A DNA stretch of 32,201 nt from positions 1 through 32,201 of the forward strand of contig CAYODN010000001.1 in NCBI GenBank assembly GCA_964402735.1, given 5' to 3'. Within the stretch, counting starts at the first letter, position 1, and the number at the start of each line of letters is the position of its first letter. Positions 1 through 32,201 of the stretch are shown piece after piece. The notes below the pieces were generated by a model. That model had not been told where the DNA came from. It saw only the letters and a list, made by a program, of their open reading frames with translations, and ran no database searches. The translations under genes were made by a program, and so were the position numbers. Origin of the DNA: an uncultured Candidatus Peribacteria bacterium (lineage in GTDB: Bacteria; Patescibacteriota; Gracilibacteria; UBA1369; LOWO2-01-FULL-3).

Positions 1-698
1 CTTTTGTTTTCATCAAGCCCTTCACGTCCTTCAAAAATGAGTCCCTTACTATCAAGCATATTCACGTTTGAAAAACCATACTGCACAAGAAGCCTAGCGA
101 TAGCACTTCCGGCTGCCCCGGTTCCGGAAATTACCACTTTATTTGCTAAAGGGGATTTGCCTGTAAGTTTCAAAGAATTTATCAAACCAGCAAGCACCAC
201 AATCGCAGTACCGTGTTGGTCATCATGAAAAACGGGAATTTTAAGCCGTTTTTTAAGCTCGTTTTCGATATAAAAACAATTAGGAGCGGCAATATCCTCA
301 AGGTTGATTCCTCCAAATTGCCCGGAAATCGCCTCAACAATTCGAATAAACTCATCCGGATCTTTACTGTCCACACAAATCGGAAAGCTATCGATATCCC
401 CGAATTTTTTGAACAGCACGGACTTTCCCTCCATCACTGGAAGCCCCGCAAGGGCCCCGATATTCCCAAGCCCAAGCACCGCAGTCCCATCAGTAATTAC
501 GGCAACCATGTGGCTTTTCATCGTATAATCGTAAGCGGTGGTTGGATCTTTTTGAATTTCACGGCAAGGCTCGGCCACTCCGGGGGTGTAGTACACGCGC
601 AAATCATCACGAGTTTCAAGTGGCACGCTCGGACAAATATTGATTTTTCCATGCGCCTCTTTGTGCTTTTCCAGCGAGAGTTCATATATATTTCCCAT
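1..698 (-). CDS. NAD(P)-dependent malic enzyme, N-terminal ~232 codons (3' end lies beyond the window start)
   Basis: Absent from the ORF track because it has no stop inside the window. Reverse complement from ATG (696-698) reads MGNIYELSLEKHKEAHGKINICPSVPLETRDDLRVYYTPGVAEPCREIQKDP..MVAVITDGTAVLGLGNIGALAGLPVMEGKSVLFKKFGDID..GGINLEDIAAPNCFYIENELKKRLKIPVFHDDQHGTAIVVLAGLINSLK..VVISGTGAAGSAIARLL and stays open to position 1. These are classic malic-enzyme N-domain and GxGxxG NAD-domain motifs. Confidence 0.9.
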   Translation of the reverse strand, partial: MGNIYELSLEKHKEAHGKINICPSVPLETRDDLRVYYTPGVAEPCREIQKDPTTAYDYTMKSHMVAVITDGTAVLGLGNIGALAGLPVMEGKSVLFKKFGDIDSFPICVDSKDPDEFIRIVEAISGQFGGINLEDIAAPNCFYIENELKKRLKIPVFHDDQHGTAIVVLAGLINSLKLTGKSPLANKVVISGTGAAGSAIARLLVQYGFSNVNMLDSKGLIFEGREGLDENK

Positions 699-739
699 AA
701 TTTTTCTGTTATTGTGCACGGGATTTTAATCCTCTTTTT

Positions 740-961
740 ATGACTATTCAACCCGGACTTTATCGCCATTTTAAGGGCAAAGAATACGAAGTCATTGGAA
801 CGGCTCACCACAGCGAAACCCTCGAAGAATTGGTGGTTTACCGCGCCCTCTACACCTCTCCCGAATTTGGTGAAAACGCCCTCTGGGTCCGCCCCCTCGC
901 CATGTGGGAAGAGGAAGTGGAATTTGAAGGGAAGAGAGTTAAAAGATTCGAGAAAATCTGA
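740..961 (+). CDS. DUF1653-family small protein
   Basis: 73 aa. The YRHFKGKEYEVIGTAHHSETLEELVVYRALY..LWVRPLAMW pattern matches my memory of the DUF1653 family. It is divergent from the malic enzyme with only 41 bp between the start codons. Confidence 0.75.
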   Translation: MTIQPGLYRHFKGKEYEVIGTAHHSETLEELVVYRALYTSPEFGENALWVRPLAMWEEEVEFEGKRVKRFEKI

Positions 962-1080
962 ACGCCACAAGTAAATTATTGAATTTTAAAAGAGATCTCA
1001 AATCATTCTAAAAAGGCCTTAAGTTTTTTTTACAATCAAATTAATGGCTTATGAATGGGGATTTTTGAGAGCACTTTTGA

Positions 1081-1161
1081 GCAAAAAACGGCTTGGTCAA
1101 AATCGATGGATTTTGCGTTTTTTGCGAAACGAGGTTTGCTTTCAGCAGGAGAAAGCAAACC
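1081..1161 (+). other. Two consecutive perfect stem-loops in the largest intergenic region
   Basis: GCAAAAAACG (1081-1090) pairs with CGTTTTTTGC (1116-1125), a 10-bp stem with a 25-nt loop. GGTTTGCTTTC (1133-1143) pairs with GAAAGCAAACC (1151-1161), an 11-bp stem with a 7-nt loop. No T-tract abuts either stem, so neither is a textbook terminator. Confidence 0.35.
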
Positions 1162-1292
1162 GCTGCTCGAAAAAATTTTTATTCATAAGCCAAAGAGAAT
1201 CAAAAAAAATAAAACTGGGGCCTTCTTACGATCATTTTCTTGACAATAATATTTAATATCTCAAACTAAAGAAAATTCAAATCCTATTCAAA

Positions 1293-3497
1293 TTGCAAAA
1301 AAAGTCTTTTTCGACAAATCTTGAAAAAACTATCAGAATTCTTGTAAAGGTTCCTCAATCAAATGAACAAAAAGAAGACTCGATGAGTGCTTTTTTAAGT
1401 CTCATAAATAGGATGATTCCTGAAAAAGAACCAATCGGACTCGAAATTTTGGCTCACGATTCGTTTATGCGATTTATTATAGCTTTTCCGGAAAAGCTTC
1501 GAAACATTGTGGAATCAAACCTCTATGCACGTTTTCCAAATATAGAAATCTCAGAAATCGACGAAGGGTTTCCCTTCAAGACTTTAAAATTTGCGGTTTT
1601 GGAAATGAAATTTCATAAAAACGAATTCTTTCCTCTGGCCACTCATAAATCATTAAAAGAAAATTTCCTGAGAAATTTTGCGGCTTCCGTCGGCGATGTT
1701 TCAGATCCCGAAAAAATTCTTTTTCAAATAGTCGTAAAAAAACTTTCGAAAAAAACCTCATTTAGAAAATTAAAAATTCTTTATCTTAAGCTTTTAAAAA
1801 ATAAGTCTGAAAAACACCAAAAATATTACGAAAAAACTTCCGAGCCCCTTTTTATCGGGAAAATTCGTTTGATATGTTTTTCCGATACACATGAAAACGC
1901 CGTAAAAAAACTTAAAGCGACCCTCAAAATTTTCAAAGCCCTGGATTCAAGTGTTAATAAGCTTGAAAAAGATCGAATATCAATTTCTCCGCTTATCAAA
2001 TCAAAGGTCATAAATGCGAAAATTTCCAAAGGCCAACTTTTAAATTCCGATGAAATTGCGACAATGTATCATTTCCCTTATGTCGGAAGTTTGGTTGTAA
2101 ACGCGGTAAGCACCTCTTCAAAGCGTGCGCCCGCTCCCGATATTTTGCCTGTCGAAGGCGCATCACCTGCAAAAGATATTTCAATTTTCGGGGAGACTAC
2201 TTATCGAAACGAAGGAAAGCGCTTCGGGATCAAAAGAATCGATCGTAGAAGGCATCTGTATGTCGTTGGAAAAACCGGAAGCGGAAAAAGTAAACTTCTC
2301 GAATTATTGCTTATTTCAGATATTCAAAACGGTCATGGCTGTTGTCTTATAGATCCGCACGGTGACTTGGCGGAGGAATTGCTGAATTATGTACCGAAAG
2401 AACGCATAAACGATGTCGTTTACATAAATCCGTCCGACAAAGATTATCCGATAGCCTTTAATCCGCTTGAGCCGCTTATGGATTACGAAAAACGCCAGCA
2501 TTTATGTACTTTTTTCATCGCGATTTTTCGAAAATTATTTTCTGTAAACTGGAATCCGAGGCTTGAACACATTATTCGTTTTATTGTTCTCGCCCTACTC
2601 GAAACGCCTGATTCAAACATATTGGGTATTTCCCGCATTCTTTCGGACACTACCTTTAGACAGCGGGTAATAAAACACATAAAAGACCCGATTGTGAAAA
2701 GTTTTTGGACAAGTGAGTTTGCGGGATACAACGATAAGTTCGCTAATGATGCAATCGTGCCTCTGATAAATAAAGTCGGTCAGTTTATCGCAAACCCGAT
2801 TTTACGAAACATGATCGGTCAGCAAAAAAACGCACTCAATTTCGCAAAATTTATGGATGAAGGAAAAATCGTTTTGATCAATGTTTCAAAGGGAAAACTC
2901 GGAGAAGAAAACGCGGCACTTCTCGGATCCATGTTTATCACGAAAATTCAGGAAGCGGCGCTTTCGAGGGCCGGCATCAAGGAGGAACTTCGCCGTGATT
3001 TTTATTTCTATGTTGATGAGTTTCAGAATTTCGCCACGGACGCGTTTTCGAGTATTTTATCGGAAGCGCGAAAATATCACTTGAATTTGACCATAGCCCA
3101 TCAATATATAGCACAGCTTCCGGAAGATGTGAAAGCCACGGCTTTTGGAAACGTGGGCTCAATGATCGTCTTTCCCGTGGGTGGCGATGATGCGGCTTAT
3201 TTGCATAAAGAATTCGCACCCGTATTTACGGCGGAAGATATTATTAATCTTGATGTTCGGGATATGTACATAAAAATGTCGATAGACGGAAGACTTACAC
3301 CGCCTTTTTCAGCCAAAACCATCACGGTACCTTCCGCCACTCATAATTTTTCGCAGGAAATCAAAACGCATTCACGTCTTACATACGGTAAAAATCGCGT
3401 CTCTGTCGAAAACGAAATCGCAAAATGGACATCTTCTCAAACGGATTTTTCAGAGCAAATTTCAAAAAATTCCGGTTTCCCCGAGCCCTTGGTTTAG
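1293..3497 (+). CDS. Type IV secretion coupling-protein-like (VirD4/TraD/TrwB family) P-loop ATPase
   Basis: 734-aa ORF. Walker A is VVGKTGSGKSKLLELLLISD followed by CCLIDPHGDL. Walker B is FYFYVDEFQNFAT. LTIAHQYIAQL resembles the TraD/TraG C-terminal motif. The start is uncertain: TTG at 1293 or ATG at 1383. Confidence 0.75.
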   Translation: MQKKSFSTNLEKTIRILVKVPQSNEQKEDSMSAFLSLINRMIPEKEPIGLEILAHDSFMRFIIAFPEKLRNIVESNLYARFPNIEISEIDEGFPFKTLKFAVLEMKFHKNEFFPLATHKSLKENFLRNFAASVGDVSDPEKILFQIVVKKLSKKTSFRKLKILYLKLLKNKSEKHQKYYEKTSEPLFIGKIRLICFSDTHENAVKKLKATLKIFKALDSSVNKLEKDRISISPLIKSKVINAKISKGQLLNSDEIATMYHFPYVGSLVVNAVSTSSKRAPAPDILPVEGASPAKDISIFGETTYRNEGKRFGIKRIDRRRHLYVVGKTGSGKSKLLELLLISDIQNGHGCCLIDPHGDLAEELLNYVPKERINDVVYINPSDKDYPIAFNPLEPLMDYEKRQHLCTFFIAIFRKLFSVNWNPRLEHIIRFIVLALLETPDSNILGISRILSDTTFRQRVIKHIKDPIVKSFWTSEFAGYNDKFANDAIVPLINKVGQFIANPILRNMIGQQKNALNFAKFMDEGKIVLINVSKGKLGEENAALLGSMFITKIQEAALSRAGIKEELRRDFYFYVDEFQNFATDAFSSILSEARKYHLNLTIAHQYIAQLPEDVKATAFGNVGSMIVFPVGGDDAAYLHKEFAPVFTAEDIINLDVRDMYIKMSIDGRLTPPFSAKTITVPSATHNFSQEIKTHSRLTYGKNRVSVENEIAKWTSSQTDFSEQISKNSGFPEPLV

Positions 3498-4414
3498 ACC
3501 TTAATATCAGCCCACCCCGGATTTTTCAGCCTTAAATCTTTTAAAATTTCCGCACTTATTCGAGCATAGCTTTCGGGATCAAGTTGCCTGTTTAAAATGC
3601 AAAATTCTTTGTGAGAAATATTTACACAAAAAAGACAATTTTTTAAATCCGAGCAATTAAAAAGATACGAACAATCCGTACAATGCCCCGAATAAATGGC
3701 GTGATCCGAATTATACATAGACACGCAATCGACACATTCATAGCAAAGATTATTACCATGACTTTGTGTTAAATCAGCGCAATTATCATTTTTATTGCTG
3801 TCAAAAGCGTAAAAAGTATCCGAATTTAAAGACGAATCAAACATCAAATATGAATTTTTATTGTGATACATATAATTCCCATAAACCGTATTATCATTGA
3901 ATGCCTCATTTGTTTGGGTCCACGGAAAAAGTTTTTTAAATTCATCAAAATATGCAAACACGGAGGCACGCGAAAGATTTTTATATTTTTTGATCTGTTC
4001 TCTGTATTCATTTTCGGAAAGTTGCCTGTTAAAAATGCAAAAAGATTTGTTTTTCAAATTAACGCATCCGAACACATCATGACAATCGGTACACGCAAAA
4101 CACACTGAAGAATCTCGCAAAGTCGCACAATTTTCCAAAAAACTCGAATTATAACATTTGTGAGAATCGGTACATTCATAACACAACTCGCACTCGACAC
4201 TATGAGACACATCCATGCAATTCGCGCACATATAAGAGGAAAACAGATATGTACTATCCGTGCAATTTGAGCAATCGAAAGAATCATACATATTCTTGGA
4301 GTGATAGAGCATATCGCCGAAATCACAGTCCTCGGTCATAAAATTATGAGTGGGAATCTTGGGAATTAAGCGAATGATTCTCTGAAATTCGGACAAAAAA
4401 GCCTCTGCGTTCAT
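3494..4414 (-). CDS. Cysteine-rich repeat protein, internally duplicated, function unknown
   Basis: 306 aa with about 40 Cys in short CxxC / CxDC / CxNC units. The two halves end in CVNLKNKSFCIFNRQLSENEY and CVNISHKEFCILNRQLDPESY. It is in the same frame as the upstream zinc-ribbon ORF, separated only by TAA-AAA-AAC. Confidence 0.7.
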   Translation of the reverse strand: MNAEAFLSEFQRIIRLIPKIPTHNFMTEDCDFGDMLYHSKNMYDSFDCSNCTDSTYLFSSYMCANCMDVSHSVECELCYECTDSHKCYNSSFLENCATLRDSSVCFACTDCHDVFGCVNLKNKSFCIFNRQLSENEYREQIKKYKNLSRASVFAYFDEFKKLFPWTQTNEAFNDNTVYGNYMYHNKNSYLMFDSSLNSDTFYAFDSNKNDNCADLTQSHGNNLCYECVDCVSMYNSDHAIYSGHCTDCSYLFNCSDLKNCLFCVNISHKEFCILNRQLDPESYARISAEILKDLRLKNPGWADIKV

Positions 4415-4420
4415 GTTTTT

Positions 4421-4735
4421 TTAATTAATTTCAGGAAGCGGATCTGAAATAATGGTATCGTTTTCTTCGAAATATTTCTGATAATCCTCTCGGCATAAAA
4501 TCATATTTTCCGTTTTCTCGGGATCATAGGAAACGACAATATCTTTGCCACATTTCCTGCACTTAGTCTTAAAAAGTTTCTGCTCAGATCCTCGAAGCTC
4601 AAGCCTTCGCTTTTGGCGACAATTTGGACAATTTTTCGGAAACGGGAGATTTTGCCCGCATAAAAACTCCTGCTCACGGTCTATTATCAGAAACGCCCTA
4701 CCACAACTTTCGCAATTTTGAGTGATATTACTCAT
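4421..4735 (-). CDS. Zinc-ribbon protein (zf-trcl-like, CxxC x3)
   Basis: 104 aa. The CESCGRAFLIIDREQEFLCGQNLPFPKNCPNCRQKRR pattern matches the probable zinc-ribbon family (CxxC..F.....EQ.F......P..C..CR..RR). A further CRKCGK motif follows. Confidence 0.7.
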   Translation of the reverse strand: MSNITQNCESCGRAFLIIDREQEFLCGQNLPFPKNCPNCRQKRRLELRGSEQKLFKTKCRKCGKDIVVSYDPEKTENMILCREDYQKYFEENDTIISDPLPEIN

Positions 4736-4871
4736 AAAAATATTGATTAACCATAAAAAGCATAATTTTTAATATTTATTAATCAATAGATTTTTCATAA
4801 GCATTTTGATAAAAAATTTAAGAAATTACACAAAAAGATTAAGTTAAAAATACAAATCGAAATAATTTAAA

Positions 4872-5624
4872 ATGAATAATATTAATTTAACCTCTATTAT
4901 TAAAGAAAACTTCCTCCTACCACTTGAATTTGAAACTAGAGTAAATAATTTTTGGCAGGATCAAATAGAACAAAATCCAAAACTTTTTAATGGTGTGGTT
5001 TTTGGAGTAGAAAAAATAGAAAGAGTCAATGAACAGGTTTCGTTTACATTAATAAAAAGTAATTTCGCACATTATTTATACACTCAAAAAATAGGGGATT
5101 TAGGCCAATACAACCTTATAAATATTTTTTGCTCGGTCATTATTAAAACAAAAGATGATTATTTTGTTTTTGGAAAAATGAACATTCATACTTCGATGCC
5201 AGGTCAAATTCAGTTTTGTGGCGGAGGAATAGACAATGAGGATATAATTGATAATCAAGTAAACTTCACAAACTGTATCAGTAGGGAATTAACGGAAGAA
5301 ATGTTTCTAAGCGGACTTACTCCCGAATTATATAGTGTATATCAAATACCCGAACGGAATAAGGTAGCCGTAATTTTTAATTTAAATCTTGATTTAAGCA
5401 AATCTGAAATTGAAAATAATTTTTTTAAAAACAAAAATTCAAATTCGGAATTTCAAGAATTAATTTTTACAAAAAACAACAAAAAGGCAATCTCTGAATT
5501 TCTGACTAACCCAAATTTGGAAATAATAGTAGTAAAGTTCCTTCAATCCGGACTTAAAGCCATTAGGATCGCACAACACGGAATATCTGCAAGTTCTAAA
5601 AACACATTTTTAATATTATGTTAA
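4872..5624 (+). CDS. Nudix-fold-like protein with a degenerate Nudix box
   Basis: 250 aa. GGGIDNEDIIDNQVNFTNCISRELTEEMF resembles GX5E..REUXEE, but with an insertion between the first Glu and RE. The C-terminal third is low-complexity and N/K-rich. Confidence 0.45.
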   Translation: MNNINLTSIIKENFLLPLEFETRVNNFWQDQIEQNPKLFNGVVFGVEKIERVNEQVSFTLIKSNFAHYLYTQKIGDLGQYNLINIFCSVIIKTKDDYFVFGKMNIHTSMPGQIQFCGGGIDNEDIIDNQVNFTNCISRELTEEMFLSGLTPELYSVYQIPERNKVAVIFNLNLDLSKSEIENNFFKNKNSNSEFQELIFTKNNKKAISEFLTNPNLEIIVVKFLQSGLKAIRIAQHGISASSKNTFLILC

Positions 5625-5688
5625 AATTTTCTAGAATTTGAGAAATGTCTTGAAAAATAAACTCGAATTTATAACAAATTTTTTGTCT

Positions 5689-6324
5689 ATGATTTATTTA
5701 ATTGGAGGTCCTGTAAAATGCGGGAAAACAACATTGGCGAAAAAATTGTCAAAATTGACAGGAATTTCTTGTATTTCCGTAGATATTTTAAGGCAAATTG
5801 CGAAAAAATATACCGACCCATCTCGGCATGAGGAAATGTTCCCACTAAACGCAATTGTTAAACAAATGCCAAATGATAATGATTTGCTTTATGCAACCTA
5901 TTCTATCCAAGAAGTCATTGATGCATCACAAAAACAAGGTGTGTCATGTTACAAAGCTATTGAAATTATGGCTTTATCAAATGCGGAATATATCATTGAG
6001 GGACATCAAGTAACGCCGGAATTGCTTGAAAAATTGATTAGTCAAAATGGAAAAAATAAGGATATAAAGGGAATTTTTTTAACTAAAACAAACAAAGAAA
6101 AGCTCGTACAAGATTTTACAAAAAATCCATTTCCGGAAGAAGATTGGATTATCAAAGGAACAAAAGACCGAAACAAAACTTTTCCCAAAATCGCTCAGAT
6201 GATTGCCGCTTATAGTAAATATTTTGAGACGGAAGCAAAAAAGTATGGTTTCAAAGTTTTCAACATGAATGACGATTTTGATAATCAAATAGACAAGGCG
6301 ATTAAGTTTTTGACCACTGCCTAA
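5689..6324 (+). CDS. P-loop NTPase / small-molecule kinase-like protein
   Basis: Walker A is LIGGPVKCGKTTLAKKLS, right after the ATG at 5689 (MIYLIGGP). The track's TTG at 5638 is a possible alternative start. IIEGHQVTPELL resembles the lid region of AAA_33 / 2-phosphoglycerate-kinase-like kinases. Confidence 0.6.
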   Translation: MIYLIGGPVKCGKTTLAKKLSKLTGISCISVDILRQIAKKYTDPSRHEEMFPLNAIVKQMPNDNDLLYATYSIQEVIDASQKQGVSCYKAIEIMALSNAEYIIEGHQVTPELLEKLISQNGKNKDIKGIFLTKTNKEKLVQDFTKNPFPEEDWIIKGTKDRNKTFPKIAQMIAAYSKYFETEAKKYGFKVFNMNDDFDNQIDKAIKFLTTA

Positions 6325-6479
6325 AATATTTTTAATAGCGGATGATTTTTTCACATCACAAAACAGACTATGCTTTTCAACCCCTTACCTCGTTTGTTCG
6401 CTCGCCAAATTGGACATCTACATATCTTCGGCATATTGTACATCCATAGTCCGGTCCGTTATTTAAAATCGTTAATAAC

Positions 6480-6986
6480 ATGATTAATTCATTACAAGTA
6501 TTCCCTAAAAACAAAGATTCATTCCTTGAGCTCATAAAATTCGGGGAAAATATTTTTGATATTTGCAAAGAATTAAAACTAAATCCGATCATATACGGAG
6601 GTTTGGCATATTTTTATTATACAAATGATATGAAAACTCCGGTTGGAGATTTGGATATTCTTGTTCCGGAATCATCGTTTCCGAAAATAAAAAAGATATT
6701 GAAAGATAGAAACATTTCTTTTAAAGATATCCCTCAATGGAAAAGTATTGTTTGCTCACAAGGAAATTTAAAAGTCGACATTGATTCACTTGAATGGTGT
6801 TTAGGGGAAATTAACAAAAACACGATTTCTGTTCATATCGAGGGGCAAAAGTGCAAAATCCTAAATCTCGAATCGCTCATAAAAGTTTACGAAATATCTG
6901 TTGATAAAATGCCCAACACTTCGGAATTTGAGCTACAGCGGAAATTATATTCAAGGAAACTGGAAAATCTTCAAAAAATTTCTTAA
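6480..6986 (+). CDS. Nucleotidyltransferase-fold protein (Lnu/ANT-like size and motif)
   Basis: 168 aa. IIYGGLAYFYY..PVGDLDILVPE fits the G-x-n-DxD pol-beta NTase signature. The size resembles small antibiotic nucleotidyltransferases, but the substrate is not inferable. Confidence 0.5.
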   Translation: MINSLQVFPKNKDSFLELIKFGENIFDICKELKLNPIIYGGLAYFYYTNDMKTPVGDLDILVPESSFPKIKKILKDRNISFKDIPQWKSIVCSQGNLKVDIDSLEWCLGEINKNTISVHIEGQKCKILNLESLIKVYEISVDKMPNTSEFELQRKLYSRKLENLQKIS

Positions 6987-7123
6987 GATTATAATAAATC
7001 AAACAAAAGGATATTTATGGCTAGAATCCTGTCGCTTCTTTTCTGCATATAAGTATAAAACTAGAAAATTTAGGTCCGGTTATACTTGTCCCAAATTGTC
7101 TCGCCCAAAATCTTCGTATATAC

Positions 7124-7149
7124 TTGCGATAGTATATTTACTATCGCAA
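7124..7149. promoter_or_regulatory. Perfect 11-bp inverted repeat ending 2 nt before a start codon
   Basis: TTGCGATAGTA-tatt-TACTATCGCAA spans 7124-7149, and the ATG is at 7152. It could be an operator or an RNA hairpin occluding the initiation region. Confidence 0.4.
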
Positions 7150-7151
7150 AA

Positions 7152-7580
7152 ATGAAAAAAATTACACTACCGGCAACATTATTTGTCTTAACGTTGGGTC
7201 TAATTTTACATGTTTTATTGGGAACATTTTTAGTCGAAGAATTGGTATTCGGCGATGCTTTCGCGACAATGTTCGAAAAAATAATGTACCACATTGCAGT
7301 TCTTCCTCCTTTTGCAATCGCAATTTTGTTCTACAAAGAGACTCAAAATCTATTAAAATCCCTGGGATATTCGGGATTCTTCTATTTGATAAGTTTTATT
7401 TTGGTAGCGCTTTATCACTTTGTTCCAACTGAAACTAATTATGCAACAGGGGAACAAATCTCTCTTGGTAGTTACGGTTTTTATGTGACAGGAGGGGGAT
7501 CTGGAGCCATTGCCATCCTGCCCCAAGTTCTTTTGACCATCGTAATAGTCTTTGCAGTTCATCGATATTTAAAAAAATAA
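7152..7580 (+). CDS. Integral membrane protein, function unknown
   Basis: MKKITLPATLFVLTLGLILHVLLG followed by 3-4 more hydrophobic segments. I chose ATG 7152 over the track's upstream start at 7086 because the extension is non-hydrophobic and covers the inverted repeat. Confidence 0.55.
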   Translation: MKKITLPATLFVLTLGLILHVLLGTFLVEELVFGDAFATMFEKIMYHIAVLPPFAIAILFYKETQNLLKSLGYSGFFYLISFILVALYHFVPTETNYATGEQISLGSYGFYVTGGGSGAIAILPQVLLTIVIVFAVHRYLKK

Positions 7581-7712
7581 TACATCCGAAACAAAGCAGA
7601 AATTCGAAATTTCTCCGCTACGCTATACTGAAATTTACTTTTCAATACATCCCAAGTAAACTTCAGACATAGAAAAATATTAAGTGAAATAACTTTTTTT
7701 AACACTTAAAAA

Positions 7713-8246
7713 ATGAATATTTCAAAAGTATATCCAATTTCTGAAAACAAAGAAAATATACCAATAATAGAATCTGAAAGAGCAAATTTTTTCAGTCCCA
7801 CTCAATCAGATTACGAAGATATATTCTCTTTATACAACAATGAAGAAACAAGAAAATATTTAGGTGGAATAGTAGAAAGGAAAGAATTTGAAAAAAAATT
7901 TATAGATTTATTTTCTGCAAAACTCCCAGAATGTCATTTTGTTATAAGAGAAAAAGAATCAAATAGTATAATAGGAATGGTGTCCATAACCAGACATCAC
8001 GATCAAGAACATTTTGAAATTTCTTACGAGTTACATCCAAATTTTTGGGGTAAGGGGCTAGGAACGGAGGTCTCATTGAAAATTATAGAATATGCATTCA
8101 GTGAGCTTGGTTTAAAAGAGTTAATTGCGGAAACACAGAAAAAAAATCAGACTTCAGTCAAATTATTAGAAAAAATAGGAATGACTTTCGTAAAAGAGAT
8201 TGAAAGGTTTGGAGAAAAACAAGTTATTTATACTATAAAATTATGA
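7713..8246 (+). CDS. GNAT family N-acetyltransferase (RimJ/RimL-like)
   Basis: 177 aa. The acetyl-CoA motif A is FWGKGLGTEVSLKIIEYAF, followed by AETQKKNQTSVKLLEKIGM. Confidence 0.85.
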   Translation: MNISKVYPISENKENIPIIESERANFFSPTQSDYEDIFSLYNNEETRKYLGGIVERKEFEKKFIDLFSAKLPECHFVIREKESNSIIGMVSITRHHDQEHFEISYELHPNFWGKGLGTEVSLKIIEYAFSELGLKELIAETQKKNQTSVKLLEKIGMTFVKEIERFGEKQVIYTIKL

Positions 8247-8749
8247 AAGCCCGTTTAACAAAACCAAAGGATGCTGAAGGCGTAGTAAATGTACAAAAAT
8301 TGACATGGTTAGATGTCTATCCAAACGAAAAGTATGGGATTAAGTACGAAGACATTGCCCAAAAATTTGAATATGAAGAAAAATTGATTGAAAAAACGAA
8401 AAATAAAATCAAAGCTTATGGAAAAGATTCGTGTGGCTGGGTAGTCGAATTGGATGGAAAAATTGTTGGATTTTCCGCAACATATAGAGAGAATGAGAAA
8501 GACAGAGTAGGAGCAATTTATGTCTTACCCGAACATCAAGGCAAAGGAATCGGAAAAATCCTGTTGCAGAAAGCATTGGATTTTCTTAAAAACTCTAAAG
8601 AAATTTGGATTGAAGTGGCGGAGTACAATGAAAACGCAATAAAATTTTATGAAAAATCCGGCTTTCACATTGTCCCTGGTAAAAAAGGTAAGCAAGAAAT
8701 AATAGAAGGTAAATTTATACCAACGATAGAGATGAAATTTGAACAGTAG
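8243..8749 (+). CDS. GNAT family N-acetyltransferase
   Basis: 168 aa. Motifs are VLPEHQGKGIGKILLQKALDF and NENAIKFYEKSGF. An ATGA overlap links it to the preceding GNAT gene. Confidence 0.85.
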   Translation: MKARLTKPKDAEGVVNVQKLTWLDVYPNEKYGIKYEDIAQKFEYEEKLIEKTKNKIKAYGKDSCGWVVELDGKIVGFSATYRENEKDRVGAIYVLPEHQGKGIGKILLQKALDFLKNSKEIWIEVAEYNENAIKFYEKSGFHIVPGKKGKQEIIEGKFIPTIEMKFEQ

Positions 8750-8825
8750 TAAATTTTCAAATCATCACAAACTAGCTACACTTTCACATAAACGCAGTAA
8801 ATGGGCACATCAATAATAAACCCCA

Positions 8826-9167
8826 ATGAATAAACAAATCATGTATATCGAGCATAAAGGGAACGAAGTTTTTGGTCCGGCACGCATCGGCTTGGTTACT
8901 TTGTCCAAAACAGGAAGACCAATTTCCTACAATGATAAAAAGTTTGAAAAAATATCCGGAGGCAGTGGAAAAGCCAATTATTTCGATATTGAAACCGGCG
9001 AAGAGTATTGGATTTCCGGCTGTCACAAAGATGGAAATGATGCCCTATATTCTACTGTTGTAGAAATAGATGATGATGTACGGGAAGAATATTGGACAAA
9101 AATCCGAAACAAGCCCGAAAATGTAAATATCGGAAAAATGAAAATAACGGGGAAATATAAGAAATAA
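8826..9167 (+). CDS. Conserved hypothetical protein
   Basis: 113 aa. ARIGLVTLSKTGRPISYNDKKFEKI..ANYFDIETGEEYWISGCHKDGND..VEIDDDVREEYW resembles a widespread uncharacterised bacterial family, from memory and unverified. Confidence 0.55.
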   Translation: MNKQIMYIEHKGNEVFGPARIGLVTLSKTGRPISYNDKKFEKISGGSGKANYFDIETGEEYWISGCHKDGNDALYSTVVEIDDDVREEYWTKIRNKPENVNIGKMKITGKYKK

Positions 9168-9208
9168 ACACAAAGCTAAAATATACAAAAATATAATCAC
9201 CCTAAAAC

Positions 9209-9757
9209 ATGAAAAACGAATCTTTCATAGATAGAAAAATACCCGTGAAATTTTTGTTTATTTTATTTCCGATAATGATTTTGCAACTTCTTTTACCTGT
9301 TCGGAAAATAGCACTCTTTCTAATCGATGACTTAAACATTCCTTTCGAATTATTATTAATAACCGAAAATTTAACCGCCTCGATTTCAGTTTTGATTTTA
9401 TGTCTATTTCTCATTCAAAAAATAAACTGGAAGTGGCTTTCAAAAAAAGCATTTTCAATTGGATTTTTAATATTTTTTTTACCCATACTTTTTTTTATAT
9501 TGTTTGAATTTACATACTTACCGGTCCCATATTTAATTGAAATAATTTATGAGGGTATTGAAATAATTTATAAGGGTATTGAAGCTATTTTTCTCCCATT
9601 TGTTTATTTTATTAAAAACATTTATCAAGGTTGGGGCTGGGCGGTGATGGATGTTTATGGTTATTTTGTTTTTTTTGTTTATTTTGTTATTTTCCCCACA
9701 ATTGGAGGAATATTATCCTCTCTAATTTATGGTCTTTATAAAAAAATTAAGCAATGA
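9209..9757 (+). CDS. Integral membrane protein, function unknown
   Basis: 182 aa with 5-6 hydrophobic segments. It contains the 21-bp tandem duplication listed at 9539-9580. Confidence 0.55.
   Translation: MKNESFIDRKIPVKFLFILFPIMILQLLLPVRKIALFLIDDLNIPFELLLITENLTASISVLILCLFLIQKINWKWLSKKAFSIGFLIFFLPILFFILFEFTYLPVPYLIEIIYEGIEIIYKGIEAIFLPFVYFIKNIYQGWGWAVMDVYGYFVFFVYFVIFPTIGGILSSLIYGLYKKIKQ
9539..9580 (+). repeat. 21-bp tandem duplication (2 copies, 1 mismatch) inside a CDS
   Basis: GAAATAATTTATGAGGGTATT is followed by GAAATAATTTATAAGGGTATT, then a degenerate GAAGCTATT. The encoded peptide is EIIYEGI-EIIYKGI-EAI. Confidence 0.9.
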
Positions 9758-9812
9758 TCGAAAAAGACTCTCAAAAATTTGCAGAACAAAGATTTAACTC
9801 CTTTCAATTATC

Positions 9813-10325
9813 ATGCACCCGTCCAAACAACTCAAAGTAGCATCAGCAATCGTCGTAGAACAAAGCAAAAAAGCGAGCGTTATCGCTATCAGTCTTTTTG
9901 GAAGCGTGGCTGAAGGCATGGAGACATCACTCTCCGATTTGGATATGGAAATTATTGATGAAGAAGCCGAAAATTTCAGTTACGAGACTAAGGTGATAGA
10001 CGGAGTTTATGTCGATCTAGTAATACTTCCAAAAACATCCATATTAAAAAGAATGAAGGACTATCCATATCTGAATTACGGCTATACAAAAAGAAAAATC
10101 ATGTATGATCCCAGCGGATTTATGCAGGAAATAAAGGAAGAGGCCATCCGGTACTTCAGTAAACACCCCGAAATCGTTAAGTTTTGGGAAGAAAAATTGG
10201 AATATGTGAAACAAATGAAAGCCGAAGGAAAAAAACCGGAATCCGCCTTCAAAACTTACGACGAAGCAGAAATACTCTTTTCAAAAGAACATAAAATTAC
10301 CCGGGACTTTTTCAGAGAGATATAA
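9813..10325 (+). CDS. Nucleotidyltransferase domain protein (pol-beta superfamily)
   Basis: 170 aa. SLFGSVAEGMETSLSDLDMEII is the GS-x-n-DxD NTase motif. The C-terminal half is helical, as in KNTase-like proteins. Confidence 0.7.
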   Translation: MHPSKQLKVASAIVVEQSKKASVIAISLFGSVAEGMETSLSDLDMEIIDEEAENFSYETKVIDGVYVDLVILPKTSILKRMKDYPYLNYGYTKRKIMYDPSGFMQEIKEEAIRYFSKHPEIVKFWEEKLEYVKQMKAEGKKPESAFKTYDEAEILFSKEHKITRDFFREI

Positions 10326-10413
10326 ATGATCGATTATATCCAAATTTCATTCCACCCAAAAACTTTCATAGGTGGCCATTTTGAGGTATAATACTAAGAA
10401 TTTTAATATCATT

Positions 10414-11361
10414 ATGGAAAATAGCGAAAAGTTTATCGAAAGAGAACAAAAAACTGACCAAAAAATAGAATCAAATTTCGAAAAAAAAGAAAGTGGTCTA
10501 AAAATAGAATGTCCAGAGCGTCAAGAAGTCGCTGACAAAGCAATTTCTGAGCTAATAACTGCTTTCAAATCACTAGGCATAGATAATTTCAAACTTCCTA
10601 AAATTAAAATAAAATTTGTTGAATCAGAAAATATCGAATATCCAGTGCTTGGTAGAGTAGGAGAAGTCCATCAAGATGGAAGCGTGGCAATTTTTTATGA
10701 CAAAAGATTTTCAAATAAAGAATCAGCAGAAGAGATTATAAAAGAAGTAAGAGAAAAACAAGGCGACTATCCCAGTATGGAACAAACACTAAAACATGAA
10801 TTAGCACATGTAGCTATGTGGTCGATTACCGGTTTAGATCGCCAACCTGCAACAAGATTAATCGACGAAGGATTTGCAAGTCTTATTGAAAACACAGCTT
10901 CACAAATCCCAATTCAGCAAACAAAAAACGAAGTAATAGAAGGTTTAAAAAACGAGCCGAAATATTATGAACGATGTTTAGATTTTTCAAATCCAATCGA
11001 CGGAGAAAAAGAATCCCTAAATGAAGCCGAATATGTAATGGGTAGAGCAATACTTTTGTGGATCAGAGAATTGAAAGGTAATGATAAAATGATTGAATTA
11101 ATAATAAAATCACCTGAAAAAACAAGAAGAAATGATGACGAAGCTCCGGATGTCGGAGGAAAAGATCCAATATTACACAAGTTAAACGACGAATACAGTT
11201 CAATAATTGCGAATGTAAAAGAACGGCCTTTTGAAGAGACCGTAAGATTATTAACAATTTGGGAAGGAAAACAATTCGAAGCAGCATTATTGGAAATAAG
11301 TGGGTTTCAAAGTCTCGAGCAACTTAAAAAAGAGTTCCTAAAATGGATAAATGACGGATAA
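10414..11361 (+). CDS. Putative zinc metallopeptidase (HExxH, peptidase MA-like)
   Basis: LKHELAHVAMW is followed by LIDEGFASLIE, a candidate third ligand Glu. I prefer ATG 10414 over the track's GTG 10372 because a TATAAT hexamer (10387-10392) lies inside the extension. Confidence 0.55.
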   Translation: MENSEKFIEREQKTDQKIESNFEKKESGLKIECPERQEVADKAISELITAFKSLGIDNFKLPKIKIKFVESENIEYPVLGRVGEVHQDGSVAIFYDKRFSNKESAEEIIKEVREKQGDYPSMEQTLKHELAHVAMWSITGLDRQPATRLIDEGFASLIENTASQIPIQQTKNEVIEGLKNEPKYYERCLDFSNPIDGEKESLNEAEYVMGRAILLWIRELKGNDKMIELIIKSPEKTRRNDDEAPDVGGKDPILHKLNDEYSSIIANVKERPFEETVRLLTIWEGKQFEAALLEISGFQSLEQLKKEFLKWINDG

Positions 11362-11548
11362 ATATTGGAACATCGATAATTGTTTTTTTCACAGATAAAA
11401 AACAAACTACCAATAACACTTATCCAAACACTTAACATAACAGTGGGTATTCTTCTCATTCTCTATGGCGCAACAAGACTCTCAAAAATTTCGAAGTTGT
11501 AAATATTGCGATTCATTTCTATAATCCATCCACACTTATAATTTTCTC

Positions 11549-11980
11549 ATGCCCACAACCCACCTCGCCTCCCTCACAATCTTGGAAAAAGAAGGAAAGA
11601 TCTTGCTAATGAGGAGAGCCGGCACAGGTTTCGCGGACGGTCTTTATACCCTTCCTTCAGGCAAAGTTGAACCGAATGAATCCTTTTCAAAGGCCGCAAT
11701 CAGAGAAACCCTTGAAGAAGTGAACGCCGAAATTGAGCCTTCGGATTTAAAATCCGTGCATATTATGTTTGAAAAACTTGAGGAAAGTGACCTAAGTTGG
11801 ATACATCATTTCTTTTTAACTAAAAAGTGGAGTAGGGAAATCAAGAACATGGAGCCTCACAAATGCGACGACCTCCGGTGGTTTGAAAAAAACAAACTCC
11901 CCACAAACATTTTGCCTTTTGTAAAAGAGTCTCTTGATAAAATCTTCGAAAACACGCATTACAGCGAACGCGGATGGTGA
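11549..11980 (+). CDS. Nudix hydrolase
   Basis: 143 aa. The Nudix box is SGKVEPNESFSKAAIRETLEEVN. It is a paralogue of 25154-25615 and shares NMEPHKCDDL(R/S)WF. Confidence 0.85.
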   Translation: MPTTHLASLTILEKEGKILLMRRAGTGFADGLYTLPSGKVEPNESFSKAAIRETLEEVNAEIEPSDLKSVHIMFEKLEESDLSWIHHFFLTKKWSREIKNMEPHKCDDLRWFEKNKLPTNILPFVKESLDKIFENTHYSERGW

Positions 11981-12025
11981 AGGTTGAATCTTCAATGTTA
12001 TAATAATCAAAATTAACAACGTCTT

Positions 12026-12661
12026 ATGCCCTCAAAACCTCAATTATTCTTGGTCCACGGCGGCAATACCTTCAAAACAAAAAAGGATTACTTGAATTAT
12101 TTGCAAACCCAAAAAATTTCTATTGAGCCGAAAATCTATTGGACAAACGAATTTTTGGAAAAAAGCCTCGGTCAAACTTTTGAGATCATAAAGCCAAACT
12201 TTCCACTAAAACAAAATGCAAAATATTCTGAGTGGAAAATTTTCTTAGAGAGACATTTTCCATTTATGCGCGATAATATTATTTTAATCGGCTCATCCCT
12301 TGGAGGCATTTTTCTCGCAAAATATTTATCTGAAAATCGATTTCCAAAAAAAATCCTTTCAACATATCTGATTTGTCCACCCTACGAAAATAGCCTCACG
12401 GGAGAATCCTTGGCAGGCGGATTTAGGCTTAAATCGGACTTATCCCTACTTGAGAAAAACTCTCAAAATCTGTATTTAATGTTTTCAAAAGACGACGACA
12501 TCGTACCCATAGCCCACGCAGACAAGTATAAGAAAAAATTAAAAACAGCAAATTTCATTATCTACGAAAGCAAAAACGGACACTTTAAAATCCCGGAATT
12601 CCCCGAAATAATAAAAATGATACAATCGGATCATAAAATGAAATATAAATCATCTTGTTAG
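12026..12661 (+). CDS. Alpha/beta-fold serine hydrolase (YdeN/RBBP9-like)
   Basis: 211 aa. FLVHGGN is followed by the nucleophile elbow LIGSSLGG, then a late KDDDIVP and NGHF, candidate Asp and His of the triad. Confidence 0.6.
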   Translation: MPSKPQLFLVHGGNTFKTKKDYLNYLQTQKISIEPKIYWTNEFLEKSLGQTFEIIKPNFPLKQNAKYSEWKIFLERHFPFMRDNIILIGSSLGGIFLAKYLSENRFPKKILSTYLICPPYENSLTGESLAGGFRLKSDLSLLEKNSQNLYLMFSKDDDIVPIAHADKYKKKLKTANFIIYESKNGHFKIPEFPEIIKMIQSDHKMKYKSSC

Positions 12662-12685
12662 AAATTATCAGATAACCCCACACTC

Positions 12686-13225
12686 ATGAAAACCCCGCAA
12701 AACACATTAAAATATCTAATCGGCCTTTCTACTGTGATTATTCTTCGCCTCCTTCCGCACCCTCCAAACGTAGAACCGATTATGTCCACGATGATGCCGT
12801 TTTCAAAAAAATGGGGCTGGCTCTCGGGCATGGCCTTCGGTTTTATGGCAATCTTCTCTTTTGATATTATCACCGGCACACTGGGCGTTTGGTCACTTGT
12901 CACCGCTACAACATACGCCTTGATAGGAGTCTTTGCAGGCCTTTATCTCAAAAACAAAGAAAACAAAATCAAATATTATGTGGGCTTTTCAATCGTCGCG
13001 ACGATTGTTTATGACGCAATTACAGGCATCGGAATCGGAATGGCGTTTTTCGATCAATCTTTTATGGCTACCTTTACAGGTCAAATCCCATTCACGATGT
13101 ATCATCTTTTGGGAAACATAGTCCTCTCCTGCACTCTATCTCCATTGCTTTACAAATGGATTATCGCAAATCCAAAGCTCGAAACAACACAAGTTTTGAA
13201 TAAAATTGCATTCGGAGTAAAATAA
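12686..13225 (+). CDS. Integral membrane protein, possibly a solitary S-component-type vitamin transporter (DUF6580-like)
   Basis: 179 aa with about 5 TM segments. The N-terminal RLLPHPPNVEPI motif resembles what I recall of the DUF6580 family. The assignment is tentative. Confidence 0.45.
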   Translation: MKTPQNTLKYLIGLSTVIILRLLPHPPNVEPIMSTMMPFSKKWGWLSGMAFGFMAIFSFDIITGTLGVWSLVTATTYALIGVFAGLYLKNKENKIKYYVGFSIVATIVYDAITGIGIGMAFFDQSFMATFTGQIPFTMYHLLGNIVLSCTLSPLLYKWIIANPKLETTQVLNKIAFGVK

Positions 13226-13237
13226 ATTATTCATAAA

Positions 13238-13717
13238 ATGGCAAAAAAGTTTTTTAAAAACTGCCTTATCTGCAATAGAATTTCCAAAATTATAGACAAC
13301 TCCAACCCATATTTTGTTGCAGAACTTGAAACCGGATATGTGGTAATCGGTGATCATCAGTATTTTAAAGGCTATACACTTTTTCTTTGTAAACAGCACA
13401 AAGAAGAATTGCACGAACTCAGTCCTGCTTTTCGTTTGAAATTTTTGAAAGAAATGGCTGAGGTAGCTGAAGCGGTTTTCATTGCTTTTAATCCTGAAAA
13501 ACTAAATTATGAACTCTTGGGAAATACTGAAAAACATTTGCACTGGCATATTTTCCCGCGACACAAAGACGACCTCTTACCAAAAGTGCCAATTTGGTGT
13601 ATAGATAAAGATATACGTTGTTCTGAAGAATTTAAGCCTACCTTGAAAGATTTAATTAAAACAAAGAAAATTCTTCTGAAAGCTTTAAAAAAAACAACAA
13701 AATATCTGGATAGATAA
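13238..13717 (+). CDS. HIT family protein (histidine triad nucleotide hydrolase/transferase)
   Basis: 159 aa. An N-terminal CLICN motif is present. The histidine triad is HLHWHIFPR. Confidence 0.85.
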   Translation: MAKKFFKNCLICNRISKIIDNSNPYFVAELETGYVVIGDHQYFKGYTLFLCKQHKEELHELSPAFRLKFLKEMAEVAEAVFIAFNPEKLNYELLGNTEKHLHWHIFPRHKDDLLPKVPIWCIDKDIRCSEEFKPTLKDLIKTKKILLKALKKTTKYLDR

Positions 13718-13730
13718 CCGTTTACAAAAC

Positions 13731-14123
13731 ATGAAACACCCCCGACTCAAAGCCATCTTAATCTACATGGGGATTTTATTTCTCATCATTCTCGCGATGA
13801 TAATAAACAACCTTTCGAAATTCAAGCTCCTCGGTCCGGAAACGGATGACTTATTTACCTGTACCGGATTTAAAGGCACTCCGTGGAATTGCGATTTTTG
13901 GACATTTTTTAGACGCAACATATTCGGAGACATTTTCTTCACCGGCATTTTCATGCCACACTACGCGCTTATTTTCCTTGTTTTAAGTGTCTTGTCGATT
14001 TTTAGATTAGAAAAATTTCTCAAAACCATTTCGAAGAAAAAATTAAAAGCCTTTTGGGGGCATCAGACAATTGCATTTCAATTTGTACATTTTTCGTGCA
14101 AAATCAAAGCATCGGATTTTTAA
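13731..14123 (+). CDS. Small membrane protein, function unknown
   Basis: 130 aa. Hydrophobic segments are ILIYMGILFLIILAMII and FFTGIFMPHYALIFLVLSVLSIF. It has no recognisable motif. Confidence 0.4.
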   Translation: MKHPRLKAILIYMGILFLIILAMIINNLSKFKLLGPETDDLFTCTGFKGTPWNCDFWTFFRRNIFGDIFFTGIFMPHYALIFLVLSVLSIFRLEKFLKTISKKKLKAFWGHQTIAFQFVHFSCKIKASDF

Positions 14124-14132
14124 CCAACACAA

Positions 14133-14546
14133 ATGAAAAAACTACTCACACTCGGGGTACTAGCACTTAGCGTCTTTACGCTATTTTCTTGCACGCAAAA
14201 AGAAGAACTAAAAGAACCCGATTATACTTTTGAAAGCTATAAAACGATGATTCCCGAAACCTGCAAATCTTTTTTCGATGGGTGCAATAATTGCTTTAGA
14301 ACTGAAGGCAGCGAGAGTGTCGGATGCACCAAAATGTTTTGCCAAAAATACGAGAAACCAAAATGCCTAGATTCCGAGAATAAGGACACATACACCTCAG
14401 AAAGCTGGAAAACGATGATCCCGCAGACTTGCAAATCCTTTTTCGACGGATGCAACAATTGCAGTAGAACAGAAAATGCCTCTGAAGCAGCCTGCACTTT
14501 GATGTATTGCGAACAGTACCAGAAACCAAATTGTTTGGATGAATAA
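14133..14546 (+). CDS. Secreted lipoprotein with two tandem 6-Cys domains
   Basis: The signal peptide MKKLLTLGVLALSVFTLFS|C has a lipobox-like LFSC. The mature part is two copies of (Y/W)KTMIP(E/Q)TCKSFFDGCNNCxRTExxxxxxCTxM(F/Y)C(Q/E)xYxKPxCLD. Confidence 0.75.
   Translation: MKKLLTLGVLALSVFTLFSCTQKEELKEPDYTFESYKTMIPETCKSFFDGCNNCFRTEGSESVGCTKMFCQKYEKPKCLDSENKDTYTSESWKTMIPQTCKSFFDGCNNCSRTENASEAACTLMYCEQYQKPNCLDE
14223..14540 (+). repeat. Intragenic tandem duplication, period 168 nt (56 aa)
   Basis: Copy 1 is 14223-14372 (YTFESYKTMIPETC...KCLD). Copy 2 is 14391-14540 (YTSESWKTMIPQTC...NCLD). All six Cys align, and nucleotide similarity is clearly visible. Confidence 0.85.
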
Positions 14547-15123
14547 TTTTGAAAAGTTCAAAAAAACCTCGCCCAAACATATGCAAAAAGAAAACACAAC
14601 CGAACCGCTAAAATTAATTGCACCAACTAAGGAATACGAAAATCAAATCTTGGATTACAAAAATGAATTTCTGATTAATGGCGAGAATATGGCAGGTACA
14701 GCAGGTTTGGAAGATTCAAGTACAGTCGATGAATGGATTATTTCAGTTAAAAAAAATTCAAAAAAAGAAACTGTAAAAGAAGGATTTGTCCCAGCATCAA
14801 CGTATTTAGCTCTAAGAACCATAGATAATAAATTAGTTGGAATGATTGATATCCGCCACGAATTAAATAATTATTTGTTTAATTTAGGCGGGCATATCGG
14901 TTATAGCGTTAGGAAATCTGAACGAAGAAAAGGTTATGCAAAGGAAATGCTTCGATTGGGCTTGCAAAAATGCATTGATCTCAAAATGAATAAAGTTCTC
15001 ATCACTTGTGAAAAAAACAATATCGCATCAGCAAAAACAATTTTAGCAAATGGAGGAGTATTGGAAAACGAAATCCAAGCGCCTGATCGAATTACTCAAA
15101 GATATTGGATAAAATTAGATTAG
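14539..15123 (+). CDS. GNAT family acetyltransferase (COG3981-like)
   Basis: 194 aa. Motifs are VGMIDIRHELNNYLFNLGGHIGYSVRKSERRKGYAKEMLRLGL and NIASAKTILANGG. It overlaps the lipoprotein gene by 8 nt. Confidence 0.8.
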   Translation: MNNFEKFKKTSPKHMQKENTTEPLKLIAPTKEYENQILDYKNEFLINGENMAGTAGLEDSSTVDEWIISVKKNSKKETVKEGFVPASTYLALRTIDNKLVGMIDIRHELNNYLFNLGGHIGYSVRKSERRKGYAKEMLRLGLQKCIDLKMNKVLITCEKNNIASAKTILANGGVLENEIQAPDRITQRYWIKLD

Positions 15124-15182
15124 ATTTAAAAAGCACTATTGTGCGTATAAATAATCATTGAAATTTCATAATATTCTAAATT

Positions 15183-16091
15183 ATGCACCCCAAAATCCTA
15201 AATCACTATCTAAATTTCAGCATATTCACCAATCCGGGCGCTTACAAAGAATTCCTTCAAAAACTTCCGGACGATGTCAAAGAACTTGGCAATTTAATCA
15301 GTCATCAAATCATTCATCGAGTAACACTCAAAGAAGGTAACACAAAAGCAAATAGAGATTTGAGGTATGGCGATATGGAAAAATATCCTTGGTACAGATT
15401 AAGATGTGATGACGATGTTTTGCCTACAGCCGTTTCAATGATTGCTGAATTATTAAGACTTGATGACAGAGGATTTTTGCCAGATAGAAAAGTCGAAGAT
15501 AAAATTGTCGTCACATGTCGATATGTCGCGATTCTAATGGCCTCTATTTTGAAATCAAAAGGTATCCCTTGCAGAGTGCGATCTGGCTTTGCTCCTTATT
15601 TTTTCAAAGGAAGTTGGGATCACTGGATCAATCAATATTGGGATAAAAACAAACAAAAATGGATTACATTCGACGCAGATGGCTTTTTTGATAAAACAAT
15701 CGGTTTTGATCAATATAATATGCCTGAAAATAAATTTGATTGGGCAGGAGCTACTTGGCTCAAAGTCAGGGAGGGGAAATTAGAAGCCAATAATTTTAAC
15801 AACGCAGGTGGTTTCAAAGGCCTTATGCCGATTCTTTGGGAAATATTTTATGATTTTCATAGTTTGATGAACAACGAAATTTTATACACTCAAATGCCAA
15901 GTTTTGTTTCCTTCAAATTCGATGAACTAACAGAAAAAGATTTTGAAGAAATCGATGAGCTCGCCAAATTAATGCAAGAACCAGACGAAAATTTTGATGA
16001 ATTGGTCAAAATCTGGAATACTAAAAAAAAGTTTAGAATCTTAAACGGACCACTTATTGGAGACAATGATCATGTTAAGTTTAGTGAATAA
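15183..16091 (+). CDS. Transglutaminase-like cysteine protease-fold protein
   Basis: 302 aa. The candidate Cys-His-Asp arrangement is VVTCRYVAILMASILKSKGIPCRVRSGF..WDHWINQYW..WITFDAD. Confidence 0.7.
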   Translation: MHPKILNHYLNFSIFTNPGAYKEFLQKLPDDVKELGNLISHQIIHRVTLKEGNTKANRDLRYGDMEKYPWYRLRCDDDVLPTAVSMIAELLRLDDRGFLPDRKVEDKIVVTCRYVAILMASILKSKGIPCRVRSGFAPYFFKGSWDHWINQYWDKNKQKWITFDADGFFDKTIGFDQYNMPENKFDWAGATWLKVREGKLEANNFNNAGGFKGLMPILWEIFYDFHSLMNNEILYTQMPSFVSFKFDELTEKDFEEIDELAKLMQEPDENFDELVKIWNTKKKFRILNGPLIGDNDHVKFSE

Positions 16092-16101
16092 TTTTCCCAT
16101 C

Positions 16102-16791
16102 ATGCACCCCAAAATAATACTTTCAATAAACATAAAAGCCGACATCGAAAACGCCAAATGGTTTGTAAAAAATGGCGAGTTCGTAGATATGTTTTTGCCA
16201 CAAAATTTTCGATATATACAAAGTAAAAAATTTTCTCTTACAGAAAGAAATAAAATCATCACTGAGTACACAAAACACATCCATAAATTGAACGAAAAAG
16301 AAATTCAGAAAGGTGTAGAAAATATTCGAAAAGAATGGTCAAAAATCGAGGAGAATTTTTTCAAAATTACGGAAAAAATTTTTAACGGACACTCGTTTCC
16401 AAAGGGGAAATATACAGGATACGCCTCTATTTATGGTATGTATCCACGAAATATTAAAGACAAAACATTTTTCTTTCCTTATACAAATGAAAAATGGAAT
16501 CCGCTTAAAACAATCGCTCATGAGTCGATGCATTTTATATTTTTTGATTACATAAAAAAGAATTTTGGAATAAACGAAGACGACAAAATTAAAGGTAAAA
16601 ATAAAAAGTTCGTATGGCAAATTTCAGAAACTTTCAACAATGTAATCGAAAACTGGAAGCCATATAATGACATTTTCAACACAAACGAAAAATCAAAACC
16701 CTATTTCGGATGCGAGAAAATGTTTTCAACAATGACGAAACAATGGAAGGAAAATCAAGATATTAAACGATTGCTTAATAAGTGGTTTTAA
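16102..16791 (+). CDS. Hypothetical protein with HExxH motif (possible metallopeptidase)
   Basis: IAHESMHFIFFDY is the only motif. I prefer ATG 16102 (MHPKIILS) because it avoids a 35-nt overlap. It shares an identical ATGCACCCCAAAAT start with the preceding gene. Confidence 0.5.
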   Translation: MHPKIILSINIKADIENAKWFVKNGEFVDMFLPQNFRYIQSKKFSLTERNKIITEYTKHIHKLNEKEIQKGVENIRKEWSKIEENFFKITEKIFNGHSFPKGKYTGYASIYGMYPRNIKDKTFFFPYTNEKWNPLKTIAHESMHFIFFDYIKKNFGINEDDKIKGKNKKFVWQISETFNNVIENWKPYNDIFNTNEKSKPYFGCEKMFSTMTKQWKENQDIKRLLNKWF

Positions 16792-16801
16792 TCAAAAAAA
16801 A

Positions 16802-17221
16802 ATGGATGAATTCGAAAAAAAATATGGGTTTAAAGAGGATGAAAAAATTATAGCTTTTCATAAAAGCAGACGAATGTTTTGCATTTTTGAAAACAAATTA
16901 CACATTGCAGAGCCAAATCTGCCTTACTCACATGCGGTTTGGTTCGAAAAAGAAGGTTTTATTTCAAGAAATAATGATGATTTATTTGAAAATATTGTGA
17001 GAGGAATAGTCGATCAAAAGGGAGATATTTATTTTTATAGGGGTTTCGATTTTAAAGTCGATAAGGAAACGGAGTTGGGATTTTTTTCGCACCTTAAGGA
17101 TTTGGTCGAAAAGCTCTCGATTCAATCAAGCGCAAAAATTTTCGGAGGTATGAACAAGAAGTCGGCAGGACAACTCTGGTCGCCCCAAAAAGCATTTGGG
17201 GAAGTCAAAGATTATCTTTAG
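16802..17221 (+). CDS. Hypothetical protein
   Basis: 139-aa ORF filling the gap in the same-strand gene array. No motif recognised. Confidence 0.45.
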   Translation: MDEFEKKYGFKEDEKIIAFHKSRRMFCIFENKLHIAEPNLPYSHAVWFEKEGFISRNNDDLFENIVRGIVDQKGDIYFYRGFDFKVDKETELGFFSHLKDLVEKLSIQSSAKIFGGMNKKSAGQLWSPQKAFGEVKDYL

Positions 17222-17267
17222 ATCCCGACTTTAGATATTCACGGTAATTATTCAAACAATAATTCTC

Positions 17268-17618
17268 ATGCCAAAAACAATTTCAGAATATATCGAATCA
17301 CACCCAAAAGAAGTACAAACAAAATTAAACGAACTTCGAAAAACGATTCTTGAAATTGCTCCAACTGCTGAAGAAAAAATGACATATGGAATCCCCACGT
17401 TCAAACTTTCCGGCAATCTGGTACATTTTGCGGCTTTCAAAAATCATATCGGTTTTTACCCCACTCCTTCGGCAATAATACATTTCAAAAAAGAACTCAA
17501 AGTCTTTGAAACCTCAAAGGGCGCAATAAAGTTTCCGCTTGCAGAGGATATCCCAACGGACTTGGTCCGGAGAATTGTAAAATTTCGAGTCGAGGAAGAT
17601 AAACAAAATTCAAAATAA
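17268..17618 (+). CDS. DUF1801 (YdhG-like) domain protein
   Basis: 116 aa. ISEYIESHPKEVQTKLNELRKTILEIAP..EKMTYGIPTFKL.GNLVHFAAFKNHIGFYP is the typical DUF1801 pattern. Confidence 0.75.
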   Translation: MPKTISEYIESHPKEVQTKLNELRKTILEIAPTAEEKMTYGIPTFKLSGNLVHFAAFKNHIGFYPTPSAIIHFKKELKVFETSKGAIKFPLAEDIPTDLVRRIVKFRVEEDKQNSK

Positions 17619-17630
17619 ATGTAAACAAGT

Positions 17631-18104
17631 ATGAAAATAAAAAAAGTCTCAAACAAAGATGAATTAGATATATTAAAAGACAAGACCGCGCAATTTAATG
17701 ACCTGACTTTTTCATTTTCCGAGAAATATTTGATAGATTTGAAAATTTTACTTGATGAAAAAAACGCCTATCAGATTATTGCAAAGGATGATAATGATGA
17801 CTTTGTCGCATATATTGCCTCCGCAGAGAAAAACCTTAGACCTGGTTTTCTTTGGATAGTCGAACTCTTTGTTTTGCCTGCATATCAAGGAAAAGGCGTT
17901 GCCACCGAAATGATTTCAATGTGCATTAAAGAGGCAAAAAACAAAAAACTCAATGGTCTCATAACTCAAACCGAATTTAAAAATATTCCCGCTCAAAATT
18001 TATATAAAAAAATGGGATTTGTCGAAATAGATAATCCTGATTGGAAAGATGGCATTACATACAGGATAAGTTTCTCCAAATATCGATCGAAGCCTTTTAA
18101 ATAA
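17631..18104 (+). CDS. GNAT family N-acetyltransferase
   Basis: 157 aa. Motifs are VLPAYQGKGVATEMISMCIKEA and NIPAQNLYKKMGF. Confidence 0.8.
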   Translation: MKIKKVSNKDELDILKDKTAQFNDLTFSFSEKYLIDLKILLDEKNAYQIIAKDDNDDFVAYIASAEKNLRPGFLWIVELFVLPAYQGKGVATEMISMCIKEAKNKKLNGLITQTEFKNIPAQNLYKKMGFVEIDNPDWKDGITYRISFSKYRSKPFK

Positions 18105-18120
18105 TCCATAAATATTTCCC

Positions 18121-18753
18121 ATGCTCATAAATATTCCCTTTTACGAAAACAACGAAGATGGCAATCAATGTCTGCAGGTCGCGATGAAATCCGTTCTCAA
18201 ATATTTTTTTGATAAAGAATATTCACTAAATGAACTTGATAAATTGACTGGTCGAAAAGCTGGTTTTTGGACCTGGACGCCACAAATAGTGACTGTTCTT
18301 CATGATTTAGGATTGAAAGTTGAATATTATTCCAAAACCGATTTAAAACCCTTTCTTGAGGGTGAAGCATTTATTCGAAAACATTTCGGTAAGGATGCGG
18401 AAAAAATCCTTAAATATACTGATCTACCAGTTGTTTTAAAATCCATCACCAAGGTTCTTGATTATAATGTTTTTAAAAAAGAAAAATTGACCATTGAGGA
18501 TATCGAGGCACATTTAAAACAAGGACATATTCCAATGGCTACAATCGATCATAATAAAATAAGTGGGAAAAAGGGGCTTTATCAGGGGCATTTTGTTGTA
18601 ATTACAGGCTTCGATGAAGACCATGTTTTTTATCATGAATCCGGTCCCGATAATGCTGAAAGAAACAAGAAAGTGCCTAAGCCCACATTTATGGAAGCCT
18701 TTAACGCAAACGGAACAGATAATGATTTAGTGGTTGTCTATGGTAAAAACTAA
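18121..18753 (+). CDS. Peptidase C39-like (papain-fold) domain protein, stand-alone
   Basis: 210 aa. The candidate nucleophile context is DGNQCLQVAMKSVLKYF. The candidate His context is YQGHFVVITGFDEDHVFYHESG. There is no ABC-transporter fusion. Confidence 0.65.
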   Translation: MLINIPFYENNEDGNQCLQVAMKSVLKYFFDKEYSLNELDKLTGRKAGFWTWTPQIVTVLHDLGLKVEYYSKTDLKPFLEGEAFIRKHFGKDAEKILKYTDLPVVLKSITKVLDYNVFKKEKLTIEDIEAHLKQGHIPMATIDHNKISGKKGLYQGHFVVITGFDEDHVFYHESGPDNAERNKKVPKPTFMEAFNANGTDNDLVVVYGKN

Positions 18754-18757
18754 TCCT

Positions 18758-19255
18758 ATGCTAAAAATCCGCCCACATCTCGAAAAAGACGTCCCATACC
18801 GAGTTAAATGGTTGAATAATCCAAATGTGAACCGATTTATCGGAGACACAATCGGGCAAAAAACCAGTTTAATCAAACAAAAAGAGTGGTTTTCCGATTA
18901 CAAAAAATCAAAGAACAAACGCTTTTTTACGATTTGCGACGACACAAATCCTATAGGTTTTATGGGGTTCTCAAATATTAGTAAACAAAACAAAAATGCG
19001 GATATTTTTATTGCCATCGGTGAAGACGAATATAGAGGAAAAGGTTTTGGTAAACTATCGTTAAATTGGCTTATTGATTATGCTTTCAAAAAACTAAAAC
19101 TACATAAAATCAATTTGGGAGTAATAAAAGATAACGAACCGGCAGTAAAACTTTATAAATCTTTAGGTTTTAAAATTGAGGGTGAAATGAAGGAGGAAGT
19201 TTTTTATGAAGGTAAGTATTACGATTTTTTATCAATGGCCTTGTTTTTAACATAA
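18758..19255 (+). CDS. GNAT family N-acetyltransferase (RimL/PseH-like)
   Basis: Motifs are EYRGKGFGKLSLNWLIDYAF and NEPAVKLYKSLGFKIEG. I prefer ATG 18758 (MLKIRP) over the track's TTG 18734, which overlaps the previous gene. Confidence 0.85.
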   Translation: MLKIRPHLEKDVPYRVKWLNNPNVNRFIGDTIGQKTSLIKQKEWFSDYKKSKNKRFFTICDDTNPIGFMGFSNISKQNKNADIFIAIGEDEYRGKGFGKLSLNWLIDYAFKKLKLHKINLGVIKDNEPAVKLYKSLGFKIEGEMKEEVFYEGKYYDFLSMALFLT

Positions 19256-19296
19256 TTAAATTTTCCAAAAAAGCCATTCACATTTCGACCGATATT

Positions 19297-19368
19297 TACC
19301 GGGATTTTGGTTTTTGTATAAACTGCCTGGATTCCCGGTAATTTGACAGATATCCGTAATTCCCGGTA
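19297..19368. promoter_or_regulatory. Three copies of an ATTCCCGGTA(AT) motif around the operon promoter (putative operators)
   Basis: TACCGGGATT lies at 19297-19306 in inverted orientation (9/10 match). ATTCCCGGTAAT lies at 19331-19342, abutting the -35. ATTCCCGGTA lies at 19359-19368, spanning the spacer and the -10 edge. The direct copies are 28 bp apart, and the motif is an imperfect palindrome around CCGG. Confidence 0.45.
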
Positions 19369-19372
19369 TAAT
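19343..19372 (+). promoter_or_regulatory. Consensus sigma70-type promoter TTGACA-N18-TATAAT
   Basis: TTGACA is at 19343-19348 and TATAAT at 19367-19372. The ATG at 19379 starts 6 nt after the -10, implying a leaderless or near-leaderless mRNA. The ORF track's TTG start at 19343 is the -35 hexamer itself. Confidence 0.6.
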
Positions 19373-19378
19373 GTAAAC

Positions 19379-20338
19379 ATGAAAATACATATACCAAATA
19401 GCGTGTGGCTAGGAAATTTGGATCCGTTTTTGCAAGGATTCGATCCCCGCAATCCAGACAAACTGGAAATTACATTTAATAAAAAATGGATAGCGATTCA
19501 TCCGATGGTTTTATCAATGATCGCAGCTCTTGGTATAGACATAAAGCCTTCAAAAATAAAGTGTGAAAAATTGGAAGCCAGGTCCAAGCATTATTTGGAA
19601 AGGATGAAATTATTTGATTTTGTTAAGATAAAATCGGGAATTTCCATCAAAGAACACGATCCTTCAGGTCGATTTATTCCTCTCACTCAAATAAAGGATT
19701 CGGCATCTTTAACGGAATTCATTACCGAAGTTACTCCATTATTGCATCTGGGGCCAAAACATGCGGAACCAATCAGGTACATAATGAGTGAATTGATTAG
19801 AAACGTGCTTGAACATTCAATGTCAAAAAATGGAGCTATCGTTTCCGCTCAATATTATAAAAAAAGTAACACAATTAGAATCGGGATTGCGGATACTGGA
19901 ATTGGGATTTGGAAGTCGATAAACGAGTCCCACAATCCAAGAACCGATATTGATGCAATTCGAATGGCATTAACTCCCGGCATTACCGGAACAACAAGAA
20001 AAGAAGGTGGCACCGACCGAAATGCTGGAGCCGGGTTATTTTTCATTAAATCAATCGCTTCCGTAAATAGCGATTTTTTTGTGATTTACAGCGGAAACGC
20101 ATTGTACAAGTTGTTAAAGCGCAAAACGAAAAGAATCAAACTGGAGGCTGACCCTTTTAAGGATAGACATTCAAAAAGAAGCGATTTGCCAATTTGGAAA
20201 GGAACAATCGTTGGAATAGACTTGTCTTTGGACACCAGCCAAGAATTTTCCTTGTTATTGAGCTTGATGAATAAAACTTTAAGGGAAGCCATTAAAGAAA
20301 GAAAAAAAGAAAGATATAAAAAACCACTATTCACATGA
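19379..20338 (+). CDS. GHKL/HATPase_c ATP-binding protein (RsbW/SpoIIAB-like) with an uncharacterised N-terminal domain
   Basis: 319 aa from MKIHIPNS. The N-box is SELIRNVLEHS, G1 is IGIADTGIGI, and G2 is NAGAGLFFIKS. No DHp/H-box or TM segment was seen. The N-terminal ~130 aa contains YLERMKLFDF and GRFIPLTQI. Confidence 0.75.
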   Translation: MKIHIPNSVWLGNLDPFLQGFDPRNPDKLEITFNKKWIAIHPMVLSMIAALGIDIKPSKIKCEKLEARSKHYLERMKLFDFVKIKSGISIKEHDPSGRFIPLTQIKDSASLTEFITEVTPLLHLGPKHAEPIRYIMSELIRNVLEHSMSKNGAIVSAQYYKKSNTIRIGIADTGIGIWKSINESHNPRTDIDAIRMALTPGITGTTRKEGGTDRNAGAGLFFIKSIASVNSDFFVIYSGNALYKLLKRKTKRIKLEADPFKDRHSKRSDLPIWKGTIVGIDLSLDTSQEFSLLLSLMNKTLREAIKERKKERYKKPLFT

Positions 20339-20625
20339 TACAAATAAAACTTTTTAAAAAAGTCGGAGAATTTGCTGAAAACAAGGATATTGCCAGAGAT
20401 TTAAGATTAAAAAAACTTATTCCGGCACTAAAAAAAGGAGAAAAAATAGTACTTGATTTTGAAAACGTGGAAGGGGCAACACAATCTTTCATTCATGCTT
20501 TGATTAGCGATCTTTTTAGAAAGTTCGGAAACGAATTTTTGGATCTGGTTGAATTCAAGTCCTGTAATGATACGGTAAAAGCAATAATTTCAATTGTCGT
20601 AGACTATATGCAAGAAAGTATATGA
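20335..20625 (+). CDS. STAS-like domain protein (DUF4325-type)
   Basis: 96 aa. KIVLDFENVEGATQSFIHALISDLF matches my recollection of the DUF4325 core (v.lDF.gV..is.SF..el). An ATGA overlap links it to the upstream gene. Confidence 0.65.
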   Translation: MIQIKLFKKVGEFAENKDIARDLRLKKLIPALKKGEKIVLDFENVEGATQSFIHALISDLFRKFGNEFLDLVEFKSCNDTVKAIISIVVDYMQESI

Positions 20626-21215
20626 AAAATTATTCAAAATCCAACTTCCTCAAGAAAAATTTCTCCGCCCTTGGCGCGGTATTTGGCTTGATTTTTTATT
20701 TTTTGCTTTTTTGGTTTTTTGTTTCCGCCTTAAATCAAAATACAGATACGAATTATTTGGATGTTTTTCTCAAAATTTCCGGAATCGTTTTTCCGATCTC
20801 AATAAAAAACACGGTTTTCTTCCCGCAAATCATAGCCACACATTTATTATTAATGACAGTCTATGCGACGGTTTTTTCGTTCATGTTCAAAAAAATAAAC
20901 AAAGGCTTTACGGATAATCTGCCACTCAAGGGGGGAGTGATTGCCTCCGTTTTTTATCTCGTGTCTTTAATATTTGCATTTACGCTTATTTTGAACCTAA
21001 CGGAAGAACACGTGGACACCATAATTCTAATCTCACTATTCACGGGACACGCCTACCCGGTTTTGTCGACAAAAATTATGTCCTCATCCCCTTACATCTC
21101 TTTCTTCGGGGTACTTTTCATCATCACAACCATATATTTCATTGTAGGTGCCACAATCGGAAAACTAGTCGAAATTAGAAAAAGAAAAAGAACGGCAATC
21201 GCAAATAAAAAATAA
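20622..21215 (+). CDS. Multi-pass membrane protein (~6 TM), function unknown
   Basis: 197 aa. Six hydrophobic stretches include FSALGAVFGLIFYFLLFWFFVSAL, IIATHLLLMTVYATVFSFMF and ISFFGVLFIITTIYFIVGATIG. The tail is basic (RKRKRTAIANKK). An ATGA overlap links it to the upstream gene. Confidence 0.65.
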   Translation: MKNYSKSNFLKKNFSALGAVFGLIFYFLLFWFFVSALNQNTDTNYLDVFLKISGIVFPISIKNTVFFPQIIATHLLLMTVYATVFSFMFKKINKGFTDNLPLKGGVIASVFYLVSLIFAFTLILNLTEEHVDTIILISLFTGHAYPVLSTKIMSSSPYISFFGVLFIITTIYFIVGATIGKLVEIRKRKRTAIANKK

Positions 21216-21216
21216 A

Positions 21217-22608
21217 ATGAAACACATCCTCGTTAAAAACATCACAAAGAATAATTTAAAAAATTTTTCGGTAAAAATTCCGCTTGAAAGTCTGGTGGCA
21301 ATAGTAGGCCCGAGTGGAAGCGGAAAAACCACTCTTGTAGATGAAGTGCTATACGAAAATTCTCAGAAAAAAACTTGGGACATAAAGAACCTTCCTAAAA
21401 AAATCGATATATTAAAGCAAAAAGTTGATTTGCCGAAAACCGCTAAAAAAAGCCTTGGCGAGTATAATTTTGAAATTTTGAAAAAGAAACTTGCCTCGGT
21501 TTCAAAAGATGATTTGCTTGTACTGGACGAGCCTTGCGCCGGTTTTTGCATGGAAGAACGAAACACGATTTTAAAAATGTTGAAAGAAAAAGTGAAGAAA
21601 GGCTATTCGATTATCGCAGTGGAACACAACAAAGAGATTATTAAAAATGCCGATTACGTGATAGAACTCGGTCCCGGAGCCGGTAAATACGGAGGAAAAC
21701 TCATTTTTGAAGGAAATATCGATGAGTTTAAGAAATCGGGAACAATCACTGCAAAACACGTTTTTAAAAATTCAAAACCGGACACGCAAAACATTTCAGC
21801 ACCGAACAAAAAGAGTGTTACTATCTCAAAAATCTCGGAAAGGAATTTTAAGGATTTTTCATTTTCTTTTCCTGTGAAAAAAACGGTTTGCATCACGGGA
21901 TGTTCGGGTGCGGGAAAAACCACACTTTTGGACATAGCGTACAGATCGCTTTTTAAAGGCAGAAACGCTTGGAAAATTAAACTTAAATCAGTAAGCGTAT
22001 CCGGTAAATCCTTTATTAGAAGATCATATATAGTGCCTCAGTCACCAATAGGCGAAAACCCTTCAAGCACACTTGGCACATATACCAAAGTTTGGGACAA
22101 TATACGTAAAAATTTTGCCGACACTGCAATAAAAAAAGGACTTAAATTATCAAAATCGGATTTTTTGGCCGATAAAAAAATTCTTAGCGGAGAAAAAAAG
22201 TTTTCTCCTGAAGTTTTAAGCGTAAAAATTTCAGGGAAAAACATTAAAGATCTAATGGAGCTCACAATTGACGAAGCGCTTGATATATTCAAAAAAGACA
22301 CTTTGATTACCCGAAAACTAAAATTTTTGCAGGAGGTTGGTCTTGGCTATTTGGTGCTTGGTCAAAAATCGAGCACTTTAAGCGGAGGCGAGGCTCAAAG
22401 AGTTCGAATTGCAAACATTCTTTCCAAAAAACTCGGCGACAGATGTTTATACATTCTCGATACTCCCACAAGAGGGCTTCATCTCAAAGATATTCCGGTG
22501 TTGATCGATTCCTTCAAAAAAATTATCTACAAAAACAACACGATCTTAATCGCTGACAACAGAGAGGAAATTTTTCATTTCGTTGATTTTAGAATCGATC
22601 TTAAATAG
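21217..22608 (+). CDS. Truncated UvrA-lineage double-NBD ABC ATPase lacking all zinc modules (mini-UvrA)
   Basis: 463 aa. NBD-I has GPSGSGKTTL, LLVLDEPCAG, IIAVEHNKE and VIELGPGAGKYGGKLIFEGN. NBD-II has ITGCSGAGKTTLL, the UvrA-diagnostic IVPQSPIGENPSSTLGTYTKVWDNIRKNFA, LGQKSSTLSGGEAQRVRIA, and LYILDTPTRGLH. There are no CxxC pairs anywhere. The protein ends at FRIDLK, before the GPEGG motif. Confidence 0.85.
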   Translation: MKHILVKNITKNNLKNFSVKIPLESLVAIVGPSGSGKTTLVDEVLYENSQKKTWDIKNLPKKIDILKQKVDLPKTAKKSLGEYNFEILKKKLASVSKDDLLVLDEPCAGFCMEERNTILKMLKEKVKKGYSIIAVEHNKEIIKNADYVIELGPGAGKYGGKLIFEGNIDEFKKSGTITAKHVFKNSKPDTQNISAPNKKSVTISKISERNFKDFSFSFPVKKTVCITGCSGAGKTTLLDIAYRSLFKGRNAWKIKLKSVSVSGKSFIRRSYIVPQSPIGENPSSTLGTYTKVWDNIRKNFADTAIKKGLKLSKSDFLADKKILSGEKKFSPEVLSVKISGKNIKDLMELTIDEALDIFKKDTLITRKLKFLQEVGLGYLVLGQKSSTLSGGEAQRVRIANILSKKLGDRCLYILDTPTRGLHLKDIPVLIDSFKKIIYKNNTILIADNREEIFHFVDFRIDLK

Positions 22609-22692
22609 GCTATTGATTTTCCGACAAAATTTTACTTTTCCAATAAAATCAATTATTGTCGAGAAAATATATTTTTTATAAATCTTTAAACC

Positions 22693-23250
22693 ATGATTCT
22701 CTCCGACAAAGATATAAAAGACGCAATGAAAAGAGGGGATATTTTCGTTGATCCTTTCGATGAAAAGTTCCTCCAACCCGCCTCGGTAGATCTTCATTTG
22801 GACAAACATTTCCTCGTTTTCGATTCCAGCCAAAATTATGTGATAGACCCTAAAAAACCGATTGATCCATTGATGAAAGAAATTACCATTGATGAAGATC
22901 GCCCTTTTGTTTTGCATCCGGGCGAATTCGCACTTGGTCTTATTTATGAAACAACAGGCGTTTCCCCGAGATTTGTGGGAAGGCTTGAAGGAAAAAGCTC
23001 GGTTGGAAGAATGGGGCTTTTGATTCATATCACCGCAGGATTTCTTGATCCCGGAAACAGCCTTAAAATGACTCTTGAATTGCACAACACCGCAAACATG
23101 CCCGTGCTTTTATATTACAAAATGCCTATCGCTCAGATGGCCTTTGAGGAGCTTATGTCCGAATGTGAAAGGCCATATTCAAAACAATTGAACTGCAAAT
23201 ATGTTGGCGACATAAAGCCAAAAGCAAGCCAAATGTGGAAGAATTTTTAG
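22693..23250 (+). CDS. dcd: dCTP deaminase
   Basis: 185 aa. MILSDKDIKDAMKRGDIFVDPFDEKFLQPASVDLHLDKHF and GRLEGKSSVGRMGLLIHITAGFLDPGN..TLELHN match Dcd family hallmarks. Confidence 0.9.
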   Translation: MILSDKDIKDAMKRGDIFVDPFDEKFLQPASVDLHLDKHFLVFDSSQNYVIDPKKPIDPLMKEITIDEDRPFVLHPGEFALGLIYETTGVSPRFVGRLEGKSSVGRMGLLIHITAGFLDPGNSLKMTLELHNTANMPVLLYYKMPIAQMAFEELMSECERPYSKQLNCKYVGDIKPKASQMWKNF

Positions 23251-23322
23251 GCAAAATGTTCTACATGACTATAGGCCACAATAACCAATTTATAAAATTT
23301 ATATCGCGAAATAAAACTATCG

Positions 23323-24135
23323 ATGAAAATTGCTCTTGTTAATTTATGCAACCCTGAAGATTTTAAAAAACATTTGTATTACCAGGATGTTTTAGATTAT
23401 CTACACGAAGAAAAAATTGATTACCTCGATTTAGCATCCGGAAAGGATACACTTGAATCGCTAATTGATACTTTCAATCAATCACTTGATACTGATGCCG
23501 AGCTTTTTTGGTTTATTCGTGGAGGCTTTTCTTGTTTAAACGCATTGGATAAAATTGATTGGGAAAAGGTGACTTCCGGAAATAAAAAATTTTACGGTTT
23601 AAGTGATTTTACTCATTTCGCACACGAAGCGGTTGCAAAGGGTGTCAAATGTTTTTATGGTCAAGGCTTAACAAAAATTAAAAAACATTATCCAGAAAGA
23701 GCCGATCGAAATTTTATCACTGAATTTCTGAAAACCGGATCTCCAAATCCGGCCAAGGCTAAACCTCTTTTAAATGCAACAACAGATCTAGACCTTTCTC
23801 AAATACAAATTGCAGGCGGCCATATGGGCATTTTTGCATTCATGCAAAGTAATAATAAAATTGATTTATCAAATCGTCATTTGTTTTTGGAATACCACAG
23901 CTCAAGTCTGGAACCTCATCTTTTAAATTTAGACTATGAAGTTGATCATGTTTTATATTCAATCAAAGAAAACCTCCCCAAATCAATTATCTTGGGCCAA
24001 AGCCTAATCAGAAAAATCGACGGCACTTTTTACCCAGAAGAAGAGCTCACCGGCTCTATCCTTTCCAAGTTTTCCAAAACTTCTTTACCTGTGTATTATA
24101 TAAACCACTTCAATAATGTTATTCCCTTAAGTTGA
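23323..24135 (+). CDS. Peptidase S66 (LD-carboxypeptidase / MccF-like) family protein, divergent
   Basis: 270 aa. FIRGGFSCLNALDKIDWEKV..FYGLSDFTHF resembles the G(Y/L)SD nucleophile region. GGHMGIFAFMQ, LFLEYHS and the terminal INHFNNVIPL are in plausible positions for the Glu and His. Confidence 0.5.
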   Translation: MKIALVNLCNPEDFKKHLYYQDVLDYLHEEKIDYLDLASGKDTLESLIDTFNQSLDTDAELFWFIRGGFSCLNALDKIDWEKVTSGNKKFYGLSDFTHFAHEAVAKGVKCFYGQGLTKIKKHYPERADRNFITEFLKTGSPNPAKAKPLLNATTDLDLSQIQIAGGHMGIFAFMQSNNKIDLSNRHLFLEYHSSSLEPHLLNLDYEVDHVLYSIKENLPKSIILGQSLIRKIDGTFYPEEELTGSILSKFSKTSLPVYYINHFNNVIPLS

Positions 24136-24219
24136 AACTACACCTCAAAGTTTGCTCACGTTGGTCTATGAAATTTTTCTGAAATATACATAAAATATTA
24201 AATAACCCTAAAAATCATT

Positions 24220-24744
24220 ATGAAAACAATTTTTAGAAGCCTAGCTCATTTAATTTTTCAAACTAGAGCTTATAATAATAAAAAGATCAAACAATTTGCT
24301 AAAGGAATAAAATCGAAGAAAATTCTTGAGCTTGGAAGTGGAATAAAAGTAAAAGGCAAAGATTATTATTCAGCAAAACAATTTTTCGATGATAGTAATG
24401 ACTTTACTCAATCCGACATTGTCGAGGAATTCGGGCATAAAATTATAGATGTTACGACCATGAGTTTTACAAACGAGTATGACATAATTATTTGTATGAA
24501 TGTTTTGGAACATGTTTTTGAGTATGAAAAAGCCATATCAAATATTCACAAGGCTTTGAAGCCAAATGGTATTGCAATTATCTTAGTTCCTATGTTTTAT
24601 CCACTTCACGACGAACCAAATGATTTTTGGAGATTTACTGAACATTCTTTGAAAATTATTTTGGATGGTTTTAAAAAAATTAAGATTGAAAAAAAAGGAA
24701 TAAGACAATACCCTTTTGCATACTATATCGAAGCAAATAAATAA
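24220..24744 (+). CDS. Class I SAM-dependent methyltransferase
   Basis: 174 aa. Motif I is KILELGSGIK. Further motifs are DIIICMNVLEHV and LKPNGIAIILVP (Methyltransf_11-like). Confidence 0.8.
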   Translation: MKTIFRSLAHLIFQTRAYNNKKIKQFAKGIKSKKILELGSGIKVKGKDYYSAKQFFDDSNDFTQSDIVEEFGHKIIDVTTMSFTNEYDIIICMNVLEHVFEYEKAISNIHKALKPNGIAIILVPMFYPLHDEPNDFWRFTEHSLKIILDGFKKIKIEKKGIRQYPFAYYIEANK

Positions 24745-24765
24745 GACTTGAATTCAAGAAATTCT

Positions 24766-25152
24766 ATGCAAACCCATACATTTCGACTAAAACCAAATCA
24801 GTTACTCAAAGAATCGCTTGAAAATTTTGTTTTAGAACACGATATCAAGGCAGGTGTAGTTTTATCTACAGTTGGCAGTCTTTCCTCCGCAACTGTTCGC
24901 ATGGCTGACGAAAGCATAAAAACATTAGATCAAAATTTTGAAATAGTTTCTTTGATCGGTACACTATCGATAGAAGGATGCCATTTGCATATTTCACTTT
25001 CAGCCAAAAACGGGACAGTAATTGGAGGACATTTAAAAGACGGATGCAAAATTCATACCACAGCCGAGATTGTTCTTGGTGAAATTCAAGACCGGATTTT
25101 TTCGCGAAATATGGATGAAAATACAGGATTTAAAGAATTAACAATTAATTAA
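24766..25152 (+). CDS. PPC (DUF296) domain protein
   Basis: MQTHTFRLKPNQLLKESLENFVLEHDIKAGVVLSTVGSLSSATVRMAD..GTLS..GCHLHISLS..GTVIGGHL is the typical PPC/DUF296 pattern. The track's TTG 24748 start is an alternative. Confidence 0.7.
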   Translation: MQTHTFRLKPNQLLKESLENFVLEHDIKAGVVLSTVGSLSSATVRMADESIKTLDQNFEIVSLIGTLSIEGCHLHISLSAKNGTVIGGHLKDGCKIHTTAEIVLGEIQDRIFSRNMDENTGFKELTIN

Positions 25153-25153
25153 T

Positions 25154-25615
25154 ATGACAGAAACACAAGCTACAAAAATACAAAGACATAAAATTATTCC
25201 GGCATCCTATTTAGTACTCATAAAAGACAACAAAGTTTTATTACAACGAAGGTTTAATACTGGTTTTGAAGATGGAATGTATTCATTTGTTGCGGGACAC
25301 GTAGACCCGAACGAAACATTTTCAATTGCTATTATTCGTGAATCTAAGGAAGAAGTTGGAATAACGCTTAATCCGAAAGATCTGAATGTTGTTCACGTTT
25401 TACACAGAAAATCCACACAAGGAGGGGAGGAGCGAATTGATATTTTCTTCAGCGCAAACAATTGGGAAGGAGAAATCACAAATATGGAACCGCACAAATG
25501 CGATGATTTATCATGGTTTGATTTGGATTCCTTGCCTGAAAACATTATTTCTTACATCAAAGAAGTCTTGAAAAATATTCTAAAAAATAAAATTTATAAT
25601 GAATTTGGTTGGTAA
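25154..25615 (+). CDS. Nudix hydrolase
   Basis: 153 aa. The Nudix box is AGHVDPNETFSIAIIRESKEEVG. It is a paralogue of 11549-11980. Confidence 0.85.
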   Translation: MTETQATKIQRHKIIPASYLVLIKDNKVLLQRRFNTGFEDGMYSFVAGHVDPNETFSIAIIRESKEEVGITLNPKDLNVVHVLHRKSTQGGEERIDIFFSANNWEGEITNMEPHKCDDLSWFDLDSLPENIISYIKEVLKNILKNKIYNEFGW

Positions 25616-25633
25616 AACGACGATAATTTTTTT

Positions 25634-26050
25634 ATGGAAAGTTTGAAAGTATTGAACGATTTTAAAAAAAGAATATTTACAAAAAATGAAATGAAAATCT
25701 GCATCAGTGCGAGCATGAAATTTCAAAAAGAAATTACAGAAGCCTCCGAAAAGCTCGATTCCTTAGGTATAAAAAACACCTTTCCATCTCCCAAAACACC
25801 ACACGAGGGCGAGAATTTTAACGAATTTGTAAGAAAATTATTTGATGAACATTTTGAAAAAATAAAAGATGCCGATGCTTTATTGGTCGTAAATCCGGGC
25901 GGATATATCGGTTCCGCCGTAAAAATCGAAATCGGATACGCCAAAGCCCTCAATAAAAAAATAATATTTCTCGAAGCAGCAAACGAAAAAGAGCTCACAG
26001 CCATTGCAGACGAAATCACATCACTGGAAAAATTTTCGCCACATCAATAA
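25634..26050 (+). CDS. Nucleoside 2-deoxyribosyltransferase-like (NDT/DNPH1-fold) protein
   Basis: 138 aa. MKICISASMKF..ADALLVVNPGGYIGSAVKIEIGYAKALNKKIIFL resembles the NDT-family core, with the conserved Glu in E(I)GYA. The true start may be the internal MKICIS. Confidence 0.5.
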   Translation: MESLKVLNDFKKRIFTKNEMKICISASMKFQKEITEASEKLDSLGIKNTFPSPKTPHEGENFNEFVRKLFDEHFEKIKDADALLVVNPGGYIGSAVKIEIGYAKALNKKIIFLEAANEKELTAIADEITSLEKFSPHQ

Positions 26051-26058
26051 ATCTTACC

Positions 26059-26886
26059 ATGACCGAAAATCTTGTACCAAAACTCGGTATCGGCACCTGG
26101 AAAATGGGAGGTAAACTTACCCCCGACTATTCAAATGATGAGCTCGAAATTAAGGCCATCGAAGCTGCGATTAAGCTTGGTATCACTCATATCGATACCG
26201 CGAAAAAATACGGTGGTGGTCATGCCGAGGAATTGGTGGGACAGGCCATTAGTAGTTTTGATAGGAAAAAATTATTCATTACTTCAAAATTGGAAATCAA
26301 AGATCGAAGCGCAAGTGAAATAATAAAAGCCTGTGAATCAAGCCTTAAAAGGCTTCATACCGATTTTTTGGATTTGTACTTGGTTCATGAATACTCGCAA
26401 AATATAAGGGAAGCCATGTTGGCCTTTGATCAACTGATCGAATCCGGAAAAATTAGGTTTATGGGTGTTAGCAATTTTTCAGTAGAGCAAATAATTGAAG
26501 CTCAAAAGTTTACCCAAAATCCCATTTCCGCAAACGAAATCGAATACAATTTATTAACCAGAAACAGGGGACAGTTCACTCAAAATATGGAAAACAAAAT
26601 AATCCCATATTGTCAGGAACAAAATATTCAAATTATCGCATACAGACCCCTTGCAAAAGGCGATATTTTTAATTTTCATAAAGTAATCTTTGAAACTTTA
26701 CAGAAAAAATATCAAAAAACCTTTTCTCAAATCGCATTAAATTGGCTAATTTCAAAGAAAGGAATCAGCGCGATTTTCAAATCTTCGACCCCCTCTCACA
26801 TCGAAGAAAACCTCGGGGCTTTGGGATGGAGCATGGACTTGTCGGATACTTTGATTTTGGATAATTTGGAGGAGGTATCTTATTAA
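26059..26886 (+). CDS. Aldo/keto reductase
   Basis: 275 aa. Motifs are LGIGTWKMGG, ITHIDTAKKYGGGHAEELVGQAI, LFITSKL, LKRLHTDFLDLYLVHE and IRFMGVSNF. Confidence 0.9.
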   Translation: MTENLVPKLGIGTWKMGGKLTPDYSNDELEIKAIEAAIKLGITHIDTAKKYGGGHAEELVGQAISSFDRKKLFITSKLEIKDRSASEIIKACESSLKRLHTDFLDLYLVHEYSQNIREAMLAFDQLIESGKIRFMGVSNFSVEQIIEAQKFTQNPISANEIEYNLLTRNRGQFTQNMENKIIPYCQEQNIQIIAYRPLAKGDIFNFHKVIFETLQKKYQKTFSQIALNWLISKKGISAIFKSSTPSHIEENLGALGWSMDLSDTLILDNLEEVSY

Positions 26887-26895
26887 ATAATTATT

Positions 26896-27324
26896 ATGCC
26901 CTGCATTTTTTGCTCTCAGGAAATTCAAAAACATTTTGTTAAAATATTTGAAGACGAAAAAGTCTTTGTGATAATGGATCACGAACCTGTGAATCCCGGC
27001 CACGTTTTAATTCTTCCTAAAAAACACATTCCATCTTTTCAAAACACTGACATGGATCTGTTTCAACACATTATGAATCTGACCCATACGATGGGCAAAA
27101 TAATTAAAAAAGCATTTAAATGCAAAAAAGTGGGAGTTTTGATTGCCGGATTCGATGTTCCACATTTGCATATCCACATTATTCCGATGAGTGATATAAA
27201 AGATGTTTCTACAAGAAGAATGTGGGAAGATTCAAATTTCCGCGTAAATAAAAGCGATTTAAAATTTCACAGAGACACGATTTTGGATATTATGAAAGAA
27301 AATAAAATCAATCTGGCAAAATAA
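26896..27324 (+). CDS. HIT family protein
   Basis: 142 aa. The N-terminal motifs are CIFCSQ and PVNPGHVLILPKKH. The histidine triad is VPHLHIHIIP. Confidence 0.85.
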   Translation: MPCIFCSQEIQKHFVKIFEDEKVFVIMDHEPVNPGHVLILPKKHIPSFQNTDMDLFQHIMNLTHTMGKIIKKAFKCKKVGVLIAGFDVPHLHIHIIPMSDIKDVSTRRMWEDSNFRVNKSDLKFHRDTILDIMKENKINLAK

Positions 27325-27349
27325 TTTGAGTTTTAAAAACAATATTTTA

Positions 27350-27401
27350 AAACTTTATAAAGTATTTAAAATTGGACAAACTTTATAAAGTTTGCTAAAA
27401 T
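27350..27401 (+). promoter_or_regulatory. Promoter TTGGAC-N18-TAAAAT with two copies of a 16-bp palindrome (putative autoregulatory operator of HTH-Fic)
   Basis: AAACTTTATAAAGTAT lies at 27350-27365 (15/16 match). The perfect palindrome AAACTTTATAAAGTTT lies at 27378-27393, filling the spacer between TTGGAC (27372-27377) and TAAAAT (27396-27401). The ATG at 27408 starts 6 nt after the -10. Confidence 0.5.
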
Positions 27402-27407
27402 ACAGAT

Positions 27408-28337
27408 ATGATGAAAACATCTGAAAAACTCAAGCTCATACAAAAAATATCCGAATTAAGTCAGCAAAAATTGGCTGATAAGATCGGTGTAAGTTTTGTT
27501 GCTTTTAATTCTTGGATAAACGAACGAAGCCAACCCCGGAAAAAGGCTCTTGTGAAAATCGATGAAATATATAAAGAACTAACCGGCCAAAAACAAATTC
27601 CGGAAAATGTGTTAATAGCAAAAAAAAATCTCATTCAAAACAAAATTAAAAAATCCGGATCCGTTTTGAATAAAATATTGAAATACAAAGATCTCTATGA
27701 AAGATTTATTCTTTCTCTTACCTACAACTCCAATAAAATTGAGGGAAGTACTCTGTCTGAAGACGATACTGCCTCAATCATTTTCGAAGGACTTACATTG
27801 CCAAACAAAACGTTAATAGAGCAAATGGAAGCCAAAAATCATCAGACGGCAATTGATTTTATTTTTGAACATATTAAAAAAAAAGCACCCATAAACGAAG
27901 AGTTTTTACTTAGAATTCACGCAATACTTATGAATAGTATTATTCCTGACGCAGGCTTTTACCGCAGACACGGTGTTCGTATCACAGGATCAAATGTCGT
28001 GACCGCAAATTATTTAAAAATTCCTGAAAAAATGGAAGATTTTTTTGTACAATTGAATGAAAACAAACAAGATATCATTAAAAAAATAGCAACACTTCAT
28101 GCAATTTTTGAACAAATTCATCCCTTTGCGGATGGAAATGGCAGATCGGGGCGTCTTTTATTTTTAGCTCAACTTTTGGAAAAAAACATCGCACCTGCAA
28201 TAATTTACCAAGAACAAAAAAAGACCTATATCAGCTATTTAAACAAAGCTCAAATAACGGGAGACACAAGCTTGCTTGAGGATTTATTTTGCGATTCAAT
28301 CCTCGAAGGTTATAAAATTTTAGAAAGAAAATTTTAA
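27408..28337 (+). CDS. Fic family protein with N-terminal XRE-type HTH domain
   Basis: 309 aa. The HTH is LSQQKLADKIGVSFVAFNSWINERSQP. The canonical Fic motif is HPFADGNGRSGRLL. A class-II-type intramolecular inhibitory motif SNKIEG ((S/T)xxxE(G/N)) lies upstream of the core. Confidence 0.9.
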   Translation: MMKTSEKLKLIQKISELSQQKLADKIGVSFVAFNSWINERSQPRKKALVKIDEIYKELTGQKQIPENVLIAKKNLIQNKIKKSGSVLNKILKYKDLYERFILSLTYNSNKIEGSTLSEDDTASIIFEGLTLPNKTLIEQMEAKNHQTAIDFIFEHIKKKAPINEEFLLRIHAILMNSIIPDAGFYRRHGVRITGSNVVTANYLKIPEKMEDFFVQLNENKQDIIKKIATLHAIFEQIHPFADGNGRSGRLLFLAQLLEKNIAPAIIYQEQKKTYISYLNKAQITGDTSLLEDLFCDSILEGYKILERKF

Positions 28338-28339
28338 AT

Positions 28340-29041
28340 ATGTCCGTTCCAATTAACAACAACAAAATCCTTCTCGGCACCTCCGAAAAATCCGATGGCT
28401 CGATGCGGGTCACTTTTCCGAATTTCATTGCGGAAAATCTCGAAAATCGTTCAACTTTTCTAAAAAAGCACAATCTAAACCACTCGGATACCGTGTCTCC
28501 TGTACTTGAACACACAAAAAATGTTGCACTTGTTGGTCAAAACGATAAAGGCAAAATCCTTCCGAATATCGATGGGCTTATCACAAACGAACCCGGAATT
28601 ATACTCACGGTTACGGCCGCCGACTGCGCTCCGGTATTTTTTTTCGATCCGCAAAAAAATGCGATAGCGATTGCTCATGAAGGATGGCGCGGAATTGAGC
28701 GGAATATTAGTTTAGAGGTCTTAAACGAAATGAACAAAAACTTTGGAACCAAGCCTGAAAATGTTCTTGTTCACATAGGTGCTCATCTTCGAAAATGCCA
28801 TTTTGAGGTGAAGGAAGATGTTGCGGAAAAATTTCCGGAACATACGCAAAAAATAAACGGCACACTTTTCGTGGATCTCTCCTCAAAAATGCTGGATCAA
28901 TTTCTTTCGCTTGGCTTAAAACAGGAAAATATCACTCAAGATTTAAGATGCACTTTTTGTGAACGTGAAAAGCTCTTTTCCTTCCGTCGCGATAAACCTA
29001 AAGAAATCCAAAGCTTCCTCGGATTTATTGTATTACTATAA
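28340..29041 (+). CDS. pgeF: Peptidoglycan editing factor PgeF / YfiH (laccase-domain, DUF152) protein
   Basis: 233 aa. Motifs are LTVTAADCAPVFFFD, AIAHEGWRG and CTFCEREKLFSFRRD. Confidence 0.85.
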   Translation: MSVPINNNKILLGTSEKSDGSMRVTFPNFIAENLENRSTFLKKHNLNHSDTVSPVLEHTKNVALVGQNDKGKILPNIDGLITNEPGIILTVTAADCAPVFFFDPQKNAIAIAHEGWRGIERNISLEVLNEMNKNFGTKPENVLVHIGAHLRKCHFEVKEDVAEKFPEHTQKINGTLFVDLSSKMLDQFLSLGLKQENITQDLRCTFCEREKLFSFRRDKPKEIQSFLGFIVLL

Positions 29042-29063
29042 ATTATTAATAAAACACAAAAAT

Positions 29064-29537
29064 ATGGAATACTGGAAATTTATTAGAGAAAAAGTAGGTC
29101 AAGAAAAAGTTCTATTTAATGGCTGTATTGGTGCAATTGTAAAAGGCGATGAAATTTTACTAGTCTTTGATAAAGGTAGAAAACATTGGCAATTACCCGG
29201 TGGGCTTCAAGATCTCGAAGAATCCGTGGAACAAACGGCAATAAGGGAAATTTCAGAAGAACTGGGAATCAAAGGTACTATTAAAGAATTAATTTCTGTT
29301 TACTCGGACCCAAAATGGTCTTTTGTTTATCCAAACGGAGATCCTCTACAAATAGTTGATTTTCTATTTCTAATGGAAGTTTCAGAAGAAGAACTGGAAA
29401 AAATAAAAATTGACGAAAACGAAATCACAGAATATAATTGGTTCTCCTTTTCAGAACTTCCCGAAACTTTGCATCCAAAATGCCGCCTTATGTGCAAAGA
29501 CATACAGGAATACAAAGGACGGACATTCTTACGATAA
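29064..29537 (+). CDS. Nudix hydrolase
   Basis: Starts at MEYWKFIREK. The Nudix box is PGGLQDLEESVEQTAIREISEELG. The track's 28959 start overlaps pgeF and is rejected. Confidence 0.85.
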   Translation: MEYWKFIREKVGQEKVLFNGCIGAIVKGDEILLVFDKGRKHWQLPGGLQDLEESVEQTAIREISEELGIKGTIKELISVYSDPKWSFVYPNGDPLQIVDFLFLMEVSEEELEKIKIDENEITEYNWFSFSELPETLHPKCRLMCKDIQEYKGRTFLR

Positions 29538-29556
29538 AACTCTAATTCTAAAAAAC

Positions 29557-30117
29557 ATGAAAGAAACACAAAAGACCATACCCTGGGAAAAATTAAACGA
29601 AACGCCTTATAAAGCCGGATACAGACGATGGATAAACAAAGAATTCGAGCTTCCAAATGGGAAAATAGCTGATTTTGATATTAAACACGAAGGAGAGACG
29701 GCCGCGGTTTTAGCCATTACACTTGAAAACAAGGTGCTTATAGCCAGACAATTTAGACCAGGCCCTGAAATGATTATTGATGAACTCCCGGGAGGCGCTA
29801 TAGACAAAGGAGAAGAACCAATCGACGCAATGAAAAGAGAACTTCTTGAAGAAACCGGCTACACCGGAGATTTGGAATATTTGGGAAAAAGTATGTCTTG
29901 TGCATATTCAACAAGAATATGCCATCATTTTCTCGCCCGAAATTGTAAGAAAATTCAGGAACCAGACCTTGATGATACAGAATTTGTTGAGCTAATTGAA
30001 AAATCCATCGAAGATTTTAAAAAACAATTGGATGAGGGGATGTTTAGCAACGAGAGAACAGCTTACAGAGGCCTTAAAAGGCTCGGATTTTATAACTGGC
30101 AAAATCCTGAAATATAA
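29557..30117 (+). CDS. Nudix hydrolase, ADP-ribose pyrophosphatase-like
   Basis: Starts at MKETQKTIPWEKL. The Nudix box is LPGGAIDKGEEPIDAMKRELLEETGY. The N-terminal beta-domain resembles that of NudF-type enzymes. The track's 29410 start overlaps the previous gene. Confidence 0.8.
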   Translation: MKETQKTIPWEKLNETPYKAGYRRWINKEFELPNGKIADFDIKHEGETAAVLAITLENKVLIARQFRPGPEMIIDELPGGAIDKGEEPIDAMKRELLEETGYTGDLEYLGKSMSCAYSTRICHHFLARNCKKIQEPDLDDTEFVELIEKSIEDFKKQLDEGMFSNERTAYRGLKRLGFYNWQNPEI

Positions 30118-30160
30118 TTCACAAAGCCGAAATGACTCTTCTTGAAGGGTTAAAATACCT

Positions 30161-30189
30161 TTGATTTGTATCTACAAATATGATAATAT
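30161..30189 (+). promoter_or_regulatory. Sigma70-like promoter TTGATT-N17-TAATAT upstream of hicA
   Basis: TTGATT is at 30161-30166 and TAATAT at 30184-30189. CTACA...TGTAG half-sites flank the -10. The ATG is 21 nt downstream. Confidence 0.4.
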
Positions 30190-30210
30190 GTAGTTACAAA
30201 AATCACAACC

Positions 30211-30456
30211 ATGACCAGAAAAGAAAAACTGCTTAATCGTTTTTTTACGCAACCGACAAGCCTTAGGTATAGTGAACTCGAAACGGTTCTGACTATGTAT
30301 AAGTTTGAGAAAGTTTCCACAAAAGGCAGTCATAATAAATTCAAAAATCCAAATTCAAACTATGATTTAATCATTCCGGTTCACAACAACGAATGTAAAG
30401 ATTTTTACAAAACACTAGCATTAAAAATTATTAAAGAAACAAACAACATTAATTAA
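30211..30456 (+). CDS. hicA: Type II toxin-antitoxin system HicA-family mRNA interferase toxin
   Basis: 81 aa. LRYSELETVLTMYKFEKVSTKGSHNKFKNP..DLIIPVHNNE matches the HicA/YcfA pattern (GSH...vP.H). Confidence 0.8.
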   Translation: MTRKEKLLNRFFTQPTSLRYSELETVLTMYKFEKVSTKGSHNKFKNPNSNYDLIIPVHNNECKDFYKTLALKIIKETNNIN

Positions 30457-30467
30457 ACCGCCAAACA

Positions 30468-30797
30468 ATGAAAGCTTCACTCAAGCACTTTATAACTATC
30501 AATAATAAAAAATATTTTTACACTCTAAGCCCGAAGAAGGACAACACAACCATGCTTGTTTGTGAGGCGGCTAAAATTCGCCAAGAATTTCCAAATGAAG
30601 ACATACCAAATTTGCTTTTTGACCTTCCTAATCTGATACAAGCGGAAAAAAATTATAAAACAACGCAGTCGGAAATGATTCGTTTCCGTGTTTCAACAAT
30701 GGATAAAAAATTGATTGAGAAAAATGCTATACAAAAAGGATACAAGTCCGTTTCCCTATATTTAAGGGATTTGGCTTTGGGAAATACAAAAAAATGA
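30468..30797 (+). CDS. Putative antitoxin (HicB-like position) with C-terminal ribbon-helix-helix
   Basis: 109 aa. The C-terminus IRFRVSTMDKKLIEKNAIQKGYKSVSLYLRDLALG is RHH/CopG/MobC-like. It lies 11 nt downstream of hicA. The N-terminal domain is unassigned. Confidence 0.55.
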   Translation: MKASLKHFITINNKKYFYTLSPKKDNTTMLVCEAAKIRQEFPNEDIPNLLFDLPNLIQAEKNYKTTQSEMIRFRVSTMDKKLIEKNAIQKGYKSVSLYLRDLALGNTKK

Positions 30798-31252
30798 CCC
30801 ACGAAGATTTCTTTAAATTAACAGCTTCCCTTGCAAAAGACGCTACATGTCTCCGTTCAAAATGCGCCTCAATAATAGTAAAAGACGGCGAAATAATAGG
30901 GCAAGGCATAAATACTCCTCCCAAAAATCTTGAAGCACAAAGAAGATGCGAAAACGAAAAAGACTCATACCACAAAAAAGTAACGGACAAGACTTGTTGT
31001 GTTCATGCGGAGCAAAGAGCGATTATGGACGCACTTCGAAAAAATCCCGAAAAAATGGAAGGATCAACCCTTTATTTCATAAGACTCGATAAAGACGAAA
31101 AATTAAGCTTCGCAGGTGCCCCATATTGCACGATTTGCAGCAAAATGGCCCTTGATGTGGGAATTTTCAAATTCCTTCTCTGGCACGAATCCGGCATCAA
31201 AGAATACGATACAGATACCTACAACGATTTATCTTTTTCATATCGGGAATAA
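30794..31252 (+). CDS. dCMP deaminase-family (cytidine/deoxycytidylate deaminase zinc-binding) protein
   Basis: 152 aa. Motifs are CVHAEQRAI and PYCTICSKM (HAE + PCxxC). The long insert before HAE is typical of dCMP deaminases (ComEB-like). An ATGA overlap links it to the antitoxin-like gene. Confidence 0.8.
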   Translation: MTHEDFFKLTASLAKDATCLRSKCASIIVKDGEIIGQGINTPPKNLEAQRRCENEKDSYHKKVTDKTCCVHAEQRAIMDALRKNPEKMEGSTLYFIRLDKDEKLSFAGAPYCTICSKMALDVGIFKFLLWHESGIKEYDTDTYNDLSFSYRE

Positions 31253-31304
31253 TGAATCTGCATTTTTTGTTTTAAATCAATGAGGTTTTTGATAAACTAA
31301 AAAT

Positions 31305-31598
31305 ATGAGTATTCAAATAATAAAAAAACAGATTTTGCCCACTTTAAAGAGAGAAGGAGCGATAAAAGTCGCTATCTTTGGGTCTTTTGCCAGAGGTGAA
31401 GAAAAAAAATCCAGCGACATCGACCTTTTGGTTAAGTTTCAAAATCAAATTTCTTTGCTCACTCTATCTTCAATAAAAATTCGATTGGAAGAAAAACTAA
31501 ATCGAAAAGTTGATTTATTGACTTATGGATGCATTAATCCTCGGTTGAAAGAAAGTATTTTAAGCGAACAAAAAATAATTTATGAAAAAAAACGCTGA
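31305..31598 (+). CDS. MNT-type minimal nucleotidyltransferase (antitoxin of the HEPN/MNT module)
   Basis: 97 aa. The motif is IFGSFARGEEKKSSDIDLLV. It overlaps the downstream HEPN frame by 17 nt. Confidence 0.85.
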   Translation: MSIQIIKKQILPTLKREGAIKVAIFGSFARGEEKKSSDIDLLVKFQNQISLLTLSSIKIRLEEKLNRKVDLLTYGCINPRLKESILSEQKIIYEKKR

Positions 31599-31953
31599 GA
31601 TTTTTGTCGAACACATTTGGGACAGCATCATTGATATAGAAAATTACACGGAAAATATTAAAAAACCGGATTTTTCCAAAAACAAAATGATGCAGGATGC
31701 GGTTATCAGAAAAATCGAAATTATTGGATAAGCTGTGAAAAATTTGCCATCCGGCTTTCGGAAAAGCCATCCGGAAATCGCATGGAAAGAAATTGCGGGT
31801 ATGAGAGATATTCTGATCCACGAATATTTTGGTGTTAATATCAATTTAGTGTGGGAAACAATAAAAAAAGACATTCCAAACCTTAAAAAACAAATCACAA
31901 ACTTGTTAAACGGCCTGAAAATTCGTAACAAAACTATTTTTTACGATCTATAA
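31582..31953 (+). pseudogene. HEPN (DUF86) toxin gene interrupted by an in-frame TAA
   Basis: From ATG 31582 the frame reads MKKNAEIFVEHIWDSIIDIENYTENIKKPDFSKNKMMQDAVIRKIEIIG-TAA(31729-31731)-AVKNLPSGFRKSHPEIAWKEIAGMRDILIHEYF. The stop replaces the Glu of the family-typical EIIGEA motif. The RxxxxH catalytic motif (RDILIH) lies downstream of the stop. Confidence 0.8.
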
Positions 31954-32023
31954 AAAGCTCTTTATCCTTGACTTTTTCACTCCACGGGAATAATCCATAA
32001 AAAATAATTTTAACCGCAATTTT

Positions 32024-32201
32024 ATGAACGAAGAATTACGAAAAATCGCAGTGCAAAATTTTGAAATCTGGAATAATGCCTTGCAAACGAAAGATCCCGA
32101 GAAAGTAGCGGCACTTTACAGCGATGATGCCACTTTTTTGCCCACGGTGTTGGGAGAATTCAAACGAGGAAAAACGGGCGCGAAAGAATATTTCGTGCAC
32201 T
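32024..32201 (+). CDS. SnoaL-like / NTF2-fold (DUF4440-like) protein, N-terminal fragment running off the window
   Basis: ATG 32024 gives MNEELRKIAVQNFEIWNNALQTKDPEKVAALYSDDATFLPTVLGEFKRGKTGAKEYFVH, open to the window end. The W..A....D...va.lY..DA.flPT pattern is typical of this fold family. Confidence 0.55.
   Translation, partial: MNEELRKIAVQNFEIWNNALQTKDPEKVAALYSDDATFLPTVLGEFKRGKTGAKEYFVH

Follow-up and report, generated by a model that had tools for sequence, protein, structure and literature searches.

The zinc-ribbon protein ORF-A and the Cys-rich repeat protein ORF-B, which share one minus-strand reading frame interrupted by a single TAA, are very probably two separate genes in one small operon, and each corresponds to one half of what is a single-chain protein in many other Patescibacteria. 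Both lie in a stretch of 32,201 nucleotides from an uncultured Candidatus Peribacteria bacterium, which was analyzed as a whole and is referred to as the window in the following. An earlier interpretation of the letters alone (the sequence-only reading) had offered three mechanisms for the internal stop, namely a fresh nonsense mutation, a naturally split two-subunit version and a programmed readthrough site. Only the natural split survives the comparison with related loci, in which the two genes are separate neighbors with variable relative frame and a conserved ATG at the start of B, and in which fused forms also exist.

The arrangement of the two ORFs on the minus strand is as the sequence-only reading had described it (Table 1), except that the frame has 413 codons ahead of its final stop (104 + stop + 2 + 306) instead of 411. 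The start of ORF-B has a sequence context that resembles other genes of this genome, and nearly all starts in the window have no Shine-Dalgarno motif. Its Met1 aligns with Met1 of stand-alone homologs, and in fused homologs the corresponding residue is L, T or S. No terminator-like site was found between ORF-A and ORF-B or 3' of ORF-B, and a promoter scan of the region 5' of ORF-A returned only consensus-level promoter-like matches, no more than in shuffled sequence.

Table 1. Features at and around the ORF-A/ORF-B junction, in window positions
Feature	Position	Strand	Remarks
VirD4/TraD-like (T4CP-like) P-loop ATPase	1293..3497	plus	734 aa; convergent to ORF-B; assigned by Pfam matches
Tail-to-tail stop overlap	3494..3497		4 nt; TAA of ORF-B (minus) and TAG of the ATPase (plus)
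ORF-B	4414..3494	minus	306 aa, Cys-rich; second cistron
ATG start of ORF-B	4414..4412	minus	A-rich leader without Shine-Dalgarno motif
Spacer between ORF-A and ORF-B	4420..4415	minus	AAAAAC, 6 nt; longest seen in the clade
TAA stop of ORF-A (the 'internal stop')	4423..4421	minus	read from the sequence; ORF-A ends ...DPLPEIN-TAA
ORF-A	4735..4421	minus	104 aa, double zinc finger protein; first cistron
Divergent intergenic region 5' of ORF-A	4736..4871		136 nt; presumed location of the A-B promoter

In the close clade of Patescibacteria, 28 loci include the DNA upstream of B. In all 28, the homologs of A and B are separate adjacent genes, with a stop codon (TAA, TAG or TGA) at the place equivalent to 4421..4423 and, as in the window, an ATG of B's own. 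The spacers measure -4 nt (six loci), -1 (two), +1 (six), +2 (seven), +3 (six) and +5 (one), so that with the window counted all 29 cases fall between -4 and +6 nt; the in-frame 6-nt spacer of the window is unique among them. Relative to A, B is in frame in six loci, shifted by +1 in six and by +2 in 16. Within the window's clade, the halves are thus encoded as two genes with spacing (-4 to +5) and frame (all three) unrelated from locus to locus, which is what the sequence-only reading had named as evidence against an interrupted gene. In the nearest relative, a Daviesbacteria locus (L001), the genes are split with an ATGA overlap, and in 116 of the best 120 database proteins B stands alone with a length of about 306 aa. 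The genes 5' of A differ between loci, whereas the A|B pair is constant. The Peregrinibacteria/Gracilibacteria loci L031-L038 have a B gene but no A upstream of it; in one of them (L032), an A-type gene lies directly 3' of B. For a comparison of strains, metagenome contigs were searched with an exact DNA pattern that spans the junction and leaves the stop open as NNN, which gave no match, and look-ups of the exact protein placed neither ORF-A nor ORF-B on another contig.

The sequence-only reading had also stated, correctly, that in related proteins the ribbon and the Cys-rich repeats form one polypeptide. In four close homologs with 44-46% identity, A and B make up one uninterrupted protein of 408-412 aa that aligns straight through the junction, and the 150 best family representatives include 17 with A-B and 71 with A-B-A architecture (together 88 of 150). 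Overall, we count 21 A-B (the four close ones and the 17 representatives), 71 A-B-A and seven B-A proteins. Fused homologs align colinearly over the junction, with linkers of 0-5 residues, and carry precomputed PF13451 annotations. At one locus (L081), a split A|B pair is followed by a fused A-B paralog. In a rough tree, the four close fused relatives are scattered, each adjoining a split locus, which suggests that these fusions arose independently.

An AlphaFold model of one fused homolog (P0003), built from an alignment of 127 sequences, reaches a pLDDT of 84.9 and a pTM of 0.87. With pLDDT values above 90 to either side of the junction, the model points to a rigid packing of A against B. 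The B solenoid is of low model quality in its first half (pLDDT 45-58). This model supersedes one of ORF-B alone, built from 34 sequences, which was poor (pLDDT 63.8) and had no fold match in the PDB.

How much weight a shared frame deserves depends on the local background. Neighboring ORFs are in the same frame in 14 of the 36 same-strand pairs of the window, and at least six such pairs are separated by one stop between clearly unrelated genes, as in methyltransferase|PCC, NUDIX|deoxyribosyltransferase, aldo-keto reductase|HIT and hydrolase|DUF6580|HIT. The same-frame arrangement of ORF-A and ORF-B is no more than expected by chance, and it is a coincidence. The sequence-only reading had pointed to two in-frame TAA interruptions in the window as a pattern, the other one being in a HEPN gene; given the base rate of same-frame adjacency, this pattern carries no weight, and there was no Pfam match for such a gene in 40 ORFs at E≤0.001. 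A candidate third interruption, a TAA at 1254-1256 5' of the ATPase, was dropped because the 77-codon open stretch before it shows no homology to the N-termini of ATPases, whichever frame is used. By contrast, the closeness of the two genes stands out: only eight of the 36 same-strand spacers are 6 nt or shorter, at a median of 21 nt, which argues that the tight A/B junction is kept beyond the local background.

Against this evidence, three other explanations have to be weighed. The interruption of an ancestral single gene of 410 aa by a fresh nonsense mutation, or by a sequencing or assembly error, would make ORF-B the tail of a pseudogene, either dead or accidentally reinitiated. While the unbroken frame past the stop and the contiguous homologs at 44-46% identity would fit, a fresh mutation is contradicted by the close loci, which are split in the same place without exception, each time with an ATG for B, and by the ATGA overlap in the nearest relative, to which the fused forms are scattered exceptions. 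Where B starts, these have L, T or S rather than Met; both ORFs have retained all family-invariant residues, B predominantly stands alone among the best database proteins, and an error at 4421-4423 explains nothing that is otherwise unexplained. We therefore consider this explanation extremely improbable. Programmed stop-codon readthrough is exemplified by the A1 protein of phage Q-beta, where, as in the window, a single in-frame stop separates two coding segments. Readthrough or recoding of the TAA would yield A alone and an A-B fusion at a set frequency, besides or instead of initiation at the ATG, and the in-frame arrangement in the window and six of the 28 relatives would allow it, as would the resulting linker (IN-x-KN), which is compatible with those of natural fusions. 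However, 22 of the 28 relatives are out of frame, six of them as ATGA overlaps, and the share of in-frame cases does not exceed the third that is expected from chance alone; the lack of a conserved relative frame contradicts the readthrough option of the sequence-only reading. Unlike in Q-beta, B has its own conserved ATG, scans found no recoding signal or structure, and 116 B proteins stand alone. TAA is moreover the commonest genuine stop of the window, terminating 29 of its 43 long open frames, and same-frame neighbors occur there at the base rate. The window holds no tRNA gene, including any for a suppressor tRNA. Readthrough, too, is very unlikely. A reassignment of TAA in this genome was ruled out, as TAA ends most long open frames and ORFs in the standard code tile the window.

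Alternatively, A and B could be neighbors with independent functions that form no complex and whose adjacency is inherited gene order. The B genes without an upstream A in Peregrinibacteria/Gracilibacteria are in line with this, but one of these loci has the A-type gene directly after B instead, and the pair has stayed constant next to varying genes 5' of A. In addition, fusion has seemingly occurred several times independently, which speaks for a function in common, and a fused homolog is confidently modeled as a single body (pTM 0.87). Mere adjacency is thus unlikely, and we favor two cistrons whose products belong together.

The first cistron is a zinc-ribbon protein, as the sequence-only reading had proposed. 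ORF-A itself matches the Pfam model zf_Tbcl (PF13451, formerly zf-trcl) only weakly, at 22.2 bits against a gathering cut-off of 24, and zf_Tbcl_2 (PF23477) at 19.5 bits, with both matches in the right order. Its relatives match clearly, and the A-type proteins (A') of L032 and L080 exceed the zf_Tbcl cut-off. With scores of 32.6 and 30.1 bits for homologs at 47-59% identity, ORF-A is a divergent relative by transitive homology. ORF-A shares 47-66% identity with 23 relatives and consists of a CxxC..CxxC treble-clef finger, a second finger and a conserved ND.II.DPLPE tail. The cysteines C8, C11, C36, C39, C59, C62 and C81 are invariant in the family, with the two CxxC pairs of the zinc site (C8, C11, C36, C39) conserved in 24 sequences, and the PLP of the tail is nearly invariant. 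ORF-A shares the CxxC...CxxC pattern with zf_Tbcl, zf_Tbcl_2 and NCBIfam TIGR04272 (CxxC-x17-CxxC), but throughout this clade the second finger reads CxxC...C..D in place of CxxC...CxxC. A sequence-profile search of the PDB with A returned nothing significant. Both zf_Tbcl and zf_Tbcl_2 are Pfam families without known function, and literature searches for PF13451, zf-trcl, zf_Tbcl, DUF8128 and PF26449 found no papers.

ORF-B is indeed Cys-rich and repetitive, with 25 cysteines in a single register of three. It comprises two repeat domains that appear beta-helix-like, and the motif (F/Y)CI(F/L)NRQ, followed by helices, closes each of them. The small, inward-facing residues follow a strict 3/6/9/18-residue periodicity, with a period-3 register and peaks at 9 and 18. 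This periodicity resembles that of the left-handed beta-helix hexapeptide-repeat proteins, such as LpxA, LpxD, GlmU and gamma-carbonic anhydrase, and these proteins, together with a phage 'Hexapeptide repeat' protein, are also the only fold matches of the model, albeit weak and local ones (TM-scores 0.1-0.17, E-values 1e-4 to 1e-2). In contrast to them, B has Cys or Ser where hexapeptide-repeat proteins have Leu, Ile or Val and is built of two solenoids, each capped by the CIFNRQ motif; their acyltransferase residues were not identified in B. ORF-B matches neither Hexapep nor related Pfam models, NCBIfam has no match for B, and a sequence-profile search of the PDB found no relative. Clustered at 50% identity, the B family falls into about 3,200 groups, and neither Pfam nor NCBIfam has a model for it.

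The only conserved neighbor of the A/B pair in the loci studied is the VirD4/TraD-like ATPase. In the window, it passes the cut-offs of DUF87 (31.9 bits, cut-off 23.2), TrwB_AAD_bind (25.4, cut-off 20.5) and TraG-D_C (22.6, cut-off 22). The gene adjoins B in 29 close loci, and the same -4 tail-to-tail overlap is found in 17 related loci. In Microgenomates-type loci, the two genes are arranged tail-to-tail with this 4-nt overlap of their stops, whereas in Peregrinibacteria/Gracilibacteria the ATPase lies directly 5' of B in the same orientation, separated from it by 1-11 nt in four of seven loci. The genes have thus stayed linked despite rearrangement; this makes the ATPase a probable functional partner of the pair and suggests a three-gene module. 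While the protein shares its domains with VirD4/TraD T4CPs, the window copy does not have the hydrophobic N-terminal segment present in most homologs, and the window contains neither virB4 nor a relaxase gene nor any other gene of a T4SS. Its constant partner is the A/B pair rather than a known T4SS component. A role in defense was dropped, as PADLOC models matched neither A nor B and the ATPase showed only generic HerA/mad8 P-loop similarity. For Patescibacteria, 5,713 VirD4-like T4CPs have been reported, only 148 of them near virB4, and a possible exaptation has been raised (PMC12102498). Judging from the gene neighborhoods, we tentatively propose, as a joint reading that we hold to be possible but somewhat less than even, that the A/B pair or its fusions may be the dedicated partner of these orphan ATPases, acting as an adaptor, regulator or substrate-recognition component of a CPR-specific module outside conjugation, and that B may represent a Cys-laddered beta-helix fold family not yet described.

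For the two-gene operon, we favor the following scenario. In the window's lineage, the Microgenomates-type CPR bacteria, the split state is very probably ancestral and under selection. The conserved DPLPE tail is closely followed by the end of A, and the ATG of B lies a few bases further on, where translation would start by reinitiation or by immediate independent initiation from the A-rich, Shine-Dalgarno-free leader. The two genes are thus probably translationally coupled, a layout that would provide roughly equal amounts of both chains, and these probably assemble into the architecture seen in the fused forms. The textbook case of translationally coupled adjacent cistrons is E. coli trpB-trpA, in which stop and start overlap. 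A and B are likewise adjacent on the same strand, with stop and start overlapping or a few bases apart, and, as in Rosetta-stone fusion and fission, their orthologs form one chain in other lineages. For A and B, in contrast to trpB-trpA, we infer both coupling and complex from the genes, and the mechanism may differ from the enterobacterial model, as this genome lacks Shine-Dalgarno motifs. The shared frame is then an accident of the 6-nt spacer, in a clade whose junction drifts by small indels. A minor fused A-B isoform is probably tolerated, since the linker produced by reading through would be only slightly longer than those of the natural fusions.

For annotation, ORF-A and ORF-B should consequently be kept as two genes, without being merged, flagged as pseudogenes or marked for recoding, and in compact CPR genomes same-frame neighbors should not be taken for interrupted genes. 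The repeated fusion and fission provides Rosetta-stone evidence that the double zinc finger and the Cys-rich beta-helix-like family act as a unit. Finally, the linkage of this unit to the ATPase offers a lead on a published question, the role of Patescibacteria T4CP homologs encoded away from virB4 (PMC12102498).

ORF-A, which encodes a zinc-finger protein, and ORF-B, which encodes a Cys-rich one, lie in the same reading frame throughout, with AAA AAC between the TAA of the former and the ATG of the latter. The sequence-only reading had described this in-frame TAA between the two ORFs accurately, as the sequence and the ORF coordinates confirm, but its count of 411 codons should be 413, the number preceding the terminal stop. 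No terminator-like site was found between ORF-A and ORF-B or after ORF-B.

Features of the A/B locus in the window
Feature	Position	Strand	Description
ORF-A	4735..4421	minus	104 aa; C-terminus ...DPLPEIN, then TAA
ORF-B	4414..3494	minus	306 aa; opens with ATG at 4414
VirD4/TraD-like P-loop ATPase	1293..3497	plus, convergent with ORF-B	734 aa; DUF87, TrwB_AAD_bind and TraG-D_C all above cut-off

In so compact a window, this frame sharing does not exceed chance. Of 36 pairs of adjacent ORFs on the same strand, 14 have a common frame, and in several of these a single stop joins genes that are clearly unrelated (methyltransferase/PCC domain, NUDIX/nucleoside deoxyribosyltransferase, aldo-keto reductase/HIT, hydrolase/DUF6580/HIT). 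TAA is the commonest stop and terminates 29 of the 43 long open frames; nothing points to its reassignment, since standard-code ORFs tile the window. The common frame of A and B is thus a coincidence. A HEPN gene, which had been named as the site of a second in-frame TAA, was not found by Pfam among 40 window ORFs (E<=0.001). Elsewhere, a 137-aa ORF (14133-14546) matches the Pacifastin protease-inhibitor domain (30.8 bits, cut-off 27.9), an arthropod family that is odd in a bacterium; this may be a simple Cys-pattern match. Positions 1-1000 have a G+C content of 0.446, compared with 0.29-0.42 in the remainder, and carry overlapping ORFs on both strands without a Pfam match.

Three mechanisms had been offered for the junction: a fresh nonsense mutation, programmed readthrough and a naturally split two-subunit version. 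When the concatenated A and B sequence was searched against a large protein collection (301 hits), 116 of the 120 best hits were stand-alone B proteins of ~306 aa. The other four, P0002-P0005, are contiguous A-B proteins (408-412 aa, 44-46% identity) that align directly across the junction with a linker of 0-5 residues and carry L, T or S at the position of the stand-alone B Met1. We mapped the A- and B-type coding regions in 79 retrieved genomic loci, every one of which comes from a Patescibacteria-type MAG. In the close clade (L001-L029; Daviesbacteria, Levybacteria, Blackburnbacteria and others; 37-55% identity to ORF-B), a separate A ORF lies directly upstream of B in all 28 loci that include upstream DNA. 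The spacer is -4 (ATGA overlap) in six, -1 (TAATG) in two, +1 in six, +2 in seven, +3 in six and +5 in one, compared with +6 in the window; the relative frame is 0 in six loci, +1 in six and +2 in 16, and in every locus the start codon of B is an ATG that matches the window Met1 in the alignment. Therefore, conservation extends to the split, the tightness of the junction and the start codon, but not to the frame.

These data rule out a fresh nonsense mutation at this locus, because the split is kept with a tight junction and B has its own ATG in a variable frame; the varying frame likewise rules out programmed readthrough. The sequence-only reading had itself named separate genes with an unconserved frame as evidence against a single interrupted gene, and this is what the close clade contains. 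We therefore reject both readings and regard A and B as a naturally split two-subunit pair, which is well supported by the conserved split, tight junction and ATG. Unlike the window junction, the interruptions in two relatives appear to be genuine disruptions or errors of assembly: an early stop shortens the B homolog of L026 (3001-3516) to 171 aa, and the ATPase of L021 (3924-6260) is divided between two ORFs (109 and 653 aa). Many MAG records with this CPR-type locus and the same gene order are titled 'uncultured Gammaproteobacteria', 'Lysobacterales' or 'Pseudomonadota' (L005, L007, L011, L013 and others), and these labels look unreliable.

The fused relatives mentioned in the sequence-only reading do exist in the wider family, in which A and B have often fused or split. 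When 1.84 billion representatives were searched with a profile, 3,208 clusters at 50% identity were obtained, 911 of them at E<=1e-30; by local domain annotation, the best 150 of the 3,208 representatives comprise 55 B alone, 17 A-B, 71 A-B-A and seven B-A. L081 has separate A (102 aa) and B (306 aa) genes, immediately followed by a fused 408-aa A-B paralog (P0004), L080 a fused A-B (P0003) and then an additional stand-alone A-type gene, and the Peregrinibacteria locus L032 has B first, then a separate A-type gene. In a rough neighbour-joining tree of the B parts, calculated without support values, the nearest relative of the window is L001, with an ATGA overlap, and P0002-P0005 are dispersed, each next to a split locus. 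For instance, P0005 stands next to L018: the A protein of this locus shares 84% identity with the P0005 N-terminus, yet A and B are separate there, with a +1 spacer. This dispersal suggests that A and B fused four times independently, each time from a split state. Among L040-L079 (Parcubacteria, Peregrinibacteria, Saccharibacteria), two to four tandem A-B-A paralogs of 550-600 aa occur within 7 kb (e.g. L041, L044, L046, L056), and these loci also hold extra stand-alone A-type zinc-finger genes.

Among Pfam treble-clef zinc finger models, zf_Tbcl matches ORF-A with 22.2 bits, below its cut-off of 24, and zf_Tbcl_2 matches after it along the sequence. The family has invariant cysteines in a first (C8, C11, C36, C39) and a second finger (C59, C62, C81), and a conserved C-terminal tail, ND.II.(D/E)PLPE, which ends 0-2 residues ahead of the stop in most loci. 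The second finger (residues 59-84) reads CxxC...C(K/R)(E/K)D in the close clade, but CxxC...CxxC in L025 and L032; its fourth ligand may thus be Asp or lost.

ORF-B matches nothing in Pfam or NCBIfam. It is internally duplicated into two repeat domains, each closing with (F/Y)CI(F/L)NRQ...EY and then helices. Its cysteines, without exception, keep to a single register of three through more than 100 residues per half (28-130, 173-275), autocorrelation peaks at 3, 6, 9 and 18, and most cysteines swap with Ser in relatives. This pattern fits a stacking Cys/Ser ladder inside a β-helix better than discrete metal sites. AlphaFold modelled ORF-B alone poorly (34 sequences, pLDDT 63.8), but the fused P0003 well (127-sequence alignment, pLDDT 84.9, pTM 0.87), with pLDDT >90 over the A domain, linker and first B helix and weakness at residues 121-200 only. 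In Foldseek, both parts gave weak, local matches (TM <=0.17), A to phage zinc-ribbon proteins, and B, for which these were the only matches, to left-handed β-helix hexapeptide proteins (LpxD, GlmU, γ-carbonic anhydrase and a phage 'Hexapeptide repeat' protein). No sequence relatives of A or B were found in the PDB. We read B as a β-helix-like solenoid that resembles the hexapeptide fold rather than as a demonstrated member.

Translation in this organism seems to start mostly without Shine-Dalgarno pairing: a GGAG-type motif precedes only two of 40 window ORF starts (all gene starts, e.g. 4872, 5638 and 12026), and gene starts have A/T-rich leaders, of which the ORF-B context, AAAAAAACATG, is typical. 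The A-B spacer is <=6 nt in 29 of 29 cases, compared with eight of 36 same-strand spacers in the window background, which suggests that selection favors a probable translational coupling of the two genes. Given the repeated fusions and the confident model of a single body, the two chains probably assemble together.

The ATPase is the sole conserved neighbor of A/B, present in 40 of 80 loci, whereas the genes upstream of A differ even inside the close clade. It adjoins B in 29 close loci, with a 4-nt tail-to-tail overlap of the stop codons in 17 of these and in the window (3494-3497). In Peregrinibacteria/Gracilibacteria, it precedes B in the same direction, separated from it by 1-11 nt in four of seven loci, and just a few loci of the A-B-A clade have it within 3 kb. 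At its N-terminus (1293-1430), the window ATPase lacks the ~45-aa hydrophobic segment of most close homologs (L001, L007, L010, L023, L027), which no upstream frame encodes; those of L004, L011, L013, L017 and L018 are similarly short. A survey of Patescibacteria counted 5,713 VirD4-like T4CPs, of which just 148 were close to virB4, and considered exaptation for other functions possible (PMC12102498). As a lead from gene neighborhood only, the A/B pair may be a partner of the VirD4-like T4CPs of Patescibacteria. This linkage to an orphan T4CP-like ATPase and the large, unannotated B protein family are by-products of moderate interest.

Follow-up and report, generated by a model that had tools for sequence, protein, structure and literature searches.

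The closest described counterparts of the gene pair examined here are the DNA-damage sensors VapK/VapS and CapK/CapS, both described only in 2026 (Chambers et al., EMBO J 2026, PMC13373217). VapKSC is a toxin-antitoxin (TA) system consisting of the kinase VapK, the STAS antitoxin VapS and the PIN toxin VapC, and CapK/CapS pairs an HTH-STAS-GHKL kinase with a STAS-wHTH repressor which controls adjacent immune operons (PMC13373217). In the CapKS promoter, a narrow palindrome spaced by 1 bp is accompanied by another site over the -10 element; both CapK and VapK become active when single-stranded DNA binds between their STAS and GHKL domains, and CapK activation in E. coli depends on UvrA/UvrB (PMC13373217). 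Here, we describe a pair of genes, A and B, which, to judge from sequence comparisons, represents an autonomous cassette of the CapK/CapS-VapK/VapS superfamily with a promoter and operator of its own, encoding neither a PIN toxin nor a wHTH domain.

Layout of the locus

The window, i.e., the whole stretch of DNA that was analysed, spans 32,201 nt from an uncultured Candidatus Peribacteria bacterium. ORF calling identified four consecutive genes, A to D, on the + strand at positions 19297-22608, with the following features:

19297-19378, + strand: A-B promoter/operator, with a layout 5′ of A that is shared by about 16 of the 19 loci
19297-19307: distal inverted half-site TACCGGGATTT, part of the A-B promoter/operator
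19331-19340: half-site ATTCCCGGTA inside the imperfect narrow palindrome CCTGGATTCCCGG, abutting the -35 element
19343-19348: -35 element of the A promoter, TTGACA
19359-19368: second ATTCCCGGTA, overlapping the -10 element
19367-19372: -10 element of the A promoter, TATAAT
19379-20338, + strand: gene A, 319 aa, predicted VapK-like Ser/Thr kinase (homology, motifs, fold model)
20335-20625, + strand: gene B, 96 aa, DUF4325 STAS-like protein, predicted phospho-substrate of A (Pfam, conservation)
20622-21215, + strand: gene C, 197 aa, lineage-specific membrane protein with 4-6 TM segments (hydrophobicity, relatives)
21217-22608, + strand: gene D, 463 aa, mini-UvrA, a tandem-NBD ABC ATPase (UvrA alignment, family search)
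27408-28337: Fic

A preliminary description of this DNA had reported ATGA start/stop overlaps between A and B (20335-20338) and between B and C (20622-20625) and a 1-nt gap between C and D (21216), and all these coordinates hold. It had also recognized a sole consensus promoter, and TTGACA-18-TATAAT at 19343-19372 is indeed the only 12/12 match to the sigma-70 consensus in the window, the runner-up being an 11/12 match at 29410. Gene A was first listed as 19343-20338 from a TTG; we revised the start to the ATG at 19379 because 119 of 120 homologues among the matches listed are 316-331 aa long, mostly exactly 319 aa. Since this ATG lies 6 nt past the -10 element, the mRNA of A probably has a leaderless, or nearly leaderless, start.

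The operator takes the form CCGGGA-N-TCCCGG abutting the -35 element, with ATTCCCGGTA over the -10 element, and the exact 9-mer occurs at a single place in the window, the A promoter. The same promoter/operator architecture is found upstream of A in the loci counted above, the flanks of which are unrelated, and this non-coding block is kept between loci despite the saturation of synonymous sites. Across loci, the operator motifs were seen solely upstream of A and in no locus downstream of B; the codons of the invariant TPGITG motif account for a weak operator-like match at +598 within A. A new feature revealed by these comparisons is that the A-B pair brings its own conserved promoter/operator. 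There was no consistent intrinsic terminator after B in 17 loci, and none was recognizable in any locus. Given that the 4-nt overlap and the 1-nt gap leave no non-coding room for promoters of their own, C and D may be regulated by A-B in this window, and a local functional link may exist.

The Fic and MNT-type neighbours which had been taken to fit a conflict or stress system are present, the latter as NTases recognized in the Pfam scan; for the HicAB module also listed there, only a NikA-like ORF was found, a relative of which follows HicA in locus L040. For the most part, the region consists of small GNAT, NUDIX and HIT enzymes arranged in an array and does not have the character of a defence island, and elsewhere A-B sits amid housekeeping genes. 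No sigma factor, uvrB/uvrC or permease is adjacent to the four genes, in agreement with the preliminary description.

Conservation of the A-B pair

In all 18 independent loci of A, B follows directly 3′ of it, the two genes being always adjacent and usually overlapping, whereas no homologue of C or D was found within 6-8 kb of A-B in any of these loci. The proposal that the four genes form one conserved system accordingly fails on both counts, for D, too, occurs without A, B and C in all four other contexts examined; synteny of A-B-C-D was recovered only in 100%-identical contigs of the same population. The conserved unit is A-B, with C and D as unrelated neighbours in this one lineage.

The genes flanking A-B differ from genome to genome and are of the housekeeping type, not defence islands. 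The gene after B lies on the opposite strand in seven loci and on the same strand in about nine, some of the latter being DNA-related (FtsK in L014, SNF2 in L031). When downstream neighbours from 10 loci were compared with Pfam, we found guaA, gidB, PPDK, MutS-like, SNF2, RNase Y and similar genes or genes without an assigned family, and no PIN protein among the immediate ones; DUF4012 also occurs downstream of A-B. No third gene is conserved after A-B across loci, and no sigma factor is encoded in the immediate flanks in the 11 other loci scanned or in the window. Fic is divergently upstream of A-B in two loci (L032 and L035).

The hosts of A-B are mostly Patescibacteria. Some matches outside the CPR (Nitrospirae and Gammaproteobacteria MAGs) come from short contigs and may reflect erroneous binning. 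An Alicyclobacillus plasmid carries a distant version of the same two-gene pair, with a small sigma-like HTH gene upstream that was seen only there. The scan of viral contigs yielded nothing for A. With dN of 0.08-0.27 and saturated synonymous sites, A-B is under strong purifying selection.

The predicted kinase and its predicted substrate

The A protein consists of an N-terminal regulatory domain (residues ~1-122), a SpoIIAB-like GHKL domain (~123-283) and a basic, clade-specific C-terminal helix (284-319). The catalytic motifs, namely, the N-box (E138/N142), G1 (D172-G174-G176) and G2 (G210-G219), are invariant across the A family, and the match to HATPase_c_2 (8e-6) is slightly below the Pfam cutoff. 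The Pfam search detected no HisKA/DHp domain, and no HTH family was found in the family search. We also considered a histidine kinase and rejected this assignment, as matches to the CA domain were sub-threshold only and HisKA was absent. The initial view of A as a GHKL kinase of the RsbW/SpoIIAB type, with an additional N-domain and no DHp, stands. In the predicted structure, which was modelled from a shallow alignment (at least 71% identity), the best structural match is SpoIIAB (1tid_C; TM 0.70 normalized to the target), and the N-domain, with the invariant aromatic residues F17 and W37 in the family alignment, adopts a mixed beta/alpha fold. Profile-profile comparison of the A family with the VapK-like protein of the L048 vapKSC locus yielded a match (hhalign 97.4%, E 1e-11, 176 columns, A residues 67-247). 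By contrast, in comparisons of alignments of low diversity, the N-domain alone did not significantly match the STAS region of VapK (E 0.39), and no relationship was detected between the N-domain, GHKL domain or C-terminus of A and the B family. On this evidence, A is homologous to VapK, with an intact SpoIIAB-type GHKL active site.

The description of B as a STAS-like DUF4325 partner of A was likewise correct: DUF4325 is the only Pfam family that it matches (1.9e-16, 59.9 bits). The same family model recognizes a fragment of E. coli VapS (PDB 9z7o; 54.3 bits) and the VapS-like protein of L048 (32.3 bits), placing B and VapS, by these profile scores, in one Pfam family, for which the literature search gave only three incidental mentions. 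VapS was also the top PDB match in the profile search with B, although outside the common Pfam family the similarity is weak (E 0.023 and 7e-4), and the B model, built from a single sequence, gave weak matches to STAS folds (E >= 0.25). The invariant block of B, G47-A-T49-Q-S51-F-I-H-A-L-I-S58, places T49/S51 at the N-terminus of helix alpha2, the putative phospho-acceptor position, and the acceptor Ser of VapS aligns within ±1 residue of T49/S51. The protein ends at residue 96, directly past the final STAS helix, modelled as H79-95. The earlier statement that no named system fits no longer applies to A-B, which falls into the CapK/CapS-VapK/VapS kinase-STAS superfamily.

Genes C and D

The C protein contains four strong hydrophobic segments and two weaker candidate stretches judged by eye, so that the proposed count of about six TM segments is plausible, with four of them well defined. 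No PIN or other match was found in comparison with protein families. The word-indexed search for homologues retrieved C alone and the exhaustive HMMER search one half-length relative; a full-length relative, in L040, surfaced only via tblastn. The only relatives of C, in L040/L041, are found among backbone genes common to the window, without A, B or D. C, although probably co-transcribed with A-B in the window, lies outside the conserved unit.

Gene D encodes a member of a family of ~462-aa mini-UvrA proteins that spans Patescibacteria and DPANN. Against the UvrA models, D reaches 319 bits, well short of the equivalog cutoffs of 1147 and 730 bits; in the PDB it is matched best by solved structures of UvrA, and it aligns with residues 1-53, 505-708 and 743-904 of T. 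maritima UvrA. This alignment agrees with the preliminary description of D as a UvrA-lineage ATPase devoid of zinc and damage-recognition modules: D lacks signature domain I, along with the Zn modules and the insertion and UvrB-binding domains that belong to it, as well as the C-terminal Zn finger, and no CxxC pairs were seen when the translation was read by eye. Of its ATP sites, one is consensus and one degenerate: in NBD-II, DTP and ADN replace the catalytic motifs DEP and EHN, and NBD-I has a degenerate SLGE signature.

In the other contexts, D is found alone among pilus/SPOUT or PfkB/DJ-1 genes, or behind variable R-M cassettes; a single-protein metagenome scan with D recovered only three distant UvrA-like loci, and a literature search on UvrA in Patescibacteria yielded nothing on truncated forms. 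In the PADLOC search, D alone among the four proteins produced ABC-ATPase matches, to the mad3 and mad8 models, that to mad3 being moderate. In MADS, MAD6, MAD7 and MAD8 are mandatory in the operon and mad3 is accessory (bioRxiv 10.1101/2023.03.30.534895). We rejected the assignment of D as MADS mad3, given that the mandatory MAD6-8 are absent and that D scores far higher against UvrA; no obvious MADS-type components are present in the flanks, where the Pfam-scanned genes encode small metabolic enzymes. Like C, D does not belong to the conserved A-B unit. The mini-UvrA family itself is a widespread, selected and uncharacterized ATPase family of CPR and DPANN organisms.

Functional interpretation

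The locus probably comprises three evolutionarily separate units, namely, the A-B signalling cassette, the lineage-specific gene C and the lineage-wide mini-UvrA D. The tight A-B-C-D packing is a lineage-specific juxtaposition, in which read-through from the strong A-B promoter probably accounts for the transcription of C and D; we saw no sign that either of them functions together with A-B. By analogy with CapK and VapK, an intracellular cue, in all likelihood single-stranded DNA or some other signal of damage or infection, would be sensed between the N-domain and the kinase domain of A, and the activated kinase would phosphorylate B at T49 (or S51). Phosphorylation would switch the binding partner of B and relieve repression of the A-B promoter, with the clade-specific basic C-terminal helix of A as one candidate for the operator-binding component. 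Because no recognizable DNA-binding domain is present in A or B, autoregulation by the cassette is something that we infer.

That A-B-C-D is a single conflict or stress system, in which the kinase-STAS switch controls the membrane protein and a mini-UvrA effector, is suggested by the tight coupling behind one strong promoter, by the nearby Fic and MNT-type genes and by the moderate mad3 match of D. We consider this very improbable, given the absence of C and D from all 18 independent A-B loci, the relatives of D that never accompany A, B or C, the relatives of C located elsewhere in the backbone and the co-occurrence of all four genes solely in identical contigs of one population; the mad3 match carries little weight for an accessory component in the absence of MAD6-8 and with a far better match to UvrA. 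A looser link would be that A-B is a CapKS-like controller of whichever genes are adjacent, here C and D and elsewhere FtsK, the SNF2 helicase and others, rendering the mini-UvrA damage-inducible in this lineage. The CapKS precedent for the 1-bp-spaced narrow palindrome and the site over the -10 element, the conserved operator on a strong promoter, the lack of a recognizable terminator after B in any locus, the same-strand, in part DNA-related genes after B in about nine loci and the UvrA/UvrB dependence of CapK activation in E. coli are all compatible with such a role. It is nevertheless unlikely, considering that B has no wHTH, that no locus has a second operator 3′ of B, that in seven loci the gene after B is encoded on the other strand, that the downstream genes are unrelated housekeeping ones (e.g., PPDK and DUF4012) and that the adjacency of D is unique to this population.

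We regard as quite unlikely the possibility that A-B is a TA or abortive infection pair, with A as a toxic kinase that phosphorylates essential targets or burns ATP, B as a pseudo-substrate antitoxin and the A-B complex autorepressing the operator. Two overlapping genes whose own promoter is covered by palindromes, a patchy distribution over phyla and plasmids, the kinship with the TA system VapKSC, the fusion of A-like and B-like segments at the N-terminus of the PADLOC DrmA model and the Fic genes, divergently upstream in two loci and present in the window, would suit such a pair; conservation unusually high for a conflict gene (~80% mean column identity, saturated dS), housekeeping neighbourhoods instead of defence islands and the lack of copies on the viral contigs scanned would not. 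Moreover, we know of no GHKL-kinase toxin. There is also a slim chance that, in Patescibacteria, which to our knowledge generally lack a classical LexA/SOS response, A-B is a complete, self-regulating device for sensing damage or infection without a dedicated effector gene. Its complex would bind the CCGGGA-type operator without an HTH, perhaps via the basic C-terminal helix of A, and here the UvrA-like ATPase would have been captured by read-through, resulting in a damage-inducible mini-UvrA.

Under the favoured reading of three separate units, operon-like tight packing in such compact genomes does not by itself constitute evidence of a functional system. The A-B pair, together with its conserved operator, counts as one of the most strongly conserved accessory gene pairs of CPR genomes and might provide an entry to stress and DNA-damage signalling in Patescibacteria, a group in which regulation has hardly been studied. 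Known kinase-STAS sensors carry either a DNA-binding domain (CapKS) or a toxin (VapKSC), whereas the A-B clade carries neither, raising two testable questions, namely, which processes such a bare kinase-STAS switch controls and which component binds the A-B operator.

Comparison with known systems

A-B resembles VapKSC in that an N-domain and a GHKL kinase domain without an HTH are followed by an overlapping gene for a small DUF4325 STAS protein, with a conserved Ser/Thr where helix alpha2 begins. VapK has an N-terminal STAS-type domain; in the first ~66 residues of A, a STAS likeness could not be demonstrated. The pair differs from VapKSC in several respects: no PIN/VapC gene follows A-B in any of the 18 loci; B, with its 96 aa, has no counterpart of the inhibitory C-terminal helix (residues 94-116) with which VapS reaches the VapC active site; A has the extra basic C-terminal helix; the CCGGGA-type operator, conserved in the A-B clade, is absent from the vapKSC locus examined (L048); and the hosts are mostly Patescibacteria.

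With CapK/CapS, A-B shares a kinase-STAS pair in the same gene order and a promoter with a narrow, 1-bp-spaced palindrome and a site over the -10 element, implying, by analogy, phosphorylation-controlled autoregulation. However, A lacks the N-terminal HTH and B, a single-domain protein, the C-terminal wHTH; CCGGGA takes the place of TTAA as the half-site; and there is neither a second operator 3′ of B nor an immune operon, the downstream genes being unrelated housekeeping ones. The SpoIIAB/SpoIIAA and RsbW/RsbV pairs resemble A-B in the GHKL domain, for which SpoIIAB is the best structural match (TM 0.70 to 1tid_C), and in the single-domain STAS substrate with a Ser/Thr at the alpha2 N-terminus, and differ from it in that neither a sigma factor nor a PP2C phosphatase gene is adjacent to A-B in any locus, the kinase gene comes first, and A has an additional ~120-aa N-domain and the C-terminal helix. 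Finally, D, at 463 aa, is about half the size of UvrA (~940 aa). Missing from it are signature domain I, all three of the Zn modules and the insertion and UvrB-binding domains; the tandem ABC NBDs are retained, together with signature domain II and the inter-NBD linker specific to UvrA.

Gene layout and the conserved unit

Four genes lie in a row on the + strand of the window, with ATGA overlaps joining A to B and B to C and a gap of one base between C and D:

19343–20338 (+): A, kinase, as listed from a TTG (real start, ATG at 19379)
20335–20625 (+): B, DUF4325 STAS-like protein
20622–21215 (+): C, membrane protein
21217–22608 (+): D, mini-UvrA

The ORF listing reproduces the arrangement reported in the preliminary description. 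The accompanying claim that the only consensus promoter of the window lies ahead of A also holds: TTGACA-18-TATAAT at 19343–19372 is the sole 12/12 match in the 32-kb window, the runner-up (11/12) being located at 29410. Among the matches listed, 119 of 120 A homologues are 316–331 aa long and, given that most have exactly 319 aa, the in-frame ATG at 19379 is the real start of A; one homologue cluster matches A at 100% identity across 319 aa. Only 6 nt separate the end of the −10 element from this ATG, so that the A transcript is probably leaderless.

Homologues of A, 71–85% identical among the matches listed, occur in several CPR classes, WOR-1 and a Nitrospirae MAG; a few of the hits outside CPR sit on short MAG contigs. 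We obtained 17 A loci from a scan of species-representative genomes and two from contig look-ups, and counted synteny over the 18 independent loci that reach beyond A, fetching 6–8 kb for each. B directly follows A in 18/18 loci, overlapping or at most about 50 nt apart, and a C or D homologue lies near A in 0/18. All-against-all clustering of the neighbouring ORFs yielded no third conserved gene beside A-B. The gene after B is on the opposite strand in seven loci, and the neighbours are housekeeping genes (guaA, gidB, PPDK, purD, purM, murG, gdh, RNase Y, mfd, ftsK). Likewise, A, B and C are absent beside the D relatives in all four independent D contexts that we looked at, and the full A-B-C-D row is repeated only on 100%-identical contigs of one sequencing project. 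Co-occurrence in other genomes had been set beforehand as the test that could refute the single four-gene system proposed in the preliminary description, and the outcome speaks against that proposal, although the domain calls behind it stand. The conserved unit is A-B; C and D adjoin it only here and are bystanders.

The gene overlaps leave no space for separate promoters outside coding sequence, and no convincing terminator was found in the A-D region, where a single terminator-like hairpin inside C is at chance frequency; the A promoter therefore probably drives transcription of C and D as well. Such read-through could render the mini-UvrA of this lineage inducible by the signal, an attractive idea because activation of CapK in E. 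coli depends on UvrA/UvrB, but one to which we give low confidence because the adjacency of D is unique to one population.

A conserved promoter and putative operator

The near-consensus promoter and its putative operator travel with A-B. We took ~75 nt upstream of A from 19 loci and aligned ~95 nt for 18 of them. Although their flanking genes are unrelated and their hosts belong to different phyla, the A loci have a common upstream architecture, in which the palindrome ACCGGGA(A/T)TCCCGGT (CCGGGA-N-TCCCGG) abuts the −35 TTGACA, the spacer is 18 nt long and a further AATTCCCGGTA runs into the −10 (TATAAT or TATACT). The ATG follows 6–15 nt past the −10 in most loci (28–31 nt in L017 and L027), which suggests that the A mRNA is near-leaderless in most of them, and several loci carry an inverted distal half-site ~35 nt further upstream. 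The block is found upstream of A in loci L014, L019, L021–L031 and L033, with variants in L017, L032, L034 and L035. In the window, it spans 19297–19378, upstream of A, and includes:

19297–19307: distal half-site TACCGGGATTT
19331–19340: half-site ATTCCCGGTA, beside the −35
19359–19368: half-site ATTCCCGGTA, overlapping the −10

The exact operator 9-mer was not found elsewhere in the window. Operator-like matches in the full set of loci concentrate between −78 and −19 relative to A, and none lies downstream of B in any locus. A recurrent weak match at +598 was rejected as an operator, given that it falls on the codons encoding the invariant TPGITG motif. Between A-B copies, third-position identity is 0.33–0.53, dS is not computable or >2.5, and dN is 0.08–0.27. 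Saturated synonymous sites combined with low dN indicate that the pair diverged anciently and is under strong purifying selection, rather than having spread recently, and that the conserved non-coding block upstream of A is itself under selection.

The kinase and its STAS partner

A had been described as a GHKL ATPase lacking the DHp domain of histidine kinases, and B as a STAS-like DUF4325 protein; both assignments are corroborated. A matches HATPase_c_2 at 8e-6, narrowly missing the Pfam threshold, and no HisKA was found in it by the Pfam domain search. In shallow protein alignments, the GHKL motifs of the A family are all invariant (N-box E138/N142; G1 D172-x-G174-x-G176; G2 G210-G211-T212...G217-x-G219). 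The top structural match of the AlphaFold2 model (pLDDT 80, pTM 0.82), when target-normalised, is the anti-sigma kinase SpoIIAB (1tid_C; TM 0.70, probability 1.00), and histidine-kinase CA domains rank after it. A is thus predicted to be an intact SpoIIAB/VapK-type kinase. Its basic C-terminal helix (284–319, ...KERKKxRYKKPxF, with R308, P316 and F318 invariant) is missing from the VapK-like protein of L048, a prophage contig, and from the A-like protein of an Alicyclobacillus plasmid, and is the only clade-specific protein feature that we point to as a candidate operator binder.

B matches DUF4325 at 1.9e-16 in Pfam, and its family, likewise aligned at shallow depth, has an invariant block, G47-A-T49-Q-S51-F-I-H-A-L-I-S58, starting the predicted second long helix, where SpoIIAA-type STAS proteins carry their phospho-acceptor serine. 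The top PDB sequence match of B is 'Escherichia VapS' 9z7o (E 0.083 alone, E 0.023 as a profile).

The bystander genes

C has no family match in the domain search and contains four strong hydrophobic segments, with two weaker candidate stretches read by eye. A word-indexed search of 5.8 billion clusters returned only C itself, and an exhaustive HMMER search of 1.84 billion representatives a single half-length relative, which adjoins dcd in L040, a 673-kb contig of a related CPR genome. The same contig carries a full-length relative (51% identity) between the DUF6580 and Ser-hydrolase genes. These relatives sit in a backbone that L040 has in common with the window (DUF6580, Ser-hydrolase, dcd, nucleoside deoxyribosyltransferase, aldo-keto reductase, Cu-oxidase_4, NikA-like gene, PCC, methyltransferase and C39-like peptidase), and C hence belongs to the local backbone of the lineage, not to a travelling module.

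D scores 319 bits against UvrA models, far under their cutoffs, and aligns with residues 1–53, 505–708 and 743–904 of the T. maritima UvrA structure. The skipped residues are those of signature domain I (Zn modules, UvrB-binding domain, insertion domain) and the C-terminal zinc finger, in agreement with the initial view of D as a UvrA-lineage ATPase devoid of zinc and damage-recognition modules. Among the matches listed (P0002–P0120; loci L001–L007 and L036–L039), the family comprises ~462-aa proteins, 47–73% identical, from Patescibacteria (Falkow-, Magasanik-, Uhr- and Parcubacteria) and Nanoarchaeota, and the D relatives were found in the following contexts:

flanked by pilus genes and a SPOUT methylase
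flanked by PfkB and DJ-1
downstream of a Tsp45I-type R-M cassette (closest relative, 73% identical)
downstream of a RadC/DNA-methylase cassette (same relative)

Across 33 members, NBD-I keeps the catalytic D104-E105 and E136-H137 and has a degenerate SLGE signature; NBD-II has DTP for DEP and ADN for EHN, with an invariant LSGGE. Such a pattern is that of an asymmetric ABC ATPase, in which one ATP site is of consensus type and the other degenerate. Selection clearly acts on the gene, which is solitary among housekeeping genes in the genomes of CPR and DPANN organisms; we found no literature on this truncated UvrA family. Assignment of D as mad3 of MADS was rejected: the PADLOC match (2e-40) is much weaker than that to UvrA, mad3 is merely accessory, and the mandatory MAD6-8 are absent.

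In the L036–L039 contigs, the 73%-identical D relative is preceded in some samples by a Tsp45I-like R-M system and an N6/N4 methylase, whereas another sample has RadC/DNA methylase and unknown ORFs there. A-B-C fills this position in the window, and the stretch just ahead of D may be a preferred site of cassette insertion.

Genomic neighbourhood

Between ~4800 and 31600, nearly all genes of the window are on the + strand and make up an extended array encoding small accessory enzymes, including at least six GNAT acetyltransferases, two NUDIX and two HIT proteins, dcd, cytidine deaminase, nucleoside deoxyribosyltransferase, PCC, aldo-keto reductase and Cu-oxidase_4; genes for Fic, MNT-type NTases and a NikA-like protein are scattered among them. 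L040 shares synteny with much of this array, albeit in rearranged order. Besides the window (27408–28337), a Fic gene occurs near A-B in L032 and L035 (divergent, −1120 relative to A in both) and in L031 (+6.9 kb); it is adjacent and divergent in L032 and L035, the two most similar loci, which may be close relatives, and the cases are too few for an association. At the left end of the window, a 734-aa protein (1293–3497) matches HerA/DUF87 and TrwB-type coupling-protein ATPases, a possible sign of a conjugative or DNA-translocation element close by.

Comparison with known kinase–STAS systems

CapK/CapS consists of an HTH-STAS-GHKL kinase and a STAS-wHTH repressor; activation of CapK by ssDNA leads to phosphorylation of Ser54, dissociation of the repressor dimer and de-repression of the adjacent immune operon (Chambers et al., EMBO J 2026; PMC13373217). 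In VapKSC, a STAS-GHKL kinase is combined with a PIN toxin and with a STAS antitoxin that has an inhibitory helix at its C-terminus (PMC13373217). The VapS fragment visible in the 9z7o alignment scores 54 bits, above the Pfam DUF4325 threshold, in agreement with an older note on the coupling of PIN.4 to DUF4325 genes (PMC5499597). In the bona fide vapKSC operon of L048, the genes for a kinase (286 aa), a DUF4325 protein (117 aa) and a PIN protein (195 aa) overlap one after another, and an integrase follows. The A family matches this VapK-like protein (97.4% probability, E 1e-11, 176 columns) over A 67–247, spanning the rear of the N-domain, the linker and the GHKL domain, and B matches the VapS-like protein (E 7e-4), with the VapS serine within one residue of T49/S51.

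More distant relatives include a bare pair of A-like (27% identity; hhalign 99.3%) and DUF4325 genes on an Alicyclobacillus plasmid. Upstream of this pair lie a small sigma-factor-like HTH gene and, at 412–430 of L047 (plasmid pAACI02), the perfect 12-bp palindrome AACCGATCGGTT, which shares bases with a TTGACA hexamer and may represent an analogous but unrelated operator arrangement. In the PADLOC DrmA model PDLC02567 (1750 positions), A residues 37–259 match positions 30–249 and B residues 35–90 match positions 334–390; these consecutive N-terminal segments suggest that the module is also fused to the DISARM DrmA helicase in some genomes.

By analogy with CapK and VapK, a signal of damage or infection, ssDNA being the most plausible, would activate A, which would phosphorylate B, the STAS partner co-translated with it and carrying an invariant acceptor-position residue, at T49 (or S51); phospho-B would then change partner, and the cassette promoter would be de-repressed. 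The CapS operators have a similar layout, pairing a narrow palindrome (1-bp spacing) with a site that covers the −10, but their half-site differs from that of the A-B cassette, and nothing similar was found in the vapKSC locus of L048. The PIN gene of VapKSC is absent from every A-B locus, B ends at residue 96 with neither the C-terminal inhibitory helix of VapS nor the wHTH of CapS, and A lacks the HTH of CapK. Judging by these sequence features, A-B is a relative of CapK/CapS and VapKSC but a member of neither: a new variant of the same kind, namely, a bare kinase–STAS cassette, predicted to be autoregulated and found mainly in Patescibacteria.

Follow-up and report, generated by a model that had tools for sequence, protein, structure and literature searches.

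A half-size UvrA paralogue from a Candidatus Peribacteria genome, predicted to carry one canonical and one non-hydrolytic ATP site

UvrA-type motifs in a protein of roughly half the length of UvrA raise the question of whether such a protein is the remnant of a repair gene or a UvrA paralogue with a function of its own. We addressed this question for a 463-residue protein, referred to here as mini-UvrA, which is encoded in a window of 32,201 nucleotides (positions 1 to 32,201 of contig CAYODN010000001.1, GenBank assembly GCA_964402735.1, from an uncultured Candidatus Peribacteria bacterium). The original prediction, made from the letters of this window, described a half-size UvrA without zinc fingers in which one ATP site is intact and the other is degenerate.

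Gene, domain architecture, and intactness of mini-UvrA

We found that the top match of mini-UvrA, in both sequence and structure, is UvrA. The reading frame contains all three UvrA-diagnostic strings by which the protein had been recognized, and the absence of a CxxC pair proved correct as well; none of the five cysteines (positions 107, 111, 225, 229, and 410) are spaced CxxC, and the motif is absent in 112 of 113 family members. The chain also stops before GPEGG, as had been stated, reading IDLK where UvrA reads IDLGPEGG, and I-x-L is the chain end in all members of the family. The spacing between Walker A-I and Walker B-I, given originally as about 50 residues, is actually about 61.

We mapped the domains of mini-UvrA by phmmer alignment to Thermotoga maritima UvrA (Tm; PDB 3pih, E 2.6e-95). 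Residues 1-53, 118-317, and 324-445 of mini-UvrA align with Tm residues 1-53, 505-708, and 743-863, respectively. Tm residues 54-486 have no counterpart, and in their place stand residues 54-95 of mini-UvrA, which form a single helix in the predicted structure. In this way approximately 430 residues of signature domain I give way to approximately 45, and with the missing stretch go the UvrB-binding and insertion domains as well as Zn1 and Zn2; the Zn3 hairpin (Tm 708-743) is reduced to 6-8 residues. Mini-UvrA therefore lacks the UvrB-binding domain, the insertion domain, all of Zn1-Zn3, and the C-terminal GPEGG segment. What remains of UvrA are its two ATP-binding domains, a single helix from signature domain I, and, from signature domain II, the helical part that contacts DNA. 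Alignments and Foldseek agree on the presence of tandem UvrA-type nucleotide-binding domains (NBDs) and a UvrA-type signature domain II. The AlphaFold model is compact (pLDDT 89.9, pTM 0.86), and its closest folds are two engineered UvrA deletions, T. maritima UvrA delta117-399 (6n9l, TMq 0.85) and 3ux8 (TMq 0.84). Placing the deletions on UvrA structures, as had been suggested, thus gives UvrA without the UvrB-binding and insertion domains as the best fit. Both engineered proteins share with mini-UvrA a twin-NBD core; mini-UvrA goes beyond them, having also lost the remainder of signature domain I along with Zn3 and the C-terminus. Its distal site is predicted to be inactive, whereas the engineered proteins retain both catalytic sites. 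Mini-UvrA is also strongly basic (pI 9.73, net charge +7.3 per 100 residues), with the highest charge among the 34 proteins of the window, and the median pI of its family is 9.74 versus 8.55 for a canonical Patescibacteria UvrA. No RNA family reached the Rfam threshold anywhere in the window.

We questioned whether mini-UvrA might be a uvrA in decay or a truncated one, be it a pseudogene, a fragment left by the assembly, or part of a split gene. Its length, about half that of UvrA, would fit such an origin, as would its scores against the curated UvrA profiles, which fall far under both cut-offs (319.2 bits versus 1147 for NF001503 and 318.3 versus 729.8 for TIGR00630). However, the reading frame is intact, and its homologues comprise more than 110 cluster representatives, mostly from Patescibacteria, of 448-495 residues and 46-73% identity that share a common start and end. 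The best 120 database matches are all 341-495 residues long, nearly all of them with 95-100% query coverage. Mean column identity in the family is 62%, the catalytic motifs of one ATP site are invariant, and the structural model is confident. The flanking reading frames encode a membrane protein and a dCTP deaminase, both unrelated to UvrA, so the remainder of a full-length uvrA, which the original prediction had named as the observation that would count against it, is not found beside the gene. Family-level conservation and identical termini refute the fragment reading, to which we assign next to no probability.

Table 1. Features of the mini-UvrA locus, with positions in the window and conservation over the 113 family sequences.
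Feature	Position	Strand	Remarks
Consensus promoter	19343-19372	+	12/12 consensus matches
GHKL/HATPase_c-like gene	19379-20338	+	Pfam
DUF4325 STAS-like gene	20335-20625	+	Pfam
Membrane-protein gene	20622-21215	+	Upstream of mini-UvrA
Mini-UvrA gene, complete	21217..22608	+	ATG start, TAG stop; 463 aa
Walker A-I GPSGSGKT (proximal site)	21307..21330	+	G31, S33, G34, G36, K37 invariant, n=113
Q-loop I Gln, Q68	21418..21420	+	113/113
Signature I remnant SLGEYN, distal-site partner of Walker A-II	21451..21468	+	S 111, L 109, G 111, E 108, N 111 of 113
Walker B-I LLVLDE, catalytic Glu105, then Cys107	21514..21531	+	D104, E105, C107 invariant
H-loop I E136-H137	21622..21627	+	H137 invariant; E136 111/113
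GPxxGxxGG, UvrA-type, end of ATP-binding domain I	21670..21696	+	G152, P153, G156, G160 invariant
Walker A-II GCSGAGKTT, distal-site nucleotide-binding loop	21898..21924	+	G228, G233, K234 invariant; G231 111/113
Family-specific basic/aromatic KG(K/R)NAWK	21955..21975	+	K247 113/113; G248, A251, W252, K253 at least 90%
Q-loop II Gln, Q275	22039..22041	+	112/113
Connector in place of Zn3/beta-hairpin insertion, signature domain II	22165..22188	+	317 = Tm 708, 324 = Tm 743; CxxC absent
Signature II LSGGE, partner of Walker A-I	22378..22392	+	Invariant, n=113
Walker B-II YILDTP, Thr416 for catalytic Glu	22450..22467	+	T83/I15/V12/N3, Glu 0/113; canonical UvrAs LDEP
H-loop II A446-D447-N448, Asn for His	22552..22560	+	N448 110/113
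C-terminus FRIDLK + stop	22588..22608	+	Aligned to Tm IIDLGPEGG; UvrA runs ~50 residues further

Sequence state of the two ATP sites

In UvrA, the proximal ATP site is formed by NBD-I and signature II and the distal site by NBD-II and signature I (PMC12796330). Judged by its motifs, the proximal site of mini-UvrA (Walker A-I with signature II) is fully canonical. NBD-I had been expected to be intact and to pair with the LSGGE of NBD-II, and we found Walker A-I, the Asp-Glu pair of Walker B-I, H137, and LSGGE to be invariant in the 113 sequences. The distal site (Walker A-II with SLGE), by contrast, lacks the catalytic Glu and His and is predicted to be non-hydrolytic. The loss of the Walker B Glu that drew attention in NBD-II (LDTP) holds throughout the family, whose members have Thr, Ile, Val, or Asn and never Glu at position 416. 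ADN in place of EHN proved correct as well: with the register set on the preceding NT, I-E-H of UvrA falls on A-D-N, so that His becomes Asn448 and Glu becomes Asp447, and all but three of the sequences have Asn at the His position. Realignment thus does not turn the degenerate residues into canonical ones, as the replacements hold across the family.

Signature I is changed, as had been proposed, but "triply degenerate" was an overstatement, since the signature has not drifted and is a conserved SxGE variant. Its sole remnant in mini-UvrA, SLGEYN, lies at the N-terminal end of helix 80-94 of the predicted structure and aligns with LSGGE of canonical UvrA and LSLGQ of a 694-residue intermediate. 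Within it, S79-L80-G81-E82-x-N84 is 96-98% conserved, and of LSGGE it keeps the Ser as well as the second Gly. At the end of ATP-binding domain I, the GPxxGxxGG motif aligns to Tm UvrA IDIGPGGGTNGG. We saw no counterpart of the family-specific KG(K/R)NAWK motif in canonical UvrA in the alignments inspected.

The changes to the Walker B Glu, the H-loop His, and the signature all fall in one composite site, in which Walker A is kept; with T416, N448, and SLGE in this site, mini-UvrA does not have the two competent ATP sites of class I UvrA. ABC proteins with one degenerate site include the heterodimeric exporters TM287/288 and TAP1/2, as well as CFTR. These proteins share the three defects of mini-UvrA in one composite site and keep Walker A, so ATP can bind there unhydrolysed while the other site turns over. 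They differ in that they are membrane transporters with unrelated substrate-handling domains, while mini-UvrA is a soluble UvrA-type protein, and we found no report of degenerate-site asymmetry in a soluble UvrA-type protein.

Prior studies of UvrA bear on how such a site might behave. It is the distal site that binds nucleotide with high affinity, and UvrA with a Glu-to-Ala substitution in the distal Walker B still binds nucleotide while the proximal sites still hydrolyse (PMC6486640). UvrA Walker B mutants bind DNA tightly (PMC12796330). The UvrA Zn-finger/beta-hairpin helps the distal site to close and become active (PMC12796330); its loss from mini-UvrA therefore fits a distal site that is dead.

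Clade membership and genomic context

We found that all members of a wider clade of 392-694 residues have the dead-distal-site pattern, which canonical, class II, and duplicated UvrAs lack. The clade is marked by LD[T/N/I/V]P in Walker B-II, A-[D/E/S]-N in H-loop II, an altered signature I, and KKLGDR after signature II. A check for a clade of mini-UvrAs had been proposed, and the tree places the wider clade apart from class I, class II, and duplicated UvrAs with 100/100 bootstrap support, as it does the "mini" subclade that holds the 463-residue protein. The tree contains one class II-like sequence (L009, 825 residues), which lies outside the clade (100/100), and its resolution with respect to class II is limited. 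The clade-wide occurrence of one pattern supports the proposal of an evolved, non-hydrolytic site rather than decay; the term "regulatory" in that proposal is interpretation. Members form a size series of 694, approximately 560, approximately 465, and approximately 392 residues, with "midi" forms of 550-694 and "micro" forms of 392-408 residues, and this series shows stepwise, twice-independent domain loss following distal-site inactivation. This clade of reduced UvrA paralogues is so far unclassified, and our literature search brought up no description of a UvrA of half size or with a dead site.

Our searches recovered the family to differing extents. In an exhaustive search of representative sequences, duplicated UvrAs of approximately 1800 residues dominate the ranking because bit scores are summed over stretches, and few 50%-identity mini-UvrA clusters rank higher (P0041, P0081, P0086, and P0262). 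A search with the 694-residue intermediate was swamped by canonical UvrAs and gave one relative (P0364). Scanning genome contigs with the family alignment yielded no true mini-UvrA, the generic Walker A pattern having swamped the scan, and the two best matches (L008 and L009) are full-size UvrAs. One relative (P0052) is labelled "Nanoarchaeota", and its contig context is uninformative on archaeal membership.

Class I UvrA (Escherichia coli, T. maritima, Geobacillus stearothermophilus, and Clostridium thermocellum) is the best match in sequence and fold. Mini-UvrA has in common with it the tandem ABC domains, GPxxGxxGG, LGQxxxxLSGGEAQR in signature domain II, and, by sequence, a canonical proximal site; it differs in lacking most of signature domain I and the C-terminal approximately 50 residues, in being much more basic, and in its inactive-looking distal site, and it coexists with class I UvrA. 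Like mini-UvrA, the class II UvrAs (Deinococcus radiodurans UvrA2, DrrC, and Ecm16) are paralogues without the UvrB-binding domain that coexist with class I. However, class II proteins are approximately 800-840 residues long (PDB chains of 812-842 residues), with zinc modules and a complete signature domain I. The one class II-like sequence in our set also differs from mini-UvrA in its ATP sites, both of which have a canonical Glu in Walker B and a canonical His in the H-loop. In the PDB search, mini-UvrA matches class II at E 1e-65 to 1e-71 versus 1e-95 for class I, so an analogy with Ecm16 and DrrC would be functional and not phylogenetic.

The canonical excision repair genes lie on the same contigs as mini-uvrA. 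Mini-uvrA occurs together with uvrB and canonical uvrA on L084/L125, on L107 mini-uvrA, uvrA, and uvrC adjoin in this order on one strand, and on L094 a 392-residue relative lies 70 bp upstream of uvrB. Mini-UvrA is therefore an extra paralogue. This coexistence with UvrABC was not foreseen in the original prediction. The core gene set of Parcubacteria (OD1) was reported to include uvrA, uvrB, uvrC, and "a second copy of uvrA", the latter in most genomes (Nelson & Stegen 2015, PMC4508563). This second copy probably belongs to the same family as mini-UvrA, a match made by description, as that report gives a gene name only, without architecture, motif analysis, or function.

In this window, the junctions from the GHKL gene to mini-UvrA are 4-nt overlaps and a 1-nt gap, and the genes in 19343..21215 (+) probably form one transcription unit with mini-UvrA, an arrangement limited to this genome. 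We found no recurrence of the GHKL/STAS-like/membrane-protein operon in 86 related loci. A conserved operon around mini-UvrA was considered and rejected, with five long contigs showing unrelated housekeeping contexts. Gene neighbourhoods are unconserved with one exception. A type-I ABC exporter (ABC_membrane plus ABC_tran) lies within three genes on either side in 12 of 57 dereplicated groups versus none of 300 more distant genes (Fisher p 4.5e-5, the groups not being phylogenetically independent). This neighbourhood occurs in only approximately 21% of groups, and this window has no exporter.

Proposed role of mini-UvrA and alternative readings

Our data suggest that mini-UvrA is a functional DNA-binding module that is gated by ATP, works without UvrB, and uses one of its ATP sites structurally, a reading that we consider probable, if modestly so, with the removal of ligands from DNA as our leading guess. 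The distal site (Walker A-II with the SLGE helix) would bind ATP and not hydrolyse it, staying permanently occupied in a structural or licensing role like the degenerate sites of asymmetric ABC proteins, and the proximal site (Walker A-I with the LSGGE of signature II) would be the sole catalytic site. In UvrA, DNA contacts are most extensive at signature II (PMC12796330). Binding and hydrolysis of ATP at the proximal site may close and open signature domain II, the main DNA-binding element of UvrA, such that a very basic protein grips and frees DNA under ATP gating. Binding of DNA by mini-UvrA is predicted here from homology and charge; we infer its retention of ATP, oligomeric state, and physiological role as well. 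Given the absence of the UvrB-binding domain and the presence of UvrA, UvrB, and UvrC in the same genomes, mini-UvrA most likely does not load UvrB, and assays of UvrB loading or UvrC incision are expected to be negative because that domain is absent.

Mini-UvrA would then most likely work outside canonical excision repair, probing or clearing DNA without UvrB, for instance by displacing DNA-bound toxins as class II UvrAs such as Ecm16 and DrrC do. DrrC is encoded with the DrrAB ABC exporter. This pairing is reminiscent of the exporter neighbourhood of mini-UvrA relatives, and in some genomes the adjacent exporter may perhaps be coupled to mini-UvrA. Ecm16 acts without UvrB, UvrC, and UvrD and requires its ATPase activity (PMC9328131). 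A bolder version, which we regard as speculative and rather unlikely in its full form, is that the whole dead-site clade consists of distinct, minimal, UvrB-independent DNA-surveillance clamps of bacteria with reduced genomes that use one structural and one catalytic ATP to pry ligands and proteins, such as intercalating toxins and stalled factors, off DNA, in part of the lineage coupled to a dedicated ABC exporter in a two-step "strip and pump" resistance.

We weighed this DNA-binding module against a role within nucleotide excision repair, in which mini-UvrA forms a heterodimer with canonical UvrA or acts as an alternative lesion sensor and so tunes or competes with the damage search of UvrA-UvrB. 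The contigs shared with uvrA, uvrB, and uvrC, in particular the two adjoining arrangements (L107 and L094), favour such a role, as does the retention of ATP-binding domain I, the dimerising domain of UvrA (PMC12796330). Yet adjacency to repair genes occurs in 2-3 of approximately 60 groups, which is near chance by a rough estimate, and the neighbourhoods are mostly of unrelated housekeeping genes. The UvrB-binding domain is absent, and the family has no conserved counterpart of Tyr55 at the dimer interface of C. thermocellum UvrA, so we regard a repair modulator as possible but unlikely. A role away from DNA, either as a soluble ATPase with two NBDs that acts on RNA or ribosomes in the manner of ABC-F and ABCE1 or as a regulator of the neighbouring ABC exporter, seems more doubtful still. 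The local enrichment of exporters points in this direction, the strong positive charge would suit RNA as well, and the insertion domain and Zn3 hairpin, implicated in DNA binding or damage discrimination by UvrA, are both missing, which also counts against the DNA-binding reading. On the other hand, the model matches ABC-F and ABCE1 at TMq 0.30-0.52, far below the 0.67-0.85 found across all UvrA structures, the UvrA-specific signature domain II is the best-conserved part outside the ATPase, and the exporters beside mini-UvrA already have their own NBD.

We also considered anti-phage defence, with mini-UvrA as a Mad3-like component of MADS or as part of the GHKL/STAS-like/membrane-protein operon, and judge it very improbable. 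The PADLOC mad3 profile matches mini-UvrA at E 2.3e-40 and mad8 at 1e-14, a DrmA profile matches the upstream GHKL and DUF4325 proteins, and four tightly packed genes follow a consensus promoter, all of which would fit a defence locus. Against this, the MADS profiles are generic for ABC/UvrA proteins because they were built from HHpred alignments of PDB homologues, and other MADS genes number zero among the seven proteins scanned. Membership in MADS was rejected on these grounds, the six scanned neighbours having no Mad profile match where mad6, mad7, and mad8 are mandatory. The operon does not recur in the related loci, contexts elsewhere are of housekeeping genes, and we found no relative above 60% identity on phages or plasmids.

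How the proximal and distal ATP sites of UvrA divide labour in damage search is still debated (PMC6486640, PMC12796330). The mini-UvrA family offers a natural, strongly conserved UvrA core with all accessory domains stripped and a distal site predicted to be non-catalytic, and hence a minimal system for what one catalytic site and signature domain II do on DNA. It would extend the degenerate-site principle of ABC transporters to the UvrA branch, and, if the clamp reading is true, nature has already done the separation-of-function experiment on the two ATP sites of UvrA. Annotation pipelines name these proteins "excinuclease ABC subunit A", a label that can mislead repair-pathway calls in Patescibacteria metagenome-assembled genomes.

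Identity and domain content of mini-UvrA

Pfam assigned only generic ABC and P-loop domains to mini-UvrA, and its top NCBIfam matches were UvrA equivalog models at scores far under their cut-offs (319 vs 1147 bits and 318 vs 729.8 bits). The three UvrA-diagnostic strings cited in the original prediction are all present in the 463-codon reading frame. In a PDB sequence search, the top eleven matches were all UvrA proteins, led by T. maritima (Tm) UvrA (E 2.6e-95), with the class II proteins DrUvrA2 (2e-71) and Ecm16 (1e-65) next; ordinary ABC transporters appeared only from approximately 1e-8. Alignment to Tm UvrA indicates that roughly 45 residues stand in for approximately 430 of signature domain I; Zn1, Zn2, and both the UvrB-binding and the insertion domain belong to the lost stretch. 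A short connector (6-8 residues) takes the place of the Zn3/beta-hairpin insertion. As predicted, mini-UvrA lacks a CxxC pair (it has five cysteines) and ends in IDLK where UvrA runs on as IDLGPEGG; Walker A-I and Walker B-I, put approximately 50 aa apart, are in fact separated by approximately 61 residues. An alignment of 113 family sequences yielded a confident AlphaFold model (mean pLDDT 89.9, pTM 0.86). Its top Foldseek matches in the PDB were two laboratory-made UvrA deletions, T. maritima UvrA delta117-399 (6n9l, TMq 0.85) and 3ux8 (0.84). Full-length UvrA, UvrA2, and Ecm16 structures all fell within 0.67-0.83, whereas ABC-F and ABCE1 proteins scored only 0.30-0.52. A strong PADLOC match to MADS Mad3 was set aside as uninformative, since the profiles came from HHpred alignments of PDB homologues.

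Unrelated flanking ORFs and homologues with common termini rule out that mini-UvrA is a fragment of a full-length uvrA. The gene upstream codes for a multi-pass membrane protein without a family match, the gene downstream for a dCTP deaminase, and no second UvrA-like piece was found among the window ORFs scanned. Searching a collection of 5.8 billion proteins gave 1643 matches at E <= 1e-10, the best 120 of which are 341-495 aa long and 46-73% identical to mini-UvrA, with query coverage of 95-100% for nearly all of them. Alignments of 25 and 113 family members share their N- and C-termini, with a mean column identity of 62-64%. Named sources among the best 120 matches are Patescibacteria (Falkowbacteria, Magasanikbacteria, Uhrbacteria, Parcubacteria, and Paceibacterota), and no close relatives were found in phage or plasmid collections. 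Two members, the database proteins P0052 and P0056 (L144), come from MAGs labelled Nanoarchaeota. The label may stem from mis-binning, or there may have been transfer between DPANN archaea and Patescibacteria; the 10-kb context (a TyrRS/TrpRS-type synthetase, arginase, SNase, and TctA) is compatible with either. The JGI pipeline labels several half-size proteins (P0002, P0015, P0030-P0032, P0050, and others) 'excinuclease ABC subunit A', and NCBI uses 'ATP-binding cassette domain-containing protein'. These proteins could be tallied as UvrA by automated pathway calls.

Mini-UvrA is the most basic of the 34 window proteins (pI 9.73; net charge +7.3 per 100 aa vs a window median of +1.4). The family pI ranges from 9.2 to 10.1, compared with 8.55 for a canonical Patescibacteria UvrA and 6.19 for E. 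coli UvrA.

Locations of the features discussed in the text
Feature	Location	Strand	Description
Mini-UvrA ORF	window 21217-22608	+	uninterrupted, 463 codons, ATG to TAG
Mini-UvrA residues	1-53		Tm UvrA 1-53; Walker A-I; residue-level alignment
Mini-UvrA residues	118-317		Tm UvrA 505-708; end of ATP-binding domain I, linker, Walker A-II, Q-loop II; residue-level alignment
Mini-UvrA residues	324-445		Tm UvrA 743-863; signature domain II, Walker B-II; residue-level alignment
Sigma-70 consensus promoter	window 19343-19372		perfect TTGACA-18-TATAAT, ~7 nt before ATG at 19379
Type-I ABC exporter half-transporters	L089:151-1929, L076:9231-11027, L006:9541-11349, L125:5047-6840, others		~590-610 aa
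Micro UvrA-like	L094:4086-5264; also L074, L081, L092, L104, L108, L118, L136, L139, L140; P0267-P0351		
Midi form	L095:3057-5141	-	694 aa, rare; CxxC pairs and larger signature domain I than mini retained
HerA/TrwB-like ATPase	window 1293-3497		734 aa
GNAT acetyltransferases (five)	window 7713, 8243, 14539, 17631, 18734		
Nucleotidyltransferase	window 9813		
NUDIX hydrolases (two)	window 11549, 25154		
HIT protein	window 13238		
dCTP deaminase	window 22693		
Methyltransferase	window 24220		
Nucleoside 2-deoxyribosyltransferase	window 25634		
Aldo/keto reductase	window 26059		
Fic protein	window 27408		
Laccase-like protein	window 28340		

Conservation of the two ATP sites

In UvrA, the proximal site is formed by NBD-I and signature II and the distal site by NBD-II and signature I (PMC12796330). 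Since the NBD-I and signature II motifs are intact under this nomenclature, the proximal site of mini-UvrA is canonical. Walker A-I (G-x-S-G-x-G-K), Q68, Walker B-I (D104-E105), H137 of H-loop I, and the L-S-G-G-E of signature II are invariant in the 113 aligned family sequences, in agreement with the intact site originally proposed; G228...G233-K234 of Walker A-II are equally invariant. The loss of the Walker B-II Glu was also borne out, as the catalytic position is Thr in 83 sequences, Ile in 15, Val in 12, and Asn in 3, and never Glu. The His of H-loop II is indeed lost (Asn in 110 of 113), though the register of the ADN motif had to be corrected: anchoring on the 'NT' just before it puts A-D-N on I-E-H, so that Asn448 corresponds to the His. 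Signature I had been called degenerate, but its remnant S79-L80-G81-E82-x-N84, which retains the Ser and second Gly of LSGGE, is 96-98% conserved and has not drifted. In the AlphaFold model, SLGE lies at the N-terminus of helix 80-94, the sole helix left of signature domain I, and this modelled placement is the one expected of an ABC signature motif. Judged by residue conservation, the asymmetry between the two sites has been fixed in the family under selection. The distal site lacks the catalytic base and His but presumably still binds nucleotide.

Two cysteines are also conserved. Cys107 (window 21535-21537), after Walker B-I (DEPCAG), is invariant in the family where UvrA has Ser or Thr, and Cys225 is conserved in more than 90% of the family alignment.

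Relatives and history of the dead-site proteins

At least 80 loci in metagenome contigs matched a DNA pattern built for LSKKLGDRxxYxxDxP, a motif specific to the family; tblastn and ORF inspection sorted these loci into three size classes. The mini class is approximately 465 aa. Micro proteins (392-408 aa) lie on contigs of mostly low GC (26-30%, with two exceptions at 40% and 53%), and where their sources are named, these are 'Bacilli bacterium' or 'Alphaproteobacteria bacterium' MAGs. The distal site of the micro proteins is likewise dead (FDNP, AEN), Q-loop II is changed, and in some of them part of Walker A-II has eroded (e.g., GDMNSSKV). The L095 midi form, for which a single relative was found (P0364, 685 aa), already has LSLGQ, LDTP, and ADN and appears to preserve the state of the dead-site ancestor. 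A protein search added three dead-site sequences of 550-572 aa (P0353-P0355). In our motif table, all dead-site proteins share LD[T/N/I]P as Walker B-II and A-[D/E/S]-N as H-loop II, and their signature I is altered to SLGE, STxEK, or LSLGQ. LSGGE, LDEP, and IEH occur at both sites of E. coli UvrA, one Chloroflexi UvrA, one canonical Patescibacteria UvrA, an 825-aa class II-like UvrA, and each half of duplicated UvrAs. P0356, a UvrA-like protein of 663 aa in which both sites are canonical, is assigned to the dictyostelid Acytostelium subglobosum and may reflect contamination or acquisition by a eukaryote.

Whether mini-UvrAs form a clade, a point the original prediction had left to phylogeny, was answered by a neighbour-joining tree of 392 shared columns: all dead-site proteins split from the other UvrAs in the tree with 100/100 bootstrap, and the mini and micro groups each received 100/100. 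These two groups are not sisters, as midi forms join mini and P0353 joins micro. The simplest history is a single inactivation of the distal site in a zinc-bearing protein of approximately 550-700 aa, then independent domain loss in two reduced-genome lineages. The distal site of UvrA is closed and activated by the signature II Zn-finger/beta-hairpin together with movement of signature I (PMC12796330). These elements become dispensable once the distal site has stopped hydrolysing, and the order of inactivation and then domain loss is mechanistically coherent.

Gene neighbourhood and possible role

Mini-uvrA is the fourth and last of four packed window genes, joined by 4-nt overlaps and a 1-nt gap, and follows a GHKL/HATPase_c-like gene, a DUF4325 STAS-like gene, and the membrane-protein gene. 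The promoter ahead of them would give one transcript over all four (window 19343-21215 onward), and its short distance from the ATG suggests that this transcript is leaderless. A single PADLOC DrmA (DISARM) profile is matched at its N-terminus by the GHKL as well as the STAS-like protein. The four-gene arrangement did not recur among 86 related loci, and neighbours on the long contigs of other members are unrelated and mostly housekeeping genes. After dereplication at 90% identity, the 86 loci formed 57 groups, among which just one neighbour recurred, an ABC_membrane+ABC_tran half-transporter. This exporter is present within three genes on either side in 12 of 57 groups vs 0 of 300 genes further away (Fisher p 4.5e-5), often directly downstream (+1) on the same strand after 6-77 bp, and comprises at least three subtypes. 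The window itself lacks an exporter of this kind. By a rough estimate, adjacency to NER genes is near chance level.

Canonical UvrABC genes occur alongside mini-uvrA. One contig (L084/L125) carries mini-uvrA together with uvrB (665 aa) and the beginning of a canonical uvrA; another (L107) carries mini-uvrA, a 950-aa canonical uvrA, and uvrC in order on one strand; on L094, uvrB lies 70 bp downstream of a 392-aa micro form. The Parcubacteria pan-genome core includes uvrA in 14 of 17 genomes, uvrB in 17, and uvrC in 15, and most Parcubacteria genomes have 'a second copy of uvrA' (PMC4508563). Therefore, mini-UvrA is an additional paralogue and not the cell's UvrA. Since genuine UvrABC is present and the UvrB-binding domain absent, mini-UvrA would most likely act independently of UvrB.

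Prior studies have demonstrated that the UvrA distal site binds nucleotide with high affinity, and that a mutant with the distal Walker B Glu changed to Ala can still bind it and continues to hydrolyse at the proximal sites (PMC6486640). The proximal site binds nucleotide only once the distal site holds it, Walker B mutants bind DNA tightly with damage discrimination lost, and the DNA contacts of signature II are the most extensive (PMC12796330). We hypothesize that the distal site of mini-UvrA holds ATP permanently, as a structural or licensing nucleotide, and that the proximal site may serve as its single switch, bringing signature domain II onto DNA and releasing it again. Class II UvrA (Ecm16, DrrC) is the nearest functional precedent; Ecm16 needs no other Uvr proteins to remove or neutralise intercalators bound to DNA (PMC9328131). 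A 'strip and export' scheme would be consistent with the enrichment of exporters, which concerns only a fifth of groups and not this window. Alternatively, mini-UvrA might modulate canonical UvrA through the ATP-binding-I dimer interface, have a role not on DNA, or be a defence component. The searchable literature covers class I, class IIa/IIb, and duplicated UvrAs, and we found in it no description of a half-size UvrA or one with a degenerate site; the unexamined second Parcubacteria copy is the only trace. A UvrA-family ABC ATPase with one degenerate site is a combination of two known ideas.

Between 7700 and 29100, nearly all window genes lie on the plus strand and code for small enzymes, and the region resembles an accessory island with roles in detoxification and nucleotide sanitation. 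GC is raised around the HerA/TrwB-like ATPase (0.45 at 1-1000 and 0.42 at 2001-3000, vs approximately 0.34 elsewhere in the window), and window 1-3497 may be a mobile-element remnant.
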